A DNA stretch of 38,795 nucleotides, from UHGV virus genome UHGV-0423091, one strand, 5' to 3'. The translations under genes were made by a program, and so were the position numbers. Positions 1-38,795 of this stretch are shown here, piece after piece. Below the pieces are notes generated by a model, which made no database searches, was not told the DNA's origin, and worked only from the letters and a program-made list of their open reading frames with translations. Within the stretch, counting starts at the first letter, position 1. Each line of letters opens with the position of its first letter. This DNA comes from a virus.

Positions 1-428
1 CCCTGTAGCGAAGTTACCGCCGCAGCACCTCCGACCGGACCACCGAGCGTTGTACCGACAACAGCCTGCCCGCCCATATCGAACAACCCATAAAGGACCT
101 GCCCGGCGGTTCCGGTTGTCGCGGCATCAGGCGTCAGCCGCTTAACCTGCTGCTCTGCTAGTTTTCTCTGCTCAGCAATGTATGAAACTGAAGTGTCATT
201 GAACGAGGTGTTTTCGTTAACAAACTGAGCAATCGGGGATACGATTTTATCCATCCCTGCCCATAGCAACTGATCTGGCTTTGCCACCAGCCCGGAGTAC
301 AAACCAGACAATGCCGCTCCTACAGCATTGTCGAAAAAACCAATATCGCTGTTAAATCCAGCTGGATTTGATGCAGCTTCGTCAAGCTGCTGATTCTGGT
401 TTACTGGATTAAGGCCAAAGTAACTCAT
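1..428 (-). CDS. virion structural/internal protein, partial (3-prime end cut by window start)
   Basis: ATG at 426-428 overlaps the stop of the upstream gene (ATGA); frame stays open to position 1; lies in the late structural operon. Confidence 0.5.
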   Translation of the reverse strand, partial: MSYFGLNPVNQNQQLDEAASNPAGFNSDIGFFDNAVGAALSGLYSGLVAKPDQLLWAGMDKIVSPIAQFVNENTSFNDTSVSYIAEQRKLAEQQVKRLTPDAATTGTAGQVLYGLFDMGGQAVVGTTLGGPVGGAAAVTSLQ

Positions 429-2938
429 TGCGGAATATCTCCGGAGAATCTCTGACGCTTCTGTGTCAGATTAAGAACAACGGGAGAACCATCATCTTTC
501 AGCAGATAACCAGTACCAAGTTTCACCAGGTACTGACTATCGCCGTAACTTTGCAAACCATACTGACCAGGCGGTGTTTTTATCCCGGAGCCGACAACTT
601 GTTCATTCCAAGCCTGATTAACCTGCTTATCGAATTGCTCTGCAGACATTCCCCACGGCAAAAGGACATTCCCCATTCCGTTATAGTCATGCACGCCACC
701 TGTAGCTACGTTAACAGCCTGTTTCCAGACATCATTGTCAATTTCTCCTGATACCACGCCTTTTTTCGCCATCACACCAGCGTAATAATCCTTTGCGATC
801 TCGTATGCCATTGATGCCCCATGAGCGTCACCAGCAAATGCATCCTTCACCATGTCAGAAAACTCAAGGCGAAGATCAGCATCTTTAGGCATCGGAATAC
901 CTTTCGCATCATCAGTACCTTTACGAGCCGCCGCGCCAGCAAGAATTGTCTGCGCAGCGGTTTCAGGAGACACGGAAACATCCGGATTAAACCAGTTTTT
1001 TTCTGCCAAAATACCACCAGGCTTATCCATCAGTATCCCGGCAACGGCAGCAGATGGAGCGTTGGCACTGATCTGCTGTAGTGCTGACATATACATCTGC
1101 CCACCACCAGTGCTCTGCCTGATGGTATCGAGATATGCTGCCTGTTGGGAAACTGGAGCATCACGAAAGAAAACACCGATCTGATTGGCCTCGTCTTTGG
1201 AAAAGAACGTCAGTGGAGTGCCATATGACTTAGCAAGGTCACTGACCTGAGCGGCACGCAAGGCAACGCTCTGTCCAAAGTTATCCTTATTGCTCATGTC
1301 GATAGGCTTTGCCTGTCCGGAGGCAAGAGAGAACTGCACAGGATCCGACTGCCGCTGCTTTATCACCTGATTTGCAGCCGAAACAACGTTGTCATAAAGA
1401 GCTGCGCGTGCCGCATACCCCTCCCCTGTATCACCAGTATCCGGGCGTAATTGCTCAACATATGCTGTAATGCTGCTTGTCGGCATGTTGCGGAAAGAGC
1501 CTATATACTGTCCGGCGATCTGCGTATTCTTAAACTCGGTATATCGCAGGTTTCCTTCTCTGACTCCATAAGCTGCAATAAAATCATCCTCACCAGGTGG
1601 GTTAGGAAATTCAACGCCACGCATATACGCAGCCGTCGCATCGCGAACCCGGCTGTCGAGCATCGTTTTATATTCAGCCTGCTGCTGCCGACGCAGTTGA
1701 TCCGCCTGTCGCATAAAACTTGCCTGCGCCTCAGGAGATGCCGCATCGAATGCTGCATTACCGGTATAGCGTTTGGTGTTGGTTGGAATTGTTGATAAAC
1801 CAAGTGCTGCACTGACACCAGCAGTTAACTGCTGATCACTGTATGGCTGGCTACCGTTCTCATGATGGATAATGGCTGCACAAAGCGCCTTCAGGGTATC
1901 AGGATTAGATGCATCGAGAGGCTCATCAGCAGAAACGCCAAGTTGTTCGCACACTGCTTTGATATACGACATAGTGTCATTTTTATCAGTAGGCGGTGCC
2001 CAGCGATTAATTATCTCGCTGACGGTATCAATACCCTGCCTCTGATACGACATCAGGTTCCGCCCTAATGCACGAATCCCGTGTTCAGGTGTTTCGAATT
2101 TAGCAAATCGACCATCATCACCGGTCTGGCCTACCCACGGATTAGTTTTGCTGTATTCGAGATTTCCTGGGTTATTGTTGCGTATGCCACGGGCACGCTC
2201 GGAAGAGTCACTATCTGCTACAGCACGGCGAGCTCCAGCAGCAGTATCACTTAACTCGCCATTACTTTGGATGAATGCGGTCGCATTGTTTGCCGACCAC
2301 TGGGACAATGCAGCATCAGCAACCTTCTCTTTAAACTCGATTTTCTTGGCCTGGATTTGCTCGTCACTCCAGCCATGTGCAATGCCGTAATCCTCAATTT
2401 GCTGGAAAGTTTGCTTATTAGCCAATACGTATGCGGCGTTGTCGCCATACAATGCTGCGGCATTTTTACCATTGTTCAGCAGCGTAGCCTGAAACTGGCC
2501 TTCTTCGTAGGCATTTATTTGCCCTATCTCGTGCCGCCCGGCCTGCGTAGTGAACTGAATGCGCTGCTGCTGCGCCTGCTGCATGAAAGCATTACGGGCC
2601 TGTTCATCCGGCAGCGACATAGCCAGTTGTTCGACCTGAGCATCAAACTGCTGCGTATACTCATGGCCTTTTCCAATAGCATTTTTCCCTTTCAGGTTAA
2701 GCAATCCTGTTTCAGGATTATTCAGCAGATCACTGCTTATCTGACTGAGGTTAAGAGATGCCTCCTGAGCCAGAGCGATATTGGCACGCTGTTTTGCCTG
2801 CCCCAAAACATCAATTGCCTCTGTCCCTGCCCGAACAAAAGCATCACCAATACCTGGCTGAGAAAACGTCTGCAAGCCTGCTGACTGAACTCCACGACTC
2901 TCAACCTGACGTCCGGATACTGTTGGTACGACTGGCAT
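425..2938 (-). CDS. large internal virion (core/ejection-type) protein, 837 aa
   Basis: Track ORF 425..3013 trimmed to ATG at 2938, which has a GGAGG Shine-Dalgarno 5 nt upstream and overlaps the upstream stop (TAATG); contains a conserved NNPGNL...WxGQ...FxxF segment I recognise only as recurring in phage virion proteins. Confidence 0.6.
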   Translation of the reverse strand: MPVVPTVSGRQVESRGVQSAGLQTFSQPGIGDAFVRAGTEAIDVLGQAKQRANIALAQEASLNLSQISSDLLNNPETGLLNLKGKNAIGKGHEYTQQFDAQVEQLAMSLPDEQARNAFMQQAQQQRIQFTTQAGRHEIGQINAYEEGQFQATLLNNGKNAAALYGDNAAYVLANKQTFQQIEDYGIAHGWSDEQIQAKKIEFKEKVADAALSQWSANNATAFIQSNGELSDTAAGARRAVADSDSSERARGIRNNNPGNLEYSKTNPWVGQTGDDGRFAKFETPEHGIRALGRNLMSYQRQGIDTVSEIINRWAPPTDKNDTMSYIKAVCEQLGVSADEPLDASNPDTLKALCAAIIHHENGSQPYSDQQLTAGVSAALGLSTIPTNTKRYTGNAAFDAASPEAQASFMRQADQLRRQQQAEYKTMLDSRVRDATAAYMRGVEFPNPPGEDDFIAAYGVREGNLRYTEFKNTQIAGQYIGSFRNMPTSSITAYVEQLRPDTGDTGEGYAARAALYDNVVSAANQVIKQRQSDPVQFSLASGQAKPIDMSNKDNFGQSVALRAAQVSDLAKSYGTPLTFFSKDEANQIGVFFRDAPVSQQAAYLDTIRQSTGGGQMYMSALQQISANAPSAAVAGILMDKPGGILAEKNWFNPDVSVSPETAAQTILAGAAARKGTDDAKGIPMPKDADLRLEFSDMVKDAFAGDAHGASMAYEIAKDYYAGVMAKKGVVSGEIDNDVWKQAVNVATGGVHDYNGMGNVLLPWGMSAEQFDKQVNQAWNEQVVGSGIKTPPGQYGLQSYGDSQYLVKLGTGYLLKDDGSPVVLNLTQKRQRFSGDIPQ

Positions 2939-3483
2939 TATAATCCTCCGGGTAATCTGGTTCCTGCTGCTGCCCCGATTGGCGCAGGGGTGCTTTGAGT
3001 AAACGGACTCCACGTCCCACCAAACATCTGGTACGCACCGTATGCCTTCAGAGGCGCAGTGAGCAATGTTGTTGCTGCTCCCACATTCCCCTGTTTACGG
3101 GCTGAACTGGCTTCTGCTTTATAGTTGGCAGCCTGAACCTGATAACCGTAAGCCTCGCGTTGCGCGTTATTCACCGTCGTCAGAGAATCAAGAGCGCCAA
3201 ACTGGGCAGTGTCGCCAAATATATCCAGCGCGTTACCTGTAGATAAATCAGCGCCGGTAGCCCCCATTGTCGCCGCCTGTGTACCAAGCCGCTGTCGGGT
3301 CTCTCTGCGACGTTGCTCAGCTTCAGCGTTACCTCTGTTTATTGCATCATTTGCCTGAGTAGTGGCTATATCTGCGTTAGCTTCTGCAACCTTCGAGGCA
3401 TACTTTCCCTGTTGGTACTGGGTGTATGCCTGAATGCCACTCATGGCGAGCATTGCACCACCAGCAATAACCGGATCGCACAT
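2938..3483 (-). CDS. internal virion protein, 181 aa, N-terminal hydrophobic segment, Ala/Gln-rich
   Basis: Track ORF; GGAG SD 8 nt upstream of ATG 3483; start overlaps upstream stop; composition typical of small ejection/internal proteins. Confidence 0.5.
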   Translation of the reverse strand: MCDPVIAGGAMLAMSGIQAYTQYQQGKYASKVAEANADIATTQANDAINRGNAEAEQRRRETRQRLGTQAATMGATGADLSTGNALDIFGDTAQFGALDSLTTVNNAQREAYGYQVQAANYKAEASSARKQGNVGAATTLLTAPLKAYGAYQMFGGTWSPFTQSTPAPIGAAAGTRLPGGL

Positions 3484-3947
3484 TATTTTCTCTCCATGTG
3501 AAATCTGTGGAAATTAAGACCAAGGGCACCATAAGGCGCGGCTTCTTCAAGCCTGAATCCAAGCCAGTGCAGCCATGCTTTGGCAACATGGTTTCGCTCG
3601 TCGACGTAGTTTTCCAGGCGCGGATAAACTGCCAGCATCTGCTGCAATACAGGGCGGCAGTGGCGAAGAAATGTCTTCTGATATTTTTCAATACGGCTGG
3701 TTCCGACCAGCCAGGGCGTACCATTGCCACCGATCATTGACGCCGGAGATACGCCAAACATGGTTACCAGTTCTCCGTTCGCAAATCCTGACCAGGCCAT
3801 AGTCGCAGTACGCAGACCAACACGCAGCGCATCTTCGGTAGTCATCAGTGATACCGCATACAGTTCGTCAATATCAGCCTGACGAACATCCGGCAAAATC
3901 ATCTGAAGATGCTCTTCGGTTGCGGGAATAATTTGAACATCGATCAT
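3483..3947 (-). CDS. hypothetical virion-associated protein, 154 aa
   Basis: Track ORF; translationally coupled on both sides (ATGA overlap at 3945-3949). Confidence 0.5.
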   Translation of the reverse strand: MIDVQIIPATEEHLQMILPDVRQADIDELYAVSLMTTEDALRVGLRTATMAWSGFANGELVTMFGVSPASMIGGNGTPWLVGTSRIEKYQKTFLRHCRPVLQQMLAVYPRLENYVDERNHVAKAWLHWLGFRLEEAAPYGALGLNFHRFHMERK

Positions 3948-6418
3948 CAGAATCCCCCAACAGTAAGGCGAGGAATAACGGCAAGAACAGACAGCGGCAA
4001 CGGATCAAGCTGACGGATTTTTACACGCCCGTTTTTGCCCCAGTTACTGTCCAGTTTCACTTCTACTTTTCCGGTAGCATCATCAACAGGATCATCGTAG
4101 AACTCGAATTCACGCTGTGGATATTCGTACCATTTACCGCCGGGCGTAGTCGCCCAGATGCCGCGACTGGCATTCACAACCAGAGTAACGGAGGGGATCA
4201 CCTGTTTTTTGTCCAGCAGCGTTTCCTGTCCGTTAATGTTGATATCCAGTGTTTCGAATTCAGCAGTTATTGGCAGGCCGATGTGCACTACAGCCCCCGG
4301 AGATTCCAGCGTGACGGCACCTCCGGAAACCACTTTCTGTGGTTCCACGTTCGCATCAGAGAGAATGTTTACGGTCTGGCCTTCAAGATGAGACAGGCCT
4401 CCAAATGTCCGGCGCGCCATCTGCCAGTTCGTGGTGGCCACATTCCTGAGGGATGGCGGGACGTTCCTGTTAGCACGAACCACTACAGCGGTATTACTGG
4501 TTACAGAAATAATGTCGCAACGTAATTCTTTTGACACCTCATCGCCAGTATCAGGATCAGTTCCGGTATAAGGGAACTGTAGTTGCGCGCCGACATCACT
4601 ACTGGTGAAGTACGCACCACCAGAAACACTGATTGTATATTCCGCGCGGTAATCCCATTCGCCAGAACCACCAGTGATGATCATCGTTCTGTCAGACGTA
4701 TTTCTTCCATCATAGCTAAGGCCAGAATCAACAAAGAAAGCATCTTCATCGCTGGTAAATAAACGGCTGGACAGTCGCTCGATGTATCTCACTGTTTGCC
4801 CGTTAACGGTTCGGTTAACGACGAAATACACCGCATCTTCATTGCCTTCGCTGATACTGCATGTGCTTTCATATTTTCCGGTACTGGATTGTGGTGCCCA
4901 TGCAAAAACCTGCTGATCACGCAAATAGGTCATCACCAGTAATTTACCGTCATCACGGATGCAGAAGGCGCTGGAGTAAGGGACTATTGAGAAGCACCAG
5001 TCAACAATGCTGTGCTTCTGAAAAAGATGATTGGCAAGGATAGTAAGGTCGTTCCCCTGATAGCCGTCAACATCGAATGAGTAGGCGAGATCACGGACAA
5101 CACTGCCTTTCTCCTGGACGAACAGAGCAATATTCGCCACGGCAATTGGTGGGACATTGCTCGAGCCATTTGATCCCTGAGAGCTGAATGCAAATGATGA
5201 TGGGGTAAGCACTTTGTTCTGGTCGCCAGTGATGACGTACTCACCTCCGGAAGTCAGCGCCACCAGCGAACCAACATCAATCAGGTGACGGATCTCATTA
5301 ACCTGACGCCCGGCATAGGTGTAGATAATTCTGTCGTCATCCTGCGTAGGATTGCTTTTGCCAAAATCCTTATAATCCCCAGTACGGCTGGCCCAGATAG
5401 TCTGAGGGAACGCAGTCGATGCGGCGAAGTAAAGACGTTGTTGATAATAAACAACAGTGCCAGGATAACCATTAACACTGTTCCAGGCATATTTAGCCCA
5501 TTTATAGCTGGCATTATCCTCGCCAACGACCTGCGAAGGGATATAGGAAATCACCTCGGCAGTTGCAGTAGTGCCGTTTACAGCAGTGATACGGGCAATG
5601 CCAAAACCACTGTGCAGATACTCCCACTCAATGCCAGTATCATCATCACCGGATCCGCCCCAGCCATCCCATGATGTGCCTTCTGTATGCGAAGGGCGCA
5701 AAGTGCCTGTTTTGCCTGCTGTAACGGCGCGATAGTAGTTACTGTCTGCACGGCGAATATCGCCAATCGACGTACTCTTACTGGTTTCCCATACCGGCAC
5801 TGAATCCACTGCAGGCTGTTCCAGATAGAACAATTTGCCTACCTGCTCCGCGCCAAAAATAGAGGCGCTTGCCGTTAACGTAATTGTCCCGGTGCTGGCG
5901 CTGGCATAAACCGTCACTGACTCGTCAATATTGATATCTTCAAATGGCCCGTTCTTCGTTACCACATCAACCAGTTGCCAGTTGTCATGCGCATAGCGGC
6001 GCAACTCTTTCGGCGGGTATGCCGGGTGAACCAGCGTAAGCACGTCGGCGCTTTGCGTAAATTTAATTCGGAACAGATCGGCTTCAGTATATGGCGTGGC
6101 AATTTCATAAATAACATTGCTGCTGTTCAGCACCAACGCACCATCTTTGATAACGCGCATGTACTGGTGCCCGAACTCCAGAGCATAGGTCTGAACCGTC
6201 GAGAACTGGAACGGGATCAGGCGGCATTTCCGATTTGGGTATTTGGCGGCACCGACAAAACGCGTACCAGGTCGATTCTCAACGCCGCCATACTGCCGCA
6301 CGATAAAGTTATCGCACTTGCGCAATGCCACCTGGTACTTCGCCATGTCGATACGACCGTACAACGACGGTCCAATCTCACCACCGGCAAAGCTGGGCTG
6401 GATCCAACTGATAGCCAT
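3947..6418 (-). CDS. large tail structural protein (tail hub/tube-type), 823 aa
   Basis: Track ORF; size and position directly after the adaptor-like gene in the morphogenesis operon; no enzymatic motif seen. Confidence 0.6.
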   Translation of the reverse strand: MAISWIQPSFAGGEIGPSLYGRIDMAKYQVALRKCDNFIVRQYGGVENRPGTRFVGAAKYPNRKCRLIPFQFSTVQTYALEFGHQYMRVIKDGALVLNSSNVIYEIATPYTEADLFRIKFTQSADVLTLVHPAYPPKELRRYAHDNWQLVDVVTKNGPFEDINIDESVTVYASASTGTITLTASASIFGAEQVGKLFYLEQPAVDSVPVWETSKSTSIGDIRRADSNYYRAVTAGKTGTLRPSHTEGTSWDGWGGSGDDDTGIEWEYLHSGFGIARITAVNGTTATAEVISYIPSQVVGEDNASYKWAKYAWNSVNGYPGTVVYYQQRLYFAASTAFPQTIWASRTGDYKDFGKSNPTQDDDRIIYTYAGRQVNEIRHLIDVGSLVALTSGGEYVITGDQNKVLTPSSFAFSSQGSNGSSNVPPIAVANIALFVQEKGSVVRDLAYSFDVDGYQGNDLTILANHLFQKHSIVDWCFSIVPYSSAFCIRDDGKLLVMTYLRDQQVFAWAPQSSTGKYESTCSISEGNEDAVYFVVNRTVNGQTVRYIERLSSRLFTSDEDAFFVDSGLSYDGRNTSDRTMIITGGSGEWDYRAEYTISVSGGAYFTSSDVGAQLQFPYTGTDPDTGDEVSKELRCDIISVTSNTAVVVRANRNVPPSLRNVATTNWQMARRTFGGLSHLEGQTVNILSDANVEPQKVVSGGAVTLESPGAVVHIGLPITAEFETLDININGQETLLDKKQVIPSVTLVVNASRGIWATTPGGKWYEYPQREFEFYDDPVDDATGKVEVKLDSNWGKNGRVKIRQLDPLPLSVLAVIPRLTVGGF

Positions 6419-7026
6419 CAGGACAACCTCGCAATGGTAAACTCATCAACCGGTGGCTGTGGTTCCTGTGATTCATTCTGGCTATGCGAGCCAGCACTAA
6501 GAATCACGCGATTGTACATATTGAGGGCAAACGTACCGAGGTCTGCATTCCCAGTCAGCGCCATGTTAATAGCTGCCGCAAGACGCCAGGCCAACGCCTC
6601 CATAAAAATGGCATCAAACATGTTCACATCTGTAACGCGAGAGACATACTTGAGCCATGCCTGAGGCTGATCTGTGTAGATCAACTTTCCTGTTCCGTTG
6701 GTGTCTGCACCAACTTCGTACTGAACGCGCATTGATGCTGTTGGATTGCGTACACCAGGAAGCATAATTTCAGTAATGCGCAGACAATCTGACGGGTACT
6801 GGTACGCATATTCCCAGTCAGGCGGTGGATTGCTCGTATCTGCAAGCGCCACGCGTTTGGTAGCAAAGTTCCAGTCAAAATCAGAAAGCACAGCATCACG
6901 GCAGGCCTCAAAGTGCAGCGAACATTCCCCCGCTTCCTTGCTGGCTTCCGTCAGGCTGTTAATGCTGCGGCTGTTGCCAATATTGGACAGCGCACGATTA
7001 CAGATCTCTACTACAGAGGCCATCAC
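6418..7026 (-). CDS. putative head-tail adaptor / tail tube protein, 202 aa
   Basis: Track ORF; position between capsid genes and the large tail protein; coupled starts and stops. Confidence 0.45.
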   Translation of the reverse strand: MMASVVEICNRALSNIGNSRSINSLTEASKEAGECSLHFEACRDAVLSDFDWNFATKRVALADTSNPPPDWEYAYQYPSDCLRITEIMLPGVRNPTASMRVQYEVGADTNGTGKLIYTDQPQAWLKYVSRVTDVNMFDAIFMEALAWRLAAAINMALTGNADLGTFALNMYNRVILSAGSHSQNESQEPQPPVDEFTIARLS

Positions 7027-7346
7027 TCACCTCCGTTACCGTACAGAGTTTCAGCCGCTGATTTTTCTACATCCCCGGAAACAGGAGCGATCGCCATATC
7101 AGTGATCTGCAGATCGGCGCTGCGATTAACGCCATCGTCAGTTTCTCTGGCAGACAGGCCTCGAATAACAGCCTTTGCAGTTATCATCACTTCTGTTCCG
7201 ACGCCCTTAGGTTGCGCCTTCAGCTTATTCAATGTGTCGTTATTCAGCGTGATGCACAGCCCCCACGGGTATTCATCGCGAGTTCTGGTTTCTCCGCTCT
7301 CATCCTGGTAGCTGTCAGTGCCGGTTTTGAGGTTTACGAGTTCCAT
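7023..7346 (-). CDS. hypothetical virion protein, 107 aa
   Basis: Track ORF 7023..7352 trimmed to ATG 7346, which has an AGGAG SD 6 nt upstream. Confidence 0.45.
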   Translation of the reverse strand: MELVNLKTGTDSYQDESGETRTRDEYPWGLCITLNNDTLNKLKAQPKGVGTEVMITAKAVIRGLSARETDDGVNRSADLQITDMAIAPVSGDVEKSAAETLYGNGGE

Positions 7347-7361
7347 ATACACTCCTGCAAT

Positions 7362-7380
7362 AAAGGGGCCGAAGCCCCTT
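7362..7380 (-). terminator. hairpin (AAGGGGC-CGAA-GCCCCTT) inside the late operon, weak T tract; possible attenuator
   Basis: 6-7 bp GC stem with tetraloop between the 114-aa and 107-aa genes; only a short T run follows on the minus strand. Confidence 0.3.
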
Positions 7381-7396
7381 GTCTGATCCGCGAGGC

Positions 7397-7741
7397 TTAC
7401 ACGCCCAGTTCTTTACGCTTATCTGCGATCTTCTCGCGGAGCGTTTCGGCTTTGGCGTTATGGTGTGGCTTCTCGTTAAAGAGCAATTCGTACTCTTCAC
7501 GGAGCTTATCCAGTTCACCATCATCTGACACATCGTTGATGATTTTGGTGCTGATTGCTGCCATTGACACCTTTCCTGCAACTTTTGCTTTTGCCTGTCT
7601 GGCTGCATCGTTAACAGGTTCCAGTGCGCTACCAGGCTCACCTTCGTATTCGATTTCTGCCCCCTCCGGCCACAGAGTGTTATGGATATGAGAGAGGCGC
7701 AGAACGCGGTATCTTGGTTTCTCACCTGACATCGATATCAC
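7397..7741 (-). CDS. hypothetical head-associated protein, 114 aa
   Basis: Track ORF in the capsid gene block. Confidence 0.45.
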   Translation of the reverse strand: MISMSGEKPRYRVLRLSHIHNTLWPEGAEIEYEGEPGSALEPVNDAARQAKAKVAGKVSMAAISTKIINDVSDDGELDKLREEYELLFNEKPHHNAKAETLREKIADKRKELGV

Positions 7742-7742
7742 C

Positions 7743-8180
7743 TTAACCAGTTACTTTTGAGCGGATCGGATACGGCGTATTGGCATCAACATCAAGACTG
7801 ATACCAGCAGTGAATTCGCCAGCCGTTAGTGGGCCAGTTGCGACGGAGTAGTTAACACGCAGATATCGCTGAACACCGGCAGGCACCTTTGCAGAAACAA
7901 CTCGTTTACCTGCTGTCAGGGCGGTCTTTGCCAGTGCGCCACTATCATAAATAGTGGTCCATGAGCTGTTATTCTCACTCGTCTGCAACTGGATGTTTAC
8001 AGTTGCATCACCGCTTGCCGTGGCGGCTGTGTTAACCAGCACCCAAAACTCAAGCGGGTAACCCACGCCGATATCACGACGTTTTCCGTCAATTGGACCG
8101 AGATCGATTACGTCAGTAGAAGCCGCGGTATCAGTTACCGCCTGTGCTTCGGAGAACATCAACAGTTTGTCGGTGATCAT
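7743..8180 (-). CDS. putative capsid accessory/decoration protein, 145 aa
   Basis: Track ORF immediately downstream of the major capsid gene; Thr/Ser/Gly/Val-rich composition. Confidence 0.45.
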   Translation of the reverse strand: MITDKLLMFSEAQAVTDTAASTDVIDLGPIDGKRRDIGVGYPLEFWVLVNTAATASGDATVNIQLQTSENNSSWTTIYDSGALAKTALTAGKRVVSAKVPAGVQRYLRVNYSVATGPLTAGEFTAGISLDVDANTPYPIRSKVTG

Positions 8181-8231
8181 CTTCTTTCTCCATTAGTGGG
8201 TCTGTTACGACCCACAGGTTAATAACAGGCG

Positions 8232-9224
8232 TTACACCACGCGGGCTTCTGTTTCCAGAAGCGCATCAGTTTCACGGATTGGTACACCACGGAATGACGT
8301 CCACCACTCGCCTTCAGTCTCTTTTACGCTAATCGCCAGAGATGTTTTCTCCAGAGACTGCAAATCAAGAGCCTGGCCTACAGTGCGGTTCATGTAGAAC
8401 ACCGGGCGCCCCATGCCACGGTTTGGAATGCGATGCAGTGCTTTAACCATCAACTTCGCAATATTTGCGGCAGAGGAAGGTTCTGAAAGATTGCTGACAT
8501 CGATGTTTGCAATGCGAACAACATAACGCCAGTCACGCAGAGCAAGTCCGTTATCCCATTTGTAATGGGTACGGTAGCCTTCGTACTTGCCGCCATTAGC
8601 ATCTTCCAGTGTCACCTGGCCTTTATCTTCCATCTGAATGCCAGCCTTCTGCCCTTTCGGGAAGATGCCATGCACGGTGTTTTCGCCCCACACCACTAAC
8701 CAGATTGAGGTGTTATCTGTACCCGTGCCACCAGCATCAATGATGTTCTGAGCATTACCTGCAGACAGGCTGGAATAGCGGGAGGACAGTCCCATAAACT
8801 GCTGAGGGTTAACGCTGGAATCACCATAAAACAGCGTCTGCGCCATCTGCTGATTCATCGCTTCAATAAATGCGCGGTCTTCAGACAGGCGGAATTCGGC
8901 GGTATTACCGTTCAGATCAGCCAGTGACTTATCGACTTCAGCATAGGTTTCCAGCATTCCAACGGAATCGGTGACCTGCACTGTGGTTGATTTGCTTGGC
9001 TGTACGCCATAGTTCAGCAAACGCCAGGTGGCTGAAGGTAAACCAGAACGAATGGTGGTTCGGTGTCCGGTAGGAAGGTTCCCTTCGACAAAAGGCATAT
9101 CCTGAAGGATCGGGTTAGTTTGACCGAGAAGTTCGATAATCTTATCGACTTTCCCGTTTGGATCGACGCGCTTACCCCAGTCAGCCAGCGTTAGCGCAGT
9201 TAAGCCTTTAACAGCCATTGTCAT
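8232..9224 (-). CDS. major capsid protein, 330 aa
   Basis: Track ORF; position after portal and scaffold; size typical of HK97-fold coat proteins. Confidence 0.7.
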   Translation of the reverse strand: MTMAVKGLTALTLADWGKRVDPNGKVDKIIELLGQTNPILQDMPFVEGNLPTGHRTTIRSGLPSATWRLLNYGVQPSKSTTVQVTDSVGMLETYAEVDKSLADLNGNTAEFRLSEDRAFIEAMNQQMAQTLFYGDSSVNPQQFMGLSSRYSSLSAGNAQNIIDAGGTGTDNTSIWLVVWGENTVHGIFPKGQKAGIQMEDKGQVTLEDANGGKYEGYRTHYKWDNGLALRDWRYVVRIANIDVSNLSEPSSAANIAKLMVKALHRIPNRGMGRPVFYMNRTVGQALDLQSLEKTSLAISVKETEGEWWTSFRGVPIRETDALLETEARVV

Positions 9225-9232
9225 TTCCTCTC

Positions 9233-9934
9233 TTATTTGCCATAGAGCACTTCGGCCGCACTACGCTGGCCTTCATTACCACCGGTGACCATGTCATCTT
9301 CAGACATCGCCTTTCCGATTTTCACGAACGTTTTGACCAGATCAGGGTGATTACCCAGTCCGGTGGTGTTCAGATATTCTTTGAGTTCAGGTGTCCCGAA
9401 CTGGTCAAGCGCACGCTGTGCGGCGCTAAGGTTAGAAATCAACTTGTCGCCACCGATTTCTTTGTCAGCTTTTACATCAGCAGCCCACTGCTCGGTCGTT
9501 TTCTGCCAGGCTTCTGCCTGACGCTGCTGCACACCTGCCAGAATCTTCGGATAAGCATCAACCAGCTTTTGCGCTTGCTCGTTGGTCAGGTTAAGTTCTC
9601 GCGCCACCGGCTCGAATTCCTTCAACGCTTCTGTATCCAGCTCTACGCCTTCGGCAGCCTGAAACTCGTACTTCTCCGGCGCACCCTCCGGTTTATCGCC
9701 GTCCTTTTTTTCACCCTGTTTATCGTTTTCAGATTTTTTTTCATCATCAGGTTTATCGACATCAACAACAGGTTGTGGCTTATCATCTTCCTGTTGTGAT
9801 GGATCACCAGCTGGAGCAGGGTTATCACCTGCATGCGCTGACGGTTCTGACGCAGCCGGAGCTGCCCCACCATCGACTTGTTGCTCATTGCAAAGACGGC
9901 GATACAGCAAACGCTCAAATAAACTCATGATCAC
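9233..9934 (-). CDS. scaffolding protein, 233 aa, highly acidic with Lys/Glu/Asp repeats
   Basis: Track ORF between portal and capsid; acidic low-complexity central region and helical C-terminus typical of scaffold proteins. Confidence 0.5.
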   Translation of the reverse strand: MIMSLFERLLYRRLCNEQQVDGGAAPAASEPSAHAGDNPAPAGDPSQQEDDKPQPVVDVDKPDDEKKSENDKQGEKKDGDKPEGAPEKYEFQAAEGVELDTEALKEFEPVARELNLTNEQAQKLVDAYPKILAGVQQRQAEAWQKTTEQWAADVKADKEIGGDKLISNLSAAQRALDQFGTPELKEYLNTTGLGNHPDLVKTFVKIGKAMSEDDMVTGGNEGQRSAAEVLYGK

Positions 9935-10227
9935 TCCTGTTCACTGGCCTCTTTGGCCATCTTCAAATACTGTTCAGGGCAATGCGCCATAACGCGCTGA
10001 AACAGTTCCAGCGCCAGATTGCGTTGCCCCTCATTAAATGCCATTGCCATAGCGTCCATCGGTGAGATAGCGGAAAACACACGGCCTTTCTCCAGCACCG
10101 ACCAGACAACGCGACGCCCCTGTTCACTGCTCATGACAAAGCGAATGTCATCAATTTCACGCTGCGCCATGTCACGTTGCTTACGGGCGTTTTCTTCTTT
10201 CAGTTGATCGTCTTCGTAATCTGTCAT
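9931..10227 (-). CDS. small acidic head-morphogenesis-associated protein, 98 aa
   Basis: Track ORF, coupled to the portal stop and the scaffold start. Confidence 0.45.
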   Translation of the reverse strand: MTDYEDDQLKEENARKQRDMAQREIDDIRFVMSSEQGRRVVWSVLEKGRVFSAISPMDAMAMAFNEGQRNLALELFQRVMAHCPEQYLKMAKEASEQE

Positions 10228-11903
10228 TGTGATTGCCCACCCTGACCACTAACTGCATTCGCCATAGCTGACAAAACACTCGGATCCGAAGTTTTAGCTT
10301 CGCTTAGCGTCTTGGCACCCTGTGCCGCCGCCATCCCCATCGCCATCATTTGTTGCTGCTGTTGCTGCTGTGCCCGTTGCTGGCGAGCATGCTCAACCTG
10401 TTCCTGCGGAACAATGACGGTTGGAGACACTCCGGACATATCAGCGAATGCATCGATCGCCTGATCAACGTTGAGTTTGTCGAGAGCTTCTGGTTTCGCT
10501 TGCGCAAGTTGACCAATGAAGTTAACCGTGGACGCCAGACTGGACAGGCCGATAGACTTCTGCGCCTGAGCCATGACGGAAATGTATTCGACCTTCAGGG
10601 GCATGCCTTCCATCGCGTCAGGCGGTGGCGGCAGCATGTTTTTACGCACCATCATCGAGAAAGCGCGGTCAATGAGAGGATTAAGACATTCGTCGTTCAG
10701 ACGCTCCAGAACCGGCCCCAACATCAGAAGTTTTTCTTCTTTCATTTCGATCACCGCTTCAACAGGCATCGAGCGGGTATTGATGTTCTGCAACATCATG
10801 AACAGATCGACAAAGTAGGCGCTGTTAATGATTTGACGAGTGTCCTGAATGTCTGCCACCAAATCTGCTGTACTGGGGTTAACCAGATAAGCAGGCCTGA
10901 AGCCATCCTGACCAGTAATCTGATCGATATACGTGATGTCGCCAGGAAGAAGGGAGGCGCGCTGATTCTTGAGGGAAGTCGGAGCAACCATCGGCGGATT
11001 GGTGGCTTTATCAATCAACTGCGACTTGCGCTTCTGGAGAAGCTGCAATGCCTTAACAGATCCAAGCGCCAGCATACCCGGGCATGATGATCCATAAACA
11101 TCTTCGCCGTTAACTTCCCAGCGCGGAGCCATAATTGGAAACTCATCGAATCCGGACTCACGCAACAACTTGTCGTTATCGCCACCAACCTCGTAATAAA
11201 CCGATTTGAATGGCTTGTTCTTGCTATCCAGCTTCGATGTATCGCGGTCAATGTTCGGGTAAACCGAATGCATCACTTCAATCCACTTCTCGTAGGTGCC
11301 GCTTTCCCACATGCTTTTTACGGATTCGCTGACGTTATTTAGCCCGAACTCCTGAACAAGCTGACGAACAGTCATAGAGAACTTGCGAAAACAGGTGTCC
11401 ACACTGCCACGAGGTGAGTTAGCCAGGTAGTAACTGCCTATCGGGAATGGCATTGTGCGAATGATGTCCTCGTCATCCTCCAGCACTGCCATTGCACCAG
11501 TGCTGTATGTGCCGAGGCTTCCGTATAACTGCGGCAGCGACTGATAGAGATTCGACTTATTGAACATATCGTTCATGCGGTTCTGCACCGCCTCAAGCCA
11601 CAACTTAACAGGGCCATAATCCATCATTTCAGGATCTGGCGTAGCCAGGCGAAACCACGGACGCGCGGGGCTTGTGATGCCTGACATCATGCCGCTGGCG
11701 AGAGTGCGCGCCGCCATAGTCCCGGTCGAATCAATAATGCGTGTATTGCGTCGATCGTTACGGTTGACCTCAGAAGTCAGAAAGCGGGAACCACGTGGGT
11801 TGATGTAATCACTCAACTCGCGCCAGTGCGGCTCGAACGACTGACGCTCGCTTTCAAGTTGTGCGAACTGTTTGTTCAATCGCTCTTTAGTTGTTTCCGC
11901 CAT
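10224..11903 (-). CDS. portal protein, 559 aa
   Basis: Track ORF; size and position; GGAG SD 9 nt upstream of ATG 11903; acidic C-terminal tail with poly-Gln/Ala. Confidence 0.75.
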   Translation of the reverse strand: MAETTKERLNKQFAQLESERQSFEPHWRELSDYINPRGSRFLTSEVNRNDRRNTRIIDSTGTMAARTLASGMMSGITSPARPWFRLATPDPEMMDYGPVKLWLEAVQNRMNDMFNKSNLYQSLPQLYGSLGTYSTGAMAVLEDDEDIIRTMPFPIGSYYLANSPRGSVDTCFRKFSMTVRQLVQEFGLNNVSESVKSMWESGTYEKWIEVMHSVYPNIDRDTSKLDSKNKPFKSVYYEVGGDNDKLLRESGFDEFPIMAPRWEVNGEDVYGSSCPGMLALGSVKALQLLQKRKSQLIDKATNPPMVAPTSLKNQRASLLPGDITYIDQITGQDGFRPAYLVNPSTADLVADIQDTRQIINSAYFVDLFMMLQNINTRSMPVEAVIEMKEEKLLMLGPVLERLNDECLNPLIDRAFSMMVRKNMLPPPPDAMEGMPLKVEYISVMAQAQKSIGLSSLASTVNFIGQLAQAKPEALDKLNVDQAIDAFADMSGVSPTVIVPQEQVEHARQQRAQQQQQQQMMAMGMAAAQGAKTLSEAKTSDPSVLSAMANAVSGQGGQSQ

Positions 11904-11917
11904 TTCAATGACTCCGG

Positions 11918-12124
11918 TTACTGACCAAGCAGCGTTTTACCGCTGGTATTAGCGGTTGATGTGTCGCCCTGAGAACCGGTAAGCAGCGTAGAACTACGAC
12001 CAGCAGCAGCGCGACGGCGACGAGTTTCTTCGTCGCGGGCATCAACAACGGCGGCATCCTGCTCCTGTGGTGCTGCCTGAACTTCTGGTGTTGCAGGCAC
12101 TGATGGTGAGCTACCCATGCACAT
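11918..12124 (-). CDS. small Ala/Arg-rich protein, 68 aa
   Basis: ATG 12124 is preceded by the same GGAGTCATTGA context as the portal start; no recognisable domain. Confidence 0.3.
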   Translation of the reverse strand: MCMGSSPSVPATPEVQAAPQEQDAAVVDARDEETRRRRAAAGRSSTLLTGSQGDTSTANTSGKTLLGQ

Positions 12125-12214
12125 ATCAATGACTCCGTACGCAATTAAATTATTACCAATTTAACCACATATGATTTATTTATCGTAGATAGTTGACATT
12201 TAACGCACAAATTA

Positions 12215-12229
12215 TTACCTTTCAGGTAA
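12215..12229. promoter_or_regulatory. operator-like palindrome TTACC-tttca-GGTAA next to a TTGACA box (12193-12198)
   Basis: Perfect copy of the dispersed 15-bp palindrome, in the intergenic region between the 68-aa gene and the tRNA. Confidence 0.45.
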
Positions 12230-12551
12230 GCAAAGAGTTCATTCCGGTTATTAACCTGACTGGCTTGTCGTTAAATTGAACAGGTGGAGTGAGCTTTTAT
12301 TTTGAGCAGTACGGCGTATGGCACATGCGCCGATAGCGGTCTGGATACGTTTAAGGGGCACCCTCCCTTGCTCGGGCAAACGAACCAGGTAGCCGGAATG
12401 TGCAAGTCGAGCGGTTTTATTCCGCGCACGGGGATTCACCATCCCGGCGATTCGGTGTGACGCCTCGGAAGAGACGAGGGTACAACGATGAGAGCATTTA
12501 TGGAGCCGCGACAAAGTGTGGCGCCTTAACAGGCTAAGTGCTCTCAGCGTT

Positions 12552-12628
12552 GTGGCATTAGCTCAGTTGGACAGAGCAACCGCCTTCTAAGCGGTTGGTC
12601 GCAGGTTCGAATCCTGCATGCCACGCCA
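12552..12628 (+). tRNA. tRNA-Arg (anticodon TCT, reads AGA/AGG), argU-like
   Basis: Hand-folded cloverleaf: 7-bp acceptor GTGGCAT/ATGCCAC, D-arm GCTC...GAGC, anticodon stem ACCGC/GCGGT with loop CTTCTAA, T-arm GCAGG-TTCGAAT-CCTGC, discriminator G and encoded CCA. Confidence 0.85.
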
Positions 12629-12671
12629 GAATCACGCCTAAGGACCGTGATGCCAGAAGTTCCAGGTGCTT

Positions 12672-12715
12672 GGCGGTGATAGTTTCCCTTGAAGGACTAT
12701 CACCGCCCTTTTTAC
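12672..12715 (+). terminator. strong rho-independent terminator after the tRNA
   Basis: Perfect 12-bp stem GGCGGTGATAGT / ACTATCACCGCC with a 12-nt loop, followed by CTTTTT. Confidence 0.7.
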
Positions 12716-12791
12716 AGCAGGACGCCATTGCGATGACTTCATGCTGTAAACCCGTGCAGCCACGGAAGGCATAACTCATTGCTTCCAGTTC

Positions 12792-12815
12792 GCCCGGTTC
12801 GCCGGGCATTTTTTT
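12792..12815 (+). terminator. second intrinsic terminator (GCCCGG-UUCG-CCGGGC plus T7)
   Basis: 6-bp GC stem with UUCG tetraloop followed by seven T. Confidence 0.55.
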
Positions 12816-12831
12816 GCTTGATGACCGCAAA

Positions 12832-12849
12832 TTACCTTAAAGGTATAAT
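12832..12849. promoter_or_regulatory. operator-like site TTACC-ttaaa-GGTAt overlapping a perfect TATAAT (12844-12849) just upstream of the moron gene
   Basis: One-mismatch copy of the dispersed palindrome; consensus -10 hexamer. Confidence 0.4.
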
Positions 12850-12850
12850 C

Positions 12851-13669
12851 ATGAAAAACTTCAAGGTAATTAGCATGTTTGAATCGTTCAAAGAGCTGTT
12901 TTTATCTACTGCCAATACTGCCGTGAATCGAGCCAAAAACCCTGTGCTTGGTGCTTTTGTTATGTCCTGGTGCGCCTTCAACTGGAAATCAATTCTTTAT
13001 CTATTTTTTAGCAAATCAAACATAATAGATAAAATTTCATATATCTCAGATAACAGCACATGGAAAACTGTTATGTTTTATCCATGCTTATCTGTAATTG
13101 CTATCTGCTGCCTATTACCATGGGTAAACAATATCATTAACGTATGGCAAGCAAAGCCTCTTGATAATAATGACTCAATCGAAAATCACCTGAAGGCAAG
13201 AAAAATCCAGCGTGAAACAAGACTGCAGAGGTTATTGGCTAAAAAAGATGTTACATACGACAAAGTTAAGACTGGCGCGGAAAAAGACATCCAAGAGATG
13301 AAAGAAGAGATTATTCGATCAAAGAATAGTATGGGGGAATTGACTGCCGAGTTGAAAGCTAAAGATGACGAATTGAGATCCGCCAGTGCTCAGTTAGCAG
13401 CTCTAAATCATTCATTAAAAGAGATATCGGAAACTCTTGGAAGAATGAATGAGGCATATAAGACCCTCCAAAATGATTTCGACGAATACAAACTCAAATA
13501 CCCTGAAAAATCTCAAATAAAAAGCCTTGAACTTGGCAACGGCCAAACAATTAGCAACTTTTTGGAGCAACACAACTTATCCGGATTAAAATCTGGTAAG
13601 CCAAACGTTTTTAATAACTTTGGTGTTCTATCTGGATTATCAGGTTTCGAGGATAAAAATAAAGACTAA
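12851..13669 (+). CDS. moron: membrane plus coiled-coil protein, 272 aa; candidate superinfection-exclusion or abortive-infection factor
   Basis: Track ORF trimmed to ATG 12851; two predicted transmembrane segments then a long charged helical region; AT-rich; antisense to and converging on the terminase gene. Confidence 0.65.
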   Translation: MKNFKVISMFESFKELFLSTANTAVNRAKNPVLGAFVMSWCAFNWKSILYLFFSKSNIIDKISYISDNSTWKTVMFYPCLSVIAICCLLPWVNNIINVWQAKPLDNNDSIENHLKARKIQRETRLQRLLAKKDVTYDKVKTGAEKDIQEMKEEIIRSKNSMGELTAELKAKDDELRSASAQLAALNHSLKEISETLGRMNEAYKTLQNDFDEYKLKYPEKSQIKSLELGNGQTISNFLEQHNLSGLKSGKPNVFNNFGVLSGLSGFEDKNKD

Positions 13670-15141
13670 GCATATGGATCGTACTCGGTAAGCGCCTTGC
13701 CTTGCTGGTTCTGCTGCCCGGGAAGTCGCAGGCGCTTTGACACCGGGAAAGCAAACGTCAGCAGTAGCGCATCGCCTTTACCAGGCGAACGCCCAAGTCG
13801 TTCTTTGATATCTTCCTTCGGTTCGATAACGATTTTACCGTCCACGCGAACTTTGTACTCTGCCGCCGACAGATCGTCCGCTGTTTCCTGGTCATCCAGC
13901 ATCCCGCCCAACCTCAGCCATGTCTTGCATGAGTTGAACATCTCCCCGCGCTTGTTGAGCATCTGAGGGTCAGTTGACGCACCACCGAACGGAACAAGTT
14001 GCCATGTGCGCCCCCAGCCGTCACCGATTGACTTCAGACCGGTTCCGTAACCGAAGTCGATGAACACCGCGTCAGCCTGATACTGGTCTTCAAAGTCAGC
14101 GATACGCTTCGCCATAATCAGATCGTCAGTGGTCTTGTTGCCAGTCCATAGCACCTTACTATGCAACCCCTGCCGCAGGTATATCACCGCGTCATCAACG
14201 CCTGAATATGCCGGGTCAACACCGATTATCACCGGAGCATGTGCCACCTGCGCAGCGGTTACCACCCGTTTCATTGCCTCATCAGTAAGACCGGTAGGGA
14301 TAAACTGCAATTCAGATGCATCAGGGAATATGCCGCGCACACGGATTTTAACGAAGTCGCTGTCTTCCCCGTAGTCATCAACCCATTTCTGCAACTGCTG
14401 TTTGTTAGTACCTTCCACCGTCCGGCTGTCAATCTGCGCAGTTTTCCAGCGGTGTTTGTATTTGCGGAAACATTCGCGAAAACGCCCGGTATTACGTGTA
14501 GGGTTTCCGAACGCCACCCAGATAATCTCAGTGTCTTCGTCCGTAAGCGCACCCTCAGCAACTTCCCACACCAGATCCGCAATGTTCGACGCTTCATCGA
14601 ATACCACGATGATGCGTTTGCGCTCGTTGTGTAGTCCGGCGAATGCCTCAGTGTTGTGCTCAGACCAGGGGATTGCGTCAGCTCGCCACCGCTTGTCGTG
14701 CCCAGGATCATTGCTGTACATCGCGGTAGCGGTACAGGTAAACCAGTCTTTCGTGATAGCAAGGTTCGACCACTTGATAATTTCCGGCCAGGTCTTCGTT
14801 CGTAGCTGGTTGTCGGTGTTGGCGGTCACCACGACCTTACAATCCTCGCAAGTGGACATGCCCCAGTTGATCAGCATTGAGATGAATGCGGATTTACCAA
14901 TACCGTGACCAGAAGCACGTGCCAGCATAAGCGGCTGATAACGCGTCTCTGGATTCTGCAGGTGATCACGTATCTCTCGGAACGCATCGGCCTGCCACTG
15001 ACGTGGGCCGGTAGCATGTGCCAGTTCAGTCCCCTCTTCCCCCCACGGGAACGCATAGAGGGCATAGCCAAGCGGATCGTGAGTGAACCCTGCAATATCC
15101 TCGATTAACTGCTCTTCAGGAGATAACGCTGTATCTGTCAC
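13666..15141 (-). CDS. terminase large subunit, 491 aa
   Basis: Walker A-like ARASGHGIGKS near the N-terminus; size; directly downstream of the small subunit. Confidence 0.9.
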   Translation of the reverse strand: MTDTALSPEEQLIEDIAGFTHDPLGYALYAFPWGEEGTELAHATGPRQWQADAFREIRDHLQNPETRYQPLMLARASGHGIGKSAFISMLINWGMSTCEDCKVVVTANTDNQLRTKTWPEIIKWSNLAITKDWFTCTATAMYSNDPGHDKRWRADAIPWSEHNTEAFAGLHNERKRIIVVFDEASNIADLVWEVAEGALTDEDTEIIWVAFGNPTRNTGRFRECFRKYKHRWKTAQIDSRTVEGTNKQQLQKWVDDYGEDSDFVKIRVRGIFPDASELQFIPTGLTDEAMKRVVTAAQVAHAPVIIGVDPAYSGVDDAVIYLRQGLHSKVLWTGNKTTDDLIMAKRIADFEDQYQADAVFIDFGYGTGLKSIGDGWGRTWQLVPFGGASTDPQMLNKRGEMFNSCKTWLRLGGMLDDQETADDLSAAEYKVRVDGKIVIEPKEDIKERLGRSPGKGDALLLTFAFPVSKRLRLPGQQNQQGKALTEYDPYA

Positions 15142-15734
15142 TGATTACCATCCTGACGTTCTTTGAGTCGCTTCCTGGCTGCTGCTATGCGATCAGCAAT
15201 TGTCACATTCACATTAACATCCAGACGTTCTTTGAACGCGTTGACATCAACATGCTTACCAATCAGCTCAAGGTTCTTCACCTTGTCAGGCCATTTAATT
15301 TTTTTGAGGATTGTCTCTATCGAATCCTCGTTCATGTTCATGATGGTCGATGACAAATCAAAGCCACTAAGCGTAGTGCGCCAGATTTTCGGCCACTCAC
15401 GGATTGGTTTAAGGCTCCCATCGTCGTTGAGGATGTCGATCACGTCCATCTGGTCGATCTGCACCAGGCGCATGAGAACGTAATCAGCACTGACGCGCAT
15501 TCGTTTGTTGCGCTCCTCCATCAACTCGGCAATCCGTTTTTGAATGCGTTCATCGCGCATCATGACACTGGCTTTAACTGCCGCTGTATTTGGGGAGAAT
15601 CCTGCGTTAATCGCTGCCTGAGTCTGGTTTTCAGGCGTTTTGATGTATGACTGGCAATAAGCCTCCTGCATTGCTGTTAGTGGCTTAAATTGCGTTGATT
15701 TGCGTTTATAGGTTTTAGGTTCAGCAGGCATCAT
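15138..15734 (-). CDS. terminase small subunit, about 198 aa
   Basis: Track ORF 15138..15812 trimmed to tandem ATGs at 15734/15731, because a terminator hairpin lies inside the track's N-terminal extension. Confidence 0.65.
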   Translation of the reverse strand: MMPAEPKTYKRKSTQFKPLTAMQEAYCQSYIKTPENQTQAAINAGFSPNTAAVKASVMMRDERIQKRIAELMEERNKRMRVSADYVLMRLVQIDQMDVIDILNDDGSLKPIREWPKIWRTTLSGFDLSSTIMNMNEDSIETILKKIKWPDKVKNLELIGKHVDVNAFKERLDVNVNVTIADRIAAARKRLKERQDGNQ

Positions 15735-15766
15735 AACCACCGTGGTAATAGTTACCGTTATGGTAA
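15734..15766. promoter_or_regulatory. two tandem operator-like sites (TaACC-accgt-GGTAA and TTACC-gttat-GGTAA) overlapping the terminase small subunit start and SD
   Basis: Dispersed palindrome copies at 15734-15748 and 15752-15766. Confidence 0.45.
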
Positions 15767-15775
15767 TAGTACCAT

Positions 15776-15803
15776 GCAAAATAAAGCCGCCATAGTTGGC
15801 GGC
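15776..15803 (-). terminator. intrinsic terminator in the late-operon leader (GCCGCC-6 nt-GGCGGC then TTTATTTTG on the minus strand)
   Basis: 6-bp GC stem followed by a T-rich tract on the coding strand, about 45 nt upstream of the terminase start. Confidence 0.55.
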
Positions 15804-15852
15804 AGTATTCAAAACCCATCAAATTCATCATGCATAATCTACTCGTGACATG

Positions 15853-16191
15853 TCACACTATTAATTTCGTTTCATGCCAGCCTTTAGTCACCCAGCATTG
15901 CGAGTCACCATTACACGGGCATGAATTAACTGGAACTCTCTCGCCGCACTTACCGCAACATTTTCTGCTGATCGATTTTATACGCCCGCGCACGCGTGCA
16001 TCATCCTGGCGGATCAGTAACGCTATATACTCACCAAATTCGTAAGGCGCACGCCCGGGGCGACGCGTGGCACAGTTACGCTCCAGCATTTCAATTTCCT
16101 GAGCATCAAGCACAATTTCCAGCTTACGCACACCAGATGCAGCTTGTCTGGCTCTCTGAGCGGCTTTGCGCTCTGCTGCTGATTTAGCCAT
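15853..16191 (-). CDS. Cys-rich (zinc-ribbon-like) small protein, 112 aa; candidate late-gene regulator
   Basis: C-terminal CCGKCGERVPVNSCPCNGDSQCW cluster; last early-operon gene before the late leader. Confidence 0.5.
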   Translation of the reverse strand: MAKSAAERKAAQRARQAASGVRKLEIVLDAQEIEMLERNCATRRPGRAPYEFGEYIALLIRQDDARVRGRIKSISRKCCGKCGERVPVNSCPCNGDSQCWVTKGWHETKLIV

Positions 16192-16537
16192 TCTGATTTT
16201 CCTGCATCATGAGGAAGACAATCATGGCGGCGCGGAGAACATTTTCATGCTCATGCTCCCAAATATGGTTGGCAGAAGCACCGTGCAAACCGCTTTCGTT
16301 CCAGTCCCAGAGAATGTTAACTCCGTTATCAGCAATAATCGGCCATGAGGCGCTCGGATCATTGCAGTAGTCAGGTAAAGGGTTTAATGGCTCAAAAGTT
16401 GTATCAGCATTTCCGTAATACCATTTGTTGGTGTTATTCCCTGACGTTTCCGGTTTACATGCCCAAAGGCCTTTAAAAATTATGTCTCCTACCATTCTGT
16501 TAATTTCAAAATCACTTAACTGTGAATAGTCCATCAT
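16184..16537 (-). CDS. hypothetical nin-region protein, 117 aa (tentatively NinX/DUF2591-like)
   Basis: Track ORF; conserved-looking PDYCNDP...W segment; family assignment from memory only. Confidence 0.5.
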   Translation of the reverse strand: MMDYSQLSDFEINRMVGDIIFKGLWACKPETSGNNTNKWYYGNADTTFEPLNPLPDYCNDPSASWPIIADNGVNILWDWNESGLHGASANHIWEHEHENVLRAAMIVFLMMQENQNG

Positions 16538-17172
16538 TTCGCCACCTTCGGAGGCTCTGGTAGCGGCATCCAGTGAGTTACGTCATCCAAGATATTTCCT
16601 GATAAATGCGTGAAAGCTCTATATTTTTTGTAATTAATTGGATTTAAAACCCAGTTCCAATATGCGGCCACGATTTCACCTTGACTAAATGCCAGTAACA
16701 TTTTGGTGTCTTCCGGCATTCGATCACTACAGCTTATCCAACCATCCGGAATTACCGGAGAGTTGCCGGGTTCTTTAATGTGCAAGCGAGGCTCACCATC
16801 TTTTGGTTCAGGCCACTGGCGTTCCATGTTGATCTTCAATTTATTTTCCATAGCAGCGGTAATTTCAGCATCACTGATACCAGCACGGCGCTGTGCATCC
16901 CACAACAGGAACTGCATATCAGCCCACTCGCTGAGATCGTCAGGTTTGGCTGCGGCTTCCAGAGCCTCTTTTGAGAGGTGTTTCAGTGGACCAATGGGGC
17001 CAACGCAGCCAAATGTGGAGTCAGACCATTTGGCATGCTCGTGGCGAATCTGTTCGCGTTCCAGCGATGCCAGTGCAATCCGTGCCACTTCCATTTGTTC
17101 GCCACGAGTAAGTCCGTTATCAAGCGGATTTTTAATGAATAATTCGATACGCTCTTTGGTAATAGTGGTCAT
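16534..17172 (-). CDS. DUF550/DUF551-type two-domain protein, 212 aa (putative nucleotide pyrophosphohydrolase-like N-domain)
   Basis: Trimmed to ATG 17172 with AAGGAG SD; C-terminal W...MPE...THWMPLPEPP segment resembles DUF551. Confidence 0.55.
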   Translation of the reverse strand: MTTITKERIELFIKNPLDNGLTRGEQMEVARIALASLEREQIRHEHAKWSDSTFGCVGPIGPLKHLSKEALEAAAKPDDLSEWADMQFLLWDAQRRAGISDAEITAAMENKLKINMERQWPEPKDGEPRLHIKEPGNSPVIPDGWISCSDRMPEDTKMLLAFSQGEIVAAYWNWVLNPINYKKYRAFTHLSGNILDDVTHWMPLPEPPKVAK

Positions 17173-17173
17173 A

Positions 17174-17896
17174 TCACTCTCCTTTGATGCGAATGCCAGC
17201 GGCGCGGGAATCATTCCATCGCTTTACTTCTTCACGAATTACGTCAATGCATTCTTTCGAATCCATTAGGTAATCTTCATCAAAAAGCCTTTCCTGTTCG
17301 TTTTCTATCGCAACAATGATTGCTTCAACTAACTTTTGTGCCTGAGAACCACTTTCTAACTCTGCAATGCGCTTCTCTGCGGCTTCCAGCTTCTCGCGCA
17401 TATCGTCAACGTACTCGACCAGAGATCCGCCAGCAGGAATTTCGCACTCCTCGACCAGTTGGAAGTAGATATCAGCTGCGGCCCGTGTGTTGCTATGCCT
17501 AGCGTCGCCCATCTCACCTTCACGAAGAGCATCGCGTTCGGCGGTAAGATTGGCTATTTTGCTGTCTTTGCCTTCCAGCTCAACTCTCAGCTTCCCTACC
17601 GTTAGCGCAATTTCCTCGTTCTCCTGATCGCGGCGTTTTATGTATTGCTGGTTTCTTTCCCGTTCATCCAGCAGTGCCTGCACTACTTCAGGGTTGAAAG
17701 CTGCGATATAACGAGCATTAGCAGCAGCTTTTTTCTGTCCATCAAACCCAGGCCATTTGATAACATCTTCGCATCGTTTATCACCTGGCGTATGCACCGC
17801 ATACGTACCAGTACCCGGCGAAATAAATGCGACCCATTCGCCCTGTGTTGCCTGTTTTGCTAACTCACGCAGTGCCTGATAGTCAATCTTGCTCAC
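17174..17896 (-). CDS. coiled-coil protein, 240 aa (possibly Ead/Ea22-like)
   Basis: Track ORF; N-terminal MSKIDYQALRELA motif and long heptad-like central region. Confidence 0.5.
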   Translation of the reverse strand: MSKIDYQALRELAKQATQGEWVAFISPGTGTYAVHTPGDKRCEDVIKWPGFDGQKKAAANARYIAAFNPEVVQALLDERERNQQYIKRRDQENEEIALTVGKLRVELEGKDSKIANLTAERDALREGEMGDARHSNTRAAADIYFQLVEECEIPAGGSLVEYVDDMREKLEAAEKRIAELESGSQAQKLVEAIIVAIENEQERLFDEDYLMDSKECIDVIREEVKRWNDSRAAGIRIKGE

Positions 17897-18312
17897 TGGT
17901 TGCCTCCTTTACGAAGCTGTTCGGCGAACTCGTTGGCGTCATCGATATAAGAATCCATCCATTCAGATTTGCGGTCGGCAGTTAACATCTCAACCCCCTG
18001 CGCCCGTACTTCAGCCAGGAAAGCGTCGGTGGCTGGGGTTTTGATTTCGTTAAGCGCATCACTGAATCCACCACGCTCCATACCTAGCTCTGCTTCGTAA
18101 TCGGCATCGAATGCAGCGTCTTTGCAGAACTTCTTCAGCCCCGCATTCTCCGCTGCCATCGCATTAGCACGCACCAGTTGCACTTCCAGTTGCGTTGCCA
18201 AATCGCTGATCAGCTTTGCCACACTACGCATATCAACGGCACCACATTCTGCTTTCAGTTCCGAAGCCATCTCATGCCCGGCGGCAACTAACCCTTTGAT
18301 ATTACTTTCCAT
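17893..18312 (-). CDS. hypothetical early protein, 139 aa
   Basis: Track ORF in the early operon. Confidence 0.5.
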   Translation of the reverse strand: MESNIKGLVAAGHEMASELKAECGAVDMRSVAKLISDLATQLEVQLVRANAMAAENAGLKKFCKDAAFDADYEAELGMERGGFSDALNEIKTPATDAFLAEVRAQGVEMLTADRKSEWMDSYIDDANEFAEQLRKGGNQ

Positions 18313-18373
18313 CTTTACCCTCGCTTATCCACATAACTTATTGATTACATTGATAACTAAAAAGATCGTCGAT

Positions 18374-18718
18374 TCAGAACTCTTCGATGTTCCAGCCACC
18401 ACCTGCTTTCTTTGGTTTAACCGTTACCCCGATGATTCGGAACGGATACTGATCTGCGGCGACTTTGGTTTTCACCCTGGCGTCGTCGGTCCAGAAACCT
18501 TTCACTTCGTGCAGTTCCATCTCGCCGGTGGCGAGCATCACAGCAAAATCGGGCGTATAGAACGTGTTGTCAGCTAACCGCAGCTTGATACCCTCAAATC
18601 GATACCAGACGATTTCTCCTGCACGTTTACGCAGCTCAAGGTGCTGGCAATACGCAGATTCTGTTTTGTTCATCTGTCCTGTTTTGAGTCGACCAAGAGC
18701 CTGTATCTGTTTTCTCAT
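18374..18718 (-). CDS. DUF1064-like small nuclease-fold protein, 114 aa
   Basis: Track ORF; size and conserved E/D/K pattern reminiscent of DUF1064; operator-like site immediately upstream. Confidence 0.5.
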   Translation of the reverse strand: MRKQIQALGRLKTGQMNKTESAYCQHLELRKRAGEIVWYRFEGIKLRLADNTFYTPDFAVMLATGEMELHEVKGFWTDDARVKTKVAADQYPFRIIGVTVKPKKAGGGWNIEEF

Positions 18719-18721
18719 GAT

Positions 18722-18798
18722 TTACCCCTGAGGTAATTAAAAACCACATAAGACACGAAATCAATAGATTTTAGAATATTTTATTACCTAACAGGTAA
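18722..18798. promoter_or_regulatory. two perfect operator-like palindromes (18722-18736 TTACC-cctga-GGTAA; 18784-18798 TTACC-taaca-GGTAA)
   Basis: Both lie in the intergenic region upstream of the DUF1064-like gene. Confidence 0.45.
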
Positions 18799-18835
18799 TT
18801 ATCGAAACGTAAAAAAATGCGCTATCGCGCTGGTA

Positions 18836-19636
18836 TTACTTGATAAATCCTGCCGCCTTTCCTCGCCTGTATTCCTCCATCAGCCACTGCGCCGGTGTTA
18901 TTCCCCCAAGGGTGGCGGCGTTAGGCATGCACCCGAAACTTCGCCCTGGTGGATGGTAAACGTCTCTCCCTGTGTCCGGAGGCGTACTCATGGGTTCTGG
19001 CTTTGCCTGTATGCTGATCACCGGATCGGGTATCTGCTGTCCGGAAGCCACCTTTTTCGCCCAATCATCGAGCAGCCTGCGCGCGTGTTTCTCAACCTCT
19101 ATCTCGCTAAGCTGGCGCTGATACATTGCACGGCGGGTATCACATACGACCCAGTACATAACCGGATGCCGCCACGGGAATCTTTCGGGACCACCAGGAT
19201 ATAAACTTTTTTCCTTGCTGTACCGGTGAAACTCCGTCATCACATCGTCAATGGTGACGCCAAGAACCATCTTGCTGTCTTTGCACCACTTGATGAATTG
19301 CCCTGGCGACGGCCAGAACGGAGAATCACTGGCGCGGGCGTGGCGCATACCAGCAGAAACCTGTTCACGGGTTCGGATCCCCCCTTCGGCAAACGCAGCA
19401 ATCCACTGCTGTTTTGCAGCAACTTCCTGCTCTGGCGTCTTCAGGTTGGTTACCACTGCCGCCGGAAACAGTTGTTTCAACTGTTTGAAAAGGGCATCAA
19501 CAAGCCTCTCTGCTGACATGTTCACTACGTTGTCATTGTTGACGTACTGATGCTCATAACCTGACATGCGAGAAAGGGCTTCTCCGTCACGGTTTTGTAT
19601 TGCGGTAAAAACGTTGTTCACAAGAAATCCTCCCAT
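18836..19636 (-). CDS. replication protein, lambda P-like (helicase loader), 266 aa
   Basis: Segment FPAAVVTNLKTPEQEVAAKQQWIAAFAEGGIRTREQVSAGMRHARASDSPFWPSPGQFIKWCK matches the conserved core of lambda P as I remember it. Confidence 0.7.
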   Translation of the reverse strand: MGGFLVNNVFTAIQNRDGEALSRMSGYEHQYVNNDNVVNMSAERLVDALFKQLKQLFPAAVVTNLKTPEQEVAAKQQWIAAFAEGGIRTREQVSAGMRHARASDSPFWPSPGQFIKWCKDSKMVLGVTIDDVMTEFHRYSKEKSLYPGGPERFPWRHPVMYWVVCDTRRAMYQRQLSEIEVEKHARRLLDDWAKKVASGQQIPDPVISIQAKPEPMSTPPDTGRDVYHPPGRSFGCMPNAATLGGITPAQWLMEEYRRGKAAGFIK

Positions 19637-20433
19637 GCTTCAGGGCTGTTCCAGTGCGGAACGTTGTTATCAGGTAATGTTGATTGCTTCTGTCTGCTAA
19701 TCTGCAGCCGCCTTGCCAGCTTCTGCTCCCACTGCGCCTGATGGTATGCCTTACCCTCAGCCATCCAGTAAATTCTGAACTCTGCAAGTTCCTGTGCCGT
19801 TGGCAGACTGTCCAGGTAGATCCCCTGCAATGAGCTTTTCCGAAGAAAGTCATCTGATGGTTGCCATTGTTCATGCATGACAAATTTGCCTAATTGCCCT
19901 GGCCCACCAGGAGGAACAAAGTTATTCATCACGGCGTTGTTTGCGCCGGGGTCATGAGGCACAGAATCCCCGCTTTTTGTCCTGCTCTCCCTCTCTTGGT
20001 TAAATGACTGGTTATATGACTGGTTCTGGATCCCGTTTTTGGGATCATTCAACATCCCGTTTTTGGGATCATTCAACATCCCGTTTTTGGGTATATTCCC
20101 GTTTTCGGTAACATTACCGTTTTCGGGTTCATTACCCCCTTCCCGGTTGCCTTTAATGTTCCCGTTTTTGGTTATATTAAGAGAGAAAACCCGCACTCTT
20201 TTCGTCGCTCCCTTTCTCTCTCCGGTATCTGAAATAAGCCCCATTTTCATGAGCGATATAAGCCCGGCCTGCACGGTTTTTTTATTCAGGCAAGTGTCTT
20301 TAACGAGGCGTTCTATGCTGGGGTAGCAGAGGTTATATTCATCGGCTCTGTCAGCCATCGAGAGCAGTATGAGCTTTAATGACGAGCTACCTGGATCTGT
20401 CTCCCAGGCCCAATCTGTTGCATGTCTGCTCAT
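19618..20433 (-). CDS. replication initiator, lambda O-like role, 271 aa
   Basis: Immediately upstream of the P-like gene; N-terminal HTH-like region; iteron array embedded in the coding sequence. Confidence 0.65.
   Translation of the reverse strand: MSRHATDWAWETDPGSSSLKLILLSMADRADEYNLCYPSIERLVKDTCLNKKTVQAGLISLMKMGLISDTGERKGATKRVRVFSLNITKNGNIKGNREGGNEPENGNVTENGNIPKNGMLNDPKNGMLNDPKNGIQNQSYNQSFNQERESRTKSGDSVPHDPGANNAVMNNFVPPGGPGQLGKFVMHEQWQPSDDFLRKSSLQGIYLDSLPTAQELAEFRIYWMAEGKAYHQAQWEQKLARRLQISRQKQSTLPDNNVPHWNSPEAWEDFL
20031..20177. repeat. iteron array (candidate origin of replication) inside the O-like gene
   Basis: Seven direct repeats with core TCCCGTTTT(T/C)GG: two identical 24-mers (20031-20054, 20055-20078), three 18-mers (20079-20132), a degenerate copy and a final copy at 20160-20177. 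Confidence 0.7.
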
Positions 20434-20448
20434 GATTAATCTCCGCTA

Positions 20449-20649
20449 TCAGCTTGAATGTTGTGGGGAGGAATTAATCATGATCTGCTTAATCTCTGCC
20501 CTGATACGACGGTTTGATTCCATGGTGCACTCAACACAGTGTCCGTTGTAAACCCAGCGTTCACTGTCATGTCCGTGCTTACATGTTTTTCCGGTGTAGT
20601 AGCGTTTAAGTCCGCGCTTTGCGGCATCAATACGTGTAATGATTTCCAT
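20449..20649 (-). CDS. small Cys/His-containing protein, 66 aa (CII-position gene, function unknown)
   Basis: Track ORF trimmed to ATG 20649; CKHGH...CVEC motif; sits between the Cro-like and O-like genes. Confidence 0.4.
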   Translation of the reverse strand: MEIITRIDAAKRGLKRYYTGKTCKHGHDSERWVYNGHCVECTMESNRRIRAEIKQIMINSSPQHSS

Positions 20650-20729
20650 GGTAAGCCCTGTTATTAGTATTGGGATTACGGTCATTTTGTGCTGACACAA
20701 AAAAAATATCAACCAGATTTGGTTTTTTA

Positions 20730-20744
20730 TTACCTTTGAGGTAC
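20730..20744. promoter_or_regulatory. operator-like site TTACC-tttga-GGTAc
   Basis: One-mismatch palindrome between the post-cro terminator and the 66-aa gene. Confidence 0.4.
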
Positions 20745-20754
20745 GAATAGATAT

Positions 20755-20777
20755 GAAAAGACCGCCGGGTGGCGGTC
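20755..20777 (-). terminator. intrinsic terminator just downstream of the Cro-like gene (tR1-like position)
   Basis: 7-bp stem GACCGCC/GGCGGTC with 4-nt loop followed by TTTT on the minus strand. Confidence 0.5.
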
Positions 20778-20799
20778 TACAGAGGGTTGTAGCTGGATA

Positions 20800-21030
20800 T
20801 CATGAGTAGAAGAAGTATGCCAGTTCTGCTTTTGAGCGCAGCCATTGTCTTGTTTTACAGGCTTTAAAAAGCCCATTCATCAATACTTTACCTGGCATTT
20901 TGCGCTTACCTGTTAAGTGAGTCTGGATATAGTGACTCGTCGTTCCGGCTTCCTGTGCGAAGGCTTCACGCTCATCCGGAGTAAGTGCAAGCCAGTGCTT
21001 TTTGAAATCGAAATGTCCGTTATCGCTCAT
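20800..21030 (-). CDS. Cro-like HTH regulator, 76 aa
   Basis: Divergent from the repressor gene across an operator-rich intergenic region; HTH-like segment FAQEAGTTSHYIQTHLTGKR. Confidence 0.5.
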   Translation of the reverse strand: MSDNGHFDFKKHWLALTPDEREAFAQEAGTTSHYIQTHLTGKRKMPGKVLMNGLFKACKTRQWLRSKAELAYFFYS

Positions 21031-21066
21031 AGCTATTGCCTGATATTTATTTCAGATAATAAATAT

Positions 21067-21129
21067 TCACCCATAAGGTAACAAAAATCAAGGATAGTTA
21101 CCTATGAGGTGCATTTACCTGTTGGGTAA
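21067..21129. promoter_or_regulatory. tripartite operator cluster with divergent promoters between the Cro-like and repressor genes
   Basis: Three palindrome copies: 21067-21081 TcACC-cataa-GGTAA, 21098-21112 TTACC-tatga-GGTgc, 21115-21129 TTACC-tgttg-GGTAA. Confidence 0.6.
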
Positions 21130-21184
21130 TATTGCTTTAAATTGAATCATCTACTGATTCATATATGAGGCGATTTTCCAGAAA

Positions 21185-21769
21185 ATGAAAAGTATCCAGG
21201 ACGTCCGCAGGCAAAATCTCAACGACTTGATCGACCGTGAATTCAATGGTGTTCAGACGCGGATGGCAGAAAAACTTGGAACTCAGGCAAATCTGGTAAA
21301 CCGCTGGGCTCTTGGCAAGAAGGTTATCGGCGACCAGGTTGCACGAAAAATTGAAGCTGCCGCCAATAAACCCCGTAACTGGCTTGATATTGATCGCTCG
21401 CTTTCTCAGGAGGGTTTTCAGCCTGTCGGCCCGAGCGATATAGGTCAGCTGGCGGCTCACAACCTGGAACGCTGGATGAGCGAAAGCCGCGACCTTTCAA
21501 CGCAGGGAAAACTACACCGCGCATCCGGCGTCGCCCAGGTGACAATCAGCCGCCTGTTAAACAATGAGGTCAGCGTTTCCATTTCCACCCTGGAGAATGT
21601 TGCATCCGCATTCGGGCGTCACGGCTATGAATTACTGATTCACCCGCACGACCCTGCGACCATCAACTATGATCGCTCGCGCTACGCATTGTTACCCGAA
21701 ACCGAGAAAGCAAAGATCGAAAGTTACATTGAATTTGTCATCAACCAGAACGAAAAAAACAAACAATAA
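21185..21769 (+). CDS. phage repressor (CI role), 194 aa, two HTH-like segments, no S24 peptidase domain
   Basis: Divergent from the Cro-like gene; HTH-like segments near residues 25-45 and 110-135; no Ala-Gly/Ser-Lys autocleavage module; no SD (leaderless-like start). Confidence 0.65.
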   Translation: MKSIQDVRRQNLNDLIDREFNGVQTRMAEKLGTQANLVNRWALGKKVIGDQVARKIEAAANKPRNWLDIDRSLSQEGFQPVGPSDIGQLAAHNLERWMSESRDLSTQGKLHRASGVAQVTISRLLNNEVSVSISTLENVASAFGRHGYELLIHPHDPATINYDRSRYALLPETEKAKIESYIEFVINQNEKNKQ

Positions 21770-21790
21770 AATCATATTTTTCAGTAAGTA

Positions 21791-21816
21791 AGCCGCCAGA
21801 AGGCGGCTTTTTTATT
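21791..21816 (+). terminator. rho-independent terminator after the repressor gene
   Basis: AGCCGCC-AGAA-GGCGGCT followed by TTTTTTATT. Confidence 0.75.
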
Positions 21817-21826
21817 GCCTATTCGA

Positions 21827-21903
21827 TTACCTAATGGGTAATTTTTTTAACTCATATCTATTGACATCAAACCAGATACGCATAATTATTACCTCAACGG
21901 TAA
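21827..21903. promoter_or_regulatory. second operator pair with sigma70-like promoter (TTGACA at 21861-21866) for the plus-strand recombination operon
   Basis: Perfect palindromes at 21827-21841 (TTACC-taatg-GGTAA) and 21889-21903 (TTACC-tcaac-GGTAA), the latter over the -10/start region. Confidence 0.55.
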
Positions 21904-21922
21904 CAGACCGAGGTAACAAGTT

Positions 21923-22075
21923 ATGCAGTGGAAAATCATCAACGGTTGGTACTGCGTTACTGCATGCGGATTCATGAGCTGGAAGTTCCGCACCTTACAG
22001 GAAGGCATTAAGTGGGCTTTCGTCAGCAAAGAAGCTCGCGATGTGGCCAACGATAACGAGATATGGGAGGGCTGA
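21923..22075 (+). CDS. small ORF, 50 aa, Cys/Trp-containing
   Basis: ATG 21923 with AGGT 6 nt upstream; below the 60-aa track cutoff; first ORF after the promoter. Confidence 0.3.
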   Translation: MQWKIINGWYCVTACGFMSWKFRTLQEGIKWAFVSKEARDVANDNEIWEG

Positions 22076-22077
22076 TA

Positions 22078-22377
22078 ATGAACGTTAATCAGCAGAAAAA
22101 TCTTCAAAAAATCATGCTGGCATTCGACAAGGACTACCGCCTGTCAGAACAGCTATATGACCGACAAGTTGAACTGATTGAGAGTATCCGGCTTCATCAA
22201 CTGGCATCAACTTTCGACGTTGTAACAGTTAAAGGCGTTCGCCAGGAAGTACTGGAGGCCGCTAAAGACAGCCCTGAGTTCGAAGAACTAATGGATGCCT
22301 ACCGGCGCGAGGCAATGGCAATTATCGCCCGCTGGGATCTGGCTGATCAGATTGATGGGCAGAGGGACGCGGCATGA
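22078..22377 (+). CDS. hypothetical early protein, 99 aa
   Basis: Track ORF 22063..22377 trimmed to ATG 22078 with GGGAGGG SD. Confidence 0.5.
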   Translation: MNVNQQKNLQKIMLAFDKDYRLSEQLYDRQVELIESIRLHQLASTFDVVTVKGVRQEVLEAAKDSPEFEELMDAYRREAMAIIARWDLADQIDGQRDAA

Positions 22378-23195
22378 ATCCGGGAATTTATTTCGATATC
22401 AGCAACGAGGACTACCACGCCGGTGACGGCGTGAGTAAGTCGCAGCTAGATATGGTGGCTAAGAACCCTGCCCTTCTGAAATGGGTGAAGGCTGCTCCGG
22501 AAGACGAAGAGAAGAAGTCTGCACTGGACATGGGTACTGCTCTGCACTGTCTGCTTCTGGAACCTGGAGAGTTTGACAAACGCTTCATCGTTTCACCGAA
22601 ATTCGATCGTCGGACAAAACAAGGTAAAGCTGACGAAGAGGCATTTATTCGTGATGTAGCGGATATGGGGATTTCGGTACTTGATGCAGAGCAGTGGCGA
22701 AAACTGGAGCTGATGCGTGATAGCGCAATGGCTCACCCGGCGGCACGCTGGATGTTGGAAGCACCTGGTTACTGCGAAGCATCAATGTACTGGAACGATG
22801 AAGATACGGGTGAGTTGTGCCGAATTCGTCCAGACAAATGGCTGAACGAGCACAACGTGATCGTCGACGTGAAAAAGGTTGCAGATATGGACCGTTTTGC
22901 ACGCCACATCGAGGAGTTCCGCTACCACGTGCAGGACGCAATGTACCGCGAAGGCGCAATGAGGGTTACTGGTCAGCCACATGGTTTTTTCTTTCTTGCC
23001 GTGAGCGAAAGCATTGATTGTGGTCGGTATCCGGTACGCGTGTTCGAGCTGGATGCGCCGGATGTCGATGCCGGGCACGCTCTGTTCCGCCGGGATCTGA
23101 ATACCTATCACGAATGCCGCATCAACGATGAGTGGGGCGGAGTGGAAATTATTAAACGCCCTGACTGGGCACGTAAACAGGATATGTACGTATGA
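22374..23195 (+). CDS. PD-(D/E)XK-type exonuclease (YqaJ/RecE-like recombination exonuclease), 273 aa
   Basis: Coupled to the downstream annealing-protein gene; IVDVKK-type nuclease motif. Confidence 0.6.
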   Translation: MNPGIYFDISNEDYHAGDGVSKSQLDMVAKNPALLKWVKAAPEDEEKKSALDMGTALHCLLLEPGEFDKRFIVSPKFDRRTKQGKADEEAFIRDVADMGISVLDAEQWRKLELMRDSAMAHPAARWMLEAPGYCEASMYWNDEDTGELCRIRPDKWLNEHNVIVDVKKVADMDRFARHIEEFRYHVQDAMYREGAMRVTGQPHGFFFLAVSESIDCGRYPVRVFELDAPDVDAGHALFRRDLNTYHECRINDEWGGVEIIKRPDWARKQDMYV

Positions 23196-24073
23196 GCAAT
23201 GATATCGCAATCACATCACAACCAGGCGCAACTGTAGGTACTGCTGCGGCAATCTTCAGCCCGGAGGGCATGAATCAACTGGTGCGTTTCGCGGAGTTGA
23301 TGTCACAAAGCAAAGCGACTGTACCGAAACATCTTGAAGGCAAACCTGCCGATTGTCTGGCGGTGACCATGCAGGCGGCACAGTGGGGAATGAATCCTTT
23401 CGCCGTGGCGCAGAAAACGCATGTGGTAAACGGAACGTTAGGCTACGAAGCACAGTTGGTAAACGCGGTCGTATCCTCTTCCAGCCTGCTAGCGACACGC
23501 CTGAATTATCGCTGGAGCGGTGACTGGTCGAATGTTAACGGCAAAACAGATAAATCACCGAATCTGACGGTAACTGTGTCAGCAGTTCTTAAAGGAGAAG
23601 CAGAACCCCGTGAGCTTACCATCAGTATGGCGCAAGCCGGAGTGCGTAACTCTCCATTGTGGGAACAGGATCCGCGCCAGCAGCTTGCCTATCTTTGCAC
23701 GAAACGATGGGCTCGCCTGCACGCTCCTGATGTACTTCTCGGTGTTTACACCCCTGACGAATTACAGGAAACGGCACCGCGCGTTGAGCGAGACATTACT
23801 CCGCAAACGACCACTGCTGCGGGAATGAACAGTCTGATCAACGCTAAACCAGCGAAAAAGCCTGATGAGCAAACGCGTAAAGCGGATAGCCGTGATCCAG
23901 AAGAAATGCTGATGGCCTTTACCAGCGCAGCGATGAATTACAGCACTGTCTCCGAACTGGATAAGGCTTACAAATACATTGCACAAAAACTTTCAGATGA
24001 TGACGAACTGCTGGCAAAAGCCACCGACGTTTACAGCGTTCGTCGGGAAGAATTAAACGAAACATCTATGTAA
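23192..24073 (+). CDS. single-strand annealing protein, Red-beta (Bet) family, 293 aa
   Basis: Segments GMNPFAVAQ and ERDITP parallel lambda Beta as I remember it; paired with the exonuclease. Confidence 0.7.
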   Translation: MSNDIAITSQPGATVGTAAAIFSPEGMNQLVRFAELMSQSKATVPKHLEGKPADCLAVTMQAAQWGMNPFAVAQKTHVVNGTLGYEAQLVNAVVSSSSLLATRLNYRWSGDWSNVNGKTDKSPNLTVTVSAVLKGEAEPRELTISMAQAGVRNSPLWEQDPRQQLAYLCTKRWARLHAPDVLLGVYTPDELQETAPRVERDITPQTTTAAGMNSLINAKPAKKPDEQTRKADSRDPEEMLMAFTSAAMNYSTVSELDKAYKYIAQKLSDDDELLAKATDVYSVRREELNETSM

Positions 24074-24122
24074 CCACCACCGCGGCGCCACGCGCGCCGC
24101 ACTGCAACCAAGAGAGGTATTT

Positions 24123-24371
24123 ATGAAAGGTGCATTAGGTAAGAAGGAACTCCTGGCGGTGGTGCCACTGTCATGGAGCACTATCGACCGTATGGAGCGC
24201 GCAGGGGAATTTCCTAAACGCTGGTATATCACCGATAAACGCTGCGCATGGAACCGTGATGAAGTTGAGCGTTGGCTTGATGAACGTCAGGCAGCAAGCC
24301 CGGCAGAGTTCCAGGGTAAAAAACCTCCTGTTCAGCAACGTGTATATCGTCCCGTGAGCAACGCGGCATGA
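24123..24371 (+). CDS. AlpA-family HTH protein (excisionase/regulator), 82 aa
   Basis: Small basic protein with the MERAGEFPKRWYI...W...EVERW pattern typical of AlpA/Vis-type proteins; about 1.2 kb from the integrase. Confidence 0.65.
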   Translation: MKGALGKKELLAVVPLSWSTIDRMERAGEFPKRWYITDKRCAWNRDEVERWLDERQAASPAEFQGKKPPVQQRVYRPVSNAA

Positions 24372-24480
24372 GTGTGCTGCTAAGGCACTGGAGCAAATGG
24401 TCAGGATGGTACTTATTCCTGGCCTCTGTTTCTGCATGGCTTTATCTGCTGGCATTAATTTTCAGAGAGGGTTGGATTAA

Positions 24481-24780
24481 GTGAGAAAGTTAAGCCGACT
24501 TGAAAAATATCACATGAACAAGGTTTCAATGCGCAGCCCTTCAAAGGTTGTTGCCGTTACTCCTGCGGCGATAGAGATCGAAAAACGCGCGATTGAAAGA
24601 GAGAAAAAAGGGCAGTTCCGCATTGCCGCCCACCTTTGGCTTCAGTGTATGGATGTTGCTTCTGGTGATGTTGAGCGTGCAAGGATCGCGGTTCGCAGGG
24701 ACCAATGTATCACAAAAGGTAACGGCCTTCGCCGTGGCGACTATAGCGGCATAGGATGTTGCGGGGTGGTTTATGACTAA
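24481..24780 (+). CDS. small putative regulatory protein, 99 aa
   Basis: Track ORF (GTG start) immediately upstream of and overlapping the methyltransferase start. Confidence 0.45.
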   Translation: MRKLSRLEKYHMNKVSMRSPSKVVAVTPAAIEIEKRAIEREKKGQFRIAAHLWLQCMDVASGDVERARIAVRRDQCITKGNGLRRGDYSGIGCCGVVYD

Positions 24781-25423
24781 GAAATACACACTAATCTATG
24801 CAGATCCACCCTGGGTATACCGGGACAAAGCCGCAGATGGTAATCGCGGTGCCGGTTTTAAATATCCGGTTATGAGTGTGCTGGATATCTGCCGCCTTCC
24901 TGTGTGGGATTTGGCCGATGAAAACTGTCTGTTGGCCATGTGGTGGGTGCCAACACAACCACTCGAAGCACTAAAAGTTGTTGAAGCCTGGGGATTCCGT
25001 CTGATGACCATGAAGGGCTTCACGTGGATAAAATGTGGTAGTCGACAACCAGATAAACTGGTTATGGGTATGGGACACATGACTCGCGCCAATAGTGAAG
25101 ATTGCCTGTTTGCAGTAAAGGGAAAACTACCTCCGCGCATTAATGCAGGGATCGTTCAGTCATTTACCGCACCGCGGCTTGAGCATTCAAGAAAACCAGA
25201 TGTCGTTCGTGAAAAACTTGTGCAATTGTTAGGCGATGTTTCTCGCATTGAACTGTTCGCCCGCCAGTCGTCTCATGGCTTCGATGTTTGGGGTAATCAG
25301 TGCGAAGACCCGGCAGTGCAACTACACCCTGGATACGCATTGGATATTGCCAGATTAACAAATGCATTCAGCAATGCTCCGCTGTCACCAACAGACAACC
25401 AGGGGCGGGAGCGTGCAGCATGA
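24773..25423 (+). CDS. DNA N6-adenine methyltransferase, MT-A70-like (DPPW motif), 216 aa, orphan
   Basis: IYADPPW catalytic motif near the N-terminus; no adjacent restriction endonuclease gene. Confidence 0.8.
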   Translation: MTKKYTLIYADPPWVYRDKAADGNRGAGFKYPVMSVLDICRLPVWDLADENCLLAMWWVPTQPLEALKVVEAWGFRLMTMKGFTWIKCGSRQPDKLVMGMGHMTRANSEDCLFAVKGKLPPRINAGIVQSFTAPRLEHSRKPDVVREKLVQLLGDVSRIELFARQSSHGFDVWGNQCEDPAVQLHPGYALDIARLTNAFSNAPLSPTDNQGRERAA

Positions 25424-25614
25424 ACAGGGCATCACCAGCAGATTTAAGGAAATGCCTTGAAACTGCAAACATGCTTGCACACAGCGGGATCAGGTTTGTT
25501 CCAGTTCCCGCTGTCACTGATGCTGAATTTGCAACGCTGTCAGCAATATTCGCAGACAAAATTGAATCACTGGCAGCAGAAGCCGAGATGGAAGAAAATC
25601 AGCAGAATAATTAA
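25420..25614 (+). CDS. hypothetical protein, 64 aa
   Basis: ATG 25420 overlaps the methyltransferase stop (ATGA); acidic C-terminus. Confidence 0.4.
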   Translation: MNRASPADLRKCLETANMLAHSGIRFVPVPAVTDAEFATLSAIFADKIESLAAEAEMEENQQNN

Positions 25615-25617
25615 ACG

Positions 25618-26868
25618 TTATTCCCCCGCCATCCACTTCTCAAACTTCGACGGGGAGAACGGAATCAGATCCGTATGCTCCCCGTTAATCCAGGAATCAA
25701 TCATATCGGCCCACTGCTGCAACATGTAGGCGCGCTGTCTGGCGTATTCCGCTTTGTTATATACGGCGCGCACACCTTTCTGCTCATGTGCCAGAGCCTT
25801 TTCAATCCAGTCTGAAGGATAACCAGCCTCATGCAACAACGTACTGGCTGTACGGCGCATATCGTGTACGGTGAAGTCCTGAATATGCTCACCATCTTCA
25901 TTTATTATTTTCACCGTTCTGTCGATCAGAGAGTTCAGCGCGGCATTAGATAATGGCTTCCGGAAATTGTAACGACCAGGAACCAGATATTCACTTCCAC
26001 CAGCGCACATCTGCAACCCGACCAATATATCCTGTGCCTGTTTAGGCAGGTAAATAACGTGCGCCCGGCTTCCCTTCATACGGTCTGAAGGAATTGTCCA
26101 TGTCCATTTTTTAAAATCTATTTCATCCCACGTTGCATTGGTGAATTCGCCTTTACGAACCATAGTGATAAGCACCAGCTTTAAAGCCATTTTCATAGTG
26201 CCCATAGCGCCAATGGCATCCAACGTGCGGAAGAACAGGCCAATTTCTTCTGGTGTCAGTGTTCGCTCTCGTGGTTTAAATATGGCGATAGACGAAGGTT
26301 TAATGTCAGCCGCAGGATTAAACAAACCATGACCACGGTCATTGGCGTGACGGTATACGCTGCTGATGATCTCCCGGGCCTGCACTGCTGTTGCCCGGCC
26401 ACCGCGTTCGACAATCCGGTCACACAAATCACGAACCATCGATGTGGTAATTTCAGCCATCATTTTGTTGCCAAGAACCGGAAGTATGTCACGGTCGATC
26501 ACCGCCTGCTTCATTGCGCGGGTACTTTCAGCCAGGATGACGTGTTTCATATAACTGTCGGTATGTACCGCAAATGTCTCGGCACCACGAATCTTTTTGA
26601 TACCGTCACGTTTAGCCGCAGCCGGCGACTGGCCTGCTTTAAGCAGCTTCTTTGCAGCAATCAGTTCTTCCCGCGCTTCTGCCAGGCTGATACCGTCACG
26701 CCCATACTGCCCGATTACCAGTGTTTCGCGGCGACCGTTGATACGGTAGTCATAGCGAAACGAGACCGTACCTGACGTAAGCACAGCTACATACAGCCCG
26801 TCACGATCGGAAACTTTGTACAGTTTGTCCTGTGGCTTGAGGTTCTTTAATTTTGTATCGGTAAGCAC
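25618..26868 (-). CDS. tyrosine integrase, P4-type, 416 aa
   Basis: Size; N-terminal MLTDTKLKNLKP-type arm-binding region; C-terminal HDMRRT...LAHE...Y catalytic region. Confidence 0.85.
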   Translation of the reverse strand: MLTDTKLKNLKPQDKLYKVSDRDGLYVAVLTSGTVSFRYDYRINGRRETLVIGQYGRDGISLAEAREELIAAKKLLKAGQSPAAAKRDGIKKIRGAETFAVHTDSYMKHVILAESTRAMKQAVIDRDILPVLGNKMMAEITTSMVRDLCDRIVERGGRATAVQAREIISSVYRHANDRGHGLFNPAADIKPSSIAIFKPRERTLTPEEIGLFFRTLDAIGAMGTMKMALKLVLITMVRKGEFTNATWDEIDFKKWTWTIPSDRMKGSRAHVIYLPKQAQDILVGLQMCAGGSEYLVPGRYNFRKPLSNAALNSLIDRTVKIINEDGEHIQDFTVHDMRRTASTLLHEAGYPSDWIEKALAHEQKGVRAVYNKAEYARQRAYMLQQWADMIDSWINGEHTDLIPFSPSKFEKWMAGE

Positions 26869-27186
26869 AATTCACCCGTATAGAAACCATTTTCATGACG
26901 GTATGAGAGTATACCTTTAAGGTAATACCGTCACCTGTACCGCCGAAAAATATGGTGTAGAGTGAATAGAAATGAATACATAAAAACAAAAAACCCTCTG
27001 TAAAAACAGAGGGTTAAATTAGTATCTGAATAGGAATGAGTTGCTATGAGTTAGCTGTTAATCATTCCCACTCAATTATTTACGGATACAATAACCAATT
27101 GAGTGATAACATTTTTCCAAATCTCAATTTTTACCGTACCGTTTTATATACCGTCACCGGAAATCAGTACCATGAAAAATGCCATG
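26869..27186. other. candidate attP / integrase control region
   Basis: Non-coding 318 bp immediately upstream of the integrase; 11-bp direct repeat ATACCGTCACC at 26925-26935 and 27148-27158; nested palindrome GACGGTAT...ATACC-tttaa-GGTAA-TACCGTC; TACCG repeats at 27132-27141. Confidence 0.3.
26981..27013 (-). terminator. rho-independent terminator ending the tailspike-lysis operon
   Basis: CCCTCTG-6 nt-CAGAGGG followed on the minus strand by TTTTTTGTTTTT. Confidence 0.7.
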
Positions 27187-27669
27187 CTATCTGGTCAGGG
27201 TGTCGTACTGTTTTTCACAGACTCTTCCGGCTTCGGCTGCCCGGTCAGCATACTCTGCCAGTTGTCTGTTTCTCTCGAGAGATTTACTGAGCACGTCGGC
27301 AAGCAAAACTCCGGTGTCTGCGGCTGACGTCCCAGCGCCGACAATGGCGTTATACTGCCTGAGCTGCTCACGGATGGCAACGAGCTGTTGCTGCAACCGG
27401 CCAGCGCGAGCGGCAGCATCAAGAGCATCATTGCGCGCCTGGTCGATCCTCTGCTGCGCTTCACGTTCATTGATCGATTTCTCCTGTTCGTAGTGCTGAC
27501 GAACTCTCTCATCTTCGGTTTTGCGGTCTTCTTTCGCCTGTGCATACCCGGCGTCGTACTGACGACTACCGTGTACATTCCAGGCAACAACCCCTGATAT
27601 GACCAGAACAGCAAGCACCGCCACGATAAGCAACTGTTTCCAGTATGCTTTTACGAATGCCCAGATCAT
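27187..27669 (-). CDS. i-spanin (Rz-like), 160 aa
   Basis: N-terminal transmembrane helix then charged coiled-coil; directly after the endolysin (start overlaps its stop). Confidence 0.65.
27195..27470 (-). CDS. o-spanin (Rz1-like) lipoprotein, embedded in the +1 frame of Rz
   Basis: Signal peptide ending in lipobox LAGC ([26 protein letters not shown]); AGGAG upstream of ATG 27470 (alternative start 27431); entirely inside the Rz ORF. Confidence 0.55.
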   Translation of the reverse strand: MNVKRSRGSTRRAMMLLMLPLALAGCSNSSLPSVSSSGSITPLSALGRQPQTPEFCLPTCSVNLSRETDNWQSMLTGQPKPEESVKNSTTP

Positions 27670-28295
27670 ACCGCCAGCACCTTACTGGCAGTGATGTACC
27701 GCGCTCTCCGGTCGTCGATGCCGTTCCTGCCACCATTGATAATCAAAGTTACACGTGCAATATCGCCGGTATACTTCATGCAACCTTTGCTGGAGAAGAA
27801 CCACGCCGCGCTACGAGCCGCATATTCGTCCTGCGCTAACAGTTCAGGATTCTCCAGCAGGTCCACTTTCAGGCCGTTTCCGCAGTCACGATAGTTATTC
27901 AAACCGGTAATCTGGATAAGTCCACGGCCTCGGTAATTCCAGCCGTCACCAGGGGAATTGTTCCCCATGCGTTTGCTGTACACCAGATTGGCGATCGCTC
28001 GCTGGCGCTCGAGTGGCAATGGTGGTTCACCAGCACGGCGACCCAGTGCATTAGCCTGCCCCTGAGTGAGACGCCCAGCCCGAACGAAGTTAGCCAGACC
28101 GCTGACACTGTAGTTGAAATTCTCCTGCAATCTGGTGAAGCCCACAGATTCATGCCCGACCTGAGCAATAAACATTGCCAGATCTTCTGGTTTGCTGATA
28201 CCAAACTCTTTCATCGCAGAAGTTATATGCGAGAACCAGCGTGCGGCCAGCGCCTCGCTAATACCAGCAGCTCGCTGGAATTGTTTAATCTCCAT
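27666..28295 (-). CDS. endolysin, glycoside hydrolase family 19-like (chitinase-like lysozyme), 209 aa
   Basis: Track ORF 27666..28526 trimmed to ATG 28295 (GAGG SD); GH19-like segments [12 protein letters not shown] and [13 protein letters not shown]. Confidence 0.8.
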
Positions 28296-28593
28296 GTTTA
28301 GACCTCGATATTTTGAAAATCTGAACAACGTTACCGCGTGTTTTAATAACCGCGGCAAGCATGACAGCGTTGATAATGACCTCAGATAAATCCACAGCCA
28401 TTGGCGTGCGTAACCAGATTGCATAGACGACACGAACAGGAATACTGGCCGCAGCAACAATAAGGAAATAAGCAAGCCACCCTCCCCATCTTCGATGTTG
28501 AGAGCCGTTACGCCGGAATGTGACAACGCGAATTGCTATGCCAGTACAAATAACTGCATTGGTGATAAGCAAAAAAAACTCATGCGTTACCAT
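28285..28593 (-). CDS. holin or antiholin, 102 aa, about three transmembrane segments
   Basis: Hydrophobic small protein immediately upstream of, and overlapping, the endolysin start. Confidence 0.5.
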
Positions 28594-28996
28594 CGTCTTT
28601 TCTCCCCGGAATTAAATCGCGTGGATTGTCTGAACGGTGGTAGAGCCATATACCAATACGCACAGCGACAATTGCTGACACGAATGCGCCAGCAGAGAAA
28701 ACAATACCTTTTTCAAAAGAGTCCTGCGTGATGGTAGGGATCAGGCTGGCTATGCCGATAAGAATTGATGCTGCTGGTTTGTAGAAAAGAAGTCCGCAGA
28801 GAAAGCTGAGCATCGACAAGAGTACGCGACGACGAATTGGATACTCTACCGCAGAGGTAACAAAAATTACCGCACCAGCAAGAGCACCGAGCGCCACCTC
28901 TGGCGGAACACCTACGATAACCGCAGCAAGAGAGCTCACACTAAGCCATTGATTTAAAGACTCAGTTGTTATGTTAACCGACATAGCACACACCAT
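28580..28996 (-). CDS. holin-like membrane protein, 138 aa, about four transmembrane segments
   Basis: First gene of the lysis cassette; overlaps the next membrane-protein gene by 14 bp. Confidence 0.5.
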   Translation of the reverse strand: MVCAMSVNITTESLNQWLSVSSLAAVIVGVPPEVALGALAGAVIFVTSAVEYPIRRRVLLSMLSFLCGLLFYKPAASILIGIASLIPTITQDSFEKGIVFSAGAFVSAIVAVRIGIWLYHRSDNPRDLIPGRKDDGNA

Positions 28997-29159
28997 TTTT
29001 TTTGTACATATCGAACCTCTTCACTTACAGATCACCACACACAACAAACCATATATGTTTAACTATCAGATATTCTGAAATAACTATCAATTCATTGGTT
29101 TTTGATGACAATATTCATAAACAACCATAAATGTAAGGCGGTTTATTAGTTGCCAAAAT

Positions 29160-31766
29160 TTATTTCCTGCAAACTCCAGATGATGTTAATCCATCAAAAA
29201 TAACCTGCACTCTGGCAATAACAACATCAACTCCAGAAGTCGTTTCACTTGCATAACCAAGTTTTATTTTAGATACAATATCCTGAGTAAGTTCAGATAT
29301 TTCAGTTTCTGCAATGTTACCAGAGGCCATGTGATTATCGTATGCCATAGAATGAATTCCATTATTGACATCGATTGAACTAGTATGTTTGTGAAAAATA
29401 GATGGGTTTACCTGAAACGAATTTGAACCGATAAGATCAGAAGATACTCCATTCATCACTGCAGTACAGCGTGGAATATTATTATCGGTTATTGTCATAT
29501 GCAGACGGTTACCAGTTAACCCCTCACCAAGTGTGACATAATACGCCAATTCTCCACCTGCATATTGTTTCCCCTCAACAATAACAGTAATCCCTCTTAA
29601 TTTCTGATTAGCTAGCAAAAACTTATTACTGTCTATATAGCATTTATTTGCGGAACCAAAAACAGCCCCTTCTAAAATATCTGATGAATAGGAATAAATA
29701 AGGTCACCTGAAACAAAGGAAAGAATATCAGATACGTTTCCTTTTGTAGATAAGTTAGGAGAATAGCTATTAACTATTTCATATTGTCCTGTGATAAAAT
29801 CAAGGTAAACGCCATCAGTTTTCATCTCTTTAAAGAAAATGCTATTAAAGCATCCATCAAGAACCGGTGGATATATTCTAGAGCTTGCATAAGCTGTTGG
29901 GTGATTCTTATTATTACCACTACCAGGCGAATAAACATCTTCGTTAGTCATTGACTTTTTAAGCTTAACAGGAATCATCGGCTGCATATCAATTTTGCAG
30001 TTCCCTGAACCACCGATGCGAGGATAAAATAAACCACCAAACCTTACAATATTACTACTGAATAGTATTTCGTTATCGTTAAGTGTTATCTCAACGAAGT
30101 TTCCAATAAGTTTAAATTCAACTGAAAACAAACCAAGTGGAGCAGATAATTTAACAATATTGCGCATAAAAACACCTACAGTCCCTGTTGATGCAGTATA
30201 GTGTGTGGTTTCAAAGGCAGAGCCTGTATATTTCAAGTTAATGAAATTATTATGGTATGAAGACAATTGAAATTGAATCCCAGAACTAAGGATTTCAATA
30301 TCTACAAATTGAATCCTTACGGAGTAAGCATATGATAAATCTTCATATTCATAAGGCAATGTAACATCTTTTGAAATAGTTGCCCTCACATAATTACCAG
30401 AAACCACATCAATCCCATCACGTACAGCATTAAAGTAACGATTAAAATCAATAAGCCCAGCGCCAACATACTGCGCATATGACCGAGTCCATCCTGCCAT
30501 TGCGTTTCGTCCATTCTGAGCTTCTAAACTGCTAAATTCAGAGTCACTTGTGGTACTTGATGGGAGGATATTTGTACAAAAAACAATTTCAGGCATTGAA
30601 GTAATATCATTCAGTTCAGCCATCAATTTAAAAAAAGTTTTCTGCGGGAAGTTACCAACATCCCAACCATCTCCGTCATTCATGCCAAAAGCAATAATAA
30701 CAACATCAGGGTTAATATCACGAATGTAATCAATCCAGCGTCTGTTCGTGTCTGAATACCATGGGTACTGTGAGTTATAAGAAGTAATTGCTGGTGTATC
30801 TTTTCCAAGGTCATAGTACCTCATTCCACCAATTGCTCTGTTAAATAAAGTAGAACTTGGGAATTTCTCTTGCAAAACTCTCTTAAGATGAGCGGCAAAA
30901 ATGCTTGATCGATCCACTGTGCTTATATTATATGGGGCACTTAAGCTGTCACCAACTAACACTATTTTTGAGTTAGGCCTTGATAATCTCTCAAGTGTTT
31001 TAGATGTGACTAAACTGCATGAATTAATGAACTGAGCACTATTTAGTGTCTGTTCAAGTGTATCACCAAATCTGGTACCAACGTATGATGATCCGTTGAC
31101 ACTTGCTAGCTTAAGGCATAAATCAGCAGTATCTGTAATTGAAAAAATAGGAACAGGACGTCCTAAACTGTCATACCCCTGAATTGAGTTTGCCCTAGAA
31201 GATGCTGATGCCATTTCGCTTACTATCTCAGGGAAGCGGAGTGTTTTAGATATGTTGCTGTTAATAACTCCTTTGATAGATGAGTCTGTATATTTCTTCG
31301 TGGAAGCGTCCTGAGGAAATAATGGATCATCAAGGTTACGAATACGATTGCCTAGTGCATCGTAGTAAGTGGCACTAAATGATGGTTTACGAAGAGCCAG
31401 CCGAGCCATGCTTTTGACTAACTGGATCAGCATCGTTAGCTTATCAAAAGCATCCTCATGCACTTCCGCAAAGAACTTACCCTGATTGCGCAGATCAGTT
31501 TCCTGTGTAACCGGTAGCTCTCGTGATATAGAAATCTTATAGCCATTGGCCAACGCCTTCGACAATATTACATTTCCACCATTGTATCCTCCGGCCCCGG
31601 TAACTATATAATCAGTATCAAGAGTCAGTACGGTGATATTTTCATGAATATCAACAACCTGCACAATCAAATCAGATTTATTGAAAACCCTAAAGGCATA
31701 CGGAAACGATGTCGTAACGCCGTTACCGGTGTATTCGTTGTGGTCAACTTCGGTTGAGACCGTCAT
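29160..31766 (-). CDS. tailspike / tail fibre with T7 gp17-like N-terminal anchor and central SGNH (GDSL) esterase-like domain, 868 aa
   Basis: N-terminus YTGNGVTTSFPYAFRVF...LIVQVV resembles the T7 tail-fibre anchor; GDSL block (IVLVGDSLS, residues ~268-276, DNA ~30939-30965) and GxND block (AFGMNDG, ~358-364); AT-rich C-terminal half; GGAG SD. Confidence 0.8.
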   Translation of the reverse strand: MTVSTEVDHNEYTGNGVTTSFPYAFRVFNKSDLIVQVVDIHENITVLTLDTDYIVTGAGGYNGGNVILSKALANGYKISISRELPVTQETDLRNQGKFFAEVHEDAFDKLTMLIQLVKSMARLALRKPSFSATYYDALGNRIRNLDDPLFPQDASTKKYTDSSIKGVINSNISKTLRFPEIVSEMASASSRANSIQGYDSLGRPVPIFSITDTADLCLKLASVNGSSYVGTRFGDTLEQTLNSAQFINSCSLVTSKTLERLSRPNSKIVLVGDSLSAPYNISTVDRSSIFAAHLKRVLQEKFPSSTLFNRAIGGMRYYDLGKDTPAITSYNSQYPWYSDTNRRWIDYIRDINPDVVIIAFGMNDGDGWDVGNFPQKTFFKLMAELNDITSMPEIVFCTNILPSSTTSDSEFSSLEAQNGRNAMAGWTRSYAQYVGAGLIDFNRYFNAVRDGIDVVSGNYVRATISKDVTLPYEYEDLSYAYSVRIQFVDIEILSSGIQFQLSSYHNNFINLKYTGSAFETTHYTASTGTVGVFMRNIVKLSAPLGLFSVEFKLIGNFVEITLNDNEILFSSNIVRFGGLFYPRIGGSGNCKIDMQPMIPVKLKKSMTNEDVYSPGSGNNKNHPTAYASSRIYPPVLDGCFNSIFFKEMKTDGVYLDFITGQYEIVNSYSPNLSTKGNVSDILSFVSGDLIYSYSSDILEGAVFGSANKCYIDSNKFLLANQKLRGITVIVEGKQYAGGELAYYVTLGEGLTGNRLHMTITDNNIPRCTAVMNGVSSDLIGSNSFQVNPSIFHKHTSSIDVNNGIHSMAYDNHMASGNIAETEISELTQDIVSKIKLGYASETTSGVDVVIARVQVIFDGLTSSGVCRK

Positions 31767-31870
31767 GTTAAATCTCCAGATAGTCGCAGCACCCGTTGCG
31801 CCGCATATCTGGTTATTCTATTACCTGAAAAACCATATATGTATAGAAAGACTATAAATACCAATAGATA

Positions 31871-31885
31871 TTACCTTTATGGTAA
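31871..31885. promoter_or_regulatory. operator-like palindrome TTACC-tttat-GGTAA
   Basis: Perfect copy in the divergent control region between the tailspike and antirepressor operons. Confidence 0.45.
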
Positions 31886-31924
31886 TTTGCAAAACGTGCT
31901 GGATAGCAAACAAATTATTTGATA

Positions 31925-31940
31925 CTGTATAAATATACAG
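31925..31940. promoter_or_regulatory. LexA (SOS) box CTGTATAAATATACAG
   Basis: Perfect CTGT-N8-ACAG with AT-rich spacer, flanked TA...TT, 22 bp upstream of ATG 31962. Confidence 0.7.
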
Positions 31941-31961
31941 TTATTGCATGGAGAAGATAAG

Positions 31962-32219
31962 ATGCAGCGGTATCACTATCCACTGGAAGACGGATTTACC
32001 GAAAGGATTCACACGCCGGGAGGCGTCAGGTCACTGGTGGAGGGATCGCACTTGATGAAATTACTCCGGGATCTCGATAAGGATGGATTTAATGTCGATG
32101 GCCCACTTGCCGAACTGACTGCACTGATTAACTACGTCACCAGCTCACAGATGTCTATGCAGGATCTGCAAACACATCTCGACTATTGTGCCGAACAATT
32201 ACGAAAACAAACCAGATAA
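31962..32219 (+). CDS. small protein, 85 aa, paralogous to the C-terminal domain of the downstream antirepressor; candidate small antirepressor
   Basis: Track ORF trimmed to ATG 31962 (GGAGAAG SD); by-eye alignment to antirepressor residues ~150-225 (IHxPxGV...E.S.LM.LL..L..DG..V.G..AEL...DxQTH). Confidence 0.55.
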   Translation: MQRYHYPLEDGFTERIHTPGGVRSLVEGSHLMKLLRDLDKDGFNVDGPLAELTALINYVTSSQMSMQDLQTHLDYCAEQLRKQTR

Positions 32220-32222
32220 GGT

Positions 32223-32265
32223 TTGCAATTACCAAGTGGAGTGCTTATATTTACCATTGCGGTAA
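32223..32265 (+). promoter_or_regulatory. sigma70-like promoter (TTGCAA-N17-TATATT) with operator-like site TTACC-attgc-GGTAA (32251-32265) over the start region
   Basis: Near-consensus -35/-10 with 17-bp spacer; palindrome overlaps the -10 and predicted +1. Confidence 0.45.
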
Positions 32266-32532
32266 ATTTACATCGCACTCCTCTTGTGCCATAGTAATCG
32301 GGCACTGGCAAAATCCAGTGCCGGGATTGGCGTTCCGGATTACTACAGAGGCACATATGCCGCATAAGCGGTTTTTTTATGTGTAAAGCGCACCTATTCT
32401 ATGGTGGGCTGTGTGGGGGCACCGAAAGGTGCGCCGGGTTCCTTTGTAGCCGGTTACGCCAACCCTGCACAGTTCACCACCAACCGATTGGCGTCGGTAG
32501 TGGTGATTAACCTAACTACAAAGGTGATCACT

Positions 32533-33219
32533 ATGACTGCTAACGTAACCCCATCTGTTTTTCATTTTGAATCAGAAGCAACCATTCGAGCCATTGTTAT
32601 TGATGGAAATCCTTGGTTTGTTGCCAAAGACGTTATTAAAGCTCTTCAACTGACAAACCCCACTATGTCAATAAAATCTCTTGATGATGATGAAAGGGCT
32701 AAATTTAACTTAGGCCGTCAAGGCGAAACCAATATTATCAACGAGTCAGGCCTCTACACACTGATCCTCCGCTGCCGCGACGCAGTGACACCAGGCACTA
32801 TCCCCTACCGCTTTCGTAAATGGGTTACAGGTGAGGTTCTTCCTCAGATCCGCCGCACCGGAAGTTACATTAAAAACTCGCTCCCGCAGGAAGAACGCAT
32901 AAAGATGGTTGCCGACCAAGTAGCCAACGCCACGGCGTCAGCAGTGATGCAGGCAATGAAGATAGAGAACAAAACCTACAGTGCACCACTGAAGCCCGGC
33001 TACCGCAGCCTGATTCATTCGCCGTCTGGTGTTCTCGGCCTGACGGAGAACTCACTGCTGATGAATTTGCTGAACCAGTTACAGGAAGACGGGCATGACG
33101 TATCGGGCGCGGCGGCGGAGCTGACCACCATGTTCTGCTACATCGTCGGTGTGAGCAAATGCCTGCGTGATATCCAGACGCACGCGGAGTACATCAACGA
33201 CAAAGCAGGGTTCTTCTGA
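32533..33219 (+). CDS. antirepressor, Bro-N domain family, 228 aa
   Basis: Track ORF 32401..33219 trimmed to ATG 32533 (AAGGTG SD); N-terminal Bro-N-like segment IRAIVIDGNPWFVAKDV...LYTLILRC. Confidence 0.7.
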   Translation: MTANVTPSVFHFESEATIRAIVIDGNPWFVAKDVIKALQLTNPTMSIKSLDDDERAKFNLGRQGETNIINESGLYTLILRCRDAVTPGTIPYRFRKWVTGEVLPQIRRTGSYIKNSLPQEERIKMVADQVANATASAVMQAMKIENKTYSAPLKPGYRSLIHSPSGVLGLTENSLLMNLLNQLQEDGHDVSGAAAELTTMFCYIVGVSKCLRDIQTHAEYINDKAGFF

Positions 33220-33291
33220 CGGGCGGCGGCACAGGGATGTGCCTTTAAATAATTCTGTACAGATTGCAGACTGGGGGTGAATAGCGTACTA

Positions 33292-33306
33292 TTACCTTAA
33301 AGGTAA
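33292..33306. promoter_or_regulatory. operator-like palindrome TTACC-ttaaa-GGTAA upstream of the accessory module
   Basis: Perfect copy 43 bp upstream of ATG 33349. Confidence 0.45.
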
Positions 33307-33348
33307 ACCTGTTTTTATTTTATACCTGTAACTTACCGGAGATTAAAG

Positions 33349-33675
33349 ATGACAAAACTTGGATTCGTGATGAGAGGTCCGGTAAGAAGCGGAACTCATG
33401 CAAAGCGTAGCAAGAGTCGTATTTTTACTGGTAAGGTTGTAGCACGTAAATCAGCTATTGGCTCGTTCAATAGTGAAAATGCGGCATTGCGCCATATTTT
33501 TATCAGCACAAAGCCAAGAGCATCCGCTGATGTGCATACAATGACTATTCCTATCACAAAGAATATAAAGCGGATAAAAAAGCTCTCATCTGCAGAATCA
33601 AAAGAGATATCTTTCCGCCAGCTTAACTCATTAGAAACGCATATGAAGGAAGAGGAATTCGATGTTTTTGAGTGA
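33349..33675 (+). CDS. highly basic small protein, 108 aa (accessory module gene 1)
   Basis: GGAG SD 7 nt upstream; Lys/Arg-rich; AT-rich codon usage; overlaps the next gene by 14 bp. Confidence 0.5.
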   Translation: MTKLGFVMRGPVRSGTHAKRSKSRIFTGKVVARKSAIGSFNSENAALRHIFISTKPRASADVHTMTIPITKNIKRIKKLSSAESKEISFRQLNSLETHMKEEEFDVFE

Positions 33676-34174
33676 GTATAGCGGGAAGGTTATACCTACT
33701 GGTGAGTTTAAAACTGATGACTTTCTGATTTCGCTAAAAGATGCTTTTAAACAACACTGGCGTCATGGTCATCATCCTGATCTGGGAAAAGATACTCTTT
33801 TTGAAAGACCAGACGAAGTATTAGGTTTCCATCTCAGAAAGGTTCATGTCAATATTGGTGAATATGCATCATATTCATACTCATGTACTGAACAGTGTTG
33901 GGATGAGTGGTCATATGGATTGATTGATGAACAAGGAAATTACAGGCCAAAACCAACCAGTAACGCATATCTCATATATGCAGTCAATGAAATAAGAGAT
34001 GCAGCCTTACTAGCTTATTGGGACCCGCCCGCACACACCAAAGCTAACGCAAAAGTTTGGATGGATTCCGTATTGAATTTCACAAAATTATTTCATGAAC
34101 GAACGAATACAGCTCCACTTAGTAGAAATGTTTATCCGTGGGATTATTCGTACAAATCCAAAAAGCCTGCATAG
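33662..34174 (+). CDS. hypothetical protein, 170 aa, His/Trp/Tyr-rich (accessory module gene 2); loose by-eye resemblance to YafO-type toxins
   Basis: GAGG SD; translationally coupled to gene 1; resemblance is from memory and low-confidence. Confidence 0.5.
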   Translation: MFLSEYSGKVIPTGEFKTDDFLISLKDAFKQHWRHGHHPDLGKDTLFERPDEVLGFHLRKVHVNIGEYASYSYSCTEQCWDEWSYGLIDEQGNYRPKPTSNAYLIYAVNEIRDAALLAYWDPPAHTKANAKVWMDSVLNFTKLFHERTNTAPLSRNVYPWDYSYKSKKPA

Positions 34175-34255
34175 TAGTTTTTTATGGACGAAACAAAAGT
34201 CAGTGCTACACTCATTGACGCCACATTGAGGTGGCTTATAGATGGAAATTTCACA

Positions 34256-34417
34256 ATGAAAAAAGCATTTGCTGCACTGTTCGTTTTGTTGTCTCTGGTA
34301 GCTTCAACTCAGGCCTTTGCCGGTCGTTGTCAGCACGACAGCGATACTGCCGCTGACGGCTCCCGCTGCGGTGGGCGTTCTGCGGATTCCCGCCCGGGCG
34401 GCGGTGGCATTCGTTAA
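34256..34417 (+). CDS. small secreted peptide precursor, 53 aa (signal peptide plus 31-aa mature peptide with two Cys)
   Basis: Internal ATG of track ORF 34184..34417; MKKAFAALFVLLSLVASTQAFA signal with AxA-like cleavage site; followed by a terminator hairpin. Confidence 0.4.
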   Translation: MKKAFAALFVLLSLVASTQAFAGRCQHDSDTAADGSRCGGRSADSRPGGGGIR

Positions 34418-34440
34418 AAACAAGGCCGCGAAAGCGGCCT
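34414..34440 (-). terminator. intrinsic terminator ending the late structural operon (also closes the convergent plus-strand module)
   Basis: AGGCCGC-GAAA-GCGGCCT followed on the minus strand by TGTTTTTAA. Confidence 0.55.
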
Positions 34441-34448
34441 GTGACATG

Positions 34449-34745
34449 TCACGTTCCTTTTCTGAATGATAGCCGTTCGAAAAATGATGACATTCCACCG
34501 CAGACAATAGCAAAGATGATCCCACCAAAGAAGAGAAGGCCAGCCTGCCACCACTCCCACCGCCATACATCCACAGCACCAACCATACCAACAATCGCTC
34601 CAACAAACGGAATATAACTCACGATGAAAGCAATGGTGGCTGCAATTATCCAGTGCAATCCCCACCATGATTCAAGCCCAGCCATAATTGCTGCCAACTG
34701 AAAAAGGCCAACGACGATATAAACAATGAATCCTATCGCTTGCAT
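34449..34745 (-). CDS. small integral membrane protein, 98 aa, last gene of the late operon
   Basis: Three hydrophobic segments rich in Gly/Ala/Ile/Trp. Confidence 0.55.
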   Translation of the reverse strand: MQAIGFIVYIVVGLFQLAAIMAGLESWWGLHWIIAATIAFIVSYIPFVGAIVGMVGAVDVWRWEWWQAGLLFFGGIIFAIVCGGMSSFFERLSFRKGT

Positions 34746-34940
34746 GTAGTCACCTATTTACCCAGTAAAAATCAGAGGCCTCCCCTCAATAAGGCTTGCA
34801 ACAAGAACTATTCCCTGCACAACAAAGATGAACCAGCAAATAGCTTGAGTCTGAGGGTTAAGAAAATATTTGTAGCGGTCAATAAATAACAACCCACCAG
34901 AAATTATCACACTCAAAATAATTAAAAACACAACACTTCC

Positions 34941-37415
34941 TTATTGCGGAGTGACATCCTGAGGTCGCCACCAGTATGTCTGATTAAACTCTTTCTTCGA
35001 ACGTTGCTCCATTTTACGCAAATAGCCTGGTGAAAAATACTCCTGCATCTGGTTAAAGATCATATGATCGAGAGCCGCCTTTAAGTACCAGAGATTCGCA
35101 CCTGGCATCAAACCTTTCCCCAGCTTCACCAGATCACCACCAGTCTGCTCACTCTTCCCTTCCACAGCATTTAACGGTATGCCCTGAGCAATCTTCACTA
35201 CGTCATCAACCAGACCAGCTACCGGGCCAAGCATCGACGCCAGCGCGCCGCTTCCGTACCTAGTGTGATCTGACAATAAAAAGTCACCATAAAGGCCAAG
35301 ACCACCACCTTTCAGTAGAGCACCAAGCCAGAATTTTGCGGCATCTTCTCCTGTCATCTCTCGAGGATTACGACCAGACGCAAGGTCGTTAAGTTGTTGC
35401 GACAAAGCGCCAAGAATGGTCGTACTGGCAATAAACGTCGCAATATATACCGCACGCCCACCAGCAGACGGCATACCCATAGCGCGTGACCAGTGACGCA
35501 TAACAACCGAGATAGGGAACGATTTAAACAGGAAAACACTTCTCGTTAATTCACCTTTCCATGTTCCACGCTGAATACCAGAACCGGTTATCAGTTGCTC
35601 ACGTGCTCCCGGTGTAATAACAGCCATATCAACTTCTTCAGTTACGGCACCGAGCAGTTTACGCATTGCCTCAAATTTCACGCGTTCAGGCTCACCAAGA
35701 TGTTTAACTGCTGAATCAGGGATACGCATAATGCTTTCCGGTGTCAGCATCGTATTATTACCGTTCCCCCAGTCCTCCTGTTGCGCCAGCTTCCATACGC
35801 TCCAGTCTGTGTCAGTAATCCCTTTGCTTTTCAGGATACGAAAATCAGAGTCATCGAGGCTACGAAGGTCTGGTGTTCGTGACACTACTTCTCCCAGGCT
35901 TCCCATCATGGTTACGCCATAGGCGCGCTTGTGCGCATCTGACCATGCTGTAAGCCCACTGGCACGCATTACCGCCGTTGCCGCCCAACGAGACACTGAC
36001 GGCCCCATATTATCCATCGCCCAGCGGTTAACGCTGCCAAGTAGAGATTCCATCGCCAGACCAGCGCGGCGCGCCCGCGCAAGTTCTGTACGGTTCGTTG
36101 GGTCCATAGCTTCAAGCTGGTTGCGGAATAACTGGTTCATTGGAAGGTTGGTAACCTTCGCAGACAGATACATGGTTCCAAGATCAGAGAACGATGACAG
36201 CAACGCGGATCCGAGTCTGCTGGCAACCAGCCAGTTGCGGATATTGTCAGACCATCGCGCGATGTGCGGATTCGCTACAGGCTGTGTCTTTCCGGAAATA
36301 AAGTTGTACAGATTCTCTGTGTTGTTCGCCAGCCGCTCGACTTTACCGGTTTTACTCGGGTTAGCTGTTGCCGTTTCTGCCTTCACCTGATCAAGAAGAG
36401 AGCGGAAAACATGATCGGGGTTTGGGCCATATGTTTCCACCAGTGCAATATCTTTACTGATACCTTCCAGGTGACCGACCATGATTTCCCATAGAGAGCG
36501 ATCGCCATAAAGTTGCTGATATTGCAGATAGGAATCTGCATCTTTGAAATGTATCTGTCGTGATGCATTACCCCGGTTAGCACGTGCGCCGGAAATTCGC
36601 ATTCCGATATCAGTAAGCTTATTCAGCCCACCAGTAGCGATCGTGTTATAAGCCTCTCCAAGAAATGCAGACAACTCGGCATCGTTCATCAGTTGTCCAT
36701 CGGCTCGGATATAATATTTGCGATCCAGCTTACCTATAACATCGCTAACCCACTTATCCTTTGATACCGCCCCAACCTTTTCCATAGAATGATGTTGAGG
36801 GATCCCCCAGTTTTCGAGATAGCCAATGTCCCCACCAGCATCATTAAACCGGCGGCGCAGCAGCTCTGTAACTTCTCTCCACGCCTTAGCACCTTTTCTT
36901 GCTTTAGCATTGCCAGTATTTTGCCCCCGCATTTCATATACCAGGTCACGTACGCCCGCTTCATCTTCAAACAGACCAAAAAAGCGAGGATCAACTGCTT
37001 CGAATGCCTCCTGCAATTGACTCAATGCATAATCACGGGTGGCTTTTGTTCTGGATTCAACAGAGAGGAAATTAGATTTACCGTCTGCATTAAAAGCTAT
37101 AGTACGGTTAAGAGCGCCAAGTTTCCCATCAGCCCCTTGATAGCTATTGATAAATTTATCCAATCTCTGACGCGCGGCTATAGTAAGAGCCACACGACGT
37201 TTCTTTAATGCCGCTTCTCGCTGTAATTCTTCAGATGCCAATTGTGCTGCTCGATATAGCCGCTCTGATTCGGAAAGTTGTCGCCACGACATCGGGTCAT
37301 CACGAGCAATGGAGCGCATATTTCGATAAATGCGGTCTTCAATGTTCTGTATTTCTCGCGCCGTTAACGTGCGCTGCGCCGCCTGCTGGACCGCTTGTAT
37401 ACATTCCTGTCTCAT
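34941..37415 (-). CDS. large internal virion (ejection/core-type) protein, 824 aa
   Basis: Track ORF; size and position within the late operon; no enzymatic motif recognised. Confidence 0.6.
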   Translation of the reverse strand: MRQECIQAVQQAAQRTLTAREIQNIEDRIYRNMRSIARDDPMSWRQLSESERLYRAAQLASEELQREAALKKRRVALTIAARQRLDKFINSYQGADGKLGALNRTIAFNADGKSNFLSVESRTKATRDYALSQLQEAFEAVDPRFFGLFEDEAGVRDLVYEMRGQNTGNAKARKGAKAWREVTELLRRRFNDAGGDIGYLENWGIPQHHSMEKVGAVSKDKWVSDVIGKLDRKYYIRADGQLMNDAELSAFLGEAYNTIATGGLNKLTDIGMRISGARANRGNASRQIHFKDADSYLQYQQLYGDRSLWEIMVGHLEGISKDIALVETYGPNPDHVFRSLLDQVKAETATANPSKTGKVERLANNTENLYNFISGKTQPVANPHIARWSDNIRNWLVASRLGSALLSSFSDLGTMYLSAKVTNLPMNQLFRNQLEAMDPTNRTELARARRAGLAMESLLGSVNRWAMDNMGPSVSRWAATAVMRASGLTAWSDAHKRAYGVTMMGSLGEVVSRTPDLRSLDDSDFRILKSKGITDTDWSVWKLAQQEDWGNGNNTMLTPESIMRIPDSAVKHLGEPERVKFEAMRKLLGAVTEEVDMAVITPGAREQLITGSGIQRGTWKGELTRSVFLFKSFPISVVMRHWSRAMGMPSAGGRAVYIATFIASTTILGALSQQLNDLASGRNPREMTGEDAAKFWLGALLKGGGLGLYGDFLLSDHTRYGSGALASMLGPVAGLVDDVVKIAQGIPLNAVEGKSEQTGGDLVKLGKGLMPGANLWYLKAALDHMIFNQMQEYFSPGYLRKMEQRSKKEFNQTYWWRPQDVTPQ

Positions 37416-37420
37416 TTAAT

Positions 37421-38795
37421 TTAACCTCTCAAGAAACACGCCACAGCGACATCAAACAGGCTGGAATCCTGTATTGCCTGCTCACTTTCCCTGTTCGCTT
37501 CATCCAGTACTTCACGCGCGCTGCGCGATTGTGGATTACCATCATCATCCAGCACGGTGATTATCATGTCAGGTGATTCAAGCAGCGAGTCTTCAGCTAT
37601 GCGCAGATCAATATCTCCTGCCTGATCTGACATCATTTTTTGTTCTGCCTGTTGCAATATTTTATCAGCCTCAAAAGGAGCTACTTCGTCTGGCGTCCTG
37701 ACCTCTGCTGTTTTATAGAATGAAACAGCCTGAGCATTAAGTTCACTTTCTGCCTGCTGTCTCCGAGCCAGTTCTGCTCGAGCTTCAAAAAACTGACCGC
37801 CAGGCTCGTGCGGTGCCAACGCGTTACGGGAAAATTCCAGGCGTTCTTGTGCCTGCCGGATTCGTTGATCAATATCGCGAAGTCTGGCCTGTTTATCTGA
37901 TCGAGCACGAGACAAAGCTTTACCGCTACCGGTTGGCTCTTCTGCAAGAATTTGTGCACGCTGTTCAGTGAGATTTTCAATAATTCGTTGGCTATTAGCG
38001 ATTTCCGACTGGTAAACCTGTCTATCGCCACGCGGCAAAAGCTGCGCGGCCTGTTCTTCAAGCAACCGATTTTCTATAGCGCGCGCCGTTACTCCATCAT
38101 CTACAGATGACAGAGCCTCATTAACTGCCTGAGACAGCAGACTCTTGCGCCCAGGAATTTCACTGAAAGATGCAGACTCAACAATGCTGGCAACGTCTAC
38201 AGGTCTCCCCTGGCTAACATCAGACATGGCTTTTCGCAGAGCCTGAATGTGAGAATTGCGCGAAAGCACGTTGATCGGCACGCCGGGAGCAATATCAATT
38301 TCAGCATGATGAGCGGCATTCGCCGCCAGTGCAGCATCGACATCAACTGGTGAAAAATTTGGTGCGCTTGTAGACTCGCCGCGAGAGTTAATAAATCTGC
38401 CGACACCACCAAACGCCACTCCAAGAACAGCATCAATAGCAATTGCCTGTCGATCCAACACATCATACTGATTAGCCATTTCGCTATAGCCACCATCACG
38501 AAGCGTTTTTGCAGTAAGCCCACGCTGTGCCATACCGAACGCAATATTTGTACCTGCGGCATAGGCAATATCTGGCGTTGCACGTACTGCTGTTGCTGCA
38601 GCGCGTCGCACTGAACTTTCACCCGTCCGCGCAAGCTGAGACGCCACACCTTCCGCCAGCGCACCACCAGCACGTAACCCGAGGCTCATAGGGATCAGTG
38701 TTCCGGCACCAGCAGTAATACCCTGCACTAATCCCGCTTCCTGCGCCGTCCTGAAATCAACACCCTGTGCTGTCAGCCGTTCAAACTCAGAAAAA
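37421..38795 (-). CDS. virion protein, at least 435 aa; reading frame remains open to the window end (possibly 5-prime partial)
   Basis: Track start is GTG 38728 with AGGAAG SD, but no in-frame stop occurs between 38729 and 38795, so the true start may lie outside the window. Confidence 0.5.
   Translation of the reverse strand, partial: FSEFERLTAQGVDFRTAQEAGLVQGITAGAGTLIPMSLGLRAGGALAEGVASQLARTGESSVRRAAATAVRATPDIAYAAGTNIAFGMAQRGLTAKTLRDGGYSEMANQYDVLDRQAIAIDAVLGVAFGGVGRFINSRGESTSAPNFSPVDVDAALAANAAHHAEIDIAPGVPINVLSRNSHIQALRKAMSDVSQGRPVDVASIVESASFSEIPGRKSLLSQAVNEALSSVDDGVTARAIENRLLEEQAAQLLPRGDRQVYQSEIANSQRIIENLTEQRAQILAEEPTGSGKALSRARSDKQARLRDIDQRIRQAQERLEFSRNALAPHEPGGQFFEARAELARRQQAESELNAQAVSFYKTAEVRTPDEVAPFEADKILQQAEQKMMSDQAGDIDLRIAEDSLLESPDMIITVLDDDGNPQSRSAREVLDEANRESEQAIQDSSLFDVAVACFLRG

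Follow-up and report, generated by a model that had tools for sequence, protein, structure and literature searches.

A conserved palindrome at gene ends that accompanies a candidate ribbon-helix-helix regulator in epsilon15-like and other enterobacterial phages

The 12-bp palindrome GTGACATGTCAC, which occurs exactly twice in a viral genome of 38,795 nucleotides (UHGV-0423091; this whole stretch of DNA is called the window below), belongs to a genuine motif that is conserved among phages, specific in its spacing, linked to one gene family and oriented with respect to intrinsic terminators. On comparative grounds, it looks like the DNA half of an undescribed regulator-operator pair that marks operon boundaries in many enterobacterial prophages. 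The explanation that we favour, and consider fairly likely to be right, is that the 14-bp site YGTGACATGTCACR is the operator of a dimeric 112-aa protein and serves as a boundary element that sets transcription across operon ends. We infer both the binding of this candidate protein and its effect on transcription.

Results

The window represents an epsilon15/phiV10-like podophage (Uetakevirus) whose genome is circularly permuted and, with respect to the phiV10 record, reverse-complemented. The homolog of phiV10 p19/epsilon15 gp16 is split over the two window ends (37421-38795 plus 1 to about 428, minus strand), which indicates that the genome, of about 38.8 kb, is complete and circularly permuted. 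Its late (virion-gene) operon lies on the minus strand, running from about 15734 to 1 and then from 38795 to 34449. The first gene of this operon encodes the small terminase (15138-15734, minus strand; Pfam Terminase_2, E = 1.4e-29), the start at 15734 being deduced from alignment to the epsilon15 start, while the last one encodes a small, hydrophobic protein of 98 aa (34449-34745, minus strand; PHROG 3075, E = 2e-53). A convincing sigma-70 promoter was not found upstream of the window's late operon.

An exact search of the full window located the 12-mer at 15845-15856 (site 1, which reads cGTGACATGTCACa with its Y/R flanks) and at 34441-34452 (site 2, tGTGACATGTCACg); neither copy is assigned a strand. 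Site 1 separates the end of the early-right operon from the late operon and overlaps the TGA of the candidate regulator gene, and site 2 overlaps the TGA of the last late-operon gene. At both sites the TGA stops of the minus-strand open reading frames fall on motif positions 9-11 (plus strand), in the same register. A search of the whole window for degenerate copies with up to two mismatches gave one extra match, located in a coding region and consistent with chance. The 12-mer had no copies in 100 dinucleotide-preserving shuffles of the window; palindromic 12-mers as a class numbered 10 against 9.4 expected, and a repeated palindromic 12-mer of any kind arose in 1.3% of 5000 shuffles. Judged from the window alone, the pair is thus suggestive, rather than decisive, of a non-chance origin.

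Each site is followed on the minus strand by an intrinsic terminator. The terminator of site 1 (15776-15803, minus strand; GCCGCCAACTATGGCGGC followed by TTTATTTT, with the stem at 15803-15786) is about 40 nt away and has the small terminase gene next downstream; its hairpin is also present in epsilon15, SPN1S, Tyrion and several prophages. The terminator of site 2 (34413-34440, minus strand; AGGCCGCTTTCGCGGCCT followed by TGTTTTTAAC) ends the late operon, and its stem (34440-34423, then TGTTTTT) begins 0-1 nt downstream of the motif. This is the dominant hairpin in folding and an annotated terminator in the phiV10 record. The original prediction had described identical 12-mers at these two positions, the second next to the terminator that ends the late operon; both points were confirmed, with no third copy in the window and with the minus-strand stem directly abutting site 2. 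From the other side, a plus-strand antirepressor operon, comprising isrK and C4 RNAs, an Ant protein and three small genes, converges on site 2.

Several other features were observed around the two sites. In the gap between site 1 and its terminator there is an 8-codon minus-strand open reading frame (15809-15835; ATG CAT GAT GAA TTT GAT GGG TTT TGA, encoding MHDEFDGF), which is kept as M-x-DEFDGF with synonymous changes in several prophages (loci L090, L092, L094 and L097). Leader-peptide attenuation through this frame was considered and set aside as less probable, because the frame is most simply read as the leftover C-terminus of a 70-85 aa gene (ending in ..YDEFDGL or ..DDEFKLI) that other prophages have downstream of the regulator gene and ahead of the small terminase gene. 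Two direct repeats, GGTA(A)CTATTACC, occupy about 15738-15771 (minus strand) in the gap between the terminator and the small terminase start, and their equivalent in the epsilon15 record is annotated as a 'repressor' protein_bind site (positions 12..27). An unrelated 12-bp palindrome, CCGCCCGGGCGG, was also seen at 34390-34401, 40 bp from site 2, within the last plus-strand gene (34184-34417).

We then compared both sites with the equivalent positions in related phages, the check originally proposed for the 12-mer, and the outcome was strongly positive. The exact 12-mer is present at both positions in epsilon15, SPN1S and Tyrion, which are Salmonella and Enterobacter phages with about 80% or less DNA identity; in phiV10, site 2 is exact and site 1 carries one mismatch (GTGACATGTTAC). 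The intergenic flanks have diverged between the window and these relatives while the 12-mer has stayed intact. Moreover, the gene adjoining site 2 is unrelated in phiV10/SPN1S and again in Tyrion, with the motif and the terminator retained. The stop codon overlaps the site 2 motif only in the window and epsilon15, and lies 1-7 nt upstream of it in phiV10, SPN1S and Tyrion. Because the position of the stop varies in this way, its overlap with the motif is incidental, and the conserved unit is the motif plus the terminator. The stop-codon overlap at the same relative position, as originally described, therefore holds for this window and fails as a conserved property.

Epsilon15, SPN1S, Tyrion, phiV10 and many E. 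coli prophages have a third exact copy, which follows the large terminase gene at a depth of about 2.2-2.7 kb in the late region; on one side of this copy is the stop of a moron (accessory gene) encoded on the opposite strand, and on the other side is the moron's own terminator. The window differs from its relatives at this place: they have a different moron with the third motif copy and a terminator, and the third copy is absent from the window because a different, 296-aa gene fills its place. This late-region insert of the window, on the opposite strand after the large terminase gene, was observed to hold a tRNA (12552-12625, plus strand, 73 bits) beside the 296-aa gene (12779-13669, plus strand; PHROG 4780). 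The third copy in the late region of the relatives means that bracketing of the late operon is not the rule; this part of the original prediction, which had the pair bracketing the late region, did not generalise, as the early-operon copies of N15 and ZF40 described below also show. In the five Uetakevirus genomes, all copies of the motif are 5' of an intrinsic terminator. The phiV10 record begins within the motif, and a genome end or cos site was considered for this reason and rejected, since the record was simply opened after the stop of the last gene.

Beyond the Uetakevirus genomes, the motif tracks one gene family. Its member in the window is the candidate regulator gene at 15853-16191 (minus strand), which encodes a 112-aa protein assigned to PHROG 536 ('transcriptional regulator', E = 1.7e-54) and is homologous to epsilon15 gp49, phiV10 p55, N15 gp46 and ZF40 gp22. 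The protein has 726 homologous protein clusters, and the range of the family covers Enterobacterales as well as N15-like, ZF40-like, Yersinia, Vibrio and Aeromonas phages. Among close IMG/VR relatives, 75 of 79 carry the exact motif at the regulator stop, and these relatives show two alternative downstream sequences whose divergence starts immediately after the motif. A profile-based scan, with one genome per species, gave 70 usable loci with homologs 39-86% identical, from Citrobacter, Klebsiella, Pantoea, Erwinia, Xenorhabdus, Providencia, Proteus, Rahnella, Yersinia and others. The pattern GTGAC-NN-GTCAC was found at -18 to +7 nt from the regulator stop in 42 of these 70 loci; it overlapped a TGA in 29 of the 42 and followed TAA, TAG or TGA after 5-7 nt in 11. 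Because the motif both overlaps and trails the different stop codons, it is not accounted for by protein coding. Across the 1.315 Mb of DNA around the 70 homologs, GTGAC-N2-GTCAC had 89 matches versus 1.2 expected (75-fold), 70 of them being the exact AT-centred 12-mer, and spacers of 0, 1, 3, 4, 5 and 6 gave 0-3 matches each in the same DNA.

More distant homologs and control loci were also compared. In N15, GTGACTGGTCAC overlaps the stop of gp46 (35% identity), and this genome has three GTGAC(TG/CA)GTCAC copies overall. The myophage ZF40 contains three exact copies, one of which is 2 nt (tt) past the gp22 stop, with the other two in a CII-like gene and an early-left gene. In both of these unrelated phages, the motif is located in early operons. 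The homolog in Vibrio phage K233 (32% identity) is accompanied by GTGACACGTCAC about 225 nt downstream. As controls, 80 NinB-anchored lambdoid IMG/VR loci, which are probably redundant E. coli prophages, were used: the 78 that are devoid of the regulator gene (1.19 Mb) had one N2 match and zero exact copies, and one with the complete regulator gene had two exact copies. The lambda and Kapi1 genomes had no copies. The motif is annotated in none of the records for epsilon15, phiV10, SPN1S, Tyrion, N15 and ZF40; a full-text literature search for the 12-mer and its 10-mer core returned nothing relevant, and neither did a literature search on ribbon-helix-helix, zinc and prophage terms. Separately, we observed that the stop of a distant homolog in Aeromonas phage 85AhydR10PP (locus L164, about 1518-1532) carries aTGACATGgCAC, a motif with two mismatches in the same register, in which TGA-C-ATG forms a stop/start junction with the next gene. 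This hints that the motif and translational-coupling signals can overlap.

The consensus derived from 98 unique contexts is YGTGACATGTCACR (YGTGAC-AT-GTCACR), a short site with two-fold symmetry, as a palindromic operator has. The half-sites GTGAC and GTCAC were fixed by the search pattern, so their invariance is not independent evidence. The two positions outside the pattern are informative: position 0 is C or T in 96% and position 13 is A or G in 96%. Of the flank pairs, 41 are complementary and 54 are not, a pairing no commoner than chance. Such independent variation fits a dimer reading two half-sites on duplex DNA and not an extended hairpin stem. The central dinucleotide is variable, with AT far more frequent than GC, AC, CT, AG, GT and TG. 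Folded as RNA, the 12-mer gives a stem of only 4 bp, closed by a CAUG loop, at -1.2 kcal/mol, which shuffles equal; the possibility that the 12-mer is itself an intrinsic terminator was rejected in view of this weak hairpin, the missing T tract and the true terminators downstream. The consensus sites of CRP and FNR are TGTGA-N6-TCACA and TTGAT-N4-ATCAA, respectively. Read directly in the sequence, the GTGAC half-sites of the motif are 2 bp apart, which excludes a CRP or FNR site and bears out the misfit of spacing pointed out at the start.

The placement of the motif relative to terminators and genes was examined in the unique contexts. A terminator-like hairpin with a T tract is present within 90 nt in 32 of 100 contexts, and in 31 of these 32 the motif precedes the hairpin when the terminated strand is read 5' to 3', at a distance of 0-53 nt. 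This asymmetry may be partly a by-product of the motif sitting right after stop codons. About two thirds of the contexts have no detectable terminator nearby, indicating that a terminator-linked role is not the whole story. Copies of the exact 12-mer inside genes are always in the frame xGT GAC ATG TCA Cxx (..D-M-S..), and they are fixed at the nucleotide level while the neighbouring codons vary. One class of these lies near the 3' end of CII-like activator genes (L107, L113, L120, L121, L123, L126, L131, L135, L136, L148 and ZF40 gp12, L159 7622), and another lies in a 107-aa early-left gene (L096, L099, L100, L103, L104, L109 and ZF40 gp08, L159 5125). Further copies are intercistronic, before ribosome-binding sites, or just upstream of LexA-box promoters. 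With regard to the latter, six loci (L086, L087, L091, L095, L103 and L104) were seen to have, downstream of the regulator gene, a TTGAC -35 hexamer within about 6 nt of the motif; the promoter after the motif has a consensus LexA box (TACTGT-N8-ACAGTA) and drives an 85-aa or UmuD-like gene, which points to insertion of an SOS-controlled moron in the gap from the regulator gene to the small terminase gene.

The 112-aa protein is the candidate binder because of its genetic linkage to the motif and the resemblance of its predicted fold to DNA-binding domains. Its predicted layout starts with a basic helix at the N-terminus, followed by a core similar to a ribbon-helix-helix (about residues 20-67) and a C-terminus rich in Cys (CGKCG-x8-CPC-x5-C), and its model resembles ribbon-helix-helix DNA binders. 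Family searches against Pfam and NCBIfam gave no match for this protein, and sequence searches of the PDB, with the single sequence as well as with a profile, found no relatives. The NinX gene is upstream of the regulator gene, which is thus preceded by nin-like genes. Some co-variation between the protein and the site was seen: the centre is invariably GC in the Yersinia clade, whose predicted beta-strand is INEIRARLE; N15, with the strand TRRDWVLE, has TG; and the main clade, with [RT]K[LI]EL.LD, has mostly AT. A Providencia clade, despite its divergent beta-strand, has copies elsewhere in the locus that are exact and AT-centred, which makes the co-variation partial and weakens the argument from it.

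Discussion

Several explanations other than a phage-encoded dimeric binder were weighed. A chance repeat of a palindromic 12-mer is hardly credible. Its rate within the window alone is not extreme given the number of features that could have been noticed, but both positions are conserved in four other Uetakevirus genomes, the enrichment is large and spacing-specific, and the controls are empty, so that chance is already refuted by the comparative sequence data. The original prediction that the pair is unlikely to be accidental is hence supported by the conservation at both positions in relatives and by the enrichment linked to the regulator gene, and its suggestion of a binding element for a dimeric regulator is the best reading of the comparative evidence. 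Recognition by a host nucleoid protein, MatP or SlmA, with the phage using or titrating that host protein, is improbable. MatP, the organiser of the E. coli Ter macrodomain, is a ribbon-helix-helix protein, and SlmA is a TetR-family protein whose site, GTGAGTACTCAC, is a 12-bp perfect palindrome. The half-sites of the phage motif are those of the MatP site matS (GTGACRNYGTCAC), and its length and outer four bases (GTGA....TCAC) are those of the SlmA site. The matS site is 13 bp long, GTGAC[AG]N[TC]GTCAC (PMC3603311, PMC3116907). The window copies, at 12 bp, are one base shorter, and the same 1.3 Mb that has 89 matches at the strict N2 spacing has 2 at the matS spacing, N3, for which reason matS was rejected; the 112-aa protein was likewise rejected as a MatP homolog, its similarity to MatP being not significant. 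The SlmA site agrees with the phage motif at 8 of 12 positions, and the four central ones, which are invariant or near-invariant in the phage motif, differ (CATG versus GTAC); in addition, the phage motif, unlike the SlmA site, is tied to the presence of a phage gene. A host-factor site should persist without that gene, whereas the motif is missing from the lambdoid prophage loci devoid of it (1.19 Mb), which come from the same hosts, and in most loci the site adjoins the stop of the phage gene. True matS sites are reported to be avoided by prophages (PMC3603311), which also counts against a host protein.

That the motif acts as RNA is unlikely as well. As a 3' untranslated hairpin before the terminator hairpin, it could affect termination, RNA stability or an RNA-binding factor, and this would suit the transcription of the motif ahead of the terminator in 31 of 32 contexts, as well as the 4-bp stem and CAUG loop beside the terminator hairpin in both window contexts; on the other hand, the hairpin is no better than those of shuffles, the stem bases are invariant with no co-variation, the Y and R flanks show no preferential pairing, and many copies are in coding regions or terminator-free contexts, on either strand. 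Ribbon-helix-helix domains, moreover, are DNA binders. We give equally little credence to a recombination linker at cassette or moron boundaries, operating by microhomology exchange or as a crossover site with a central 2-bp overlap, with the regulator gene as one of the bounded cassettes. Homology breakpoints do fall 1-2 nt from the motif, the two downstream contexts split right after GTGACATGTCACGA, BLAST matches to relatives begin at window positions 34395-34422, the third copy bounds the moron after the large terminase gene, and the site 2 gene has been swapped among the window, phiV10/SPN1S and Tyrion with motif and terminator unchanged. However, any conserved regulatory site at a gene boundary would mimic a breakpoint, known phage recombination systems, and the sites of serine or tyrosine recombinases, involve longer sequences than 14 bp, and the dependence on one DNA-binding-like gene together with the conserved in-gene copies is better explained by protein recognition. 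A promoter-related role, in which GTGACA would be a -35-like hexamer of a late promoter or an activator site and the regulator would be lambda Q-like, appears very unlikely. A promoter scan at site 1 returned GTGACA-18-CATGAT on the minus strand, GTGACA-17-TAAATT can be picked out by eye in epsilon15, and the regulator gene, after nin-like genes, occupies the place of Q in lambdoid phages; nevertheless, the scan score is matched by shuffles, the element found by the scan is not conserved, and at sites 2 and 3, as in many prophages, a promoter would not fit because the terminator stem begins 0-4 nt past the motif. A Q-family antiterminator was also rejected on two other grounds, namely that Pfam, NCBIfam and PHROGs searches gave no Q-family match and that N15 and ZF40 encode a separate Q-like protein in addition to the regulator homolog.

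In the operator reading that we prefer, the 12-mer would be the core of the 14-bp site YGTGACATGTCACR, composed of two YGTGACA half-sites and recognised as double-stranded DNA by a dimer of the small protein encoded beside site 1, with its ribbon-helix-helix and Cys-rich parts. Gene and site occur jointly in many otherwise unrelated phages of Enterobacterales, with one copy nearly always at the 3' end of the regulator's own gene and one or two single copies at other gene ends. The sites in epsilon15-like phages are situated in the 3' untranslated stretch before terminators, at the ends of the early-right operon, the moron and the virion-gene operon, and the bound protein may act just behind a polymerase approaching the terminator, or in its path. 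Regarding the sign of the effect, we slightly favour a roadblock that would reinforce termination and block antisense or untimely read-through. A roadblock could account for all three Uetakevirus sites, where read-through would otherwise transcribe a convergent gene in antisense or enter the late operon too early, and it would also be a negative feedback at the regulator's own stop codon. Conversely, the bound protein may help polymerase past the adjacent terminator and on into the late and tail-spike/lysis genes; such an effect could explain how late, tail-spike and lysis genes are expressed with neither Q nor N, while the moron site would be left unexplained. As a broader and more tentative idea, which we consider possible though doubtful, this may be a widespread, previously unrecognised phage system in which a ribbon-helix-helix plus zinc-type protein, bound to single 14-bp operators that resemble matS less one base and lie directly 5' of intrinsic terminators, switches read-through across operon boundaries on or off. 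To our knowledge, Uetakevirus genomes have no recognisable Q, N or late sigma factor or activator, and in epsilon15-like phages the same protein could be the missing early-to-late switch.

The operator reading was also set against known systems. Ribbon-helix-helix repressors usually act at promoters, often on tandem sites; compared with these, the single operators at 3' gene ends are atypical, which counts against the operator reading. With P22 Arc and Mnt, CopG, MetJ and antitoxins, the phage system would share a small dimer, a predicted beta-strand followed by two helices and a 12-14 bp palindrome beside the gene. The operators of these known regulators overlap promoters, are usually at the 5' gene end and often bind two dimers, whereas the phage sites are single, at 3' ends and typically just before terminators, and the protein has an extra Cys-rich C-terminal domain. 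The likeness to lambda Q lies in the last early-right gene, the terminator and late operon downstream, the candidate site just after the gene and the Cys-rich (zinc-type) motif; the two differ in that there is no sequence or family relation, apparently no recognisable strong promoter around the site, and there are extra copies at operon ends. The transcriptional roadblocks formed by LacI, CodY and CcpA within transcription units resemble what we propose, a DNA-bound dimer in a transcribed region placed so as to stop or pause RNA polymerase. We know of no described arrangement that systematically combines a roadblock site with an intrinsic terminator immediately downstream.

Should the protein modulate termination while bound to DNA just behind the terminating polymerase, this would be a mode distinct from Q, N, put RNA and simple promoter repression. 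An orphan 'transcriptional regulator' family is now linked to a precise DNA site, which gives a directly testable regulator-operator pair in, among others, the epsilon15-like podophages (Uetakevirus), which include serotype-converting phages of Salmonella and of E. coli O157. The motif is also of practical use in annotating prophages, as a mark of operon and moron boundaries. MatP/matS and the phage system have in common the same inverted GTGAC[A/G] half-sites, a binder of the ribbon-helix-helix type (for the phage, by prediction) and single copies that are dispersed over the replicon and not clustered at promoters. This resemblance raises the question of phage and host DNA-binding specificities separated by one base of spacing, and the near-identity of the half-sites could mean interference with host MatP or deliberate evasion of it.

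A minor observation concerns the antirepressor operon that converges on site 2. Rfam matches place an isrK Hfq-binding RNA at 32302-32378 (plus strand, 71 bits) and a C4 antisense RNA at 32397-32484 (plus strand, 84 bits), directly upstream of, and overlapping the start of, the Ant-type antirepressor gene (32401-33219, plus strand), an isrK/C4/Ant module in the style of the RNA-controlled antirepressors of P1, N15 and Gifsy.
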